In this document: piece after piece, positions 1 through 59,102 of the stretch
Layout: every line of letters begins with the position of its first letter
Numbering within the stretch: position 1 is the first letter of the stretch
Source: Thermoanaerobaculia bacterium
Lineage (GTDB): Bacteria; Acidobacteriota; Thermoanaerobaculia; Gp7-AA8
Direction of reading: 5' to 3'
Assembly (NCBI GenBank): GCA_017883265.1
Contig: JADGNX010000003.1
Coordinates: forward strand, 1 to 59,102
Length of the DNA: 59,102 nt
Notes under the pieces: generated by a model
Told to the model about the DNA's origin: nothing
Databases searched by the model: none
What the model saw: the letters and a program-made list of their open reading frames with translations, nothing else
Program-made: the position numbers and the translations under genes

Positions 1-2
1 GC

Positions 3-146
3 GACCACCGCATGGCGATGTCGTTTGCCATAGCCGGCCTTGCTCGCGGTGGCGTCACGATTGCCGACGAGCAGGTCGTGGCCAAGTCGTATCCCCGTTT
101 CTGGAAGAGCCTCGACGAGTTGGTGGCCACGAGCGAGAAGGAATGA
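3..146 (+). CDS. aroA: EPSP synthase, 3' end (partial, runs off window start)
   Basis: Hand translation of frame 3 gives [13 protein letters not shown]...[12 protein letters not shown], the conserved AroA C-terminal DHRMAM and KSYP motifs. Confidence 0.9.
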
Positions 147-326
147 GCAACTGATCGGCGGTTGTGAGGGCCATGGCAGGATCTCGCGGTGCCCGGCGCC
201 CGAAAGCGGGCGCGGTCCGACTTGTGACGAGGCGGCCCCGTGGTGCGCCGATTGATAGAATGTCCCCGATGAGCTCCTCGCTGGACACGAGAGATTCTGC
301 GCTCTCGCTGTCATGACGGCCGGCCG

Positions 327-1652
327 ATGACAGTCTGGTACCTCCTTCTCTCGCTGGTGTTCGTCATCGCGAACGGGCTCTTCGTCGCTGCTGAATTCGC
401 CATCGTCAAGGTTCGTCCCACCCAACTCGCGGAGCTGACGGCGGAGGGAAGCAGCCGGGCCCGGATGGCCCGCCGGATCGTCAAGAAGCTCGACTCCTAT
501 CTGTCGGCGACGCAGCTCGGCGTCACGCTGGCCTCGCTGGCCCTAGGCTGGGTCGGCGAGCCGGCTTTCGCCGATCTCCTCATCCCTCATCTCGCTGCAC
601 TCGGAGTCTCCTCGACAGCGGTCGCGCACTCCATTGCTGCGTCGGTCGCCTTCATCTTCATCTCGGCCCTTCACATCATCTTTGGCGAGCTCGGACCCAA
701 GTACATCGCCATCGATAAGCCGCTGGCCACCACGCTCTGGCTGGCTCATGTTCTTCGCGGCTTCTACCTTGCGATGTTCCCGATCATCTGGGTTCTCAAT
801 CACTCCTCGAATGCCATTCTCAAAGTGGTGGGGATCAAGCCGGCCGGGAAGGCGGACATGGCTCACTCCGAGGAAGAGCTTCGCCTGATCCTGGCCAGCT
901 CAGAGAAGGCTGGGGTGCTCTCAGAGCCCAACCGGGAGATCATCGAAGGAGTCTTCCAGTTCTCGCGACGTACGGCCCGTCAGATCATGGTGCCGCGGAC
1001 CGACGTGACCGTTCTCTCGACCATGAAGACCATCGAGGAGAACCTCGAGCTGATACGCACCTCGCGGCATACCCGCTATCCGCTCTGTGACGGGACTCTC
1101 GATCAGACCATCGGCCTCATTCATGTGAAAGACCTGATGCTCGCACAGCTCCGGGGCCCGGGCCGCAGCCTGATCGATCTCAAACGAGAGGTCTTGTTCG
1201 TCCCGGAGACCAGCACTGTGAATTCGCTCCTTCGTCAGTTCATCGAGCAGAGGACCCACATGGCGGTCATCCTCGACGAATACGGGGGCGCCTCCGGGAT
1301 CGTCTCACTGGAGAACGTGACCGAAGAGCTCTTCGGTCAGATCCAGGATGAGTTCGATCGAGAACGGCCCGAGATCGAACCTCTCGAGAACGGACGCTAC
1401 CGAGTGCGAGGGGACTACCTGATCGAGGATCTGGCCGATCGACTCGACATCCATGTCGGCGATCCCGATGAGGAGACCATCGGCGGCTACGTTTCCGCGC
1501 GCCTCGGTCAGGACGTGAAGCCTGGAGATCGTTGCCAGCTCGGCGAGCTATCGATCGAGGTTCTCGAGGCTGAGCGCTTCAGGATCCGGTGGGTGATGGT
1601 GGAGCGAAAGAGCCGCCCCGTCGATGGGGCCGCCGAGGCCGGTGGGCGATGA
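327..1652 (+). CDS. HlyC/CorC (CNNM/DUF21-CBS-CorC) family transporter
   Basis: N-terminal NGLFVAAEFA, FGELGPK, CBS pair (IMVPRTDV, HTRYPL, DEYGG), C-terminal CorC domain (ETIGGY). Confidence 0.9.
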   Translation: MTVWYLLLSLVFVIANGLFVAAEFAIVKVRPTQLAELTAEGSSRARMARRIVKKLDSYLSATQLGVTLASLALGWVGEPAFADLLIPHLAALGVSSTAVAHSIAASVAFIFISALHIIFGELGPKYIAIDKPLATTLWLAHVLRGFYLAMFPIIWVLNHSSNAILKVVGIKPAGKADMAHSEEELRLILASSEKAGVLSEPNREIIEGVFQFSRRTARQIMVPRTDVTVLSTMKTIEENLELIRTSRHTRYPLCDGTLDQTIGLIHVKDLMLAQLRGPGRSLIDLKREVLFVPETSTVNSLLRQFIEQRTHMAVILDEYGGASGIVSLENVTEELFGQIQDEFDRERPEIEPLENGRYRVRGDYLIEDLADRLDIHVGDPDEETIGGYVSARLGQDVKPGDRCQLGELSIEVLEAERFRIRWVMVERKSRPVDGAAEAGGR

Positions 1653-1707
1653 GTCCACATACGGGCAGGATGAGAGGCGAGAATGCCTCGCCGGCGCCCG
1701 ATTTACA

Positions 1708-2517
1708 ATGACTCCTATGGAACCCAATGAGGATCAGGGGAAACTCAACATTCCCGGCAAACCGCGAGAGGCGCTCGAAGATCGAAAGCTTCTTGACCAT
1801 CCCAGCCGCGCAGAAACACTGCAGAGCGACTCATGGCGCGTCCTGCGAATCACGAGCGAGTTCGTGCAGGGGTTCGACTATCTGGCCGAGGTTTATCCGG
1901 CGGTATCGATCTTCGGCTCTGCTCGGACGAAGGTCGCCGATCGTTACTACAGTGCAGCGGTGGAAACGGCCGAGTTGATCGGGCGCGCCGGTTTCGCCAT
2001 CATCACCGGAGGCGGGTCCGGAATCATGGAAGCGGCGAACCAGGGCGCGCGGCAGGCCGGGGCGCTGTCGATCGGCTGCAACATCGAGCTGCCGTTCGAG
2101 CAGCAGATCAATCCGTATGTCGACAAAGCCATGACGTTCCGATACTTCTTCGTCCGGAAGACGATGTTCATCAAGTACTCCGAAGCGTTCGTGACCTTCC
2201 CCGGCGGCTTCGGCACCCTCGATGAGCTGATGGGCGCTCTGACGCTCATTCAGACCAAGAAGATCTCCGACTTCCCCGTCATCCTGTTCGGCTCCGAATA
2301 CTGGAGTGGACTGCTCGACTGGATGCGGAAGTTCGTGCTCTCGGCCAACAACATCACCCAGGAGGACGTCGACAACATTCACGTCGTCGACGAGCCGGCC
2401 CGGGTGAGGGACATCGTCCTGGAGTATCACGAGAAGGCGATGCGCCACAACGAAGGGAAGCGGGGCGGCGGCTTCGAGGGGGAGCCTGTCATGACCCCAC
2501 GCGGGGCTGACTCGTAA
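1708..2517 (+). CDS. LOG family (TIGR00730-like) nucleotide-binding protein / phosphoribohydrolase
   Basis: VSIFGSAR, TGGGSGIMEAAN, YFFVRKTMF and PGGFGTLDE motifs; start ATG 1708 or 1717. Confidence 0.9.
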   Translation: MTPMEPNEDQGKLNIPGKPREALEDRKLLDHPSRAETLQSDSWRVLRITSEFVQGFDYLAEVYPAVSIFGSARTKVADRYYSAAVETAELIGRAGFAIITGGGSGIMEAANQGARQAGALSIGCNIELPFEQQINPYVDKAMTFRYFFVRKTMFIKYSEAFVTFPGGFGTLDELMGALTLIQTKKISDFPVILFGSEYWSGLLDWMRKFVLSANNITQEDVDNIHVVDEPARVRDIVLEYHEKAMRHNEGKRGGGFEGEPVMTPRGADS

Positions 2518-2589
2518 TCCTTCTGTTCGATTTTGCGGCCTTCGCCTCCGCGCGCTCGCTGCGGTAGAGCTGCAAGCGTGATAGCCCGG

Positions 2590-2640
2590 TTACCTCAGGT
2601 AAATCGTGGGTTGACAAAGAGATACTCTTCGCCGCACTTT
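2590..2640 (+). promoter_or_regulatory. Putative promoter (TTGACA -35) with two palindromic operator-like sites
   Basis: TTGACA at 2611-2616; palindromes TTACCT-C-AGGTAA (2590-2602) and AAGAG-ATA-CTCTT (2617-2629); -10 element weak. Confidence 0.4.
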
Positions 2641-2667
2641 GTTCGTGACAAGGGAGTACCGAGTGGC

Positions 2668-3648
2668 GTGACCAGATTTTTTCTTGGAGTCGACGGCGGT
2701 GGATCGAAAACGGCGGCGCTCGTCGTCGATGAATCGATGCGGCGCCACGGTGGGGGCCTGGCTGGAGGATCGAACCACCTGCGCGTGGGGATCGAACTGG
2801 CTACCCGGAACGTCGAACGGGCCATCAACATCGCGCTGGTGGAGGCCGAGATCCCGATCACACAGATCGAATTTGCCTATTGCGGCATCGCCGGCTCGGA
2901 TCATCCGGTGCATCGACAGAAGGTCGTCGAGGCGCTGAGCGTCTTCTTTCCGCGCGGCAATTTCACGGTCGACAATGATGCTCGCATCGCCCTGACCGGA
3001 GCCATCGGCTGGAATCCGGGAGTGGTCGTGATCGCCGGCACCGGCTCGGTGGCCTTCGGCAGGAACGCCGAAGGCCAGGAGGCCCGTGCCGGCGGATGGG
3101 GACCGACCATCGGCGACGAAGGGAGCGGATACGCCATTGCGCGCGTCGGTCTCTCCGCCGTGGTTCGCGCGTTCGACGGTCGTTCTCCGGCCACGAAGAT
3201 GACCGACATCCTCTGTCAACGGTACAACATGTGTCACCCGGCCGATCTCCCGCGCGTCATCTATGCGCCCGACACCCATTCAGACGACATCGCCGTCTAC
3301 TGCCGGATGGTCATCGAGGCGGCCGAGGCCGACGACACCATCGCCAAGAGGATCCTCGACAACGCGGGGCGCGAGCTGGCCAGGAGTGCCATCGCCGTGT
3401 CACGAAAGCTGGAGATGCTCGACCATCCGATCATCGTGGCCTACGTGGGGGGCGCCTTCAACGCCGGCCGCTTCGTGCTCGATCCGATGAACGAAGTGCT
3501 GCTCGAGCAGGCACCGCTGGCAAAGCTGCAGCCGCCTCTGCACACCCCCGTCGAGGGCGCCGCCATGATGGCGCTGCGCGGTCCTGGCGGGCCGAGGCCT
3601 ACGCGAGACGCCATCGTGGGTGGTGGTAGCCGGGGGACGACTCCGTAG
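2668..3648 (+). CDS. BadF/BadG/BcrA/BcrD ATPase family, N-acetylglucosamine-kinase-like
   Basis: GVDGGGSKT, DNDA, IAGTGS, GGWGPTIGDEGSG motifs; GTG start at 2668. Confidence 0.85.
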   Translation: MTRFFLGVDGGGSKTAALVVDESMRRHGGGLAGGSNHLRVGIELATRNVERAINIALVEAEIPITQIEFAYCGIAGSDHPVHRQKVVEALSVFFPRGNFTVDNDARIALTGAIGWNPGVVVIAGTGSVAFGRNAEGQEARAGGWGPTIGDEGSGYAIARVGLSAVVRAFDGRSPATKMTDILCQRYNMCHPADLPRVIYAPDTHSDDIAVYCRMVIEAAEADDTIAKRILDNAGRELARSAIAVSRKLEMLDHPIIVAYVGGAFNAGRFVLDPMNEVLLEQAPLAKLQPPLHTPVEGAAMMALRGPGGPRPTRDAIVGGGSRGTTP

Positions 3649-3651
3649 TCC

Positions 3652-4314
3652 TTAGAACCGAAGCGACAGGCCGCCCGAGAAAATTACCGGATTGATCTTC
3701 ACCTTTTGCGACTGGTTTGGACCGGTGGCGAAGACGGCGTCGGCCGAGGACTTGACCGGAACGTACTTGCCGTCGGCGACCAGGGCCAGGTTCTTCGACA
3801 GGGCGAAGCCGATTCCGGCATTGAGCACCAGACCGGCGTCGTTCTTGAAGTTGATGTTGCGAACCCCGAGGTTGCCGACGTCATTGATGTTGGAGAGATT
3901 GTCGAACAGGACGTAAGCCGCCCCTGCCCCGATGTACGGATCGACCGTGGCGTTCGGCGCGAAATGAAACTGCAGGACGCCGGTGATGGGGATCATCTTG
4001 ACCGTCCCCAGGTTGCCGCTGGTCGGCGCGGCCGCGTGCGATCGGAACTGGGCGTCGGGCCGGACTTCCGAGGCTGCGAATTCCGTCGAGATGTGATCTC
4101 CCCAGAAGATATTCGCGGCGATCCCGTAACCCATCTTCGAGTTGAAGCTGATGTCGAAGGGCTGATTGGGATTGGTGGCGTTGAAGGTGCCGCTGCTGTT
4201 CGGATCGACCCAGCTGACCATGCCGGTCAGATCGAACGTGCGGTCCGCGGCGAGAGTTGGGTATGCGGCCAGGATCAGAATTGCTGCGGTTGCTGCAAGG
4301 CGAAACAGTTTCAT
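3652..4314 (-). CDS. OmpW family outer-membrane beta-barrel protein
   Basis: Signal peptide MKLFRLAATAAILILAAYPTLA, LQFHF..DPYIGAG, terminal aromatic residue (LSLRF); RBS GGAGG upstream. Confidence 0.85.
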   Translation of the reverse strand: MKLFRLAATAAILILAAYPTLAADRTFDLTGMVSWVDPNSSGTFNATNPNQPFDISFNSKMGYGIAANIFWGDHISTEFAASEVRPDAQFRSHAAAPTSGNLGTVKMIPITGVLQFHFAPNATVDPYIGAGAAYVLFDNLSNINDVGNLGVRNINFKNDAGLVLNAGIGFALSKNLALVADGKYVPVKSSADAVFATGPNQSQKVKINPVIFSGGLSLRF

Positions 4315-4352
4315 TAGACATCCTCCCGTTTGATTACGACGGGAGTCGTCCA

Positions 4353-4369
4353 TAGCAAAAGAGCCGCCT
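4353..4369 (-). promoter_or_regulatory. Candidate sigma-54 (-24/-12) promoter upstream of ompW-like gene
   Basis: Minus strand AGGCGGCTCTTTTGCTA = GG-N10-GC with TTGC, about 40 bp before the start. Confidence 0.45.
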
Positions 4370-4511
4370 GATCTTCTTACGGCCGCGGCCGGTTGGTGGC
4401 TGGGGAGCCTTCCGGAGTGCCGTCAATGCATGAGGCTGCCGGAACCGGCATTCACTGCCGCTGAGGCGTAACGCGCACCCGGAGTCGGAGCGGACGACCG
4501 CCGCTCCGCGA

Positions 4512-7229
4512 TCAGGCCGCGGTGCCGTGACATTTCTTATACTTTTTCCCCGAACCGCAGGGACAGGGGTCGTTCCGACCGACCTTAGCCTCGCGACGCT
4601 TGAGCGTCTGGGGCATCTCTTTGGGCGCTCCTGAGAAGGTCAGTTGCTGCCGCGGCGGGGCGGGCATGACTCGCTGAGGCTTCTCGTCCTCGCGCTCCAC
4701 GACCACGTCGATTTTCCAGAGGTATTTGACGACGCGATCCTGGATGCGCTCCATCATCGACTGGAAGAGATCGAACGATTCCTTCTTGTACTCGATGAGC
4801 GGATCACGCTGGCCGTAGCCGCGCAGTCCGATTCCTTCCTTGAGGTGATCGAGAACGAGCAGGTGATCTTTCCACTGCTGATCGATGACCTGGAGGAGGA
4901 GATATTTCTCGTGAAGGCGCATCATCGGCTCGCCGACTTCGGCCTCTTTCGCCTCGTACCGGGCCCGCACCATCTCGACGATCTCAGCCTTGAGCTGCTC
5001 ATGCGGTGTGTGGGCAAGGTCGAACTGTTTCGTCCGGATGTCGACGCCGAAGAAGTCGAACAACTCTGCCTTCAGCTCGTTTTCCTGAATCTCTTCCTTG
5101 GCATCCTCCGGTACGTGGGTCTCCACGAGATAATCGACGATGTCCTCGGCGGCATTGAGGATGTACTCGCGTCCTTCGCGACCTTCCAGAATGCTGCGCC
5201 GCAGCGTGTAGATCGACTCACGCTGCTTGTTCATGACGTCGTCGTATTCGAGGAGGTGTTTGCGGGCCTCGAAGTTGCGCCCTTCGACCTGCTTCTGCGC
5301 CCGCTCGATGGCACGGCTGACCATGCCATGCTCGATGGGAACGCCTTCCTCCATCCCGAGACGCTGCATCAGACCGGAGATCCGATCGGATCCGAAGATG
5401 CGCATCAGATCGTCTTCCAGTGAGAGATAGAAACGGCTCGAGCCGGGGTCGCCCTGGCGGCCTGATCGGCCGCGAAGCTGGTTGTCGATGCGTCGCGACT
5501 CGTGGCGCTCAGTGCCTATGATGTGCAGTCCACCGGCGGCAACGACCTCTTTGTGGTCGGCGTCCCACTTCTCGCGGATCTCGGTCTCGATGGCCAGTCG
5601 CTCGGCGGGATCGGCTACGTCACGAGTCTTCTGCTGAGCCGCGAACTCCGGATTGCCGCCGAGGAGAATGTCTGTTCCACGCCCGGCCATGTTCGTGGCG
5701 ATCGTCACGGCACTGATGCGCCCGGCCTGAGCCACGATCTCGGCCTCACGCTCGTGATACTTGGCGTTGAGGACGACGTGAGGGACGCCCTCGCGCTTGA
5801 GGAGGCTTCCAAGGTGCTCGGAGCGCTCGATGGAGATCGTGCCGACCAGGGTCGGCTGACCGTTCGAATGCTTGACCTTGATCTCGTCGACGATGGCCTT
5901 GAACTTCTCTTCCTCAGTACGGAAGACGAGGTCGGCCTGATCCTTCCGCACCATCGGACGGTTGGGCGGGATGACGACGACCTCGAGCTTATAGATGTTG
6001 TCGAACTCGGCAGCCTCGGTATCGGCTGTACCGGTCATGCCGGCCAGCTTCTCGTACATCCGGAAGTAGTTCTGGAAGGTGATGGTGGCCAGAGTCTGGT
6101 TCTCGGCCTCGATGCGCACACCCTCCTTCGCTTCCACGGCCTGATGCAGACCGTCGGACCAGCGGCGGCCCGGCATGAGCCGGCCGGTGAATTCATCGAC
6201 GATGATGACCTCGCCGTCCTTGACCACATATTCGACGTCGAGCTTGTAGAGCGTGTGTGCACGAAGAGCCTGATTGACGTGGTGCAGCGCGTCCATGTTC
6301 GAAGGGTCGTAGAGGTTCTCGATGCCCAGCAGCTTCTCGGCGTGGAGCACCCCCTCTTCGGTCAGGACGGACTGGTGTTGTTTCTCATCGATCTGATAGT
6401 CGGTCTCCGCGATGAGACGGGGGACGATGCGGTCCACCTTGTAGTACTGGTCGACCGACTCCTCGGACGGGCCGCTGATGATGAGTGGAGTGCGGGCCTC
6501 GTCGATCAGAATCGAGTCGACTTCATCGACGATGCCGAAGACATGGCTGCGCTGCACCATGGCCTCGAGATCGAACTTCATGTTGTCGCGGAGGTAATCG
6601 AACCCGAACTCGTTGTTCGTTCCGTAGGTCACGTCGCTGCCGTAAGCCTCCTGCCGCTCGCGATCGCCGAAGTGGTTCTGGATGACGCCGACCGTGAGGC
6701 CGAGGAAACGATAGAGGCGGCCCATCCACTCAGAGTCGCGGCGGGCAAGGTAATCGTTGACGGTGACGACGTGCACTCCACGCCCTGTCAGCGAGTTGAG
6801 GTAGACCGGGAGGGTGGCAACCAGTGTCTTCCCTTCACCCGTCTTCATCTCGGCGATCCTGCCGTTGTGCAGGACGATCCCGCCGATGAGCTGAACGTCG
6901 AAATGACGCATGTTGAGGATGCGCTTGCCGCCTTCGCGGCAGACGGCGAAAGCCTCCGGCAGGAGGGCGTCGAGCGCTGCCTTGAGGTCATCCTTGGCCG
7001 CTTTGACCGCCATTTCATCGCGAGGAACTTCGCGTTGCGCGGCTTCGAGGGCCTCGACGACCGGGCGGAGGCGTTGGCGGAACTCCACGGTCTTCGCGCG
7101 CAGGCCCTCGTCTGAGAGGCGGGATGTCTCCGGTTCCAGGGCGTTGATTTGAGCTACGACGGGCAACATCCGCTTGACGTCGCGCTCGTGTTGCGAGCCG
7201 AACAGGGTGGTCAATACTTTATTTATCAT
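4512..7229 (-). CDS. secA: Preprotein translocase ATPase SecA
   Basis: [41 protein letters not shown]-terminal [18 protein letters not shown]; start MINKVL at 7229. Confidence 0.98.
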
Positions 7230-7370
7230 TCGAGAAGAGCCTTTATTTCGAAGTGCGGCGGCTGGATGCTGCCACGGGCCGCAAGTGCCGGAGCGGCAAA
7301 CGGGTAGCCTATCAAACGAAGAACATGCCAACAACAATCCCGGACGCGCCGCCATGGATCGACGGCCAAA

Positions 7371-7397
7371 TGGAGCGGCGGCCGCCTCGGCCGCCGG
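7371..7397 (+). repeat. REP-like palindrome, family B
   Basis: TGGAGCGGCGGCCGCCTCGGCCGCCGG, 2 mismatches to the reverse complement of the copy at 37257-37287; related copies at 37155 and 42068. Confidence 0.7.
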
Positions 7398-7434
7398 AGA
7401 GGGTGGCTGAGCCTGTACAGCGCGAGTTCGCGGC

Positions 7435-8376
7435 TCAGACCCGAAGAGCCTGCAGGCGATCGTAGGTCATCATCGCCTGATGCCCCAGGAAGACCACGAT
7501 CGCGAAGTAGGCCAGAGCGATAGTGATCCGCTGGGCAGCGGTCAGCGCGTAGAAGTCGCTCTCTTTCTCGTGCACGATCGAGTTGTAGACCTGGAAAGCC
7601 GACAGAATCAGGATCAGAACGAGCAGGGGATTGTGCTGGCGGACCGTCTTGTAGACGAGGATGGCCCCGCCAAACAGCCACATCCACTTGCTGACCGCAC
7701 CTGAAATGCGTCCGCCGTCGAGCGGTCCGACCGGCAGGAGGTTGAGCAGATTGATGAGAAACCCTGCAAAGGCGATGGCCAGGAATAGTGGTTTGTCGCT
7801 CCATTTGAAGATCTGCAGTGAGACCAGACAGGCCAGGGTGCCGGCGATCGGACCGGCCAGCCCGATCTGTGCGTCGACGTAAGCCGAGCGCGGCTGATCC
7901 TTCAGCGTCACCGCTCCGCCGACGAACGGGATGAAGACCATCATGCCGGTGCGCAGGCCCTTGGCGCGGATGATGAGCGCGTGTCCCAGCTCGTGGATCA
8001 CAGTGATCAGAACAAAGCCGAGGACGAAACCGAACGGCATCTTGACCGCGTAGGCGGCGATGGTGACGACCATGGAGACGGCGGCGACAGCGAACTGCAT
8101 GGCCCCGAATCCTTCGAACGGATTGACGAGCAGCAGCTTGAATTTCGCCAGAAGAAGAAAGATCACCGCTTTGAGCTTGAGCAGAACCACGCCGATCGTG
8201 ACGAAGGCGCCGGAGATGATCTTCCATACGCCTCGGCGCGCCGGCAGAGGGTCCGGGGCCGAGGAGCCCGCGATCTGAGGCGAAAGCGTTGAAGGCGCCA
8301 CGGGCAGTGGAACCGGCGTCGAGGGGTCGGCGGCGGTTTCGGGAGCAGTCTCCGTACGGATGGCGGAGGATGGCAT
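7435..8376 (-). CDS. Site-2 protease (peptidase M50) family membrane metalloprotease
   Basis: HELGH zinc motif, [14 protein letters not shown]; multiple TM segments. Confidence 0.9.
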
Positions 8377-8473
8377 TGACGGTGATCTTCACAACGCCGG
8401 CACCGTGATGTTATTCCGGCTTTGCGGCGATCTGTGACCGATTCTCGCTCCTCTCGTCTGCGACAATACAGCT

Positions 8474-10120
8474 GTGTCGGATGGCGTTGAAGAGTTGCGG
8501 GGCAGGCTGCGAGAGCTCGGATATCTGAGCCATCGCATCGAGCGCTGGTTTGGTCTCGACCCATGGAGCTCGCGAACGTTCTGGATCGAACTGGCGCTCG
8601 TCGCGGCGAAAGCAGCACTGCTGCTGTGCGGCTTCGCCGCCGCTCCGATGGTGGCCGTCATGTGGATCCGCAATGCGCCGCTCGGCCCGGCAGACCTCGC
8701 GCTGCTCTTCTCGCTCTACGGCGGTGGATGGTTCGTCCTCTCGTTCCTGCTGACCGTGGCACTGGCGCTCCTGCTGAAATTGAGGCCGGCACTACCGCTG
8801 GATCAGCCTGGCTTCCTCCTGGGCATCTCCATCGGCGCGACGGCTTTCATGGCATTGACCATCGCCGGCTGGTGGTATCGCTTCGACAGTCCCCCCTCGA
8901 TCCTCGAGGGCGCAGCAGGAGTCGCTCTGGTTCTCCTGCTCTTCGCCCTGGGCACCATCGTGATCTCCGCAGCGCTCCTTTCGTTCTCGATCTACGAGCT
9001 TCAGAGGGTCCCCTCGTTCCACCAGCGATCGCGCACCGTTCCGATCGCATTCGGAGCGGCCGGCATCCTGGCGATTCTCTTTGTGCCTGCCTGGGCCGCT
9101 CAGAGGGAACGGCCGCCCCGGGAGCCGGTTCAGGTGGTGACCACCCCCACGAGGCATCGGATCGCTCTGGTAGCCGTCGATGGGCTGACCTACGACATGC
9201 TGGTGGCCTCGACCACGCGATCCGAGCTGCAATACAGTGCCGCCGCCGGGCCGGCCGGCGGGGCATCCGCGGCGGAACGCTGGGCCACTGTTGGAACGGG
9301 GACGCCTCCGCCGCTCCATCGCGTGCGGGCCATCGCGGCCCTTCAGGTCGCGGGGGCAGATGACCTGCTGCAAAGCATCTCGCGAGTCGACTTCCTACTC
9401 GACGACCTCGCACCCCTCGTCGGCGCCGGCCGTCTCCGGGCTCTTCCACCTGCAGTGCGGCGGCGCGATTACGTCTGGGAGATCTTCGCCACTCGAGGAG
9501 TCCCCAGTGCGGCCGTCGACTGGTGGGCCATGGAACAGCGTTCCACGCCGGTTCTCCAGATCCTGGGCCAGGAGGAGATCTTCCGCAGCGCGACGGCGAC
9601 GCATCCGGGCGCGACTGCCGCGGCAGCTGTGCGGATCGACGAGATGGCGGCGGCGGCGCTGCTGAAGATCGCCGATCAACGCTCGCCGCAGTTCGTGACA
9701 GTCTATCTCCCCGGAGTGGACATCATCCTGAACCGGCTCGAGCTCGACGCCGGAGCCCGCGTGTCGCTGACGCTGGCGGCGCTGGAGGGTCTGAGGCGCC
9801 TTGTCCATGAGCTCCGCAGTCGTGGTTATGACTGTCTCGTCGTCGGCATGCCAGGCGACCGCCAGGCCGGACGTGCCGTCATCGCCGCGAACATCCGCCT
9901 CGATGCCAACCGGCCTCAATCGGTGTTCGACGTCGCTCCGACACTCTGCGTCCTTCTCGGGTTTCCCGCCTCGAACGAGATGCCCGGACGCTCTCTCATC
10001 CCGGGAGATCGCTCGATACGCATCGCCACGTATGGTGAACGGAGGATGGCTCCGCGGCTGGCCGCTCCCGCCGATCAGGAGTACTACAACAATCTCCGAT
10101 CGCTCGGCTATGTGCGGTGA
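8474..10120 (+). CDS. Membrane protein with degenerate alkaline-phosphatase/nucleotide-pyrophosphatase-like domain
   Basis: About 5 N-terminal TM helices, LVAVDGL, WATVGTG, DVAPTL..LLG..MPGR, C-terminal LRSLGY. Confidence 0.65.
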   Translation: MSDGVEELRGRLRELGYLSHRIERWFGLDPWSSRTFWIELALVAAKAALLLCGFAAAPMVAVMWIRNAPLGPADLALLFSLYGGGWFVLSFLLTVALALLLKLRPALPLDQPGFLLGISIGATAFMALTIAGWWYRFDSPPSILEGAAGVALVLLLFALGTIVISAALLSFSIYELQRVPSFHQRSRTVPIAFGAAGILAILFVPAWAAQRERPPREPVQVVTTPTRHRIALVAVDGLTYDMLVASTTRSELQYSAAAGPAGGASAAERWATVGTGTPPPLHRVRAIAALQVAGADDLLQSISRVDFLLDDLAPLVGAGRLRALPPAVRRRDYVWEIFATRGVPSAAVDWWAMEQRSTPVLQILGQEEIFRSATATHPGATAAAAVRIDEMAAAALLKIADQRSPQFVTVYLPGVDIILNRLELDAGARVSLTLAALEGLRRLVHELRSRGYDCLVVGMPGDRQAGRAVIAANIRLDANRPQSVFDVAPTLCVLLGFPASNEMPGRSLIPGDRSIRIATYGERRMAPRLAAPADQEYYNNLRSLGYVR

Positions 10121-10133
10121 CGACCGGGCTGTC

Positions 10134-12551
10134 TCAAAGCGGGACGGGCAATGACGATCTGCCTGGTGCAACGCGCTTCCCCATGAGGGCGGCAGCTCCG
10201 GCCAGTCCTAGAATCGTCAGCAGCGATAGGGCCAGACCGACTTTGAAACTCGGCGGGTCGTAGAAAACGCGAATGCCCGTCGTTCCCGGCGGGACGACGA
10301 AGCCGAGGAAGACGCCGTTGACTTCCTCGGGCCGGATGCTCCTGCCGCGATCGGTCTCGATCTTCCAGCCGGGCCACGATGGCAGACTGCTGACCACGAG
10401 GCTCCATCGCGGAGCCTGGACGGTCATGCGATAGTCCGACCCGCTGGCGTATCCGATGGTGACTCCCGCCACACGCGAATCGTGCAGCCTCGGCGCGAGA
10501 AGATCGAGCTGCTCGCGTTGCGAAGCCGGTTTGAGGTCGGCCAGGATCGCGGTATGGGCCCAGTCCTTCTGCGTCAGGAGGAGGTGCGTGTACACATCCT
10601 TCCTGAATTCGAGGACTACGTTCTTCACGGCGAAGAATCGCGGCAGCACCGACCGGTTCTCGTAAATCTTTCCCTCCAGAGAGCTGAAGATGAGGCGGTA
10701 CCGGTCGCTGTCGTATGTCTCCTCAGGCGACGTCACGACATAGCGCACGTTGAGATAGTCGAGCAGCGTCGTGTCGTTGTTCTCCCAGAGCGCGAAGTAG
10801 GTTTGCGTCTTGTACTTCGCCAGAACGCGTAGCAGTCCCATGTAGCGGCCGTTGGCCATCGGATCGTGCGTCCGGATGTCCTCCAGACCGTACATGGCGG
10901 CGAGGTTCGGGAAGAACCAGGCGCCGGTGCCGACGATCCGCGGCGGAGGCTGATTGCCACGCCGCCCGGCCACTTCGACGAGCTTTCGGATGAGCGGCGT
11001 GGACGGATACAACGACTTACCCTCGATGACCGGATTTGTCTTCGAGCCGATGTTCCAGAGCTCCACCACGATCGCAGCGCAAAGTCCCAGCAAGGCGACG
11101 TGGCGGGTTCGACGAAAGGCAGCTGCCACGGTTCCAACCATCAGTACGATGACGCTCGGGAGCGCCGCTCCGAACGCGCCGTCGTGAGCCCAGGCGGTGG
11201 GGTAGGCGGTGCACCACAGCAGAGCGGCCAGGGCCAACGTCGTTACGGCAATGCCGACGAGGAGTTGGCGGGAGGCGCCGCGGTTGAGTCGGTCGATGAT
11301 GGCGGCCGCCTGCACAGCCAGGCACCAGCAGAGAAGGAGGCGCAGCCGTCCATTCGCGGCCAGCGAGAAAATCGGCAGATGGTGAAAGGCTTCGCTGATG
11401 ATCGGCCATCCGAGAAAAATTCCGAGGGCCAGAGGTGTTGCGATGACGAAGAAAGTCTCCCGCTCACGCCAGCGGCGCCTCACAGCCAGACGAGCCAGAA
11501 GGGCAATCCACGCGGCGATTCCGAAGACTCCGGCGAAGCCGGAAGTGAACTCCGCCGGCTCCCATCTCCAGGGCTTGTCCTCCGGGACATCTCCGAAAAA
11601 ATGTGGCTGAAGGAGCAGCTCCGTGGTCGGCAGGTCGGCAGTGGAAATCTGATTCTTCTGGACCTGCAACGACTGATACCTTTGGCTCCTGCGAAGGCCT
11701 TCGGCGAATGGAAGGAGGAGCGGCAGGCAAATCAGTACGGCCAGGACCACCGCCACCACGTATCGGCCCAGAAGCAGGAGAGCATCCCGGCGCCGATCGG
11801 CTACCAGAACGAAGAGAAGATACAGACCGCTGGCCAGAGCGGCATGAGAGGCGGTTTCCGGGTGTCCGCCGAGGAACAGGACTACCCAGACGACGACGAA
11901 GAACAGAAACCGTTTGTACGAGGGCCGCTCGATCAGCAGCTCCAGACCGTAGAAGACGGCCGGCAGGAATGCGGCAACTGTGACATGGGGGAAATGCAGC
12001 CAGACGGTGAGAAACGTCGAGAAGCCGAACGAGACAGCCCCGATTGCGCTCGGCAGCTCCCCATATCCGCGCCGACGACAGTAGAGGTAGGTGAAGGTGA
12101 GTGCCGCAAGCAGCTTCATCGCCGCTTCCGCTGTCATGCTGGGACCCAGGTCGAGAGGAAGTGCGATCAGTCGTAAGGGAGAGAGCGCGGCGCTCTGGCA
12201 GTTCCCCAGGAGGGGATAGCCGCAACCGGCAGCCGGATTCCATAACGGAATATGAAAAGAGTGCCACGCCTCCCGTACCTGATGTGCCCACGGCACCATC
12301 TGCAACGCCACATCGTTCATCTCGCTGTTGACGGCGTGGTAATGCGGCCAGATGCTGGACCACGGTGGCATGAGATAGATGTAGTCGACCGGTACGTCGA
12401 TGTACTGCTGCGTCATCGGCCGGAAGAGGAAGAGGAGGACCAGAGCGTAAAAGAAGGCGGCCAGCCGCCAGGGGAGCTCCGCCCCTGCTCTTCTTCCGGC
12501 CCAGACGGCCAATGCGTAGATGGCGGCTACGTAGAGGAAGGCGGGATTCAA
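10134..12551 (-). CDS. YfhO family (GT-C-like) membrane protein
   Basis: PLWNP..GCGYPLLGN, GGHPET, many TM helices, C-terminal LPRFF / WPGWK / VNGVFLG; start approximate (TTG 12551). Confidence 0.8.
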   Translation of the reverse strand: MNPAFLYVAAIYALAVWAGRRAGAELPWRLAAFFYALVLLFLFRPMTQQYIDVPVDYIYLMPPWSSIWPHYHAVNSEMNDVALQMVPWAHQVREAWHSFHIPLWNPAAGCGYPLLGNCQSAALSPLRLIALPLDLGPSMTAEAAMKLLAALTFTYLYCRRRGYGELPSAIGAVSFGFSTFLTVWLHFPHVTVAAFLPAVFYGLELLIERPSYKRFLFFVVVWVVLFLGGHPETASHAALASGLYLLFVLVADRRRDALLLLGRYVVAVVLAVLICLPLLLPFAEGLRRSQRYQSLQVQKNQISTADLPTTELLLQPHFFGDVPEDKPWRWEPAEFTSGFAGVFGIAAWIALLARLAVRRRWRERETFFVIATPLALGIFLGWPIISEAFHHLPIFSLAANGRLRLLLCWCLAVQAAAIIDRLNRGASRQLLVGIAVTTLALAALLWCTAYPTAWAHDGAFGAALPSVIVLMVGTVAAAFRRTRHVALLGLCAAIVVELWNIGSKTNPVIEGKSLYPSTPLIRKLVEVAGRRGNQPPPRIVGTGAWFFPNLAAMYGLEDIRTHDPMANGRYMGLLRVLAKYKTQTYFALWENNDTTLLDYLNVRYVVTSPEETYDSDRYRLIFSSLEGKIYENRSVLPRFFAVKNVVLEFRKDVYTHLLLTQKDWAHTAILADLKPASQREQLDLLAPRLHDSRVAGVTIGYASGSDYRMTVQAPRWSLVVSSLPSWPGWKIETDRGRSIRPEEVNGVFLGFVVPPGTTGIRVFYDPPSFKVGLALSLLTILGLAGAAALMGKRVAPGRSSLPVPL

Positions 12552-12588
12552 CGGGTGGCGAACCTCCGCCCCTGTTTTTTGTGGCGCC

Positions 12589-13395
12589 TCATCGCTTTCG
12601 CCCGCCGGCAGATTCCCAGAGGCGATTGGCGCGCTGGAATAGAGAAACGGCCTCTCCGGCGAGGATCGCCTCGGCGTATTGGCGGACCGCCTCGAGGTGA
12701 GGCGCGAGCTCCGTCCCCGCATGCTCCAGGAGGGGCGCCCAGACAGAGGCCGGGCTGCCGGCCAGTCTCATGAAGGTCCGGAACCCGGACCCGCCGAAGC
12801 GTTCGACGTCGATGTGTTCGTTTTCGATGTGAACTGCAAGGGCCGTCGAGAGCAACTGAGGAAGGTGGCTCACGAGGAGCATCGACCGGTCGTGTTCCGC
12901 CGGATCGACGCTGTCGACCTCCGCCCCGGCGTCATCGATGAGTCGACCGACGAGCGGCTCGTGCTGCTGCCTGTGGCTGAGGAACCATCGCCGCCCCTCG
13001 AAGAGATCGATCCGGGCGGCGTCGATCGATCGCTCCTCCGATCCGGCCATGGGGTGACCGGCGGTGAACGAGATGCCGCCTCTCTGGGCCGCCTCGATCA
13101 GTGGCGTCATGAGGCCGCAGACCGAGGTTACGATGGCCCCGGACGGCGCTTCGTCGATCGCCGACAGCGAAGCGTCGAGCGGCGCAGCCAGCACGACGAT
13201 GTCGGCGTCCGATTGCTCGAGTCGTTCCAGGCGCCGATCCGCCGCATTCGAACCGATCGCTCTCTCCTCCGCCACCTCGGGGTCGACATAGGAGACGTGC
13301 CAGCCTCGGCTCCGCAGGCGTATCCCCAGCGATCCGCCGATGAGACCAAGGCCGAAGATGGTGATCGCCGGCGTGCCTGACTCCTGCTTTCTCAA
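12589..13395 (-). CDS. tyrA: Prephenate/arogenate dehydrogenase
   Basis: [10 protein letters not shown] Rossmann motif, [11 protein letters not shown]...SHLPQ, RLAGS..W; start approximate. Confidence 0.85.
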
Positions 13396-13487
13396 GGGAG
13401 CCGTATTGTAGTCAGATTGAGACTGGAGGTGACTCGACCCTCTCACCTCCGCAACGGCCTCCAGCCCGTTCGGCTACGATTACGGCC

Positions 13488-14162
13488 ATGACACGCGCGG
13501 TCGTACTTCTCAGCGGCGGACTTGACTCGGCTACGGTGCTGGCCGTTGCGCGAAGGGAGGGGCGGCAAATCCTGGCTCTCTCGTTCGACTACGGGCAGCG
13601 GCACGTCAGCGAACTGGAGGCAGCGCGGGAGATCGCCCGGCGCTTCGCAGTCGAGGAGCACGTGGTGTTCCCCCTCGAGCTGTCCCGCTTCGGAGGGAGT
13701 GCCCTGACGGCCCCCGATATCGCCGTGCCGAAGGACGCGCTCGAAGGCGGAGGGATCCCGGCGACCTACGTGCCGGCGCGAAATACCGTCTTCCTGTCGA
13801 TCGCCCTGGCCTATGCGGAGGCGCGCAGCGCCGACGAGATCTGGCTTGGGGTCAACGCCATCGACTACAGCGGCTATCCCGATTGCCGGCCCGAATTCAT
13901 CGATGCCTTCCAGCAGGTGATCCTCCGGGGAACCCGCAGCGGAATCGAGGATGGAACGCCATGGATCGTGGCGCCGCTGGCCGATCTTTCCAAAGCCGAG
14001 ATCATCCGCTGCGGGATCGAGCTGGGAGTCGACTACTCGATCACCCGCTCCTGCTACGACCCCGACGCGGCCGGGCGGGCCTGCGGGCACTGCGACTCCT
14101 GTCTCCTGCGCCGGCGCGGCTTCGAGGATGCCGGCATCGAAGACCCGACCATCTATCGATGA
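13488..14162 (+). CDS. queC: 7-cyano-7-deazaguanine synthase
   Basis: [34 protein letters not shown] zinc site. Confidence 0.97.
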
Positions 14163-14170
14163 TATTGTCT

Positions 14171-15766
14171 TCAGTCGCCTGATTTTCCGTAGTTCGCCAG
14201 GACTCTGGCAGAGGGATCGGTGACATTACAGCCGGGCCACTCTCTGTTGGGCATCCAGAAATCCTTGATCAGATCAGCGTGACCGCTGAAATGCTTCTCA
14301 AATATGTCGCGATAGAGAAGGGACTCTTTCGTAAAGGGGGGGCGATAGGAGTATCGGGCGCAACCCGTTTCGAAATCATGATCTGAGTATTGTTCCTCGG
14401 CAAATTCTTTCAGATAGTCGACCATGGAGTGCCCGACGGCATCCGAAAAAGCGGCCTTTTCGCGCCACAAGATCTCCGCGGGAAGATAGTCGGTCCCCTC
14501 GAAAGCCTTTCTCAAAATCCACTTACCCATGCCCGTGGTGTTCATCTTCAACGCCGGATTGATATGCATCACCATGGCCACGAAATCCAGATCGCCGAAA
14601 GGGACGCGGGCCTCGAGAGCGTGTGCCGCGATACATCGATCCGCACGAAGCACATCGTACATATAGAGCTCATCGACACGCTTCTTCGCTTCTGACTGAA
14701 AAGCTTCGGGGGATGGGGCGTAGTCGGTGTACTTGTAGCCGAACAGCTCATCCGAGATCTCACCCGTCAGCAAGACCTTGATGTGAGTCTTCTCGCGCAC
14801 GTATCTGGCCACGAAGTACATGCCAATGGAGGCTCGGATCGTGGTGATATCCCACGTCTCCAGATTCCAGATCAGCTTATCCAGCACGCTTAACGTATCG
14901 GCCTTGTTGAAGTAGACCTCGTGATGATCGGTCTTCAGGTACTGGGCTACGATCTTCGCGTACCCGATATCGATCGGATTGTGGTCGAGGCCAACGGCAA
15001 ACGTAGAGATGGGCCTGTCCAGAATCTTCTGAGCGATGGCACAGACGAGACTCGAATCGAGTCCACCGGAAAGCAGAAAGCCGACAGGCACATCGGCCAC
15101 CAGGCGTTTCCGAACGCCTTCGATGAGCTTTTCACGAATGTCCTTCAGGTGTTTGTCCAGATTCCTGGGGGCATATTGGAGAACCGTCGTGACATCACGG
15201 TACTGAACGAATTTCTCTCCATCGTAGTAATGGCCGGGAGGAAAGGCGTGGACCGTGGTGCAGAAAGGCGCCAGGGCCTTCATCTCTGAGGCGAACATGA
15301 TCTTGTTGTCTTTCGTGTATCCATGAAAGAGCGGGCGGATGCCGATGGGATCGCGGCCGGCCATGAGCTTCTTCTTCTTGTCGTCCCACACCACCAGCGC
15401 GAACTCGGCATCCAGATGCTGGCACATCTCTTCGATGCCCAGGTCTCGATACATGGGAATCAGAACTTCACAGTCTGAGTGCGATTTGAACTCATAGCTC
15501 GACTCATAGTCGTGCTTCAAAGTCTCGTAGTTATAGATCTCGCCGTTACAGATGATGACGTTGCCGGAGTCGTGGTCGACGAACGGCTGATGACCCTTTT
15601 GAGTGGGGTCCATGATGGCCAGTCGATGAAAGCAGAGGGACGCCCGCTCGTCGGCGACGAGCAGGATCTCGGTATCGTCGGGACCGCGATGGCGAAGCTC
15701 ATCAAAGTCCCTTTCGAAGTCCGGGAGCCGGAGGACGTCTCCGGCGTACGCTAGAATTCCACACAT
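14171..15766 (-). CDS. asnB: Asparagine synthase (glutamine-hydrolysing)
   Basis: N-terminal MCGI Ntn nucleophile, [26 protein letters not shown]; start ATG 15766. Confidence 0.95.
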   Translation of the reverse strand: MCGILAYAGDVLRLPDFERDFDELRHRGPDDTEILLVADERASLCFHRLAIMDPTQKGHQPFVDHDSGNVIICNGEIYNYETLKHDYESSYEFKSHSDCEVLIPMYRDLGIEEMCQHLDAEFALVVWDDKKKKLMAGRDPIGIRPLFHGYTKDNKIMFASEMKALAPFCTTVHAFPPGHYYDGEKFVQYRDVTTVLQYAPRNLDKHLKDIREKLIEGVRKRLVADVPVGFLLSGGLDSSLVCAIAQKILDRPISTFAVGLDHNPIDIGYAKIVAQYLKTDHHEVYFNKADTLSVLDKLIWNLETWDITTIRASIGMYFVARYVREKTHIKVLLTGEISDELFGYKYTDYAPSPEAFQSEAKKRVDELYMYDVLRADRCIAAHALEARVPFGDLDFVAMVMHINPALKMNTTGMGKWILRKAFEGTDYLPAEILWREKAAFSDAVGHSMVDYLKEFAEEQYSDHDFETGCARYSYRPPFTKESLLYRDIFEKHFSGHADLIKDFWMPNREWPGCNVTDPSARVLANYGKSGD

Positions 15767-16026
15767 GATCGGATCCTGAGAGTCGGGAGAGATTTCCCTT
15801 TGTCGGCCTTGCCCTGCTGAGAAAAACCAACTGAAGGAGTGGTTTCGGCACCCAGTCTGAGGCCGATGCTCTCGAATGTCTCTCCCGCGATCGCGCGATT
15901 CCGTAGGGAAGCCGCACGCCGTTTGCGCCATCCGCCATTCCTAACTCATTGAGTGGCATTCGTTTTACGCGTAAGGCAAGCCTGCCACTTGATCCCGAGG
16001 GGTCCTTCCTTCATCGTGATTCTGCA

Positions 16027-16659
16027 ATGCGCGTCACCGAGATCTTTCACTCCATTCAGGGGGAGTCGACCCATGCCGGGCGACCTTGCGTCTTCGTCCG
16101 TCTGACCGGCTGCAATCTCCGCTGCCGCTGGTGCGACTCTGAATACACCTTCACCGGTGGCGACAGGATGACCCTCGAAGAGGTCGTGGACAGAGTTCTC
16201 AGCTATGGCTGTGACCTGGTCGAGGTTACCGGCGGTGAGCCGCTGGCGCAGGCAGAGGCCTTCGAGCTCATCGAGACTTTGTGCGACCGGGGGCTGGAGG
16301 TGTTGATCGAGACTTCCGGCTCGATCGACGTTTCGCCCACCGACCCGCGCGCAAAGCTCATTCTCGACGTGAAGTGCCCTGGTTCCGGTGAGGTCCATTC
16401 GAATCGATGGACGAATCTCGCTCTTCTGCGCCCGCACGATGAGATCAAGTTCGTGATCGCCGACCGGGCGGATTACGAGTGGGCGCGCGAGGTGATTCTG
16501 ACTCGAGGGCTGGCCCGCTGGCCTGTACTGTTGTCGCCGGTGTGGGGTGAGATGGAGCCTCGCCTCCTGGCCGAATGGATGCTTGCCGACCGACTTCCGG
16601 CGCGATTCCAGACCCAGCTCCACAAGCACATCTGGGGCGCTGAGGCCCGCGGCGTGTAA
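16027..16659 (+). CDS. queE: 7-carboxy-7-deazaguanine synthase (radical SAM)
   Basis: EIFHSIQGE, GCNLRCRWCD, TGGEPL, QLHK. Confidence 0.95.
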   Translation: MRVTEIFHSIQGESTHAGRPCVFVRLTGCNLRCRWCDSEYTFTGGDRMTLEEVVDRVLSYGCDLVEVTGGEPLAQAEAFELIETLCDRGLEVLIETSGSIDVSPTDPRAKLILDVKCPGSGEVHSNRWTNLALLRPHDEIKFVIADRADYEWAREVILTRGLARWPVLLSPVWGEMEPRLLAEWMLADRLPARFQTQLHKHIWGAEARGV

Positions 16660-16668
16660 GGAGGAACG

Positions 16669-17076
16669 TTGAGTAAACCCGAACTGGATCACATCGGCAT
16701 CGCCGTCCGATCGATCGAAGCCGCCTCGATCTATGAAGCCCTCGGGCTGCAGGTCGATCACCTCGAGACGGTGGAGAGTCAGGGCGTCAGGACAGCGTTT
16801 CTTTCGGTCGGCGATTCCAACCTGGAGCTTCTGGAGCCGACCAATCCTGACTCCCCCGTGGCCAGGTACATCGAAAAACGAGGCGAAGGGATTCATCACC
16901 TCTGTTTCCGCGTGGACGACATCGATGCTCACCTCCAGCGCCTGGCTGCCGCCGGCTATCGGCTCATCAATGAATCGTCTGTCCCCGGCGCGCACGGCTG
17001 CCGGGTCGCTTTCCTTCATCCATCCGCGGGAAGCGGCGTTCTCATCGAGTTGAGCGAGCGGGAGAAGAAGTCATGA
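16669..17076 (+). CDS. mce: Methylmalonyl-CoA epimerase
   Basis: DHIGIAV, LELLEP, GEGIHHLCF, FLHP..GVLIEL; RBS AAGGAGG. Confidence 0.9.
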   Translation: MSKPELDHIGIAVRSIEAASIYEALGLQVDHLETVESQGVRTAFLSVGDSNLELLEPTNPDSPVARYIEKRGEGIHHLCFRVDDIDAHLQRLAAAGYRLINESSVPGAHGCRVAFLHPSAGSGVLIELSEREKKS

Positions 17077-17402
17077 CCATGACCGAAGGCTTCGCCAGAG
17101 ATTCGATCATCATCGTCAATCTCGTGAATCCGAAGGAGAAATTCTGGGGGCATCTGTCGACCCTCTCCACCGCCGGCCTGACGATGCGCGGGATCAACCT
17201 CGACTCATTCGAGGACTGGGTGCGACAGCTGGCGCGTGGCGATGAGCCGAACCTCGACCTCGTCACCATGTTCGTGCCGCTCTTCCGGGTCGAGCGGATT
17301 TTTCTCGATGAGCCGGTCGGCGCCGTCCGCTCCTACAGCGACTTTTTCGAGGACGTGGTGCAGACTCCGGTCCGAAAGTTTCTGGGCATCGAGGGGCTGT
17401 AG
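17073..17402 (+). CDS. Conserved hypothetical protein, possible Sm/Hfq-like small beta-barrel
   Basis: ATGA overlap with mce; pattern IIIVNL..KFWGHL..GLTMRG...TMFVPLFRVERI. Confidence 0.65.
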   Translation: MTMTEGFARDSIIIVNLVNPKEKFWGHLSTLSTAGLTMRGINLDSFEDWVRQLARGDEPNLDLVTMFVPLFRVERIFLDEPVGAVRSYSDFFEDVVQTPVRKFLGIEGL

Positions 17403-17573
17403 CACAGACACTTCTGTCTGTGCTTGGCTGTGCTACTGGCCGAGAGAAGAGGCGCACAGGCAGAAGGCGCACAGGCAGAAGGTGCACTGGCAGAGGGTGC
17501 ACAGACAGCAGAAGGTGCACTGGCAGAAGGCGCACAGACAGAAGGCGCACAGACAGAAGTGTCTGTGCTACAG
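17397..17573. repeat. REPIN: inverted pair of GTAG-type REPs (family A) enclosing seven ~15-bp tandem units
   Basis: 27-bp perfect inverted repeat CTGTAGCACAGACACTTCTGTCTGTGC (17397-17423 / 17547-17573); units like GGCGCACAG(G/A)CAGAA at 17451-17558. Confidence 0.9.
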
Positions 17574-17597
17574 GAAAGCGCCGATAATATTTGTCCT

Positions 17598-18911
17598 ATG
17601 AATGACTTCAACGTTTACGAGGTGCTGAATCGCAAGCGGCGGGGCGCACCGATGGAGTCGCGGGAGATCGAGCAGTTCATCGATTTGTATACCCGCGGCG
17701 ACATTCCCGACTACCAGATGTCCGCGCTCCTCATGGCCGTTGCCATCAATGGAATGACAACGGCCGAGATGGCGACGTTGACGCAGTCGATGCTCCGCTC
17801 CGGCGAGCAGTGGCGGCTGCGCGACGAATACGATTTCATCGCAGACAAACACTCCACCGGCGGAGTGGGCGACAAGGTCTCGCTCGTCCTCTCGCCATGG
17901 GTAGCAGCCTGCGGCATCAGGATCGGCATGCTCTCGGGACGCGGCCTCGGTCATACAGGCGGCACGCTCGACAAGCTGGAGGCCATTCCGGGATTCAACG
18001 CCCGTCTCTCTCGCCCAGACTTCGAGCGCTGTCTCAAAGACGTCGGTTGTGTCATCTCTACCTCGACCGAAGGGATCGCCCCGGCCGACAAGAAGATCTA
18101 CGCCCTGCGGGATGTGACCGGAACGGTGGAATCGCTGCCTCTCATCACAGCATCCATCATGTCGAAGAAGCTGGCCATGGGCGCTTCAGCCCTGGTCCTT
18201 GACGTCAAGACCGGCAGCGGGGCGTTCATGAGACTTTACCAGGACTCTCGAGCGCTGGCCCTCAGCCTCATCGCCGCCGCCGAAGGCTCCGGGACGCGTG
18301 TCGAAGCGCTCATCACCGACATGGACCGCCCGCTTGGAGTGGCCGCGGGAAACGCCAACGAGATCATCGAGACGTTCGAAGTGCTCAAGGGTCATGGACC
18401 GGCGGACGTCCAGGAAGTCACGCGGGCCCAGGCCGAGCGGGTTCTGGTCATGTCGGGCAGATTCGATGAAAAATCGGCGAACCTCAAGCTGGCGGAGACG
18501 CTCGAGTCGGGAGCGGCGCTGGAATGCGCCCGACGATGGATCGCAGCGCAGGGCGGTGATCCGGCGGTCATCGATGACTATTCGCTACTCCCACAGCCGC
18601 GCAAAGTCCTCGAGGTCAAGGCGCCGCAGAGTGGCTACATCACGTTCATCGATACCTACCAGGCTGGTATGTTCACCGTCGACCTCGGCGCCGGGCGCAA
18701 GAGAGCCGACGACGTGATCGACTATGCGGCGGGCGTGCTCTTCGATCGCAAGAGCGGCGACGCAGTGGCCAGCGGGGACGTCATCGCCCGGATCCAGCTC
18801 GGTGATCGGGCGCGCCACCAGTCCGAATTGACTGCACGTTTCCTCTCCTTCGTCACCTTCGGCGATGAGGCGCCGGAAGCGAAGCCGTTGATCCACGAAC
18901 ATCTGAAATAG
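17598..18911 (+). CDS. pdp: Pyrimidine-nucleoside/thymidine phosphorylase
   Basis: PDYQMSALLMA, DKHSTGGVGDK, SGRGLGHTGGTLDKLE, SIMSKK; start ATG 17598. Confidence 0.93.
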   Translation: MNDFNVYEVLNRKRRGAPMESREIEQFIDLYTRGDIPDYQMSALLMAVAINGMTTAEMATLTQSMLRSGEQWRLRDEYDFIADKHSTGGVGDKVSLVLSPWVAACGIRIGMLSGRGLGHTGGTLDKLEAIPGFNARLSRPDFERCLKDVGCVISTSTEGIAPADKKIYALRDVTGTVESLPLITASIMSKKLAMGASALVLDVKTGSGAFMRLYQDSRALALSLIAAAEGSGTRVEALITDMDRPLGVAAGNANEIIETFEVLKGHGPADVQEVTRAQAERVLVMSGRFDEKSANLKLAETLESGAALECARRWIAAQGGDPAVIDDYSLLPQPRKVLEVKAPQSGYITFIDTYQAGMFTVDLGAGRKRADDVIDYAAGVLFDRKSGDAVASGDVIARIQLGDRARHQSELTARFLSFVTFGDEAPEAKPLIHEHLK

Positions 18912-18938
18912 GACGGACACCGGCTATCATCGCAGCTC

Positions 18939-20111
18939 ATGAACGAACCGCGCGCCATCGTCATCGTCTGCGACTCGCTCGGGGTCGGCGCGCTGCCAGA
19001 CGCCGCTGACTTCGGTGACCAAGGCTCGAATACCCTCGGGCACATCCTGCGCGATGAGAGCCCGAGTCTGCCGACGCTGACCCGGCTCGGTCTGCTGCAT
19101 ACCCTGCCGTCTCCGGTCTCCGATGTGGCTCCTCAGAGCGCCCACGGCCGGATGGCGGAGATCTCCGCGGGGAAGGACACGACGACCGGCCACTGGGAGA
19201 TGATGGGTCTCATCGTCGATGAGCCGTTTCGCACATATCCGAACGGGTTTCCCCCTGAGATCATCGCGGAGTACGAGCGGCGCATCGGCCGGAAGACTCT
19301 CGGCAACAAGGCAGCATCGGGAACAGTGATCCTCGACGAGCTGGGTGAGGAGCATGTGAAGAGTGGCTCGCCGATCGTCTACACCTCAGCCGATTCGGTT
19401 TTCCAGGTGGCGGCACACGAAGAGGTCATCCCGCCGGAGGAGCTATGGCGGATCTGCGGGGTGGCGCGCGAGCTGATGCGTGGCGAGAACAATATCGGCC
19501 GTGTCATCGCCAGACCTTTCACCGGCTCGGGCAGAGGACACTTCAAGCGGACGGCGAGGCGCCGCGACTTCTCGGTGAGGCCGACGGGTGAGACGGTCGT
19601 GGAGCGGGCGCAGAAGGCCGGTCGCGGCGTCATCGGACTCGGCAAGATCGCCGATATATTCGACCGCGTCGGCATCGACGAAGAAATCCGCACGGAGTCG
19701 AATAGCGACGGCATGAGCAGGACGATGGATCTGGTTCGAGATTCCGATGCCCGCTTCCTGTTCACGAACCTGGTCGATTTCGATTCCAAGTACGGACATC
19801 GCAACGACGCTTCAGGATATGCCAGGGCTCTCGAGACGTTCGATGGCGAACTGGAGACGTTGCTGCGGACCATGAGGCCAAACGACCTTCTGTTCATCAC
19901 CGCCGATCACGGCTGCGATCCGACCGATGTCTCGACGGATCACACGCGCGAGTACGTTCCACTGCTTGTTGCCGGTCCAGGAGTTCGAGAGGGCCGCTCT
20001 CTGGGAACACGTCGAACGTTTGCGGACCTCGGAGCGTCGATCTGCGAGCTGTTGCAGATCGACGCCGAAGGCCTGCCCGGAACCAGCGTCTTATCCGAGG
20101 TGAATCGATGA
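18939..20111 (+). CDS. deoB: Phosphopentomutase
   Basis: DSLGVG..PDA, GKDTTTGHWE, YTSADSVFQ, DFD..YGHR, ADHGCDPT..TDHTRE. Confidence 0.96.
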   Translation: MNEPRAIVIVCDSLGVGALPDAADFGDQGSNTLGHILRDESPSLPTLTRLGLLHTLPSPVSDVAPQSAHGRMAEISAGKDTTTGHWEMMGLIVDEPFRTYPNGFPPEIIAEYERRIGRKTLGNKAASGTVILDELGEEHVKSGSPIVYTSADSVFQVAAHEEVIPPEELWRICGVARELMRGENNIGRVIARPFTGSGRGHFKRTARRRDFSVRPTGETVVERAQKAGRGVIGLGKIADIFDRVGIDEEIRTESNSDGMSRTMDLVRDSDARFLFTNLVDFDSKYGHRNDASGYARALETFDGELETLLRTMRPNDLLFITADHGCDPTDVSTDHTREYVPLLVAGPGVREGRSLGTRRTFADLGASICELLQIDAEGLPGTSVLSEVNR

Positions 20112-21043
20112 AACGATTGCTCATCATCATGGTCGCGGGAGTCGCTGCAGGAATGCCGCTGGCTCGTGCCGACGTCACCAAGATCACCCAGGTGTACGAC
20201 GACGCCAAGGCGATCGATCGCTTCGCCGAGGCCAGCAAGCGCGGGGACCTGCCGAAAGACATCATCGAGCGGATCGTCGAACAGGACATCGATTTTCTGC
20301 GCGGGAAACGGACGGACGGGACGTTTCAATACGCCTCATACGAAAGGGTGGAATCAGGCAGGATCGGCGACAACTATTCGGTTCAGCCTTCCGCAGACAA
20401 CGAGCATCTCACCAAGATCGACCTCCGCGGCGACTTCGTCTATCGCCTGATTGTCGAGCTGCCGTCGCGGCGGATGATGGTCACCAAGAATCGGAAGCTG
20501 TGGCTGGACCGCGTGGAGGTCGAATACATACCGCAGGACAACTCCACGGCAAAGTCCCAGACGGTGAAGGTCGGCCAATGGCTGGCTCCAGGAGACGTGA
20601 AGACGTTTGAGCTGCCGGAGGTGGGGCGGCAGACGACGGCTCGGATCTGGATGCGAGCCGATAAGAAGGAGGGTTACGGCAACGTATCGCTGACGCTCCT
20701 GAAGGCTCGCGTGGCGGACAATCCGGACAGCCCCTACGCGGCGGTCGTGGCCAACGAGCGGGCCCTGGTGAAGGCCCTCGACTACGGCGATGCCGGATCG
20801 GTCCGGAACCTCGCAGGGCACATACGGGAGGGCCTGCAGGCCGAAATTGGAGTTTCTGCGGCCGGCATCGCCGCCCCTCCGCGAGGGCTGGAACCGATCG
20901 CGCCAGCATTGCCGCCGGCGGCTGATTCGGCTGCGATCGTCCGTGAGCTTCAGACGATCGAGGATCTGATGACCGGGACTGAGACGGAGCGGCGTGAAGG
21001 AGTCGACCGGCTCCATCAGTTGCTGCGACGAATCCGTCAGTAG
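20108..21043 (+). CDS. Hypothetical secreted protein
   Basis: Signal peptide MKRLLIIMVAGVAAGMPLARA; ATGA overlap with deoB; coding-like composition. Confidence 0.7.
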   Translation: MKRLLIIMVAGVAAGMPLARADVTKITQVYDDAKAIDRFAEASKRGDLPKDIIERIVEQDIDFLRGKRTDGTFQYASYERVESGRIGDNYSVQPSADNEHLTKIDLRGDFVYRLIVELPSRRMMVTKNRKLWLDRVEVEYIPQDNSTAKSQTVKVGQWLAPGDVKTFELPEVGRQTTARIWMRADKKEGYGNVSLTLLKARVADNPDSPYAAVVANERALVKALDYGDAGSVRNLAGHIREGLQAEIGVSAAGIAAPPRGLEPIAPALPPAADSAAIVRELQTIEDLMTGTETERREGVDRLHQLLRRIRQ

Positions 21044-21230
21044 GAGAGGGGCGAAGGTGTGGTCCGATACGCGAGGGCGCCTCCCGACTCCAAAGCGTCT
21101 GGACATCGCGGCGCCGTGCGTGTCGAGGCACCGGGCACTACGGCGGATATGGGCCGACGCCGGGGCGAGAAACCGGCGCCGATATGGCAGATCTGCTCGT
21201 GTCGGACTCAACCTATTGAGCCCCTGCGGT

Positions 21231-21259
21231 TTGACCGATCGCCGCTTATGGCTTAAGAT
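21231..21259 (+). promoter_or_regulatory. Sigma-70-type promoter for carD
   Basis: TTGACC-17 bp-TAAGAT upstream of RBS AGGAG and TTG start. Confidence 0.65.
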
Positions 21260-21293
21260 GCCTCTCCCTTAGCCTTTCAGGAAGGAGCCTCTC

Positions 21294-21800
21294 TTGCCTC
21301 TCAAATCATTCAAAGTCGGGGAAAAACTCGTTTATCCCAACCATGGCGTAACCATCGTCGAGCAGATCGGCGAGTCCGCCGTGATGGGAGCGGGTGATAC
21401 GTATTACCACCTCAGACTCCTCGCGAACAACTCGCGTCTGATGGTCCCGATCAGCAACACAGACCGCGTCGGTCTGCGCCGGCTGTATCAGCAGAAGGAA
21501 ATCAAAGGTCTCATCTCGCTCCTCGAGGAGCGGGTCACCAAGGGCCATACCGATTGGAAAGGTCGTTACCGCGAGAACCTGGAAAAGATGAAAACAGGAC
21601 GTCTGGAGGATGTTGCAGACGTACTGAAGAATCTCAACGAGGTCTCGAAGAAGAAGAGCCTGTCGTTCCGCGAGAAGAAGATGTATGAGCGGGCGAAGTA
21701 TCTGATCGTGTCGGAAGTGGCGATCGTCAAGGGCATTCCGGAGCCGGAAGCCGAAGTCCTCATCGAGCGATCTCTCGACAAGTCGCTCGTCGGCCACTAG
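21294..21800 (+). CDS. carD: CarD/CdnL family transcription factor
   Basis: FKVGEKLVYPNHGV, GLRRL, WKGRYRE, LSFREKKMYE. Confidence 0.93.
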   Translation: MPLKSFKVGEKLVYPNHGVTIVEQIGESAVMGAGDTYYHLRLLANNSRLMVPISNTDRVGLRRLYQQKEIKGLISLLEERVTKGHTDWKGRYRENLEKMKTGRLEDVADVLKNLNEVSKKKSLSFREKKMYERAKYLIVSEVAIVKGIPEPEAEVLIERSLDKSLVGH

Positions 21801-21843
21801 CCTCCAGACCTTCCTCTCGCAGCGCGGTCCCGACCCTGCATCG

Positions 21844-21870
21844 AAAAGCCGCCCATCCCGGGCGGCTTTT
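21844..21870. terminator. Rho-independent (bidirectional-type) terminator after carD
   Basis: AAAAGCCGCCC-ATCCC-GGGCGGCTTTT perfect 11-bp stem. Confidence 0.75.
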
Positions 21871-21939
21871 GTGCGTGCGCCGGATTGGATACGACGTCCG
21901 GCGTGGCTGGTAAGATAGCCGTCAGGAGCGCCATTCATC

Positions 21940-22836
21940 TTGTCAGCACGTCCGCAGCTTCCATCCTGGATCCGGGAGAAGAGGATCAATCTCCAGCAGT
22001 TGCATGAGGTCAAGAGCCTCTTCCGAGCCCGCGACCTCCATTCCGTCTGCGAGTCGCTGGCCTGTCCCAACCGGACGGAATGTTTTTCCCGTGGTACGGC
22101 GACCTTCATGATTCTCGGCGACGTCTGCACGCGGTCGTGTGGCTTCTGCAATGTCGAGACGGGGCGCCCGTGGGCTCCCCCCTCGCCCGACGAGCCGCAA
22201 GCGGTCGCCGAGGCCGCGGTGCGCATGGGACTGCAGCACGTGGTCGTCACGTCGGTCACCCGCGACGATCTCTCTGACGGCGGAGCTCGGCACTTCGCAG
22301 AGACGATCGCCGCGCTGCGGATTGCGCTCCCCGATTCGGCCATCGAAGTCCTGACCCCCGATTTCCGCGGCAATCTCGACGCAGTGCAGATCGTCGTCGA
22401 GGCCCGCCCCGATTACTACAACCACAACGTCGAGACCGTTCCCCGTCTGTACGATTACGTCCGTCCTGGTTCACGCTTCGACCGTTCGCTGTCCGTCCTC
22501 GAGCACGTCAGGAGCGCCGATCCATCGATCGTCAGGAAGTCGGGGATCATGCTCGGACTGGGAGAGCGACGCGACGAGGTCATCGACGTTCTCCACCGTC
22601 TTTTCAGTTCCGGATGTGAGATCGTCACGATCGGCCAGTACCTGCAGCCGAAGAAGGAGAAGCTGGACGTCGTCGAGTACGTGCACCCTGACGTCTTCGC
22701 CGAGTTTCGGGAGATCGGTGAGGCCATCGGTTTCCGCGCAGTGTTCTCCGGCCCCTTCGTCCGGTCGTCCTACATGGCCGATGTCGTAGCGACGCGCGCC
22801 GGGTACGGAGCATCGGCGGGCGCACTAGGCTCTTGA
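21940..22836 (+). CDS. lipA: Lipoyl synthase
   Basis: CESLACPNRTEC, CTRSCGFC, NHNVETV, RSSY. Confidence 0.97.
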   Translation: MSARPQLPSWIREKRINLQQLHEVKSLFRARDLHSVCESLACPNRTECFSRGTATFMILGDVCTRSCGFCNVETGRPWAPPSPDEPQAVAEAAVRMGLQHVVVTSVTRDDLSDGGARHFAETIAALRIALPDSAIEVLTPDFRGNLDAVQIVVEARPDYYNHNVETVPRLYDYVRPGSRFDRSLSVLEHVRSADPSIVRKSGIMLGLGERRDEVIDVLHRLFSSGCEIVTIGQYLQPKKEKLDVVEYVHPDVFAEFREIGEAIGFRAVFSGPFVRSSYMADVVATRAGYGASAGALGS

Positions 22837-22870
22837 ACATGGGGAATGGGGGGCTTGTGAGTCGCATTTC

Positions 22871-22926
22871 GAAACCAGAAACCAGAACCGCCTTCTTCTG
22901 GTTTCTGGTTTCTAGTTTCTGGTTTC
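22871..22926. repeat. Inverted heptamer tandem repeats (GAAACCA)n / (TTCTGGT)n
   Basis: About 2.7 copies of GAAACCA followed by about 4 copies of TTCT(G/A)GT; can form a hairpin. Confidence 0.8.
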
Positions 22927-23011
22927 CTCATCTCGTCGGTCTGAGGCGAAGCCTCGTTAGTGGTCCATTCCGCACCCCTGGCGACGGCGGACTGAGCGCT
23001 GGGAGCCTCCG

Positions 23012-23956
23012 GTGACCGGAACGCTGAAGAAACCGCGCAGCATCGACCCGGAAGCACCGGAGAAGAGCCAGTTCTTCGTGACGTTTCTGCCGATCTACCT
23101 CGACTTCCTCACAGTCGAGAAGGGTCTGGCTCCCAACTCGCTGGCGGCATACCGGCGGGATCTCCGGCACTTCGGGCATTTTCTTCAAGACCAGAGTCTC
23201 GAGCTGTCGGGTGTGGAGCGCCTCCACCTGGTACGCTATTTTCAAAGTCTGCGCAGCGCCGGGATCTCGGCCCGATCGGTGGCGCGGGCCCTGGCGGCAA
23301 TCCGCGGTCTTTTTCGTTTTCTCAGTACCGAGAAGCACCTCGAGCGCGATCCGACTGAGAATCTCGAGAATCCGAAACTCTGGTCGAGCCTGCCGCGCAC
23401 CCTCCATGCCACGGAGATCGAAGCCCTCCTCCGCGCGCCGGACGTTTCGAGCTCAGCCGGGCTTCGCGATCGGGCGATGCTGGAGCTCCTCTATGCCACA
23501 GGCCTCAGGGTAAGCGAGCTCATCCATGTCAAGCTGGAGGACCTTGTCATGGATGCCGGCTTCCTGCGAACCATCGGCAAGGGATCGAAGGAGCGGATCG
23601 TCCCTTTCGGCGATTCGGCGAAGGAGGCCATGCTCGACTACATCGAGCGCGGCCGCTCGTCATTCCAGAAGCACGGCGATCCTCACCTTTTTCTCACGAA
23701 CCGGGGACGGCCGATGTCCCGTCAGCTCTTCTGGATGAACATCGTCCGGTATGCCCGGCAGGCGGGTATCGAGGTCCACATCTCGCCTCACGTCCTCCGC
23801 CATTCCTTCGCCACGCATCTGCTGGAGAACGGAGCGGACCTCCGAAGCGTCCAAATGATGCTGGGCCATGCAGATATCTCGACCACTCAGATTTACACTC
23901 ACATTTCGAGGGCCCGGCTGCAGAAGCTCTACGACGCCTATCATCCGCGGGCATAA
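23012..23956 (+). CDS. xerD: Site-specific tyrosine recombinase XerD
   Basis: EKGLAPNSLAAYRRDL, RDRAMLELLYATGLRVSEL, SPHVLRHSFATHLL, TTQIYTH. Confidence 0.93.
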   Translation: MTGTLKKPRSIDPEAPEKSQFFVTFLPIYLDFLTVEKGLAPNSLAAYRRDLRHFGHFLQDQSLELSGVERLHLVRYFQSLRSAGISARSVARALAAIRGLFRFLSTEKHLERDPTENLENPKLWSSLPRTLHATEIEALLRAPDVSSSAGLRDRAMLELLYATGLRVSELIHVKLEDLVMDAGFLRTIGKGSKERIVPFGDSAKEAMLDYIERGRSSFQKHGDPHLFLTNRGRPMSRQLFWMNIVRYARQAGIEVHISPHVLRHSFATHLLENGADLRSVQMMLGHADISTTQIYTHISRARLQKLYDAYHPRA

Positions 23957-23990
23957 AGGGTTGTCGTCGCACGTTTTGCGGAGAAGTCCA

Positions 23991-24728
23991 ATGAAACATA
24001 ACCGTCTGATCCGCTTCATCCTGGGCCTCAGCCTGCTCGCAGGAACCGCCGCAAGGGCAGATATCGTCCTTTTCAGCGATGGGAGAGCCCTCAAGGTCCA
24101 GTCGTATGTGGCAACAGAAGATACCCTCGATCTGACACTGCCTGGCGGCGGCAAGGTCAGCGTGCCGCTTCACCGGGTGGAGCGCATCGTCAACGATGAA
24201 GTGTTACCGCCGCAGGCGGCCGCTGAGATCAAGAAGATCATCGAGGCTGAAGGTGTCTTCCCAAAACGTTCCTGGCGATTCAACGAAGCCAGCGCCCCTC
24301 TGTTCAAGACGAGGTACAACCAGACCATCATCGACGCTGCCCGGAAATTCGATGTCGATGCCGCGCTCGTCTCCGCGGTGATCAAGGCGGAATCCGATTA
24401 CGATCCGCATACTCTCTCCAACAAAGGGGCGCGAGGATTGATGCAGCTCATGCCGGCGACGGCGGAGCGATTCGGCGTCACCGATTCTTTCGACCCGGTG
24501 GCAAACATCTATGCCGGCACGCGTTACCTTCGCTGGCTGCTCGAGACCTTCCAGGGGAACGCCGATCTGGCCGTGGCGGCCTACAACGCCGGCGAGGGAA
24601 ATGTCTGGAAGTACAACGGGGTGCCTCCTTTCCGGGAGACGGTGACTTACATCCACCGGATCGCGAACCACATCCTGCGTGGTGCCGCGGCGTCCGTCCC
24701 GTCCGCGACTGCTGCGGCATCGCGGTAG
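23991..24728 (+). CDS. Lytic transglycosylase (SLT domain), secreted
   Basis: Signal peptide, AVIKAES, GARGLMQLMP, AAYNAGEG. Confidence 0.92.
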   Translation: MKHNRLIRFILGLSLLAGTAARADIVLFSDGRALKVQSYVATEDTLDLTLPGGGKVSVPLHRVERIVNDEVLPPQAAAEIKKIIEAEGVFPKRSWRFNEASAPLFKTRYNQTIIDAARKFDVDAALVSAVIKAESDYDPHTLSNKGARGLMQLMPATAERFGVTDSFDPVANIYAGTRYLRWLLETFQGNADLAVAAYNAGEGNVWKYNGVPPFRETVTYIHRIANHILRGAAASVPSATAAASR

Positions 24729-24793
24729 ACCAGCGACCCCTTACCGCAACGAGCGCCCCTTCGTCGAGCTCTTCGATTCTGTTACGCCATGAA

Positions 24794-26797
24794 TCAGCTG
24801 GTGGTGACGGCGGGGGCCAGGAGCGTGGTCTCGTTGTCGGCGAGGTTATGCCCGCTCACCGGCAGTTGATCGAACCGCAGCACCATGACAGTCCTGTCGT
24901 CGTCGGCCGGGCGAGTGCCCGAATGGCGCGCCACCGCCGCCAGGATCGTCTCCTGGATCTCGGGTGGCATCTGCCCTGAAACCGCGGCCAGAAGCGCTTC
25001 GAGCTGGTCGAATCCGAACGGCTCGCCTGTTTCGTCCTGAGCCTCCACAATGCCGTCGGAGAGGTAAACGAGCGCGTCGCCTTCGTGTAGATCGAGCTCT
25101 ACCGTTCTGGCCGTCGCGTTGTTCCGCACGCCGAGCGGCAGCGAGGGACACTCGATGGCGTAGGGCGGCTCGCCGGCGCGCAGCAGGTACGGGTAGAGGT
25201 GGCCGGCGTTGGTGTGGCGGATCCTGGCGTGCTCGAAATCGAAGATGGTGAAGGCCAGCGTCATGAAGGCGCGGCGCTCGGTCGACCGGTGCACGAGATC
25301 GTTGAGGCGGGCGAAGATCGAGAGCTCGTCGGCCCCTTCCTCCACCAGGGTGGTGATTGCGGCTTTGACCATAGCCATGACCAGACCGGTGGACAGTCCA
25401 TGTCCCGAGACGTCGCCGATGGCCACGCCGAGCCGCGACTTGTCGATCGAGAAGAGATCGTAGTAGTCGCCGCCGATCGAGGCGGTCGGTTCAAAGTGTG
25501 CCGAGAAGGTGACTCCTCGAAGGCGCGGACCTTCCTTCGGCAGAAGGTTCCTTTGAATCGAGGCGGCGATGTCGATCTCGCTCTGAAGGCGCTCCTTCTC
25601 GGCGACCTTCACCAGGAGCGAGGCGATCGATTCGGTCATGTGGTCGAACGACTGGGCCATCTGTCCCAGCTGATTGCGCGGCTTCATGGCGATCCGGTAC
25701 GAGAAGTCGCCGCGCTCGACTGCCTGGGTGCCCTTCTCGATCCGGTTCACGGCGCGAGAGATCGAGAATATGAGGATGGCCGCGAAGAGCGAGGCCATCA
25801 CATAGATCAGCATGAGGAGAGCAACCACGCCGACGATGATCCGAACGAGGATGCGGATGTACTCGTCGTTCGATGCTCCGAAGTAGAACTGCACCAGATT
25901 GCTGATGGGGTTCGAAATGAACGTGAAGAGCTGATGGTCGGCGGCTGTGCCGCCGGTTTCCCAGTTCGTGAGATCGGTCAGATCGCCCCAGATGACCCGG
26001 TTCAGCCCCCAGGCGCGCCGGAAGAAGGAGTTGAAGTTATCCCCTGTCTCGATCTCGATGTCCTGGTCCTTCTTGCGGACACGGATCTTGTTGCCGCTGC
26101 TATCGCGGTGGTTACGGGTCTGCTCGAAAGAGATGATCATGCCTCCCTGTTCCTCGAGCCATTTCACCCATTCCTTGTCCAGCGGCTGCACGAAGACCAC
26201 CGACCTGTTGTCGGGGGAGTATTGCCGCGCGGAAACGAAGAGCGGCGCCGAATCGCGCCAGGCCGTTCCGCTGAACGTCGTTTTCCTCAGCCATTCAGGC
26301 AGCTTCTCCGTCGAGCCGTCGGCACTGTCGTAGATCTCCAGAGTCGAGAGACCGTCGGTCGGCTTCTTCCCCAGCATGGCGTATTCGAGGCTCCATGCCT
26401 CCATCTGCCCGAGGGTGGTCTGGCGCTCTCCGCGCAGGGCGGCCTGGCTCATCACCCCGGCCGTGGTCCAGGCCACGATGAAGCCGAGCACGGTCATCAG
26501 GATGAAGGGGAGTACGCCGATGAGAACGTAGCTGAGGAACAGCCGCCGGCCGACGCGCCAGAAGACCTTGCGCAGAATCCACCGGATAGCCAAAGCGATC
26601 CAGTAGAGGGTGATGGCCAGCAGAATCAGCCAGGCCAGGAATGAGATGAAGCCGAGGAACCCGGAGCTCCGGTGAAACATCCGAAGCAGCCGCGACACCT
26701 GGCTGTCGACGATCAGAGCGGCGAGTGCGACGAGCCAGACCACCAGTGCCCGGCTGGCGATCCTGCGCGCAGTCTTGTTGCTCGTGGTCTCAGGCAT
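24794..26797 (-). CDS. Membrane HAMP-domain SpoIIE/PP2C (RsbU-like) phosphatase
   Basis: TM helices, HAMP, IQRNLLP, GGDYYD, GDVSGHG, NAGH, SDGIVE, DDRT. Confidence 0.92.
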   Translation of the reverse strand: MPETTSNKTARRIASRALVVWLVALAALIVDSQVSRLLRMFHRSSGFLGFISFLAWLILLAITLYWIALAIRWILRKVFWRVGRRLFLSYVLIGVLPFILMTVLGFIVAWTTAGVMSQAALRGERQTTLGQMEAWSLEYAMLGKKPTDGLSTLEIYDSADGSTEKLPEWLRKTTFSGTAWRDSAPLFVSARQYSPDNRSVVFVQPLDKEWVKWLEEQGGMIISFEQTRNHRDSSGNKIRVRKKDQDIEIETGDNFNSFFRRAWGLNRVIWGDLTDLTNWETGGTAADHQLFTFISNPISNLVQFYFGASNDEYIRILVRIIVGVVALLMLIYVMASLFAAILIFSISRAVNRIEKGTQAVERGDFSYRIAMKPRNQLGQMAQSFDHMTESIASLLVKVAEKERLQSEIDIAASIQRNLLPKEGPRLRGVTFSAHFEPTASIGGDYYDLFSIDKSRLGVAIGDVSGHGLSTGLVMAMVKAAITTLVEEGADELSIFARLNDLVHRSTERRAFMTLAFTIFDFEHARIRHTNAGHLYPYLLRAGEPPYAIECPSLPLGVRNNATARTVELDLHEGDALVYLSDGIVEAQDETGEPFGFDQLEALLAAVSGQMPPEIQETILAAVARHSGTRPADDDRTVMVLRFDQLPVSGHNLADNETTLLAPAVTTS

Positions 26798-26954
26798 TTT
26801 CTTGTGGTCCGTTCGTCCCTACGATATCAATCGGCAAGCCGTGCCGACGCAACGGACTGGCTCCTCCGCGCTTGAAGAGTCATGCGGCGCGGATTCGGCT
26901 AAACAGGTTCCCTGAGTTATACGACAGATCTTGAAGAGAGTTACAGCCCGCAGC

Positions 26955-28118
26955 TCAGATCTCGCGGAGGGCGCGGGTGATCGGAAGACGAGCGGCGCTG
27001 ATCGCCGGCAGCAGGCCCCCGATCACCCCGGCGACGACGGCCAGCAGGATGCCGCGGAGTGCCACCGCAGGCCCCATGTTGAAATTGAAGGCGACCTCGG
27101 AGAAGGTCTTGAAATTGGTCGTTCCGGTGGAGATGAGATTGACCGGCAACGCCAGGAGCACTCCGGCCAGCCCTCCCAGCAGGGAGACGAATGCGCTCTC
27201 GATGACGACGGTCATGAGGATTGCCCGACGCTTGAAGCCGAGCGCCCGGAGCGTCGCCAGCTCGCGGGTGCGGCTGGCAACGGCTGTGAACATGGTATTC
27301 ATCGCTCCGAGAGTGGCCCCGATGACCATGAAAAACGTGACGAATCCGACCAGGACCTTGATCCCGACGAGGCCGCTGGTCTGTTCGTCGTAATACTGAT
27401 ACTCGCTCTTGGCCTGGAGCTTGAGGCGGTTGTCGTTGTCGACTGCCGCCTTGATGCTCGTGGCGGCGTCGTGATCGGCCGGACGGATGACCACTGTGGA
27501 GTAGGACTCGCGCTTTCTCACAGAGCCGAGGTAGCCGACGTCAGTCCAGATCTCGGAATCGAAGCTGGTTCCTGCGCCGTCGAAGATGCCGACCACGTTC
27601 CAGTCCTGCGGTCCGAAGTGGAAGCTGTCGCCGACGTTGCAACCGACGAAGCGGTCGCGAATTCTGCGGGAGACAATGACCTCGTTCACTCCCGGCCGGA
27701 ACATCCGCCCTTCGATCACTTTCAGGTAGGGACGCATTTCGAAGCCCATGGGTGTCACACCTCGGACATTGACGTTCGAGCCCTTCGGATTGTCCTTTTT
27801 CGGCAGCTTGAAAACGATGATGATCTCGGGTGAGATGACCGGCTGTCCCTGAGCATCTTTCTGAATGCCCGGCAGCGTTCGCAGGACCTGAAACTTCGCC
27901 TTGTCCACCCAACTGTCGAGCTCAGTGTCAGAGCCATCGCGCATGATCATCAGGTTGTCCTTCGATCCGGTGGAGATGATCGCGGAATTGACTCCATTCG
28001 ATAGCGCCATCATCGACAGCATCACAGCGATGACGATTCCGATCCCCAGTACCGACATGAGGGTGGAGACGCGGCGGCTGCTGATATTGCCGATGTTGTA
28101 CTTGAGAGGTATGGCCAT
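26955..28118 (-). CDS. ABC transporter permease (MacB/FtsX family)
   Basis: N-terminal TM, periplasmic core, RTRELATLRALGF, PAISAARL. Confidence 0.92.
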   Translation of the reverse strand: MAIPLKYNIGNISSRRVSTLMSVLGIGIVIAVMLSMMALSNGVNSAIISTGSKDNLMIMRDGSDTELDSWVDKAKFQVLRTLPGIQKDAQGQPVISPEIIIVFKLPKKDNPKGSNVNVRGVTPMGFEMRPYLKVIEGRMFRPGVNEVIVSRRIRDRFVGCNVGDSFHFGPQDWNVVGIFDGAGTSFDSEIWTDVGYLGSVRKRESYSTVVIRPADHDAATSIKAAVDNDNRLKLQAKSEYQYYDEQTSGLVGIKVLVGFVTFFMVIGATLGAMNTMFTAVASRTRELATLRALGFKRRAILMTVVIESAFVSLLGGLAGVLLALPVNLISTGTTNFKTFSEVAFNFNMGPAVALRGILLAVVAGVIGGLLPAISAARLPITRALREI

Positions 28119-29260
28119 CACACCACCTTCCGGAGGCCGTCGACGACGCTCAGGTTCGCCGCGCGATACGCCGGGTATCCACCGGCCACGATGCCCACGA
28201 GCGCCGAGGCGCCGAGGCAGAGCGCCACCGTCTGCCAGTACACTCTGAACCCTGCCAGAAAGCCCGACGTCGCTCTGGCCATGTCGAACACTTGATAGAA
28301 ACCCTTCGCCGCGAGCGTACCGGCGAGGCCGCCGAAGAGCGTGAGCAGAACGAACTCGACGAGCATTAGCCCGAGCACGAGTCCGGGGCGATACCCGAGG
28401 GCCTTCAACACTGCAATCTCGGTCACGCGCTCGCGCGCGGACATGCTCATGGTGATCGCCGCCAGGAGGATGACCATGAAGATGGCGCAGACGCTGACAC
28501 TGGTGAAGAGGAGCTTGATGTTGCCCATCATGGAGATGAAGTTCTTCTGGAACTCCTTCTCCGTGAATGTCTCAGTCGGATACTCGGAGTTCTTGAACAT
28601 TTCGTCGATCTGCTGACTCACCGCGGCCATCTTCCGCGTATCGCTCACCCGGACCCAGACCGTGCCGGTGAGACCCTGCCCTCCCAGTCCCGCTTCGCGA
28701 AAGTACTCCGTGTGGAAGTAGAGCGACGATACGTTGACCGGGTGGTAGTAGACGCCGCGGATGGTCAGCTGCGGATCGAACGGAAAGATGGTTCCTTTCA
28801 GGACGATCTTCTGCCCCACCTTCCAGTCGAAACGCTTGAGAAGCTCCGGACCTACGAGGCAACCCTGACGGTCCGCTTTGAAGGCTTCGAACTGCGCCGG
28901 ATCGATGGCATAGTCGGTCCAGACGGCCTTCATCTTGTCGGCATCGACGGCGAAGTTCGCGAAGAAGTTGCGTGAGTCTTTGTAGTAAGCCCCGATCCAC
29001 TGCAGTTTGGCCGTCTCGGCGACGCCGGGAACCTCTCGGATCTTCTGCTCGTGCGAATACGGGAGCATCGTCGTCAGTGAGATCGCCGACTGGACTGCCA
29101 GACGATCGACGCCGGACGCCTCGCTGGCATTGTCGAAAGTGGCCAGGATCGAAAGGAGCGTGGTGACGAAGAAGAAGATGGCCGCCATCAGACAGACTGT
29201 CAGGAGCGATCTAACTTTGTTGCGGAAGAGATTGCCTCGAATGAGGTGAAGGAATCGCAT
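28118..29260 (-). CDS. ABC transporter permease (MacB/FtsX family)
   Basis: RERVTEIAVLKALGY, PAYRAANL; stop overlaps the next start. Confidence 0.92.
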   Translation of the reverse strand: MRFLHLIRGNLFRNKVRSLLTVCLMAAIFFFVTTLLSILATFDNASEASGVDRLAVQSAISLTTMLPYSHEQKIREVPGVAETAKLQWIGAYYKDSRNFFANFAVDADKMKAVWTDYAIDPAQFEAFKADRQGCLVGPELLKRFDWKVGQKIVLKGTIFPFDPQLTIRGVYYHPVNVSSLYFHTEYFREAGLGGQGLTGTVWVRVSDTRKMAAVSQQIDEMFKNSEYPTETFTEKEFQKNFISMMGNIKLLFTSVSVCAIFMVILLAAITMSMSARERVTEIAVLKALGYRPGLVLGLMLVEFVLLTLFGGLAGTLAAKGFYQVFDMARATSGFLAGFRVYWQTVALCLGASALVGIVAGGYPAYRAANLSVVDGLRKVV

Positions 29261-29262
29261 GG

Positions 29263-29979
29263 CTATGTCCTCACGACGGCCGGTTCGGCCTCGTAGCCGT
29301 ACTGTCCCTCGGCCAGAACCCCTTTATCGAGGTGCAGGGCGTGCTTCGCCCTGCCGGCCGCCTTCGGATCGTGGGTCACCATGACGATGGTCTTTTCGAA
29401 CTCGGCGTTCAGCCGCTGAAGAAGATCGAGGGTCTCGTCGGCATTCTTCGCGTCGAGGTCGCCGGTCGGCTCATCGGCCACCAGAATGGTCGGATCGGTG
29501 ACGATGGCCCGGGCGATGGCTACGCGCTGCTCCTGACCGCCGGAGAGCTGACGCGGATAGTGAGTCATCCGATCGGCCAGCCCGACGATGGCCAGAGCGT
29601 TCTCGACGTGCTGCTTGCGCTGTTTCCTGTTGAGCTTCGTCAGCAGGAGCGGCAGCTCGACGTTCTCCGCGGCATTCAGCACCGGAATGAGGTTGTACAT
29701 CTGGAAGATGAAACCGACGTGTCGCGCCCGCCAGCTGGCCAGAGCGGTCTCGCTATAGGAGGAGACTTCCTGACCGTCCACGAGGATCCGGCCGCTGGTC
29801 GGGCGATCGATGCCGGCGATCAGGTTCAGCAGAGTCGTCTTGCCGGAGCCCGAAGGCCCCATCAGGGCGAGAAAATCTCCGCGCGGTACTCCGAGCGTGA
29901 TGCCGTTGAGCACAGGGATTTCGAACTGATCCCGTTTGTAGACCTTGCGCACATCGTGAATCTCAACCAGGGTCTCCAC
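29263..29979 (-). CDS. ABC transporter ATP-binding protein (LolD/MacB type)
   Basis: [29 protein letters not shown]. Confidence 0.95.
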
Positions 29980-29987
29980 ACGCCCTC

Positions 29988-31172
29988 CTATTTTTCGTCG
30001 TCACTCAGCCGGACCAGCTCTCCGGATTTCAGCGTATCAGCCTGTTTGGTGATCAGGCGGTCACCTTCGCGAAGGCCGCTGAGGATCTCGATTCTGTTTT
30101 CACGCAGGGCGCCGGTCGTTACCGCCTTGAGAATGACGCGATGCTGGTCGTTGACCACGGCGACCTTTTTGGGCTGTCCCTCGATGATTGCCGGCAGAGG
30201 CACCCACAGCTTTGCCGGCTCGCGCAGCTCGGCATCCGTCCGCGCCGTCTGGAGAAACGACACGGTCGACGCCATCTCCGGCAGAAGCCGGTCGGATGGA
30301 TTGATGATGGCCACCTTGACCTTGACGATTCCCTTGGAGCGGTCGGCGGTCGGGATGATCTGTCGGAGGAAGCCTTTCCACTTCTGCCCGGGGAAGGCGT
30401 CGACCGAGACTTCCGCCGGCTGCCCTTCGCGCAACTGAGCGAGGGTGTTCTCATTGATGTCGGCTTCCACTTCCAGGGTTCGAAGGTCGACGATCGTGGC
30501 GATGGCTCCGCTGGGCAGCGTTCCTGCGATCTGCCCCATAGTCACCGACGAGATCACCTCTCCCACCTCGGTGTTCTTCGTGGCTACCACGCCGTCGAAC
30601 GGCGCGCGGACGACCATGTCGGTCATGTTGATCCGGATCTGATCGACTCGTGCCCTCATGACCTTCAACTGAGCGTCGGCGCTGTCGAGAAGAGCGTGCG
30701 TCGTCACTCCGTCCTTCCACAGCGCGGCCTGGCGGTTGTATTCGCGCTCCGCTTCCGAGAGTGAGGCCTGAGCCTCGTCGAGCTGAGCCTGCAGGTTCGT
30801 GCTCTCCAGGACTGCCAGAACGTCTCCCGTATGCACTTTGGTTCCGGTGTCGAAGTTGAGGCGAATGACCTTTCCGGAGATCTTCGGCGTGATCTTGGCC
30901 TGCTTATTGGCCACCAGGTAACCCGTGGCGGTGAGGAGCGCCGGATTGGCGACGCTGACGGTCGGCTTGACGAGCACGGTGTCGACGAGCGGCGCTCGCG
31001 ATGGCGCGATGAAGCGCGCATTGATGAAAAGGGCGCCCACGGCCAGAGCCGCCAGGAGAACGATCCAGACGATGATCTTCAGCCAGCTTTTTTCGGGGCG
31101 CCTCGGCTCCTCATCGTGATGAATGCGGAGTGCCGAAAGGTCTCCCCGCGGGCGCTCTGGTGCTACGGTCAT
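29988..31172 (-). CDS. Efflux periplasmic adaptor subunit (MacA/HlyD family)
   Basis: Single TM, lipoyl half-motifs (ISGKV..GDVL, RAPFDGVV), alpha hairpin; start MTVAPE at 31172. Confidence 0.9.
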   Translation of the reverse strand: MTVAPERPRGDLSALRIHHDEEPRRPEKSWLKIIVWIVLLAALAVGALFINARFIAPSRAPLVDTVLVKPTVSVANPALLTATGYLVANKQAKITPKISGKVIRLNFDTGTKVHTGDVLAVLESTNLQAQLDEAQASLSEAEREYNRQAALWKDGVTTHALLDSADAQLKVMRARVDQIRINMTDMVVRAPFDGVVATKNTEVGEVISSVTMGQIAGTLPSGAIATIVDLRTLEVEADINENTLAQLREGQPAEVSVDAFPGQKWKGFLRQIIPTADRSKGIVKVKVAIINPSDRLLPEMASTVSFLQTARTDAELREPAKLWVPLPAIIEGQPKKVAVVNDQHRVILKAVTTGALRENRIEILSGLREGDRLITKQADTLKSGELVRLSDDEK

Positions 31173-31255
31173 TGATCTCCCTCGACGGGTGGCAGGTGGC
31201 GCAATCTTATCAGGACGAGTGTGTTCACAAATCCGGCAGAGTTGACCGTTGCCGG

Positions 31256-32014
31256 TTATCGATTGAGCCAGACGGGCGGGCGTTTCTCGAGGAAAGCCGC
31301 GAGGCCCTCGTTCGCGTCCGTGGTGGCCATCAGCTCGTCGAGGTAAAGCCGCTCGACCTGAGACAGGCGCTTGTCGAAGTCGTCCGCCTGGGCCATCCGA
31401 AAGGCTTTTCTCGCCAGGCGCAGGGACGAGGCGCTGTGCCGTGTCAGCCGCTCGAGCCATGCGGCCGCACTGTTTTCGAAGTCGGCCATGGGAAAGACGA
31501 CGTTGACCATACCGAGCTCGGCAGCTACCGCGGCGCCAATTGATTCTCCACTGAGTAGAAGTTCGAGCCCTTTTCGCGGCGGAAGTTGATGGGAGAGTTG
31601 CCACGCCGCAACAGGGGGAAAAACTCCCAGGGAGATCTCAGGCTGACTGAAGCGCGCCCGGTCGGAAGCCAGGACGAAATCGCAGGCCATGGCGAGCTCG
31701 CAGCCGCCTCCAAGCGCTGCGCCGCGGACCAGGGCCACGGTCACCAGCTCCAGGCGGCTCAGGATCCTGAAGCAGTCGTGGAAGTTCGCCAGCATCAACG
31801 CAACGCGATCGCCGACGTGGTCCTGAACGCTCGCACCCGCCGAGAAGGCCTTCTCTCCGGCCGCATCGATGATGAGCAGATGCCTGTCGTTCCGAACCTT
31901 GCCCAGCGCTTGTTTGAGCTCGCCGAGAAGCTCGATGTCGAGGATGTTGTGGGGTGGAGCATCGAGCGTGACGCGGTAGGCCCGCTCGTCGACTGCAAAC
32001 CGGATCTTCGTCAT
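31256..32014 (-). CDS. Enoyl-CoA hydratase/isomerase family (resembles dienoyl-CoA hydratase Dch)
   Basis: FSAGASV, ALGGGCELA..CD, QPEISLGVFPP, EGLAAFLEKR. Confidence 0.85.
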   Translation of the reverse strand: MTKIRFAVDERAYRVTLDAPPHNILDIELLGELKQALGKVRNDRHLLIIDAAGEKAFSAGASVQDHVGDRVALMLANFHDCFRILSRLELVTVALVRGAALGGGCELAMACDFVLASDRARFSQPEISLGVFPPVAAWQLSHQLPPRKGLELLLSGESIGAAVAAELGMVNVVFPMADFENSAAAWLERLTRHSASSLRLARKAFRMAQADDFDKRLSQVERLYLDELMATTDANEGLAAFLEKRPPVWLNR

Positions 32015-32040
32015 AGTCGCGAATTATGCATCGGGGGATA

Positions 32041-34842
32041 TCAGCGCGCTGCGTGTCTCTTCACTTTCGGCTCTTGCGCGACGGTCGACCAGACCTCGAG
32101 AGAGCGTTCGGTGAGCAGGTAGAAATATCCCGGCCGGGAGGCGACCGACCGGATAGCGGAAGGAATCGCCGGGGTGGCGTTCGCCCGCCAGTTGACCGGA
32201 CCATCGATCGCGTAGAGCTGCGGGGCATCCGTCCGTCCTGCTATCAGGGCGCAGCTGCCATCGATCCGCACGCTTTGTCCGAACGACGACGTGGCGGCCG
32301 GGATCGCCACCTGTCGCATCGGTAAGAGCTCGGACTCGGCGAAGGCGTAGAGCTTGTCGGCCAGCAGGTACACCGTCGCCACTCCTGGCGCGTAAGCGAC
32401 CGAAGCCGGCGGCGTGGCCGAGAGTCCAGCTGTCGAGAAGCTGTTAGAGAGCGATGGATGGAATGGATCGCCGATATCGAAGATGCGAAGCTCGCCGGGC
32501 AGATCGAAGAGCGCATACGCTCGCGAGTTGCCCCCCGTGCTGCTGATGGCGACGTCGATGACGGCGCCGGTCAGGGTCATCGCGGTCGGCACCAGCGCGC
32601 TGTTCCGCGGATCGAAGATGGTCGTGACCTTCTGGCAAGGGCCCGGCACGCAGCCTTTGGATACCGAGACCCAGATCGCTCCTCCAACGTTGTAGACGGA
32701 AAGCGGGAGGGCATCCCGGGCGCTGTCGACGACCAGTTCCGAGAGAACGACGCCCGTGGCCGAGAGGAGCGAAAGCTTTCCTGATCCGCCCAGGACGACA
32801 AAGCCGCGCGGGATTGCGGCGACATCGATGATCCCCTGCACGCCTGAGAGCCCGAGGAAGTCGTAGGGAAGGCCTCCGCCCTGAAGAAACGAGTAGGAAT
32901 CGACTGATCCGCGATCGAGAAGTCCGAGCCGGTCGGCGCTCACGGTCACCTTGCTGTAGTTGGCGTTTTGCGAGGCGATTCCGGTTGACGCTGGTTGCTG
33001 GCTGGCCGTCTTCCAGTTGACCGTGGCGAAGGAGTCGCTGGTCAGCGCGGCAGCAGTCGTTCCACTCTCGTCGACCGCGATCGCCACGGGCACAGGCGGA
33101 AGGGCCAGAGTCCTTGTCAGGGCGCCGGAAGCGATGTCGAAGACCTGCACGCCGCTGTCGGTGAGGAGAAACAGCGTCGAGCCTGCCAGCGCCAGCTGGG
33201 TGCCGAAGGCCCCGACGCTGCCGGACAGGATCCTCGTCGACGGCGTGGCGCCGGTGAAATCGACCACGTTCAGGCCGCGGAAAGTCAGCGCCGCGACACG
33301 TCCCAGCGAGAGGCTGATGCCGCTCGTGGCCGCTCCTGCGAAGGTGGCGGTCTGTGGAGTCGTGGTCGGGTCGCCGGTTGCGAAGTAGCGGATCGTCGTG
33401 GTGCCGTCGTCATTGATATTGCCGAGAGCGAGAGCAATTGGTGTTCCGTTCAATGTTTCCGAACGCGCCACAAAGGAGGGAGACGACGGGGTGGGAACGC
33501 GGGTGGCGATCGATTCTGCCTGCGTCACCGGCGCTGACCAGAGAACGCGGTCGGAAGTCACGGCGTATACGTTGGTCCCGATCAGCACGGCCGAGCGGAT
33601 GCTGCTGAGCGGAACGTTCGAGACGACCGTCGGGGTCGCAGCGATCGTGGACCAGAGCGTCATGTCGCTATCGGTCGAAGTCAGCAGGAGGCCGGGCAAG
33701 GCGTCGCGCACGATCTCAGCCTTGCCGGAGGACCATTGGCGCAGTGAGGTGACGCCTGAAGTACCGATCGACAGTTCCTGGAGGGCTGTCGTTCCGGCGA
33801 CGAAGGCACTGGTGCCGACGACGCGAAGCGAGCTCAGACCGGGAAACGGAAAACTGCGGATCGGATACGGCGGCCTGAAGGCGGCGATGTCGAACGAGCG
33901 CAGGCCGGCATCGCCGGCAGCCACATAAGCCTTGTCGGCTGTTGTGACGATCCGAAAAACGCGGTTGGAGTTGCCCGCGCCGGCCGGCAGGTCGGCGGCG
34001 AAAAGGTTCACCGGCGTCGGTGTCGAGAGGTCGAGTGCGCGCAGCCGGAGATCCGCTCCCGCCGTGAGAGCAACGCCTCCGGAGATCGAGCCGAGCTCAG
34101 TTACTGCCGTCGCGAACGGTGTCCCGAGCGGTGTCCCGAGCGGTGTCATCTGAGAGCCCGAGACGCTGAAGGTCTGTGTCTGGAAGCCGTCGGAAATGAA
34201 GAGCTGTCCGTTGTGTGCGTTGACTGAGAGCGGGCGCGGAAAGGTGGAGAAGGAGCCGATGCGTATCGCCGTACCGGAGTCTATCGAGAACACTTCGACG
34301 GACGAGTCGCCATCGATCACGTAGAGAGCATTGCCGAGCGTCGCCAGCGAGACGGCGGCTCCGGTGGATGTCTGCAGAGTGGAAGGGCCCTGAACTACCG
34401 ACGGATGCTGTGGTTCGACCAGGCTCACGACGCTCAAGCCGTTCGAGGCCCCCACGAACAAATACGATCCGCTGAGTAGCATGTCGTTGATGGTGCCGCC
34501 GAGGTCGGCGATCTCGGTGGCCAGCAGACGGCTGGAGTCTTTCGTTACTCGATAAAGGACGCTCCCGCTTCCAACCAGAGCGTAGCCGCTGGTGGCTCGC
34601 ACGGAAGTAGTCCGTCCGGCGATGGCCAGCGATCTCCGGAGGACCGGCGGATCGTTCGTGGCGTCATACAGCGCCACGCCGTAGCCGGTGGCAGCCCAGA
34701 GATCGGTGCCATCGACGGCGATGTCGTAGATGGTCGAGCGGAACTGGCCGGAGGAAATGGGGACAAAAGCGCAGTCGGACCTCAGCCGGAGAGGAAGGGA
34801 TAGCAGCACACCGAAAATGAGGAGTACACGCCCGCGCATCAC
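32041..34842 (-). CDS. Large secreted beta-propeller protein (LVIVD-like repeats)
   Basis: Signal peptide; repeats such as YLFVGASNGLSVVSLVEP, AYVAAGDAGLRSFDI, LRIFDIGDPFHP; basic C-terminal tail. Confidence 0.7.
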   Translation of the reverse strand: MMRGRVLLIFGVLLSLPLRLRSDCAFVPISSGQFRSTIYDIAVDGTDLWAATGYGVALYDATNDPPVLRRSLAIAGRTTSVRATSGYALVGSGSVLYRVTKDSSRLLATEIADLGGTINDMLLSGSYLFVGASNGLSVVSLVEPQHPSVVQGPSTLQTSTGAAVSLATLGNALYVIDGDSSVEVFSIDSGTAIRIGSFSTFPRPLSVNAHNGQLFISDGFQTQTFSVSGSQMTPLGTPLGTPFATAVTELGSISGGVALTAGADLRLRALDLSTPTPVNLFAADLPAGAGNSNRVFRIVTTADKAYVAAGDAGLRSFDIAAFRPPYPIRSFPFPGLSSLRVVGTSAFVAGTTALQELSIGTSGVTSLRQWSSGKAEIVRDALPGLLLTSTDSDMTLWSTIAATPTVVSNVPLSSIRSAVLIGTNVYAVTSDRVLWSAPVTQAESIATRVPTPSSPSFVARSETLNGTPIALALGNINDDGTTTIRYFATGDPTTTPQTATFAGAATSGISLSLGRVAALTFRGLNVVDFTGATPSTRILSGSVGAFGTQLALAGSTLFLLTDSGVQVFDIASGALTRTLALPPVPVAIAVDESGTTAAALTSDSFATVNWKTASQQPASTGIASQNANYSKVTVSADRLGLLDRGSVDSYSFLQGGGLPYDFLGLSGVQGIIDVAAIPRGFVVLGGSGKLSLLSATGVVLSELVVDSARDALPLSVYNVGGAIWVSVSKGCVPGPCQKVTTIFDPRNSALVPTAMTLTGAVIDVAISSTGGNSRAYALFDLPGELRIFDIGDPFHPSLSNSFSTAGLSATPPASVAYAPGVATVYLLADKLYAFAESELLPMRQVAIPAATSSFGQSVRIDGSCALIAGRTDAPQLYAIDGPVNWRANATPAIPSAIRSVASRPGYFYLLTERSLEVWSTVAQEPKVKRHAAR

Positions 34843-34874
34843 GGTGTCATTTTACACGGCGGGCGGCAGCATCA

Positions 34875-35945
34875 TTACAGCAGGCCGGCGATATCGAGCG
34901 CCTTTCGTACGTACGAAGGGTGCGGAACCGCTGCCAGTCGCTTTGGATCGACCCAGAAGAAATCGCCGGGTCCGTCAGCGACGTTCTCCGGCTCCGAGGC
35001 CAGGACGTTGAACTGGATTCGGCGGTTCGTGATGGTGTGTCGAAATCGGCCGAGCCTCGGGCCGGGCGGAAGCGACGCTCCGGCTGACTGGAAGAGGCCG
35101 GGGGTCTGGGGCAGATGGTACATGCCGGCCATGAGTGGCCCGGTGGCCGCCTCCATCAGGACCGATCCGTCTGCCGATTGGACGACGAAGAGATCGATTT
35201 TCAGCGCCCGAGTCTCGGCCGGGGCGCGACGGACAGGCAACCGCTCCGCTTCGCCCGAAGCCCGTCCGTGACAATGGTCCTGAAGGGGACAGGAGGTGCA
35301 TCGCGGAGCGCGCGGCGTGCAGAAGAGCGCGCCGAGCTCCATGAGGCCCTGATTGAGATTCCGGGGAGATCTCGCGGCACCGACCAGCCGCGCTGCCAGG
35401 GCCCAGGTCTGTCGTGTAAAGACGGCCGAGCCGAAAGGATCTTCGATCTGCTCGAGCCGGGCGATGACGCGTGCGACGTTCCCGTCGACGATTGCCGCCC
35501 TCTCGTCGAAGGCGATCGAGGCGATCGCGCCCGCGGTGTAGCGTCCGATTCCGGGTACCGCGCGCAAAGCCTCGATGTCTCGCGGCAGACGGCCTTCGTG
35601 ATGCCGCATGAGGTGTCTGGCGCCTTCTCGCAACATGCGCGCGCGCCGGTAGTAGCCCAGTCCCGACCATGCGGCGAGAACCTCGGACTGGCTCGAGTGC
35701 GCCAGCGTGGCCACGTCCGGAAAGCGCTCGAGGAACCGGTGAAAGTGCCGATCGACGACGACCTCCATCCTGGTCTGCTGCAACATGACCTCGGAGATCC
35801 AGATCTGATAGGGATCGTAGGCCGCGCGCCATGGCAGCGCGCGCTGAGACGCCTTGAACCACTGCTCGACTCCTCGCGCCACGGCCAGGAGCCGGCGGTC
35901 TTTCGCGTTCGGCGCAGGCCGCTGGGCGTCGGAGATCGGAGGCAT
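34875..35945 (-). CDS. mutY: A/G-specific adenine glycosylase
   Basis: WISEVMLQQT, WSGLGYYRRA, PGIGRYTAGAI, VDGNV, CTPRAPRCTSCPLQDHC Fe-S motif. Confidence 0.96.
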   Translation of the reverse strand: MPPISDAQRPAPNAKDRRLLAVARGVEQWFKASQRALPWRAAYDPYQIWISEVMLQQTRMEVVVDRHFHRFLERFPDVATLAHSSQSEVLAAWSGLGYYRRARMLREGARHLMRHHEGRLPRDIEALRAVPGIGRYTAGAIASIAFDERAAIVDGNVARVIARLEQIEDPFGSAVFTRQTWALAARLVGAARSPRNLNQGLMELGALFCTPRAPRCTSCPLQDHCHGRASGEAERLPVRRAPAETRALKIDLFVVQSADGSVLMEAATGPLMAGMYHLPQTPGLFQSAGASLPPGPRLGRFRHTITNRRIQFNVLASEPENVADGPGDFFWVDPKRLAAVPHPSYVRKALDIAGLL

Positions 35946-35953
35946 ACCGCTTG

Positions 35954-35960
35954 TATTATA
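35954..35960. promoter_or_regulatory. Overlapping divergent -10 elements between mutY and gvpF
   Basis: TATTATA reads TATTAT on + and TATAAT on -; only 44 bp separate the two start codons. Confidence 0.5.
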
Positions 35961-35989
35961 GTTTCCGTCAACTTCCCTGGAGGTCAGCG

Positions 35990-36784
35990 ATGGATGAGGC
36001 AGCGCAACCAGTGCAGCCTGACGGCGAGCAGGGAAAGTATGTCTACTGCATCATCAGGAGCGAGTCTCCCCACAGCTTTGGCGCAGTCGGCATCGGCCGC
36101 CGCAACGATCAGGTTTACACCGTCCATTACAAGGAGTTTGCGGCGGTCGTCTCCAACTGCCCCCTGATCGTCTTCGATCCCACGCGCGAGAATGCTCTTG
36201 CTCACGAGCACGTGAACGAGTTGGTCATGAAGGACTTCACAGTGCTGCCGATGAGCTTCGGAACGGTCTTTCGCACCGAGAACGACATTCGCGAGTTCCT
36301 CAAGGGTACCTACGAAGCGCTCAGCGATGTGCTCGGGAAGATGGAAGGGAAAATCGAGTTCGGCCTCAAGGTGAACTGGGACAAGGATGCCGTAATCCGG
36401 GAACTGGAGCATGATGATGAGGAGATCCGCCGTCTGAAGGAAGAGATCTTCTCGAGCACGAGCAGCTCGAGCTACTTTTCGCGCATGCAGCTCGGGCGGG
36501 TGGTGGAGTCGGCGCTTCAGGCGCGTGCCGACTCGTACGTCAGCGAGATCTACGAGAGCCTGCGCGACGCGGCGATCGCGTCGCGCTCCAACAAGCCGAT
36601 CGGCGACAAGATGATCCTGAACGCCGCATTTCTAGTGGCACGTGAGAAGACGCGCGCCTTCGACGAGCAGATCTCCGACATCGCCAGAAAATACGAGAAT
36701 AAGCTGTCATTTCTCTATACCGGTCCCTGGCCCCCGTACAACTTCGTAAACATCCGTTTGAAACTGGAGCGCGCGGAGAGATGA
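35990..36784 (+). CDS. gvpF: Gas vesicle protein GvpF/GvpL family
   Basis: GKYVYCII, AHEHVNE, VLPMSFGTV, C-terminal GPWPPYNFV; RBS GGAGG. Confidence 0.92.
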   Translation: MDEAAQPVQPDGEQGKYVYCIIRSESPHSFGAVGIGRRNDQVYTVHYKEFAAVVSNCPLIVFDPTRENALAHEHVNELVMKDFTVLPMSFGTVFRTENDIREFLKGTYEALSDVLGKMEGKIEFGLKVNWDKDAVIRELEHDDEEIRRLKEEIFSSTSSSSYFSRMQLGRVVESALQARADSYVSEIYESLRDAAIASRSNKPIGDKMILNAAFLVAREKTRAFDEQISDIARKYENKLSFLYTGPWPPYNFVNIRLKLERAER

Positions 36785-36805
36785 CTCGAAGCGGCGACCA
36801 ACAGC

Positions 36806-37129
36806 ATGTTCCTTATCGATGACATTCTGATGCTTCCGTTCAAGCTGCCCGTGGCCGGCTTCAACTGGGTCATGAGACAAATCCAGACGATGGCCGATGA
36901 AGAGCTTCTGAACGATCAGGCCTGGAAGGAGAGGCTCATCGAGTTGCAGATGATGCTGGAGGTGGGCGACATCTCCGAGGAGCAGTTCGCGGCGGAAGAG
37001 GCGATCGTCTTCCTGCAACTTCGCGAGATCCGCGCGCGCCGCGAGGAGATAGCCCGTCATGCTGCCGCCTCTCGCGGTGAAGAGGAGCCTGAGAGCGCGA
37101 TCGGCATCTACACCGGTTACGGCAAGTAG
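36806..37129 (+). CDS. gvpG: Gas vesicle protein GvpG
   Basis: MFLIDDILMLP..GFNWV..ADEEL..LIELQ..GDISEEQF..EE signature. Confidence 0.88.
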   Translation: MFLIDDILMLPFKLPVAGFNWVMRQIQTMADEELLNDQAWKERLIELQMMLEVGDISEEQFAAEEAIVFLQLREIRARREEIARHAAASRGEEEPESAIGIYTGYGK

Positions 37130-37154
37130 GCCGGGATAACGCGCTCCCGCCCGC

Positions 37155-37287
37155 CCCGGCGGCCGAAAGCGACCGCCGCTCCACTGGGCGCCGGTTCAGT
37201 GGAGGGGCGCCCGCTCACGGGCGCCCGCGCGCGAACCGGGGCTGCTTCCAACCCGTCCCGGCGGCCGAAGCGACCGCCGCTCCACTG
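37155..37287. repeat. REP-like family B cluster (single copy plus ~91-bp doublet element)
   Basis: GGCGGCCGAA(A)GCGACCGCCGCTCCACT twice; element 37197-37287 bounded by CAGTGGAG/CTCCACTG inverted ends. Confidence 0.8.
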
Positions 37288-37313
37288 TCGGTTGTAAGCT
37301 TCGATATCCATCC

Positions 37314-39188
37314 GTGAGCCTGCCTCGAGACAGAACCGCCGAGCTGCGCCGGGCGATCGACGAGATCGCCGGCCGGCGCATCATTCTGGTCGGAGGAAAA
37401 GGGGGAGTCGGCAAAACGACGATCGCTTCTCTCGCCGCTCTCCATCTGGCCCTCAGCCGCAGAGTCGTACTCTTTACGACCGATCCTGCATCGAACCTCG
37501 ACGACCTGTTCGCGTCAGCCACCGTGGACAACCTGACGATCGAGAAGGTCGATGCGGATCGGCTTTATCGACGATTCCTGGAGCGGAACCTGTCGTCGTT
37601 TCTCGAGCTCGGCGACCGCGGAACGTACCTGGAAAAGGAGGAGCTGCAACGTTTCTTCGAACTGGCTCTCCCCGGCATCGATGAGTTGATGTCGTGGATG
37701 AGAATCGGAGAACTGGCCGAAGAGGATCCCGGCCGCCTCGTCATGGTCGATACCGCACCCACCGGGCATACGCTCCGGATGCTGGGCTCCGGAGCGCACT
37801 TCCTGCAACTGGCCTCGGCACTCGATGCCATGCAGGCCAAGCACCGGAACATGGTCCGCCAGTTCACGCGGCGCAATAGCCGTGACGCCATGGACTCGTT
37901 CATAGACGCCTTTCGCCTGGAGGGAGAGAAGAGGCTGGCGTTGCTTCGCGACGCCGCCAGCACCGCGTTCATTCCCGTCCTGCTCTCGGAGCCGTGGGTG
38001 GTGGAGCAGTCGCTGAGGTTGATCGCGGAGCTTCAATCCGAGGGAATCGCCATTCCGTTCGCCATCCTGAATCGCAGTGCGGATGACGAGGGGTGCCAGA
38101 AATGCAGCGCGCGCCAGGAACGCGATCGGGCAGCGCACGCGTCGTTAGGGTCGCTCCTGGTCACCGACGCACCAAGGTCGTGTGTGCCGCTGGATACGAT
38201 CGCCAGACTCACCGCGTTTCTCCGTGGCGACCTCCCGGAGAACGGGAACGTCGTCGATGTAACCCCGGGAGGTGGCGTAACTGCCGAAAAGCGATTGATC
38301 CTTCCTCCCCGGGCCAGACTCCTTTTCGTGGCCGGGAAAGGAGGAGTAGGGAAGACGACCGCAGCGGCGGCGATCGCCAGCCAGCTCGCCCGCGAGAATC
38401 CAGACCGGCGGTACACGGCGATCTCAGTTGATCCGGCGCACACCCTTCCGTCCGTGTTCGCGGATCAACCTCCGCCGGAGAACCTGACGATCGAAGCGAT
38501 CGACACACGTGCGCGTTGGCGGAGCTTCCGCGAGTCTCTGGGAGAAGAGATCGAGCGAGCCGTCGATGCGCTGACTCCGGGGAACATCTCGCTGGCCTAT
38601 GACGCTGATGCGATGCGGAAGCTGCTGGAGATCGCCCCGCCGGGGGCAGACGAGCTCTTCGCCATCAGCAGGATGGCCGATCTTCTGGCCGACGAGTCGC
38701 AGGCCATGATTGTCGTCGACACGGCCCCGACCGGCCACTTCCTCCGCCTTCTCGACCTCCCGCAGAGCGCAGGCGACTGGGTACGCGAGCTGATGCGGAT
38801 CCTTCTCCGCTATCGGCAGATCGTTCCCGCCGGGTCTCTGGGAGAGGACCTCGTCGCAGCATCGCGCTCGCTGCACGCGCTCGAGGCTGCGCTTCACTCG
38901 GAGCGCTCGGCGGTTGTGGTGGTCTGCCGTCCGGAGAGGATCGTAGTCGCCGAGACCGAGCGGCTGATCGCGGAGATCGCCCGTCGCGGCATGACCCTCG
39001 GCGGCGTGATTGCGAACTACGTCACCCCCCTCATCGATTGCCGCTGCGACCGCATCTCCAGAACCTATGAGCTCGAGGTGCTGGCGACAATCGACCAGGC
39101 GCATCTCATCCTGATAGGACGCCGCGATGCACCGATCGAGGAGCCCGGCGATCTTCCGGAGTTGCTCGAGACCGACAACCCCGCTTGA
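37314..39188 (+). CDS. Tandem-domain ArsA/Get3(TRC40) family ATPase within the gas vesicle locus
   Basis: Two GKGGVGKTT P-loops, two DPA switch-I motifs, two DTAPTGH motifs, PGIDE/PGADE, CQKC and CRC. Confidence 0.92.
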   Translation: MSLPRDRTAELRRAIDEIAGRRIILVGGKGGVGKTTIASLAALHLALSRRVVLFTTDPASNLDDLFASATVDNLTIEKVDADRLYRRFLERNLSSFLELGDRGTYLEKEELQRFFELALPGIDELMSWMRIGELAEEDPGRLVMVDTAPTGHTLRMLGSGAHFLQLASALDAMQAKHRNMVRQFTRRNSRDAMDSFIDAFRLEGEKRLALLRDAASTAFIPVLLSEPWVVEQSLRLIAELQSEGIAIPFAILNRSADDEGCQKCSARQERDRAAHASLGSLLVTDAPRSCVPLDTIARLTAFLRGDLPENGNVVDVTPGGGVTAEKRLILPPRARLLFVAGKGGVGKTTAAAAIASQLARENPDRRYTAISVDPAHTLPSVFADQPPPENLTIEAIDTRARWRSFRESLGEEIERAVDALTPGNISLAYDADAMRKLLEIAPPGADELFAISRMADLLADESQAMIVVDTAPTGHFLRLLDLPQSAGDWVRELMRILLRYRQIVPAGSLGEDLVAASRSLHALEAALHSERSAVVVVCRPERIVVAETERLIAEIARRGMTLGGVIANYVTPLIDCRCDRISRTYELEVLATIDQAHLILIGRRDAPIEEPGDLPELLETDNPA

Positions 39189-39271
39189 GCAACTGAGGCG
39201 CCGAATCAGTTTCTGCCTTCTGCGATTACCTGCCGGTTGCCTCCTTCGTTTCGATACGGCACACTGAATCG

Positions 39272-40069
39272 GTGAGCGGGACCGTACTCTACGTTTATGC
39301 GATCCGCGCGGAGGGTCCGTCAAGCGGTCGGGCCGCCGCCATTTCGCTGGCGACGGACGCGGTCGACCGCTCCCGTAATTTCAGATCGGTGACCGCGGCC
39401 GGACTGGCGGCCATCGTCACCCCGGTTCCGCTCGGCGAGTTCTCTCAGGAGGCGGTCGACCGCCGCGCAGGCGATCTCGAATGGCTCGGAGCGATTGGCT
39501 ATCGACATCAGGGGGTCATCATCGAGTTGATGAAGGAAGGGGATGTCCTCCCTCTCCGGGCATTCTCGCTTTTCAGCTCCGACACCATGCTCGGGCGCTA
39601 CCTGGAAGAGAACGCCGGGCGTCTCGGGAATGTGCTGCAGCGATTGGCCGGAAAGCGAGAGTGGACTCTGCGTGTCGAGTTCGATCCCGAGCCGTGGAAC
39701 GTTGCTCTGGGGCGACGGGTCTCTTCCCTCGCGGAGCTGACGAGGGAGATCGAGATCGCCGGCGCGGGGAAGAGCTTTCTCCTGCGAAAGAAGCTCGACG
39801 AAGAGAAGAAGCGGGTCTCGAGGCAGGCCGAGGAGCAGGTCGTATCGGAGATCGAGAGCTCGATTGTCGAGAAGCTGGCATGCCAGACCGTGGCGGAATC
39901 GCGCCAGCAGCGGGGCGGGGCATTCCCTCAGCTCAACGTTCTCATCAACCGGGACGAGGAATCTCTGCTGCAGGATCTGCAACTCGAGCTCACAGGCAGG
40001 TACCAGGGCGACGGAGTCTCCATCGCTCTGAGCGGACCGTGGCCGCCGTACACCTTCGCCCATGTCTGA
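39272..40069 (+). CDS. gvpL: Gas vesicle protein GvpL/GvpF family
   Basis: LYVYAI, DLEWL...HQGVI, VLPLR, GKSFL, SGPWPPYTF. Confidence 0.88.
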   Translation: MSGTVLYVYAIRAEGPSSGRAAAISLATDAVDRSRNFRSVTAAGLAAIVTPVPLGEFSQEAVDRRAGDLEWLGAIGYRHQGVIIELMKEGDVLPLRAFSLFSSDTMLGRYLEENAGRLGNVLQRLAGKREWTLRVEFDPEPWNVALGRRVSSLAELTREIEIAGAGKSFLLRKKLDEEKKRVSRQAEEQVVSEIESSIVEKLACQTVAESRQQRGGAFPQLNVLINRDEESLLQDLQLELTGRYQGDGVSIALSGPWPPYTFAHV

Positions 40070-40268
40070 CCGCAGCGAAGAATTGTCGCTTCTCGAAACC
40101 CTCGATCACCTTCTCGATCGCGGAGTGGTCATCGCCGGCGAGGCTACCATCTCCATCGGCGGAGTCGATCTCCTCTACCTCGGACTCAATGTCGTTCTGG
40201 CAAACATCGACACGCTGATGCGAGGCCGCGACATGAGGCTGGGCGTCGGGACGAAGAAGGTGGAGTGA
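40062..40268 (+). CDS. Gas vesicle protein of GvpA/J/M/S family (GvpS/GvpM-like)
   Basis: SLLETLDHLLDRGVVIAGEATISIGGVDLLYLGL. Confidence 0.85.
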   Translation: MSDRSEELSLLETLDHLLDRGVVIAGEATISIGGVDLLYLGLNVVLANIDTLMRGRDMRLGVGTKKVE

Positions 40269-40930
40269 GCATGGATGACGCCAGCCAGGCGGCGAAGCTG
40301 ATCGCCATCGGAATCCACGGCCAGCTCTCTGACATTCCGGATGGGGGAGAGGCTACGGCCGTCGGCGTCGGGAACGTTTTCGTCAGCGTTCTCGGAGTTC
40401 CGCATGAACAGCCGCTTGCCGATCGGGAGCTGCTGTTGCGCGTGGCCGGGATTCGCCGCCAGTTGCTGGAGTCGGCAACATTCATCGGCATCCGGTATGG
40501 CGCCGCCTTCTCCAGCGTTGAAGAGCTGAAGAGCCGGTTCATCGGACGCGTTGCGAACGCGGCGGAGATTCTCCGAATGCGTCGCGGTTGCGTGGAGATG
40601 ACCATGAAGTTCCCGGTGGGGGGGGCTGCTGCGCCACCCGATCGACACGATTTCTCGAGCGGAGGCGATTACCTGCGCGCTCTCCAGTTCCATCGCAAGG
40701 CGGCGAAGCTGGATCCGGAGTTCAGCACGCTCGTTGAGCAGCGCCTGGCCCCTCTGGCGGTGGAATTTCGCTGGCGTCCGCGCGACGCGTCGTCGGTCGA
40801 GCTCGTGGCGCTCATTCTGCGGGGAGAGACCGATCGATTTCGAGCTGCGGCGGAAACGTTGCGAGACAGCCGGCAGGCGTTTCTTCTTTCGGGTCCATGG
40901 CCGCTGGAGGTGTTCGGTGAAGCCGTCTGA
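40265..40930 (+). CDS. Divergent GvpL/GvpF family protein
   Basis: FIGIRYG, SGGDYLR, C-terminal LSGPWPLEVF; GTGA overlap with the preceding gvp gene. Confidence 0.75.
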   Translation: MSMDDASQAAKLIAIGIHGQLSDIPDGGEATAVGVGNVFVSVLGVPHEQPLADRELLLRVAGIRRQLLESATFIGIRYGAAFSSVEELKSRFIGRVANAAEILRMRRGCVEMTMKFPVGGAAAPPDRHDFSSGGDYLRALQFHRKAAKLDPEFSTLVEQRLAPLAVEFRWRPRDASSVELVALILRGETDRFRAAAETLRDSRQAFLLSGPWPLEVFGEAV

Positions 40931-41261
40931 GGCAGTGATCGTGAGCAACGATGAAGAGGCGCTGCTGCGGGAGCTGTCTTTCACAGATTCGGCGATTCCC
41001 GATCGTATCTCAGCGGATTCCGACTCGGTGGAAAATGGACTGGCTAAGCTGGTGCTATCGATCATCGAGCTGGTCCGTCGCCTTCTGGAAAAGCAGGCCC
41101 TCCGGCGCATGGACGCCGGCAACCTGAGCGAAGAAGAGATCGAGCAGCTCGGCTCCTCTCTGATGAAGCTCGAAGAGAAGATGCTGGAGATGAAGAAGGT
41201 TTTCGGGCTGGAGGGCGACGATCTGAACCTCTCGCTGGGCCCCATCCGGACTCTCGAGTAG
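40917..41261 (+). CDS. gvpK: Gas vesicle protein GvpK
   Basis: GLAKLVLSIIELVRRLLEKQALRRM..LSEEEIEQLG..L..DLNLSLGP; GTG start after GGAGG (40941 is an alternative). Confidence 0.93.
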   Translation: MKPSEAVIVSNDEEALLRELSFTDSAIPDRISADSDSVENGLAKLVLSIIELVRRLLEKQALRRMDAGNLSEEEIEQLGSSLMKLEEKMLEMKKVFGLEGDDLNLSLGPIRTLE

Positions 41262-41289
41262 AAGCTGAGGGCGCCTCGCATTCACCTCA

Positions 41290-41298
41290 TGCTATCGT
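41290..41298 (+). promoter_or_regulatory. Possible extended -10 internal promoter for gvpJ-gvpA
   Basis: TGCTATCGT in the 75-bp gap before gvpJ, followed by a strong RBS GAGGAGG. Confidence 0.35.
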
Positions 41299-41336
41299 TA
41301 CGCTCCGCGTACGCGAATTGATTGAGGAGGTCGGCC

Positions 41337-41693
41337 TTGGCTATCGAAGATCGAGGGCTTCAGCGGCAGCCGCAAGGGCTCGTCGACATCCTCGACAAGA
41401 TTCTCGATAAGGGACTGGTCGTCGCTGGTGACATCAAGGTTTCCCTGGCCAACGTCGAACTACTGACGATCCAGCTTCGACTGGTGATCTGTTCCATCGA
41501 CAAGGCTGAGGCTATCGGCATCAACTGGTGGCGAGCGGACAGGTTCTATTCGAGTGATGCAAGGGCTGAGCTGGCCTCGGGTCAGGATGTAAAGGCCCTC
41601 GAGCAGCGTATCAAGGAACTCGAGCAGCGCCTCGGAGCGAACGAGACTCCATCCGCATCGATTGAAACGAAAGAGAACACGAAAGGCAGGTAA
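41337..41693 (+). CDS. gvpJ: Gas vesicle protein GvpJ
   Basis: LVDILDKILDKGLVVAGDI..VELLTIQLRL..SIDKA..GINWW, then a coiled coil; TTG start. Confidence 0.9.
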   Translation: MAIEDRGLQRQPQGLVDILDKILDKGLVVAGDIKVSLANVELLTIQLRLVICSIDKAEAIGINWWRADRFYSSDARAELASGQDVKALEQRIKELEQRLGANETPSASIETKENTKGR

Positions 41694-41696
41694 ATC

Positions 41697-41981
41697 ATGG
41701 CCGTGGAACGGGCGCCAGGCGGCACCAGTCTCATCGACGTACTCGATCGCATCCTCGACAAAGGCATCGTCATCGACGCCTGGGTCCGCATCTCATTGGT
41801 GGGCATCGATCTGATCACTGTCGAGGCACGCATCGTCATCGCCTCGATCGATACCTACCTGAAGTACGCCGAAGCAGTCGGCATCACGGGAACGATCTCC
41901 CGCCCTGCCGTGTCGAGCGGCGAGGGTTCTGGAAGCATGGGCAGCTCGACGCCTGTGGCCAGCCGCGGAACCGTACCGTAG
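41697..41981 (+). CDS. gvpA: Major gas vesicle shell protein GvpA
   Basis: [57 protein letters not shown]. Confidence 0.96.
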
Positions 41982-42008
41982 CGCAAAGATTGCGCGCGGT
42001 GCGGCTTT

Positions 42009-42095
42009 AGTGGCGGGGCACCCGCTCTCGGATCCGCGCGTTGAACCACCGCTCGCCGCCCTCCCCTCGGCGGCCGAAGCGACCGCCGCTCCACT
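42009..42095. repeat. REP-like family B doublet element (~87 bp), homolog of 37197-37287
   Basis: AGTGGCGGGGCACCCGCTC...GAACC...GGCGGCCGAAGCGACCGCCGCTCCACT. Confidence 0.8.
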
Positions 42096-42137
42096 CGTTG
42101 CGGGGCCGCACTATGGCACCGCCCCGCAGGCATCGCG

Positions 42138-44168
42138 TCATTTCTTCAGGAAGCCATCGAGCCAGCCGGTGACCGTCTGGTACCAGAGCCGCGAGTTCTG
42201 CGGCTTGAGCACCCAGTGACCTTCGTCGGGGAAATAGAGAAAGCGCGACGTGACTCCGCGGCGCTGCAGCGCCGTGAAGAGCTCCATACCCTGGCTGACC
42301 GGAACGCGGTAATCGAGCTCTCCGTGGACCACCAGTGTCGGTGTCTTGAAGTTCTTCGCGAAGCGATTGGGCGACCACTTCTGATAGAGCTCCGGGTTGT
42401 CCCACGGGTTGCCGCGGAACTCCCACTCCGGGAACCAGAGCTCCTCGGTCGACCCATACATCGCTTCGAGGTTGTAGACGCCGTCGTGCGTGACCAGAGC
42501 CTTGAAGCGGTCGGTGTGCCCGAGAATCCAGTCGATCATGTAGCCGCCGTAGGATGCTCCCGCGGCGCCGATCCGGTCCGGATAGACGTACGGCATCGCA
42601 GCCAGCTTATCGACGCCGTTCATGATGTCGGTGTAGGCCTTGCCACCCCAGTCGCCGGAGATTTCCTCGACGAACTTCTGGCCATAGCCAGTCGAGCCGC
42701 GTTGGTTCGGCATCAGAACGACGTAGCCCGCCGCCGCGAACATCTGCGGATTCCAGCGGTAGCCCCATGCGTCGTTCCATGCTCCCTGCGGGCCGCCGTG
42801 GATCAGTACGAGCCCCGGGTATTTCGTGTGGGCGTCGAAGTTTGGCGGCTTGATTATCAGCGCTTGAACATTGGCGCTTTCCGCCCCCGTGTACCAGATA
42901 TCCGAGGTCTCTCCCATCTGGATAGCGGAGAGGAGCCCGTCGTTGTCATGCGTCAATTGTGTAGCGGAACCGCCGCTCCGCGCGACGGAGAAGAGATCGG
43001 CAGGACGAGTCAACGACGAACGTGCGAAGAAAAGCGTACGACCATCCGGGCTGACCAAAACAGAGTCCGACGATCCTTCACCGTAGATGCGTCGGAGCGC
43101 ACCGCCTGGCAGTGAGACCTCGAAGATCGGCTGCTTCGACTTCTCCTCGGCAGTGATGAAGATCGACTTGCTGTCGGGGGCCCAGGTAATGGAAGAGACG
43201 CCGTTCTCCAGCGTCTTCGCCGTGCGGGTGATCGCGCCTGTCGATCGGTTGTAGAGCGTCAGCTCCCACAGATCGGATTCATATCCCGCCCGGGCCTGGG
43301 AGATGTAGGCGATCCACTTGCCGTCCGGCGAGTAATGCGGCGAGGTATCGCCGCCCTTTCGCGTGGTGATGCGCCGGCTCAGGCCTCCTGCGGTCGGAAC
43401 CAGGAAGAGATCGCTGTTGGTCGAGACTTCCTGATGGTCCTCGACGTTGCGCGTGTAGACGACCTCTTTTCCGTCCGGTGAAATGTCGAATTCGTCGCCG
43501 CCACCCAGCGAGAAGAAGGGAGCGTCAAACCTGCCCTGAGTCAGATCGACCGGATTGCCACGGAGCGGCACGTAAAGGATGTGGCTTCTCGTCGGCCCCT
43601 GCCAGCTCTTCCAGTGCCGGTAGAGAAGCGAGTCGATGACGCGCGCCTTGACCGGGTTGGCGTCGGCCAGGTCCATGCGGCTCTTCGCGCATTGCGGGTC
43701 TACACCGCAATCAGGATAGATGTCGGACGTGGCCAGCAGGGCCGAGCCGTCCGGTACCCAGCGAATGGCGGATGCCCCACCAGGAAGGGTCGAGACTTTG
43801 GTCAGTGATCCGCTGGCGACGTCGGCCAGATAGATCTGAGTCGTGTCGCCGTCCCGATCGGATACAAAGGCGATGAACTTGCCGTCCGGCGACCACATCG
43901 GACTCTGATCCAGATGCCCCTCGTCAGTCAGCCGTCTGGAAGCCCCGCCAGCTGCAGGGATCAGAAAAAGCGAACTTCTATTCTTGTTAGCCGCAAGGTC
44001 AGGAGTGGTGCCGACGTAGGCCAGCCACTGACCGTCGGGCGAAAGTTGAGGTGAGCCGATGCGCCGGATGCTCGCCATGTCGTTGAATGTCATCGGGTGC
44101 GTTGTCGTCTGTGCCGGTAGCGTGGCGGCGAGGGTCATCATCGACGCAGCTACGATCAGTCTCTTCAT
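42138..44168 (-). CDS. Secreted S9 family peptidase with TolB/PD40 propeller
   Basis: Signal peptide, SPDG repeats, IHGGP, GASYGG, HGELDYRV, FPDEGH. Confidence 0.95.
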   Translation of the reverse strand: MKRLIVAASMMTLAATLPAQTTTHPMTFNDMASIRRIGSPQLSPDGQWLAYVGTTPDLAANKNRSSLFLIPAAGGASRRLTDEGHLDQSPMWSPDGKFIAFVSDRDGDTTQIYLADVASGSLTKVSTLPGGASAIRWVPDGSALLATSDIYPDCGVDPQCAKSRMDLADANPVKARVIDSLLYRHWKSWQGPTRSHILYVPLRGNPVDLTQGRFDAPFFSLGGGDEFDISPDGKEVVYTRNVEDHQEVSTNSDLFLVPTAGGLSRRITTRKGGDTSPHYSPDGKWIAYISQARAGYESDLWELTLYNRSTGAITRTAKTLENGVSSITWAPDSKSIFITAEEKSKQPIFEVSLPGGALRRIYGEGSSDSVLVSPDGRTLFFARSSLTRPADLFSVARSGGSATQLTHDNDGLLSAIQMGETSDIWYTGAESANVQALIIKPPNFDAHTKYPGLVLIHGGPQGAWNDAWGYRWNPQMFAAAGYVVLMPNQRGSTGYGQKFVEEISGDWGGKAYTDIMNGVDKLAAMPYVYPDRIGAAGASYGGYMIDWILGHTDRFKALVTHDGVYNLEAMYGSTEELWFPEWEFRGNPWDNPELYQKWSPNRFAKNFKTPTLVVHGELDYRVPVSQGMELFTALQRRGVTSRFLYFPDEGHWVLKPQNSRLWYQTVTGWLDGFLKK

Positions 44169-44240
44169 GAAGCTCCTTTCGGCGCGGCCTCATATGCTCC
44201 CACCGCGCGAATGGGAAACAATATCAGAGGCGGAAAAAGA

Positions 44241-44334
44241 AAGAGTAAAGGGTGAAGATTGAAGAGTGAAAGCGCTTTGCGGCCGGGTTGCTTCTTTCCG
44301 CGGCCCCATTTCACTCTTCACCCTTCGCTCATCA
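44241..44334. repeat. Inverted heptamer tandem repeats (AAGAGTG)n / (CACTCTT)n
   Basis: AAGAGTA AAGGGTG AAGATTG AAGAGTG ... CACTCTT CACCCTT. Confidence 0.7.
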
Positions 44335-44406
44335 TGAAGTCCTCACTTGAAACTTGAGACCCGAACCGCCACACTCCAGAGACAAGTCCGCTAACCGGAG
44401 ACCCAT

Positions 44407-45225
44407 ATGACCACGACTCTCATTGAATCCGCAGCCACCAACGCAGTGGCCGCAGCCGATCCGTTCATCCTCGGCGGGCGCACCTTTCAGTCGCGACTGA
44501 TCGTCGGTACGGGCAAGTACGCGACGATGGACCTCATGGCCAGGTCGCTGGAGGCATCGGGTGCCGAGGTGGTGACGGTCGCAGTCCGCCGGACCTCGAT
44601 CGCCGACCCCAGCCAGCCGCGTCTGTTCGACTATCTCGACCCTAAGAAATACTTTCTCCTCCCGAATACCGCGGGTTGCTACACCGCCGAGGACGCCATT
44701 CGATATGCGCGTCTGGGACGCGAAGTCGGTCTCTCCGATTGGGTGAAGCTCGAAGTCATCGGGGATCAGAAGACGCTCTTTCCTGACAACGCGGGCCTCC
44801 TGGAGGCGGCTGAAGTCCTGATTCGAGAGGGATTTACGGTCCTGCCGTATACGAATGATGATCCGATCGTCTGCCGGCGGCTTGAGGATCTCGGTTGCGC
44901 CGCGGTCATGCCGCTTGGTGCGCCGATCGGTTCGGGCCTCGGAATCCGCAACAAGACGAACATCAGGATCATCAAAGAGTTCGCGGGCGTCCCAGTGATT
45001 GTCGATGCCGGCGTCGGCACCGCATCCGATGCCACCGTTGCCATGGAGCTCGGGATCGACGCCGTGCTGATGAACACCGGAATCGCCGGCGCCGGGGATC
45101 CCGTAGCGATGGCTACGGCGATGAACTACGGCGTCAAGGCGGGGCGGTTGGCCTGGCGTGCAGGACGGATCGGCCGCAAGCTCTACGCGACGGCTTCCAG
45201 CCCGCTGACGGGCATGATCGAGTAG
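44407..45225 (+). CDS. thiG: Thiazole synthase
   Basis: [42 protein letters not shown]. Confidence 0.97.
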
Positions 45226-45237
45226 ATCCGCGTCGCG

Positions 45238-46761
45238 TCACCCGGCGGAGGCTTGTCTTACGATCGCTACCGATCCAGCGATCATGATCAGCACGATCGG
45301 CAGGAGTGAGGTGGCGTGTCCCGGACCGAAGAACGGCTCGCCCAGGTTGAAGCTCGCCCACTCGCTGGCCGCTCCGTCTGGCGGGGCGGTGACGAAGGGC
45401 GCCGGCTCGTCGGCCGCCACCCGATTCACGGAGGTGTGGCCGGTGAAGGTCGCGGCACTCCACGGCGGCGTGATTGGCACTCTGCTCGAGAAGTGACCAG
45501 TGAAGAGCAAAGGGAGGATGTACTGCTCCATGGGCCGGGGAATCGAGCCTGACGGCTGGGGGTCGACGGCTACGGCTGCGAAATTGAAAAAGATCGACAG
45601 TGCCCCGATCGCGACGGCCAGGCGACGCAAGCCGCCCCTCACCTCGAGAATCATCAGTCCGAGAAATGGAATGGCGATGACCAGATATCGCGATCCGATT
45701 CCGAACCCCCCTTCCCAACCGTTGAATCCGGCGTTGAAGAGAATCCAGAAGGCGATCAGCAACGTGATCAGACGCAGTTCCGCGATGGCGCGCCGGCTGC
45801 GATTCCAGAACAGGGCGCCCGCGATGGCCGTGAGCAGGACCGGAGCAAAGTAGAACAAGCCGCGGTAGGGGGAGAACGTGATGCCCCAGAGCGCGTCCCA
45901 TTGAGGCAGACGAAGAATGCCGAGGAGGGCCTGCTTCGATACGAACCGGGCATCCATGGTGTCGATCGGCGTGCGGAAAAACCCGCCGCAGGTGATCTTC
46001 TGGTAGACGGCCAACGCCAGAAGCGGCGGAAGGGCCCCGAGCGCGCACAGGCCGACGGCATGCGCGCTGTCTCCCGTCCGGCGTCGCCTGAGAATCGCCA
46101 GCAGGGCAAGAACACCAAGAGCCGGGACGCAAAGGTAGTTGGTCAGGGCGCTGGTTCCGGCAGCCAGTCCAGCTCCGACGAGACGGCGAGGGGAGACGGG
46201 ATGATCATTTGTTTCAGGCAGAAGGGCGAAACCGAGGAAGAGGAATGCGGCGCTCGGCACGTGGGCCATGAGTACGGTGGAGTACGCCCAGAGCTGCGTG
46301 CCGAGCGCGAGGAGCAGGGAGACTGCCGCTGCCCACAGCGGCTCGACCTGACGCCGTCGCGCCAGGCGAAAGAGCAGCATGGGGATCAGAGCGCCGGTGA
46401 GCCCGCAGGTCACGAGCGTGCAGACGTAGCAGTTGAACGTCTTGACGATCGATGTGTCTGGATCGGTTCCAGCCGCTCGCTCCGCCGCGTACAACAGCGC
46501 ATAGGGGGCGGCAGCCAGGAACGACGCCCCCGGACTCTTGTTCGCGTAGGTGTGACCGCCCCAGGTGGAGATGTCGCCCGAGCTCCGCTGAAGACCATCC
46601 AGAGCGAAGGTATGCCGCTCGACAATGGCTCGGGTCAGATCGAACTGCGCGTTCTGATTCCACCCTCCGCCGGCATAGAAGTATGAGTAGCAGACGAACG
46701 AGAGAAGGAAGAGCCTGACGCTGATCTGGCGGTCGACGAGCGACAGCGCGGGTGTGGCCAC
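45238..46761 (-). CDS. Polytopic membrane protein, GT-C glycosyltransferase-like
   Basis: NAQFDLTRAIVE..YANKSPGASFLA, SPYRGLFYFAP, WEGG..GSRYL; many TM helices; start approximate. Confidence 0.65.
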   Translation of the reverse strand: MATPALSLVDRQISVRLFLLSFVCYSYFYAGGGWNQNAQFDLTRAIVERHTFALDGLQRSSGDISTWGGHTYANKSPGASFLAAAPYALLYAAERAAGTDPDTSIVKTFNCYVCTLVTCGLTGALIPMLLFRLARRRQVEPLWAAAVSLLLALGTQLWAYSTVLMAHVPSAAFLFLGFALLPETNDHPVSPRRLVGAGLAAGTSALTNYLCVPALGVLALLAILRRRRTGDSAHAVGLCALGALPPLLALAVYQKITCGGFFRTPIDTMDARFVSKQALLGILRLPQWDALWGITFSPYRGLFYFAPVLLTAIAGALFWNRSRRAIAELRLITLLIAFWILFNAGFNGWEGGFGIGSRYLVIAIPFLGLMILEVRGGLRRLAVAIGALSIFFNFAAVAVDPQPSGSIPRPMEQYILPLLFTGHFSSRVPITPPWSAATFTGHTSVNRVAADEPAPFVTAPPDGAASEWASFNLGEPFFGPGHATSLLPIVLIMIAGSVAIVRQASAG

Positions 46762-46862
46762 GCCGTCGATTGTACGGCTGCTTGACGGCGCATCCGTGGA
46801 GATGCGACGGTATGCGCTTCGAAAACGCCAGGCGATAGATCGAGGCGGATCGAGGAGGCACC

Positions 46863-47252
46863 ATGACCAGACCACTATCCATCTCCCGGATCATGCAGCT
46901 TGCCGTCAACGTTCAGGATCTGGCGCGTGCGACTGCCTTTTATCGCGACGTGCTCGGGCTGCCCCTGCTGTTCGAGGTCCCGACGATCTCATTTTTCGAT
47001 TGCGGCGGAGTCCGACTGATGCTGACCAGAGCGGAGACGCCGGAGCTCGACCACCCCTCCTCCATCATCTATTTTCAGGTCGACGATATCCGCTCGTCCT
47101 TTGAGGCCCTGCGGGAGTGCAACGTGAAGACCGTGTCCGAGCCGAGTCTGATCGCGCGAATGGAGGACCGCGAGGTCTGGATTGCCGCCTTCCGCGATTC
47201 GGAAGAGAATCTGCTGGCTCTGATGAGCGAGCCGCCGATCGATGTTCCGTGA
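46863..47252 (+). CDS. VOC/glyoxalase family protein
   Basis: QLAVNVQDL.RA.AFYRDVLGL, FRDSEENLL; RBS GAGGAGG. Confidence 0.9.
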   Translation: MTRPLSISRIMQLAVNVQDLARATAFYRDVLGLPLLFEVPTISFFDCGGVRLMLTRAETPELDHPSSIIYFQVDDIRSSFEALRECNVKTVSEPSLIARMEDREVWIAAFRDSEENLLALMSEPPIDVP

Positions 47253-47374
47253 CAGGTCCGGACCGGCGATTGATCGGTGGACGGGGCTGAGACTGACAGG
47301 CGACGGACAAGCGATCAGCGGATCGTGGGTGGCGCCTGGTTGATCGCAACGTGGCCGGGAGAGTGAGGAAGGAA

Positions 47375-47599
47375 ATGGCGACGAAAGCGGTGAAGGATCC
47401 TGAAGAAAAGAAGGGAACCCGCCGGATTCCGATCTTTTTGAGTGAGGAACAGATCGCGTGGCTCAAAAAGGATAAGGATGGAGCTTCGGCGGCCGTCCGG
47501 GCCCTGATCGCGGAGGCCATGGCCATGGAGAATCTCGCCCGCAGCGTAGGCAAGACCCGCAGCGCAGGCAAGAAAGGCGCGGTCCGAAAGAAGAAGTAG
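47375..47599 (+). CDS. Small basic protein, ribbon-helix-helix-like
   Basis: RRIPIFLSEEQIAWL...GASAAVRALIAEAM with a Lys-rich tail. Confidence 0.6.
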   Translation: MATKAVKDPEEKKGTRRIPIFLSEEQIAWLKKDKDGASAAVRALIAEAMAMENLARSVGKTRSAGKKGAVRKKK

Positions 47600-47611
47600 A
47601 AAGGCGGAGGG

Positions 47612-48412
47612 TCAGGTCTGCTCGGAATTGCTGACCGCCCTCAGCTGATCGCGCCGTTGGAGCATCTGGGCGATGATGCTTACGGCGATCTCGTACGGAT
47701 GTCTCGTGCCGACCTCGAGGCCGATGGGACAGATGAACGCTTCCTGCAGGTCGGGAGAAAGGCCTGCTTCCGCCATGTCGCGTCTGAGAGCGATCGCTTT
47801 GGAGTGGCTGCCGATCGCGCCGAGGTAGGGAAATCCGCGGGTTCGGAGAATCTCGAGGAGGATCGGTTTATCGGTCGTGTGGCCCATCGTCATCAGGACC
47901 ACGAATGCGTCATCGGGCAGGGCACTGACCATTCCAGGCATGTCCGCGGCCACCTTGGTCTCGAGCTTCTCCGACAGGGGAAGACGGTCGATCCACTCCT
48001 GTCGGGGATCGATGCAGAGAATGTGGCAGTCGAAGTGGACCAGCAACGATACCAGGGCGTTGGCCACATGGCCGGCTCCGAAGACCACGATGTTCCAGCG
48101 TCCGAAGTTATGAGCCTCGAAGTAGAGCTTAACGATTCCTCCGCAGGTCATGCCGACGTCCTTGTTCAGATTCCACGCAGCGAATTGTGTCGCGCGCCGG
48201 CCGGTACCGGCCAGCATCTTCTGCGCTTCTGCGATCGCCTTCGTCTCTACCTTGCCGCCGCCGACCGTTCCCCAATGGCGGCCGCCGGAAGTCACGATCA
48301 TCTTCGCGCCCGGGTCCTGCGGCGCACTCCCCGCCGTGTCGACCACGGTGACGGTGACGAGAGGCTCGCCGGTTGCCATGAGCTCGTTGAGTGTTTCGAA
48401 GAACGTGGGCAT
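47612..48412 (-). CDS. xdhC: Xanthine dehydrogenase accessory protein
   Basis: GSAPQDPGAKM, GTVGGG, GMTCGG, FGAGHVA, YLGAIGS, CPIGL. Confidence 0.9.
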   Translation of the reverse strand: MPTFFETLNELMATGEPLVTVTVVDTAGSAPQDPGAKMIVTSGGRHWGTVGGGKVETKAIAEAQKMLAGTGRRATQFAAWNLNKDVGMTCGGIVKLYFEAHNFGRWNIVVFGAGHVANALVSLLVHFDCHILCIDPRQEWIDRLPLSEKLETKVAADMPGMVSALPDDAFVVLMTMGHTTDKPILLEILRTRGFPYLGAIGSHSKAIALRRDMAEAGLSPDLQEAFICPIGLEVGTRHPYEIAVSIIAQMLQRRDQLRAVSNSEQT

Positions 48413-48621
48413 GTCCGTGGGCCGATTCTAATGTCTCCGGATGCCCATGCCCCCGGCGTGTTGGGAACGACGTGCGGGACGTCTCCCGGGTCTCGCGCCG
48501 TGATGACGCTTGTCCACTCCGTGCGGAGAGCGGAATCGGAGCAGTTGTTGCGCAGGCGTTTCAGCGCGGCGTTGTGGAACGGGCCTTCCATCTCTACACT
48601 TCTCGCTCGAGGAGAACGACG

Positions 48622-49146
48622 ATGACCGATCCGCGCTATCCAGTCGGGAGGTTTGCCAGGCCCGGTGAGCTGTCGATGGACGATCGAAAGGTGCTCATCG
48701 ATCAGATCGCCGCGGCGCCCGCGGCCCTGAGGGGGGCCGTTGCGGGACTGTCGGCGGCACAGCTTGGAACGCGCTATCGCGAAGGCGGATGGACCGTGCA
48801 GCAGGTGGTTCACCACCTCCCCGACAGTCATATGAATGCGTACACCCGGTTCAAGAAGGCGCTGACCGAGGACAATCCGACCATCAATCCGTTCATGGAA
48901 GACAAATGGGCGGAACTGAGCGATTCGCGCGAGGTTCCGCACGAGGTGTCGCTGACGCTGCTCGACTCCCTTCATACCCGCTGGCTTTCGATCCTCCGAG
49001 CCATGAAGGCCTCGGATTTTGCCAGGACACTCTTCCATCCGGAACATGGACAGATGCGACTCGACGACATGCTCGCGCTCTATTCCTGGCACGGCCGCCA
49101 CCACGTTGCGCAAATCACCTCGCTGCGAGAGAGGGAAGGGTGGTAG
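48622..49146 (+). CDS. YfiT/BstA family (DinB-like) bacillithiol transferase
   Basis: DPRYPVGRF, YREGGWTVQQVVHHLPDSH, YSWHGRHHVA. Confidence 0.88.
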   Translation: MTDPRYPVGRFARPGELSMDDRKVLIDQIAAAPAALRGAVAGLSAAQLGTRYREGGWTVQQVVHHLPDSHMNAYTRFKKALTEDNPTINPFMEDKWAELSDSREVPHEVSLTLLDSLHTRWLSILRAMKASDFARTLFHPEHGQMRLDDMLALYSWHGRHHVAQITSLREREGW

Positions 49147-49156
49147 AAATTGAATC

Positions 49157-49187
49157 AAGAGTGAAGAGTGAAGGGTGAAGCAGAGTG
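49157..49187 (+). repeat. Heptamer tandem repeat (AAGAGTG)n
   Basis: AAGAGTG AAGAGTG AAGGGTG AAG CAGAGTG; same unit as at 44241. Confidence 0.65.
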
Positions 49188-49264
49188 AGGTGTTAGCTTG
49201 TAAAGTGGGCAGTCGATGGAAGGCGTCCGCCGATCTCTTCCATAGCAGCCTTCCACGATAAGTG

Positions 49265-49987
49265 TTACTGCTCCAGGGCGTCGACGATCGCGTTGCCGAT
49301 CTCCTCGTAGCGTCCATCGAAGTGATGCCCTCCCGGCTCCGGGAGCTTTCGAATCAGCTGCGGATCGAGCGTGCGGCAAAGCGAGTCCGGCTCCTTCTCG
49401 CCATACACGCAAAGCATGCGGTAGCCGCGCATCCTCTCGAGCTCCGGCGCCACCGGAAACTGAGCTTCGCGCGGGTGGTAGAACGGGATCCAGCTGGGGT
49501 GATATCGGAAGTCGATGGCCGGCTCGAGACCGAGAAAAGCGACGAGCCGTACGCGTTCGCGGAGGTCGGCTGGAAGGCGGCTGGCCATGAACGGCAGGAT
49601 GTCGGCTCCTCGCGAATAGCCGAGCAGGAGGATCGTGGAGCGATTCCAGCGGAGCATGTACGTCCGAAGGATCCGTTCCAGAGCGCACGCTGATTCTTCC
49701 GCGGTCCGCCTGTCGCGAAAGAAGGCCGGCGTCGAGAAGCCGACAACCGGGATTCCCCGCGCCCGAATGGGGTCGGTCACCTTCGCGTCGATGCGGCGCC
49801 ATCCGCCGTCGCCGGTCAGCATCACCGCAAACGCAGTGTTGGTCGCCCCCGTGGCCGGGAGCTCGACGAGCGGAAGACCGGCGACGTCGGCTCGAGCCGG
49901 GCAAGGCTCAATCGGAGCGCTCTGCGCCGGCGAAGGCGCCGATATGGCAAAAAGCAGGATCGCGCAGATCGGTAGACGGCAATGCAT
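49265..49987 (-). CDS. AcvB/VirJ family aminoacyl-phosphatidylglycerol hydrolase (copy 2)
   Basis: Signal peptide, TGDGGW, GYSRGAD, GGHHFDG. Confidence 0.88.
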   Translation of the reverse strand: MHCRLPICAILLFAISAPSPAQSAPIEPCPARADVAGLPLVELPATGATNTAFAVMLTGDGGWRRIDAKVTDPIRARGIPVVGFSTPAFFRDRRTAEESACALERILRTYMLRWNRSTILLLGYSRGADILPFMASRLPADLRERVRLVAFLGLEPAIDFRYHPSWIPFYHPREAQFPVAPELERMRGYRMLCVYGEKEPDSLCRTLDPQLIRKLPEPGGHHFDGRYEEIGNAIVDALEQ

Positions 49988-50049
49988 GCGGCGAGGAGAA
50001 CCGCTTGCCGGGCACACGTCATCCCGATGGCTGAACGAAGCCGGTGACG

Positions 50050-50745
50050 CTACTCGAGGTGGTCGAGAATGAGTTGAGCCAGCTTCTCGTATCCGCCGTC
50101 GAAGTGATGGGCCCCTTTCAGCGTCTGGATCACCACATTGGGCGCGCTCAGCTGCGGACAAAGCGAATCCTTGTCGTCCTGACCCCAGATGCAGAGGACC
50201 CTCTGCTGAGTGATCTTATCGAGCTCGGGACGAACTGGAAGGCCGACGGCCGCGTCGCGGAGCCAGTCGCTCATGTGAAACTCGAACTGCACCTTTGGAC
50301 TGGGGCCGAGCAACGCGATCAGGCGCACCCGCCCGAGTGCCTCCGGTGGCAATCGATTCGCCATCGCCGGAAGCACATCCGCTCCGCGCGAGTATCCGAT
50401 CAGGATCACGCGGCCTCTCTGCCAGATGGCAGCGTAGTGCTCGATGATGCGCTGCAGGTCGCGGGAGGCGTTTTCGGGAGTGCGCCGGGTCCAGAAATAA
50501 TCGAGCGCGTTCAAGCCGACGACCGGCATGCCTCGATCGGCCAGCACGCGCGCTATCGATCGGTCGATGCTGGCCCAGCCCCCGTCGCCCGAGATGAAGA
50601 TCACAAAAGTGTCCGAAGCTCCCTTGCTGGGAACCTCGATCAGGGGCAGCCCGAGCGCAGCGGCGCCGGTTGCCGCCCCCAACCGCGTGGAGGGAGCGGC
50701 CGCGAGGAGCAACGCCAGTCCGAGGACAGCGACGCGGGGGCTCAC
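50050..50745 (-). CDS. AcvB/VirJ family aminoacyl-phosphatidylglycerol hydrolase (copy 1)
   Basis: Signal peptide, SGDGGW, GYSRGAD, GAHHFDG; GTGA overlap with mprF. Confidence 0.9.
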   Translation of the reverse strand: MSPRVAVLGLALLLAAAPSTRLGAATGAAALGLPLIEVPSKGASDTFVIFISGDGGWASIDRSIARVLADRGMPVVGLNALDYFWTRRTPENASRDLQRIIEHYAAIWQRGRVILIGYSRGADVLPAMANRLPPEALGRVRLIALLGPSPKVQFEFHMSDWLRDAAVGLPVRPELDKITQQRVLCIWGQDDKDSLCPQLSAPNVVIQTLKGAHHFDGGYEKLAQLILDHLE

Positions 50746-53294
50746 TTGGAGACCACTCCGCGGATACCACCGGATATGAGCGCGGCCAGGTTGGTCAGAA
50801 TGATCGGCAGGACGAGTCCGCCGGGGGAGGCCAGATACGTCGGCTCCCAGTGCGGATCGAACTTCTCCTTGTATTGTCGAAGCCCCTGAAAATTGTAGAA
50901 GTTCTCACCAAAGCGATATGTCAGTGCCCCCAGGCGATTCCAGAGAGGTCCCAGCGAGCGATTCTCCAGTCCCGAGAGCGGGGCCATTCCCAGGTTGAAC
51001 CAGCGATAGCCTTCCGCCTTGCCCCATAACATCAGCTCGAGGAACATGTAGTCCATCGTCCCCGAGGGTGCGTCTGGTGTCTGGCGCATGAGGTCGACCG
51101 AAAACTCTTTCTTTTCACCGCCGCACCACAGATTCGCAAAGGCCACGATGCGGTCGCCCCGTTTCACGACGCAGAGCGGAAAGCGGCGTATGTAGTCCTC
51201 GACGAAGAATCCGAGGGAGAAGCCTTTCTCTCGGGTTCTCTTCTCGGCCAGCCAGGCGTCTGAGATCGCCCGGATCTCGGCGAGATGCCCATCGACATCG
51301 GGCTGCGGAATGATCTGAAAGCTGCAACCCTCCGATTCGATCCGACGCTGCAGCTTCCGAAGCCATTTGCGGGATCCGCCCTCCAGGGAAAAGTCGTCCA
51401 GCGGGACGCGTGCTTCCTCGCCGATCTTCTGGATAGCCAGTCCGAGATCGATGTAGTACGGAAGATTATCGCGCTGCACCTCGTAGAAGACAGGCCAGCC
51501 TGCGTGCAGATCGCAGAGCTGTCGGAACTTCCAGATGAGCTCTCTTCTCTCTTCCGACGGACCGACCGGGTCGCCCATGGAGATCCAGCTGCGCCCTTCG
51601 ACCCCGTACATGATGAAAGCACGTCCGCTGTCGCTGAAGAGAAGCGGCTTGTCGCCCAGAAGTGCCAGGGAGGCCGCGCTGCTGGGATCGAAGGCTGCTA
51701 TTTCCTGGGCCCGCTGCAGAACCATGGCGCCGGGCAGGTCCGGATCGGGAGGGCTCGGCCGCAGCAGGCGGGCGATGGCGAAGAAGAGAACCCCGCCGAG
51801 AACACCGACCGATGCGCGGAGAAAACGGGGTGCGTCGCCGCGAAAGCTGAATCGCCACCAGAGATCCTGAGAGTAGTCCACATGCTTGTAGGAGAAGAAA
51901 CCGAGCCACAGCGAGCAGATGAGAACCAATGCGATGGCAGCGATCCATCCAGGGGTGAACGCTTCGCTGAAGAGCTTGGTCCGCCGATAGAAATGCCGCC
52001 GCGAGGCGATGAGCGTCAGCAGCATGACCAGGACAATTCCGGCTTCCTCGAAGTCGAGCCCCTTGAAGAGTTGAAAGACCATGGCCGCGCTGAGCACCAC
52101 GACCGTCAGATGGTATGCAGCATCCAGTCTCCGCTGCAGTCCTCGCGCGAGCAGGAGCAACCCGGCCCCTGCGATGCTGCCGAGAAAGTGGGAGAGCTCG
52201 ACGATTGGCAGGGGAAAGATGTGGCGGAGCTGCGCCGTGCGGCTGTGAATCGTCGGGGTGGCTCCGGAGAAGAGCAGGACAGCGCCGGCAACGAATGTGG
52301 CGAAGGCCAGAATCGTCGGCGTGATCCCCGGTGCCCATCGACCGAAGAGCCGCCCTACGCGAGCCACCCCCTCACGTCGCTCGAGAACCTCGTGCGTCCC
52401 GAGGAGAATCGTCGCAACGATCAGAGGAAAGAGATAGTAGATGGCGCGGAAGGCCAGCAGCGATCCGAGGATTGCCGCCGCCGGGAAATAGGGCGCCAGG
52501 AGCAGCAGCATGAGCGCTTCGAAAACCCCCAGCCCTCCTGGGACGTTGCTGGCGACACCTGCGATCTGAGCGAGGAGAAAGAAGGCCAGAAACCGGATGA
52601 AGGTGAGAGGGAGCGCATCGGGGAGCAGGACATACAACACGCTCGCCGCAATCAGCCAGTCGATCAGAGAGATCGCTGCCTGGCCGATGAAAATCGGGAT
52701 GGTCGGAAGCGGGAACTCCCAACCGCGCACCTGGATCGGCCGGCGGTGGCCGATGATCCACGCTGCGTAAAACACGGGGGGGATGAGCAGCAGCACTCCA
52801 AGGAGCCGGATGGAGGCGAACGGGATGTGGACCGACAGCGGAAGGGGCGGAGGGTGGAGCAGAAAAATGCCCCCGGCGAGCAGAACGAAGCCAAGCCAGA
52901 AACTGATGGCGCAGAATGCGATGACCTTGGCCACGTCGATGGTCGACAGCCGCCATGCGGTGTAAAGGCGATAGCGGAGCGATCCACCGACCAGCCCCGA
53001 CATTCCCATGGTGTTGTTGAACGCGTAGCCGATGAAGGAGGCCAGAGCGATCCGCCCGTAGGCCATCGGCTGCTGGATGTAGCGGAAGGCCAGCGTGTCG
53101 TAACCGGTCATGACCATGTAGCCGCATAGCGTCAGCAGCACCGAAAGCATGAGGCGCTCGGTTCCGATCGTGCCGAGATACGCCATCACCTCGCGGTAGC
53201 GGTACGCAGCCAGAGTGTGCTGGAGGATCCTGAGCGAGATCGCGAAGAGCGCGACGACGATCAGCGGTTTTAGGAAAGGCTGAAGCCGCTTCAT
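50742..53294 (-). CDS. mprF: Bifunctional aminoacyl-phosphatidylglycerol synthase/flippase
   Basis: About 14 TM helices, PGGLGVFE, MGDPVG, KIGEEA, EKGFSLG, DLMR, FNLGMAPLSG, YKEKF. Confidence 0.96.
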   Translation of the reverse strand: MKRLQPFLKPLIVVALFAISLRILQHTLAAYRYREVMAYLGTIGTERLMLSVLLTLCGYMVMTGYDTLAFRYIQQPMAYGRIALASFIGYAFNNTMGMSGLVGGSLRYRLYTAWRLSTIDVAKVIAFCAISFWLGFVLLAGGIFLLHPPPLPLSVHIPFASIRLLGVLLLIPPVFYAAWIIGHRRPIQVRGWEFPLPTIPIFIGQAAISLIDWLIAASVLYVLLPDALPLTFIRFLAFFLLAQIAGVASNVPGGLGVFEALMLLLLAPYFPAAAILGSLLAFRAIYYLFPLIVATILLGTHEVLERREGVARVGRLFGRWAPGITPTILAFATFVAGAVLLFSGATPTIHSRTAQLRHIFPLPIVELSHFLGSIAGAGLLLLARGLQRRLDAAYHLTVVVLSAAMVFQLFKGLDFEEAGIVLVMLLTLIASRRHFYRRTKLFSEAFTPGWIAAIALVLICSLWLGFFSYKHVDYSQDLWWRFSFRGDAPRFLRASVGVLGGVLFFAIARLLRPSPPDPDLPGAMVLQRAQEIAAFDPSSAASLALLGDKPLLFSDSGRAFIMYGVEGRSWISMGDPVGPSEERRELIWKFRQLCDLHAGWPVFYEVQRDNLPYYIDLGLAIQKIGEEARVPLDDFSLEGGSRKWLRKLQRRIESEGCSFQIIPQPDVDGHLAEIRAISDAWLAEKRTREKGFSLGFFVEDYIRRFPLCVVKRGDRIVAFANLWCGGEKKEFSVDLMRQTPDAPSGTMDYMFLELMLWGKAEGYRWFNLGMAPLSGLENRSLGPLWNRLGALTYRFGENFYNFQGLRQYKEKFDPHWEPTYLASPGGLVLPIILTNLAALISGGIRGVVSK

Positions 53295-53418
53295 CCGGTG
53301 AGATTCTATAAGTGAACGGTTCCGCGGGCTGTGACGGGCGTGTCATCAAGGCCGTGATGAGGCAGGAAACTGTGTCGGAGTGCGACGCCTCAGGCCTCAG
53401 GCCGCAGATCCATTGCCA

Positions 53419-53751
53419 TCATCGCCCGACCATCGGCACCGTCTGCGCCTCGGCGCTTCGGCCCACTCCTCGTCCGTCTGCGAGCTCCGGCCAGATCGCT
53501 TCGACCGGTCGCTTCTCACCAGCGGCGAAGCGTGCGTCGATACGCCGCACATAAGCGGTCGGGGCCGAAGTGTAACGAGCCCCCTGGCCTCCTTTGCGTA
53601 GCAACACCTGTTCATGTCCCAGAAGCGTGCGGACGTAGAGCTCTTTCTCGCTCCCGCCCATCCCCTGCCACCCCTCGCGAGAAAGAGGGTGAGGAGCGCA
53701 GGCCACGAGCAGGAGGATCGCAGCCGTCGCCCATGGCCATCGGGCGCTCAT
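53419..53751 (-). CDS. Hypothetical lipoprotein
   Basis: Lipobox LLVAC; ATGA overlap with the nadE stop. Confidence 0.6.
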   Translation of the reverse strand: MSARWPWATAAILLLVACAPHPLSREGWQGMGGSEKELYVRTLLGHEQVLLRKGGQGARYTSAPTAYVRRIDARFAAGEKRPVEAIWPELADGRGVGRSAEAQTVPMVGR

Positions 53752-55403
53752 CGCGGCTGCTCGGAGCGCCAGCGTTGTGCGATCGGCATCTGCCGTCCGC
53801 TGCCGAATGCTGTAGTCGACACCTTGATCGTCGGGGCCGCCTGACGGCGCTTGAATTCGCTGGTGTCGACCATCCGCAGCACCCTCTTCACCAGCTCGCG
53901 ATCGTAGCCGGCCGCTGCGATCTCATCGACCTCCTTCCACTCTTCGATGTACAGCCTGAGGATTCCATCGAGGATGTCGTACGGCGGCAGCGAGTCCTGA
54001 TCGGTCTGGTTAGGCCGCAGCTCCGCGGAAGGCGGCTTGGTAATCGTCGATGGAGGGATGACCGCACCCTTCCGATTCAGCCATTGCGCCACTTTGTAAA
54101 CGGTCGTCTTGTAGAGATCGCCGAGGAGCGAAAGCCCGCCCGCCATGTCGCCATAGAGAGTGCAGTAGCCGACCGCCATCTCCGACTTGTTCCCGGTGCT
54201 GAGGACCATGGCCCCGGTTCTGTTCGACCAGGCCATGAGGATGTTGCCGCGAATCCTGGCCTGCACGTTCTCGTTCGTGACGTCGAAGCGCCGGGTACCG
54301 AAAAGCTGATCGAAGGACGCTTCATACGCGCTGTAAATCGAGTCGATGGGGATGAGGCGGAATTCGATGCCGAGGTTCTCGGCCAGAAGACGGGCGTCGT
54401 CGACGCTGCCCTGCGAAGAGAATCGCGACGGCATGGCGATTCCGGTGACGTGTCCCTCGCCCAGGGCCTCGACAGCGATGGCCGCCGTGACGGCCGAGTC
54501 GATTCCGCCCGAGAGGCCGATGACGACGTCTGTGAAGCCGCATTTGCCGATGTAATCCCGCAGGCCGAGGATCAGGCCCCTGCCGATTTCTTCGTCTTCG
54601 GCCAGCAGCAGCACGGAGTCGCATGGCGATCCGGAAAGGCTGACCAGAGTGCCATCCGATTCAAACGGTCTGGCGCAGTAGATGGTCCGGCCGCTGGCGT
54701 CGATGACGATGCTCGATCCGTCGAAGAGCAACTCGTCGTTTCCTCCGACCTGATTGCAGTAGACCAGCGGCAACCTGTAGCGTCTGGCGATCTCCGAGAA
54801 GAGCTCGTACCGTGTCCGCCGCTTCCCGACGTTGAAGGGAGATGCCGAGATGTTCAGGAGCATCTGACATCCCTTGCCGGCCAGCTGATCGACCGGATTG
54901 TTGCGGTAGAGGCGGCTGCCGCCGATCTCTTCCTGGAACCAGAAATCCTCGCAGATCAGTACGCCGGCCGTTTGCCCGAAAAGCTGAACGGTGTGAACCG
55001 CGGCGGCTGGCTCGAAGTACCGAAGCTCGTCGAAGACGTCGTACGTCGGCAGAAGCGTCTTGTGTTGCTCCAGCAGGACCCTGCCGCGTTGAGCGATGAC
55101 CGCCGAGTTGCGCAACCGTTTCCCATGGGGCTCGCTGTTGCGGGTGACGCAGCCGAAGATCAGAGCGGTCTCGCCGGTCATGGCGGCGAGCGAGTCCCGG
55201 ATGGCCAGATTGGCGTCGACGAACGCGCTGCGGTCGAGGAGGTCGCGCGGCGGGTAGCCGGTGACTGCAAGCTCCGGAACCATGACGATTTCAGCTCCTG
55301 CCCGGGCGCCCTCCGAGTAGGCGCGGCGGATCAACTCGGCGTTTGCCTCGAGAGCCCCGACGGTCGGGTTGAGCTGGCCGAGATAAATCTTCATGTCAGG
55401 CAT
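53748..55403 (-). CDS. nadE: Glutamine-dependent NAD+ synthetase
   Basis: Nitrilase domain (PEL, K..LP.YDVFDE, ICED) plus GLSGGIDS, NVQARIR, KPPSAELRP; start 55403 or 55394. Confidence 0.96.
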   Translation of the reverse strand: MPDMKIYLGQLNPTVGALEANAELIRRAYSEGARAGAEIVMVPELAVTGYPPRDLLDRSAFVDANLAIRDSLAAMTGETALIFGCVTRNSEPHGKRLRNSAVIAQRGRVLLEQHKTLLPTYDVFDELRYFEPAAAVHTVQLFGQTAGVLICEDFWFQEEIGGSRLYRNNPVDQLAGKGCQMLLNISASPFNVGKRRTRYELFSEIARRYRLPLVYCNQVGGNDELLFDGSSIVIDASGRTIYCARPFESDGTLVSLSGSPCDSVLLLAEDEEIGRGLILGLRDYIGKCGFTDVVIGLSGGIDSAVTAAIAVEALGEGHVTGIAMPSRFSSQGSVDDARLLAENLGIEFRLIPIDSIYSAYEASFDQLFGTRRFDVTNENVQARIRGNILMAWSNRTGAMVLSTGNKSEMAVGYCTLYGDMAGGLSLLGDLYKTTVYKVAQWLNRKGAVIPPSTITKPPSAELRPNQTDQDSLPPYDILDGILRLYIEEWKEVDEIAAAGYDRELVKRVLRMVDTSEFKRRQAAPTIKVSTTAFGSGRQMPIAQRWRSEQPR

Positions 55404-55479
55404 CGATTCTAAGCCATGGTGAGAGCGAGTCACGGCTGGGGGGCTCGCTGGTTGCAGCGTTCGCCTCGTTTTTGCAAGG

Positions 55480-56364
55480 ATGATGTGGGACAGCGAGGTG
55501 ACGGGAATGGCCGAGGACGAAGAGTGGAGCACATTGAGTGTCAAGGGGCAGAGTCGTTCCCGCGAGATCGAAGTAATCCGGCACCGGTATCGCGAGCATC
55601 TCGCCGCTTTGCAGCGACTGGCGGCCGACTCGCCTACCGAACGGCTGGCGGGCGAATATCGGCGCCTTCAGGAGGACATTCATCGTTCCATCTCCAAGCT
55701 CGACGAGATCGATGGCAGCGGCCTCGCAGTGGACCCGCGGGTCGACACCGCTGTGGGAAGAGCGACGACGCGCTCAGTCCCGGCGGGAGAGCGGGCCATC
55801 GAACCGGCCGGCTCAATCGATCGCGCCATCTACTCGGATGACGCGACTCGAATCGGTCACGGCGGGCCGGGCTCCGGAGCGCGTGTCATGCTGATTGCCC
55901 TCGTCGGAATCGTCGTCCTGGCCGTCCTCGGATTCTTTGTGTGGCGAGCCTCCTCGCACTCCAAAGAGCCCGATCGCATCGTGGAGGAGCGCACCGCGAC
56001 TGCCGGGACCGTCCACGAAGAACAGCCCGCCGTGGCAGCCACAGCTCCCCCCGAATCGCTGCTCAAGATCGTTCCCGCTTCGGCCGACTACGGCACGATC
56101 CGCAAGGGGACACGCGCCGTCCGCCAGTTCGAGATCACCAACGGAGGAACGGCTCCTCTCCCTATCCGCGCTTCGCGATCGAACTGCCGTTGTCTCTTCT
56201 ACGAATACTCCGGACAGATTGCTCCGAAGAAGAAGGAGAGCATCACCGTCACCATCGATGGAGCCAAAGCGAAACGAGGGCCGCTCGACGAAACGGTTCA
56301 GGTAGCATCGAAGAACGATCAGACGATGACGGCGTCATTCTCAATCCACGCGGTCATCAAGTAG
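55480..56364 (+). CDS. Membrane-anchored protein with C-terminal DUF1573-like Ig domain
   Basis: N-terminal helical region, single TM, DYGTI..FEITNGG..SNCRC..IAP..ITVT. Confidence 0.7.
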   Translation: MMWDSEVTGMAEDEEWSTLSVKGQSRSREIEVIRHRYREHLAALQRLAADSPTERLAGEYRRLQEDIHRSISKLDEIDGSGLAVDPRVDTAVGRATTRSVPAGERAIEPAGSIDRAIYSDDATRIGHGGPGSGARVMLIALVGIVVLAVLGFFVWRASSHSKEPDRIVEERTATAGTVHEEQPAVAATAPPESLLKIVPASADYGTIRKGTRAVRQFEITNGGTAPLPIRASRSNCRCLFYEYSGQIAPKKKESITVTIDGAKAKRGPLDETVQVASKNDQTMTASFSIHAVIK

Positions 56365-56375
56365 TTGGAAGTCCC

Positions 56376-58478
56376 TCAGTGCGGCCGCGACTGCAGAAAC
56401 CGCAGGTACGAGTCGATGTTCGCGGGCGAAGGTTTGAGATGCAGCGCATTCGTCAGCAGTGTGTTGCTGCCGTCATGGTCGATGGCCATGGCCTTCGTGA
56501 CGTGGCCGATCGCATCTCCGATCCGGCCCTGCCTGGCCTCGAGTAGCGCCGTGTAGATCAAAGGCTCGGGTGAGCCGGTGCGGAGCGCTGCGGCGCGGCT
56601 GAACTTCTCGAGCGCTGCGGCATCGCGCTCATGCCGGGTCAGAATGGCGCCGAGGTTCATCAGTGCATCGTAGAGTCCGGGCTCCAGACGCAGCGCGCTC
56701 TGGTAGTGGCGGATGGCGTCGTCATCACGGCCCACCCTGGCCAGCGCCGCCCCGAGATCGTTCTCTATCTCGGCCGAGTCGGGATCTTCCGCGGCGGCCT
56801 GCTCGTAGAACGCGATTGCCTCAGCCGGTTTCTCCTCGGCAATCCGAAGATCGCCCTCCAGCTTCGGACTGCGTCGAATGCCCAGCGCCGTCTGCAGTTC
56901 GCGCGTTGCCGCTGCCCGATCGCCGCGCACCAGCTCGAGCGCGCCGAGGTTCTGGTGCGCTTCGACACTTTGCGGCATGAGCCGGATGGCCATCGCAAAC
57001 TCGCCGCGCGCGGCATCGGTCCGACCCTGGCTCTGCAGCACCAGGCCCAGCGCGTTGTGCGCCTGCGCATCGTTGGGGTTCATGGCCAGCGCTCTCGACA
57101 GCTCCGATGCCGCTCGATCGTAGTCATGCCGGTCGAGCCACGCCGTGCCGAGATAGCGGTGGGCGAGAAAGTTCGGATCGGTGGAGTGGGCAGCATGGGC
57201 GAAGAGAGTGACCGAGTCGCGAAAGTATCGCGCCTCCGTCGCCGAAGCTACCGCGCATCCCGCGATCAGCAAGGCGCCGGCCATTGCCAGCCATCGGCGT
57301 GCTTCCCGGGCGGGGAACAGATCGGCCGCCAGCCAGACCGCGCCGATGAAGATGCCGATCAGCGGCACGTAGGTGTAGCGGTCGGCCATCGCCTGCTCTC
57401 CAACCTGGACGATTCCGATGACCGGGACCAGCGATCCGATGAACCAGAGCCATCCCGTCACGAGATAGCGGCGCCGCGCGCCGTATACGAGAACGGCAAC
57501 GGTGATTGCGAGGAGCAGCAACGTTGCGCCGGTGGCCAGAGAAGGCGAGATCACGCGACGGTACGGATAGACGATGGCCAGACCGGCCGGCAGAAGGGTC
57601 TTGCCAAGATAGCCGGCGTAGGCAATCGAAGCATTCGCGGCGCGCGCCAGCAGTGGCACGTTGACCACGCTGGCCATCGCGGATCGCTGAGCCGCCAGGG
57701 TCACGGCACTGGAGATTGCCACCATGATGAAGAGCGGCACCTTTTCGATGATCAGCGGATCGATCGTCCTGCGATCCAGTCGCTTCATGCGGTCGAGAGG
57801 CCACCAGTCGAGGAGCAGCATGAGAAACGGAGCCGTCACCAGCATCGGTTTGGCCATGAGACCGAGGGCGAACGAAGCGATCACGAGGCCATACCAGAGT
57901 GGCTTTCTCGTCCAGCTCCATCGAGCGTAGAACAGAAAGGTGAGCATCAGTAGAACGGTGCTCAGCACATCCTTCCGCTCGGACAGCCAGGCGACCGATT
58001 CCACATGGAGCGGGTGAACGGCGAAGAGCGCGGCGACCATCGCGCTGCGCCAGAGGGCGCCGGTGGCCTCCGACAACAGCAGAAAGAGGACGGCGGCCGC
58101 CGCTGCATGCAGGGCCACGTTCACCAGGAGGTGCAGTCCCGGCCGCATCCCGAACAGCTGGACGTCCAGCATGTGAGAAAGCCATGTGACAGGATGCCAG
58201 TTGGAAGCGTGAAAGGTGGTGAAGGCCCAGCGGAAGCCTTGCGCCGTCAGGCCGCTCTTAACCTGCGGATTCCGCGAAACGTAATCGGGATCGTCGTAGA
58301 TGAGGAAGGTGTGGGTGGCGAGCTGTCCGAAAACTGCGGCGACGATGGCGCAGAGGCCGGCGATGATGGCCATTGATGGAGGACCGAAGGGGAGTGCGCC
58401 GGAGAGGACCGCGTCGGCGGAGACCGCATCGCGACCCTCGAGCCGCTGTTCCTTTTTCGATCGTGAACGCTTTCCCAT
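56376..58478 (-). CDS. TMTC-like membrane protein (GT-C-like N-terminus plus TPR repeats)
   Basis: YDDPDYV, NWHPVTWLSH, HPLHVESVAW.SERKD, ADRYTY, followed by about 7 TPRs. Confidence 0.88.
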   Translation of the reverse strand: MGKRSRSKKEQRLEGRDAVSADAVLSGALPFGPPSMAIIAGLCAIVAAVFGQLATHTFLIYDDPDYVSRNPQVKSGLTAQGFRWAFTTFHASNWHPVTWLSHMLDVQLFGMRPGLHLLVNVALHAAAAAVLFLLLSEATGALWRSAMVAALFAVHPLHVESVAWLSERKDVLSTVLLMLTFLFYARWSWTRKPLWYGLVIASFALGLMAKPMLVTAPFLMLLLDWWPLDRMKRLDRRTIDPLIIEKVPLFIMVAISSAVTLAAQRSAMASVVNVPLLARAANASIAYAGYLGKTLLPAGLAIVYPYRRVISPSLATGATLLLLAITVAVLVYGARRRYLVTGWLWFIGSLVPVIGIVQVGEQAMADRYTYVPLIGIFIGAVWLAADLFPAREARRWLAMAGALLIAGCAVASATEARYFRDSVTLFAHAAHSTDPNFLAHRYLGTAWLDRHDYDRAASELSRALAMNPNDAQAHNALGLVLQSQGRTDAARGEFAMAIRLMPQSVEAHQNLGALELVRGDRAAATRELQTALGIRRSPKLEGDLRIAEEKPAEAIAFYEQAAAEDPDSAEIENDLGAALARVGRDDDAIRHYQSALRLEPGLYDALMNLGAILTRHERDAAALEKFSRAAALRTGSPEPLIYTALLEARQGRIGDAIGHVTKAMAIDHDGSNTLLTNALHLKPSPANIDSYLRFLQSRPH

Positions 58479-58562
58479 CAGGAGCCCGCGCGCGGGCGGC
58501 GGCTAGTCTGTACGAGGTCATGGCGAGTGACAAGGGTCCAGGTGGCCGCGGAGCCGATCCAT

Positions 58563-58624
58563 TGGAGCAGCGGCCGCTTGGGGCGCCTTGTAGCACAGAC
58601 AAGCACAGACACTTCTGTCTGTGC
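58563..58624 (+). repeat. Adjacent degenerate family B REP and family A REP with a 10-bp internal duplication
   Basis: TGGAGCAGCGGCCGCTTGGGGCGCC (58563-58587), then TGTAGCACAGAC-AAGCACAGAC-ACTTCTGTCTGTGC (58589-58624). Confidence 0.75.
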
Positions 58625-58650
58625 CGCGGGTGGCTGACTCGCCACGAGCG

Positions 58651-59102
58651 TTACTGAGGGCTGACCGTCGCCTGATCGGACGTACGCGGCCCTACCTTCC
58701 TTCGCCGTTCGCGCTTGAAGGCGTGGCGTGCATCCGCCTCTTCGATGGAATGCGATTCGGTGATCCGCCCCTCGCTCGCCGCCATCGACGCCAGCCGTTT
58801 GTAATGGCCGCGCAGCATCCTCAACTCTTCTTCGGAGAGATCCTCGACGCTGATGAGGCGGTTGCTGGCCCCCTCCACTGCTGCGACGATCTCGTTGAGC
58901 TTGAGCTGGACGGCCAGCGACTCCTTGTTCTGGGCTCGCTGAATGAGAAAGACCATGAGGAACGTCACGATCGTGGTGCTGGTGTTGATGACGAGCTGCC
59001 ACGTGTCGGAGTAGTGGAAGATCGGTCCGAGAGCGCCCCAGACCACGACAGCGATCACGGCGAATGCGAAAGCCGGACTCGATCCTGTCCAGACGGTTAC
59101 GC
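58651..59102 (-). CDS. Low-affinity iron permease (Fet4-like) family protein, 5'-partial
   Basis: GP.FHYSDTWQLVINTSTTIVTFLMVFLIQ..QN..A.QLKLNEI; frame open to the window end. Confidence 0.88.
   Translation of the reverse strand, partial: VTVWTGSSPAFAFAVIAVVVWGALGPIFHYSDTWQLVINTSTTIVTFLMVFLIQRAQNKESLAVQLKLNEIVAAVEGASNRLISVEDLSEEELRMLRGHYKRLASMAASEGRITESHSIEEADARHAFKRERRRKVGPRTSDQATVSPQ

Follow-up and report, generated by a model that had tools for sequence, protein, structure and literature searches.

In other gas-vesicle systems the AAA+ protein GvpN drives the growth of bicones into cylinders. Actinomycete gvp clusters of the Streptomyces coelicolor type carry gvpO and are not known to have an ArsA homologue; they belong to soil bacteria. 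As described in PMC4982088, these clusters are without gvpN and their GvpA diverges markedly from that of vesicle producers. The experimentally minimised Bacillus megaterium set, GvpBRNFGLSKJTU (PMC11223475), needs GvpN. Loss of GvpN leaves bicones that fail to elongate (PMC4982088, PMC11445434), and GvpL is described as a platform binding other Gvps, including GvpN (PMC9501494). Castillo and Saier (2010; PMC2963123) reported clusters from Acidobacteria bacterium Ellin345, Anabaena/Nostoc, Polaribacter, Pelodictyon and Geobacter uraniireducens in which a two-domain ArsA homologue of about 600–650 residues lies among the gvp genes, with no arsR in the clusters as set out there, and proposed that it 'energizes a biogenic step'. 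Most of these clusters also have gvpN, while Ellin345 is given two L/F genes plus J, K and M, with no N listed. The account of these clusters in that paper is without selection, synteny or phyletic analysis and without experiment.

The window analysed here is a stretch of 59,102 nucleotides, and nt 35990–41981 of it hold nine genes in the order F-G-[ATPase]-L-S-F-K-J-A, all on the + strand and none broken (Table 1). An initial annotation had described eight intact, partly translationally coupled gvp genes and an ATPase that it left unnamed, in a native, compact cluster flanked by mutY and an S9 peptidase, and had suggested an acidobacterial host. Pfam searches confirmed the eight genes and both flanks. 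Coupling was also borne out, as L/S and S/F3 overlap by 8 and 4 nt, F3/K overlap or abut, and 3 nt separate J from A. The GC content of the cluster (0.576–0.655) lies within the range of the whole window (0.557–0.682), and Thermoanaerobaculia bacterium is the label of the nearest loci that carry a name, and of one named protein, in agreement with the proposed host. The mutY gene is divergent from gvpF1, with 44 bp between their start codons.

Table 1. Features of the gvp cluster and its flanks. Omega values are codon-model estimates that rest on saturated synonymous sites.
Feature	Coordinates	Strand	Evidence	Omega
mutY-type adenine glycosylase (flank)	34875..35945	-	Pfam HhH-GPD, HHH, NUDIX_4	0.096
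gvpF1 (GvpF/L family)	35990..36784	+	Pfam GvpL_GvpF 3.7e-76	0.027
gvpG	36806..37129	+	Pfam GvpG 3e-16	0.051
REP-like repeat spacer	37130..37313	.	blastn-short genome matches	
Tandem ArsA/Get3-fold ATPase, 624 aa	37314..39188	+	Pfam ArsA_ATPase 1.5e-75, two stretches	0.094
gvpL2 (GvpF/L family)	39272..40069	+	Pfam GvpL_GvpF 1.8e-40	0.104
gvpS/M-like small GvpA-family protein, 68 aa	40062..40268	+	Pfam Gas_vesicle 8.6e-14	0.016
gvpF3 (divergent third GvpF/L paralogue)	40265..40930	+	Pfam GvpL_GvpF 9.9e-8, 32.7 bits vs cut-off 23.6	0.136
gvpK (probable start)	40917..41261	+	Pfam GvpK 2.4e-32, residues 91-174 of long ORF	0.105
gvpJ (GvpA-family, C-terminal extension)	41322..41693	+	Pfam Gas_vesicle 1.7e-16	0.068
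gvpA (shell protein, 94 aa)	41697..41981	+	Pfam Gas_vesicle 4.5e-17	0.071
S9 prolyl-oligopeptidase-family peptidase (flank)	42138..44168	-	Pfam Peptidase_S9 2.3e-67	0.087

The Gas_vesicle and GvpL_GvpF families each have three matches genome-wide, every one inside the cluster. GvpA clears the NCBIfam NF006874 cut-off (116.1 bits vs 100) and aligns over its full length with 8gbs, the solved GvpA of Anabaena (E 7.3e-27), as well as with 7r1c (2.8e-22). The alignment divides it into a 71-residue canonical core and a variable Gly/Ser/Thr/Pro tail. GvpJ scored 45.6 bits against the NCBIfam GvpJ-like model, under its cut-off. The gvpK frame is open from nt 40734 (40734–41261) and translation probably begins at a GTG at 40917, 40935 or 40941; GvpK of four relatives starts with ATG and has 107–108 residues.

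Seven of the products match needed parts of the B. megaterium set, the two systems share the order F-G-L-S-K-J and neither has GvpC; the C-terminal tail of GvpA past the core also recalls the 88-residue chain 7r1c. They differ in that gvpA stands last here and not first, a third GvpF/L paralogue separates S from K, genes for R, T and U are lacking, and an ArsA/Get3-fold ATPase sits between G and L where B. megaterium depends on the AAA+ GvpN. Like the actinomycete clusters this one is without gvpN, but its GvpA is canonical. As published, the Ellin345 cluster likewise has a two-domain ArsA homologue among its gvp genes.

The initial annotation had reported the cluster to be without gvpN, gvpO and gvpC, and profile searches of the genome (a 454-contig assembly, 95.6% complete) found no second locus that supplies them. 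The best GvpN (TIGR02640) match scored 22 bits against a cut-off of 266.8, while GvpO (PF05800) and cyanobacterial-type GvpC (PF01304) had no matches. Neither GvpN nor GvpO was detected in any of 41 related genomes. As positive controls for these searches, Nostoc sphaeroides p4 and Halobacterium pNRC200 gave GvpN matches of 408–440 bits; pNRC200 also gave GvpO at 109–121 bits, and Nostoc p4 gave four GvpC repeats. PF01304 missed the haloarchaeal GvpC of pNRC200, so the exclusion covers the cyanobacterial type.

The spacer between gvpG and the ATPase gene consists of copies of a short, genome-wide REP-like repeat (221 blastn-short matches in the genome, and 166 matches on 122 contigs for its 36-nt unit). 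It holds direct and inverted repeats, with an RNA fold of -100.3 kcal/mol (z -3.04). Relatives do not have the repeat at this position, and in a 5.9-kb soil contig 182 nt of different sequence take its place. In this genome the insert splits gvpFG from the remaining operon, which speaks against reading the operon as functional. Operon DNA was matched in soil and permafrost metagenomes.

The operon keeps its placement, from mutY to the S9 peptidase, across genera of the Thermoanaerobaculia-labelled family. Gas_vesicle genes occur in 21 of the 41 relatives (18/24 of the same family, 2/3 of the same order, 0/13 of the rest of the class), and 12 of the 18 loci examined show the whole colinear cluster, with the same flanks, on a single contig. 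Each of the 16 related loci with gvpF1 has mutY beside it (two of these loci gave identical rows), and the peptidase adjoins gvpA in 7 of 14 gvpA-bearing loci. The product of gvpF1, the most conserved gene of the operon, shows 68–86% identity in relatives and GvpA 76–93% (tblastn best segments), whereas the neighbouring MutY reaches only 47–56%; GvpF3 shares 33–47% with its counterparts. Codon models indicate purifying selection on the operon genes, with omega at 0.016–0.136 for the eight gvp genes, a range that also holds the ATPase and both flanks, although these values rest on saturated synonymous sites (tree lengths 12–72 substitutions per codon). The relaxed selection that the initial annotation named as a possible refutation was thus not seen.

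Profile matches and modelling identify the ATPase, the sole NTPase of the operon, as a tandem two-domain ArsA/Get3-family protein, so that the system does have an ATPase. It passes TIGR00345 (241.4 bits, cut-off 135) and falls far under the ArsA equivalog TIGR04291 (164.5 bits, cut-off 650). The AlphaFold2 model (pLDDT 92.4, pTM 0.93) has its best fold matches in closed ArsA (9nbo), the ArsA of E. coli and the ArsA1 of C. reinhardtii, and each half also matches Get3; target-normalised TM-scores are 0.53–0.77 for whole tandem chains and 0.60–0.76 for Get3 against a single half. Across 82 sequences the P-loop, switch-I Asp-Pro and DTAPTGH motifs are fully or almost fully conserved in both halves. 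Because of these motifs and a confident model matching closed ArsA, the enzyme looks catalytically competent. Get3/TRC40 and C. reinhardtii ArsA1 are targeting factors for tail-anchored proteins, and the ArsA proteins of E. coli and L. ferriphilum are arsenite pump ATPases. The window protein shares with all of these the deviant-Walker-A fold and the dimeric or pseudo-dimeric form, but is only about 20–27% identical to them, and its genomic partners are Gvp proteins and not Get1/2/4/5 or ArsB/ArsD. In contrast to ArsA, its helical subdomains (residues 60–250 and 380–530) have no cysteine and hence no metalloid-site cysteines.

Several observations place the ATPase in the gas-vesicle system. 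It is the genome's only ArsA-family locus, and at E<=1e-30 it occurs in 22 of the 41 relatives, namely all 21 gvp-positive genomes and a 78%-complete genome with a fragment; the class's 13 remaining genomes gave no such match. In one relative (G006) the ATPase and GvpL are in one open frame, and the fusion protein (P0001) bears both ArsA_ATPase and GvpL_GvpF. The fusion is seen in one lineage only: another record (P0013) repeats part of P0001 with 100% identity, and no further fused form was found. The gvp cluster of Nostoc p4 also has an 'ArsA family ATPase', 28% identical full-length to that of the window. Across Acidobacteriota, gvp genes were found in 15 of 301 sampled genomes: ten carry the ArsA-type ATPase only, two (G172 and G254) carry both ATPases within the cluster, two GvpN only and one neither. 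The nine-gene order is identical in a member of another family (G318), while the about 100% complete G189 has F-G-L-S-F-K-J-A with no ATPase in the cluster and a single-domain ArsA-family gene elsewhere.

The locus is best explained, in our judgement with somewhat better than even confidence, as a functional, vertically inherited 'ArsA type' gas-vesicle operon, in which gas-filled vesicles would be made and the ATPase would act on Gvp proteins, performing an ATP-dependent assembly step in place of GvpN. The enzyme may not be indispensable, because the G189 cluster has the gvp set without it. In mammalian cells, gvpA and gvpNJKFGWV of Anabaena flos-aquae are enough for vesicles to form without an ArsA homologue (PMC10344784); where GvpN is present, the homologue is dispensable.

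It is possible, though we hold it only tentatively, that the two ATPases have distinct, non-exchangeable jobs. Lineages without GvpN would then manage without energy for elongation or draw on a housekeeping AAA+ protein, and the ArsA-type ATPase would act as a holdase or in targeting, with GvpA, GvpJ and GvpS as its clients, or else GvpG, which has a predicted membrane-like helix. The two ATPases do occur together in G172, G254 and Nostoc p4, and 'distinct but related functions' were proposed by Castillo and Saier (PMC2963123); the two acidobacterial clusters fit such distinct roles as well as substitution. The top sequence match of the family among solved structures is C. reinhardtii ArsA1, which, like the Get3 matches to each half, is in keeping with a holdase or targeting role, as are paired cysteines at equivalent positions of both halves (50/82 and 57/82 sequences) and a methionine content of 3.8% in the helical subdomains vs 1.0% elsewhere. 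However, one or both of the ATPases are present in 14 of the 15 acidobacterial genomes with gvp genes, most often the ArsA type alone, and this fits at least partial functional overlap.

It is possible but less likely than not that, for want of GvpN, the product is only the small bicones or the non-buoyancy Gvp structure envisaged in the initial annotation (the latter e.g. for stress tolerance or cell-volume control in soil), and that the ATPase provides no compensation. Serratia gvpN mutants fail to float and contain small bicones (PMC4982088), in haloarchaea mutants without GvpN form vesicles that are tiny (PMC9501494), flotation in open water is not an obvious need in soil and permafrost, and G189 shows this gvp set in a cluster lacking the ATPase. 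Yet the strict co-occurrence of the ATPase with gvp genes, its purifying selection and its conserved catalytic motifs argue that it contributes to assembly of the structure, whatever its shape.

An ordinary arsenite-efflux ArsA caught in the operon by chance, or a decaying relic, is very improbable: Pfam and public names say ArsA or anion-transporting ATPase and the top folds are arsenite-pump structures, but the equivalog score, the cysteine-free helical subdomains, the gvp neighbours with no ars genes alongside and the near-restriction to gvp-positive relatives disfavour the former, and nine intact genes under purifying selection across genera the latter.

The initial annotation's 'lineage not known for gas vesicles' holds for observed vesicles and no further, and ArsA homologues in gvp clusters, that of Acidobacteria bacterium Ellin345 included, were already published in 2010 (PMC2963123). 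In a functional operon of the ArsA type, GvpA would form the shell, GvpJ and GvpS would be minor proteins of the GvpA kind, GvpF and GvpL would serve as scaffolds, and GvpG and GvpK would also take part. The ATPase would work at the GvpF/L scaffold, where its ATP-driven open/closed cycle may retain GvpA-family subunits, which are very hydrophobic, or pass them on, as Get3 does with tail-anchor helices, and would thereby provide the energy-dependent assembly step given by GvpN elsewhere.

The gvp cluster consists of nine closely packed genes. According to Pfam these specify, in order, a GvpF/L protein (gvpF1), GvpG, a two-domain ArsA-family ATPase, a second GvpF/L (gvpL2), a small Gas_vesicle-family protein (GvpS/M-like), a divergent third GvpF/L (gvpF3), GvpK, a Gas_vesicle-family protein with a long tail (GvpJ) and GvpA; all of the accessory genes (gvpF/L, gvpG, gvpK, the GvpA-like gvpJ and gvpS/M) passed the Pfam cut-offs. 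The product of the last gene, gvpA, scored 116.1 bits with the NCBIfam GvpA model (NF006874, cut-off 100). Its residues 1-71 match the solved GvpA of Anabaena flos-aquae (8gbs, E 7.3e-27), so that the canonical core is present, and it also aligns with the B. megaterium shell protein (7r1c). The core is followed by a 23-residue tail of Gly, Ser, Thr and Pro that is variable in relatives. Neighbouring genes overlap by 8 nt (L/S) and 4 nt (S/F3), the J-A gap is 3 nt, and gvpK most likely starts with a GTG codon at the end of gvpF3 or just downstream. The cluster is flanked by a divergent gene for a MutY-type glycosylase, 44 bp away, and on the other side by a gene for an S9 peptidase, and its GC content is unremarkable against the remainder of the window. 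As gene content, packing, flanks and GC all agree with the compact cluster described in the initial annotation, that observation is confirmed as written. Scanning of nt 35700-42300 returned no promoter-like sites and two terminator-like sites, fewer than in shuffled sequence. Beyond mutY lies a gene for a large secreted protein that is syntenic in relatives (32-38% identity).

Coordinates of the gvp cluster and of features discussed in the text
Feature	Location	Strand	Description
gvp cluster	window 35990-41981	+	nine genes
ATPase gene	window 37314-39188	+	624 residues, between gvpG and gvpL2
gvpK start (probable)	window 40917-40941	+	GTG
gvpG-ATPase spacer	window 37130-37313		REP-like short interspersed repeat
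Further repeat copies	window 42068-42095; 7371-7397		REP-like short interspersed repeat
Secreted protein adjoining mutY	window 32041-34842	-	933 residues, no Pfam match
Insertion, relative G002	L033:4683-6911		742-residue PMT_2-like membrane protein, between ATPase and gvpL2
Insertion, relative G006	L034:3176-3712	opposite	metallophosphoesterase, between gvpJ and gvpK
Insertion, relative G015	L042	opposite	689-residue secreted protein, no Pfam match, between ATPase and gvpL2
ATPase, relative G015	L042:4817-6555		two overlapping single-domain ORFs
ATPase-GvpL2 fusion, relative G006	L034:4985-7633		882 residues, ArsA_ATPase + GvpL_GvpF
AAA protein, Nostoc plasmid p4	L047:11743-13584		beside ArsA homologue
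gvp cluster of G189	L052 (G189:C51:19000-35000)		no ATPase gene within

The window lies on contig C74 of a 3.93-Mb assembly (454 contigs, 95.6% complete, 3.5% contaminated), and all three Gas_vesicle matches and all three GvpL_GvpF matches of this genome lie inside the cluster. The best match to the model of the AAA+ protein GvpN (TIGR02640) across the genome scored no more than 22 bits, where 266.8 is required, and neither the GvpO family model nor the cyanobacterial GvpC repeat (PF01304) gave any match. A tblastn search of the genome with Nostoc GvpC found nothing, and searches with the Nostoc and Halobacterium GvpN, GvpO, GvpC, GvpH and GvpI proteins returned generic AAA similarity only. 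Positive controls for the family searches (Nostoc sphaeroides plasmid p4 and Halobacterium pNRC200) recovered GvpN at 408-440 bits, GvpO at 109-121 bits and four GvpC repeats. PF01304 misses the haloarchaeal GvpC of the control, and the exclusion of GvpC therefore covers the cyanobacterial type alone. The absence of gvpN, gvpO and gvpC, first noted for the window, thus extends with that restriction to the whole genome, where no second locus supplying them was found by profile searches or tblastn. No genome in a set of 41, which comprised that of the window plus 40 relatives from the family, order and class, had a GvpN over the cut-off (best 34.1 bits) or a match in the GvpO family search. GvpN, GvpO and cyanobacterial-type GvpC were not found in this lineage. 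The B. megaterium cluster has no GvpC.

The ATPase of the operon had been recorded earlier without a name; its presence there stands, and the subfamily model, the structural model and the motifs identify it as an ArsA/Get3-fold ATPase. The protein has two ArsA_ATPase stretches (Pfam) and passes the TRC40/GET3/ArsA subfamily model (TIGR00345, 241.4 bits, cut-off 135). Its closest solved structures by sequence are C. reinhardtii ArsA1 (5zme), E. coli ArsA (1f48) and L. ferriphilum ArsA, followed by Get3 proteins. A confident AlphaFold2 model, computed from an alignment of 82 rows (pLDDT 92.4, pTM 0.93), returned closed ArsA (9nbo) as the top Foldseek match (E 4.5e-27, TM 0.69 and 0.75), with E. 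coli ArsA and ArsA1 next, and Get3 chains fitting either half. Each half has its own deviant Walker A motif, with its lysine at K34 or K347, and its own pair of switches I and II; the P-loops, switch-I Asp-Pro motifs and DTAPTGH switch-II motifs of both halves are invariant or nearly so in the 82 sequences. It is the sole ArsA-family locus of the genome.

An arsenite-pump ArsA is very unlikely. The protein failed the arsenite-pump equivalog TIGR04291 (164.5 bits, cut-off 650) as well as NF041417 (138.7 bits, cut-off 800), and its gene is bordered on either side by gvp genes, with no arsB/acr3, arsD or arsR adjoining at the locus. In the E. coli arsenite pump the metalloid-binding cysteines sit in the helical subdomains; compared by subdomain and not by mapped E. 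coli position, the equivalent regions here (residues 60-250 and 380-530) have none, the cysteines being solely at 261, 264, 290, 538, 576 and 578. Homologues outside the ArsA cluster lack the metalloid cysteines, according to the available sections of Castillo and Saier (PMC2963123). The motifs CQKC (261-264) and CRC (576-578) each begin the equivalent helix of their half, and a paired-cysteine motif occurs in the N half of 50 and the C half of 57 of the 82 sequences. Methionine makes up 3.8% of the helical subdomains and 1.0% of the remaining sequence. In Get3 proteins a CxxC pair, linked by zinc, sits at the (pseudo)dimer interface, and the client groove is hydrophobic and rich in methionine. 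The wider family is large (4175 library representatives at E<=1e-3, 497 at E<=1e-30), its best matches being mostly tandem proteins of 600-700 residues with 30-40% identity to the window ATPase. A protein atlas returned generic ArsA-family clusters alone, from Myxococcota, Cyanobacteriota, Acidobacteriota and Gemmatimonadota. No plasmid matched the ATPase by tblastn at E<=1e-30, a threshold that even the Nostoc protein, with 28% identity, does not reach.

Of the 41 genomes, 21 had Gas_vesicle genes. Within the family these were present in 18 of the 24 other genomes, every one from a separate genus; they were also present in two of three genomes from the same order, and in none of the 13 from other families of the class. 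The ATPase (E<=1e-30) was found in 22, that is, in all 21 gvp-positive genomes and in one that is 78% complete and carries an ATPase fragment. These tallies count an unpublished genome (G022), none of whose sequence was used; without it they become 20/40 and 21/40. Comparison of 18 loci by tblastn showed the complete colinear order F-G-ATPase-L-S-F-K-J-A on a single contig in 12; in two genomes (G026 and G009) the gvp set is divided between two places, and one locus runs to a contig edge. The mutY gene adjoins gvpF1 in all 16 loci having gvpF1 (two of these being identical rows), and the S9 peptidase gene adjoins gvpA in seven of 14 having gvpA.

Conservation and selection in the gvp genes and their flanks (identity to the window proteins in relatives, tblastn best-segment values; omega from codon models)
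Gene	Identity (%)	Omega
gvpF1	68-86	0.027
gvpG		0.051
ATPase	42-64	0.094
gvpL2	32-59	0.104
gvpS		0.016
gvpF3	33-47	0.136
gvpK		0.105
gvpJ	64-78	0.068
gvpA	76-93	0.071
mutY (flank)	47-56	0.096
S9 peptidase (flank)	62-68	0.087 (5 sequences)

Codon models (GY+F3X4, fixed trees, 13-15 sequences per gene) omitted the split ATPase of G015 and the truncated peptidases of L041 and L042. With trees 12-72 substitutions per codon in length, synonymous sites are saturated, so the omega values, calculated from sequence comparison, show strong constraint and not exact ratios. Pairwise NG86 dN/dS for the lowest-dS pairs ranged from 0.06 to 0.67; the codon-model values are preferred because NG86 is biased by the choice of low-dS pairs and by GC3 codon bias. 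Relaxed selection, with dN/dS near 1, had been named as an outcome that would count against a functional cluster; the result was purifying selection (gvp omega 0.016-0.136). This cluster is native to the genome, and it is both conserved and under selection.

Three relatives carry genes inserted in the operon that are unrelated to each other and are not gvp genes (see the table of coordinates). One of these genomes, G015, also has its ATPase divided, either by a true split of the gene or by a frameshift. In another, G006, the ATPase and GvpL2 form a single open frame, and a library protein (P0013) of the same architecture is 100% identical to residues 294-882 of this fusion, so the two represent one lineage. 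P0013 was the sole other fused form found by a word-based search of proteins of 485-1544 aa. The fusion hints, from this single lineage, that the ATPase may work beside GvpL, and it fits the picture of GvpL as a platform that binds other Gvps, including GvpN, in the available part of a 2022 review (PMC9501494). A complex prediction for the ATPase and GvpL2 scored 0.00 (mark 0.32) and weighs neither for nor against. By position, co-occurrence and one fusion, all read from sequence, the ATPase is tied to the gvp genes.

Across the phylum, an even sample of 301 Acidobacteriota genomes included 15 with Gas_vesicle genes over the cut-off, seven of them from the window's order. The ArsA type alone was found in ten (those seven, G210, G318 and G253), both ATPases within the cluster in two (G172 and G254), GvpN alone, with GvpO, in two (G243 and G270), and neither within the cluster in one (G189). 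G318 belongs to another family and has the identical nine-gene order, and G210 has the same genes in a different arrangement. GvpN-type clusters (L051, L055 and L056, from G172, G243 and G270) carry a two-AAA-domain ATPase of about 600 residues (613-residue form) that is absent from the ArsA-only clusters; a like AAA protein is encoded on Nostoc p4, and the Nostoc and Acidobacteriota proteins are 47-54% identical. The G189 cluster (F-G-L-S-F, K, J-A) lies amid genes for a PAS histidine kinase, a response regulator and an HD-GYP-type protein, a gene context that suggests two-component or c-di-GMP control of its vesicle genes.

ATPase loci in named genomes number three, all from Thermoanaerobaculia bacterium MAGs and 59-60% identical, and P0013 carries the same label; the class belongs to the Acidobacteriota. 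DNA of the window is present in permafrost and soil metagenomes. The best four matches come from one sample, which may be the window's source, and four further runs from four studies have contigs that are 90-99% alike and cover the greater part of the cluster. A soil contig of 5.9 kb is colinear with nt 36232-41981, the gvpG-ATPase spacer excepted. Among the 20 runs listed, there was no RNA run with the stretch, which was counted neither way. The spacer is filled by two repeat copies and an inverted partner, which are missing at this position from relatives and from a close soil strain. The 36-nt unit of this repeat has 166 matches on 122 contigs of the 3.9-Mb genome and produces a depth spike in metagenome contigs; as RNA, the spacer would fold strongly (-100.3 kcal/mol, z -3.04).

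With two ArsA domains, 624 residues and a place between gvpG and gvpL, the ATPase corresponds to the two-domain ArsA homologues of about 600-650 aa, without arsR, that Castillo and Saier described in 2010 inside gvp clusters of four phyla. The available sections of that paper (PMC2963123) include a 634-aa homologue of 'Acidobacteria bacterium Ellin345', listed with two L/F genes, J, K and M, so both the ArsA-gvp link and an acidobacterial example are already published. Passages retrieved for 'gas vesicle' with Acidobacteriota concern Firmicutes; among the matches listed, none for the class names held 'gas vesicle', and PMC9501494 was absent from those listed as holding both 'gas vesicle' and 'ArsA'. 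No literature joining 'gas vesicle' with Koribacter or with Get3 was found, and the term ArsA does not occur in the full text of PMC11445434 and PMC10344784. PMC9501494, in the sections available, counts gvpA, gvpC and gvpFGKLN as genes that every cluster shares; gvpN was not found in the genome of the present operon. For B. megaterium GvpBRNFGLSKJTU, all genes except R, T and U are needed (PMC11223475). A. flos-aquae vesicles form from gvpA and gvpNJKFGWV, with no ArsA homologue, as reported in part of PMC10344784.

On balance the genomic data favour, by a little, a working vesicle system in which the ATPase would provide an ATP-dependent step of assembly. A more specific proposal is doubtful and is put forward tentatively: the ATPase may be a second, GvpN-independent assembly engine, a Get3-like chaperone that would dock on GvpL and hand hydrophobic GvpA-family subunits to the growing shell, so that the nine-gene operon would build full buoyant vesicles without an AAA+ protein. 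The ATPase may take the place of GvpN; the alternatives are that it does a chaperone job different from that of GvpN, and that the cell is left with bicones only. On the first, Castillo and Saier proposed, in the sections of PMC2963123 available, that the ArsA homologue supplies energy for a step of biogenesis other than the one served by GvpN. On the second, the review describes GvpN, in the part available (PMC9501494), as enlarging bicones and as needed for growth into cylinders, and Serratia gvpN mutants form small bicones, according to part of PMC4982088. 

In a whole family-level lineage, purifying selection acts on a gvp operon that has an ArsA/Get3-type ATPase and no GvpN. Should this ATPase perform the task of GvpN, this would be a second route to vesicle assembly and a new mechanistic class of gvp system. 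The nine-gene, 6-kb cluster would then be directly testable in E. coli and could serve acoustic reporter genes as another, compact chassis, and the finding would point to gas vesicles as a feature of Acidobacteriota that are abundant in soil and permafrost.
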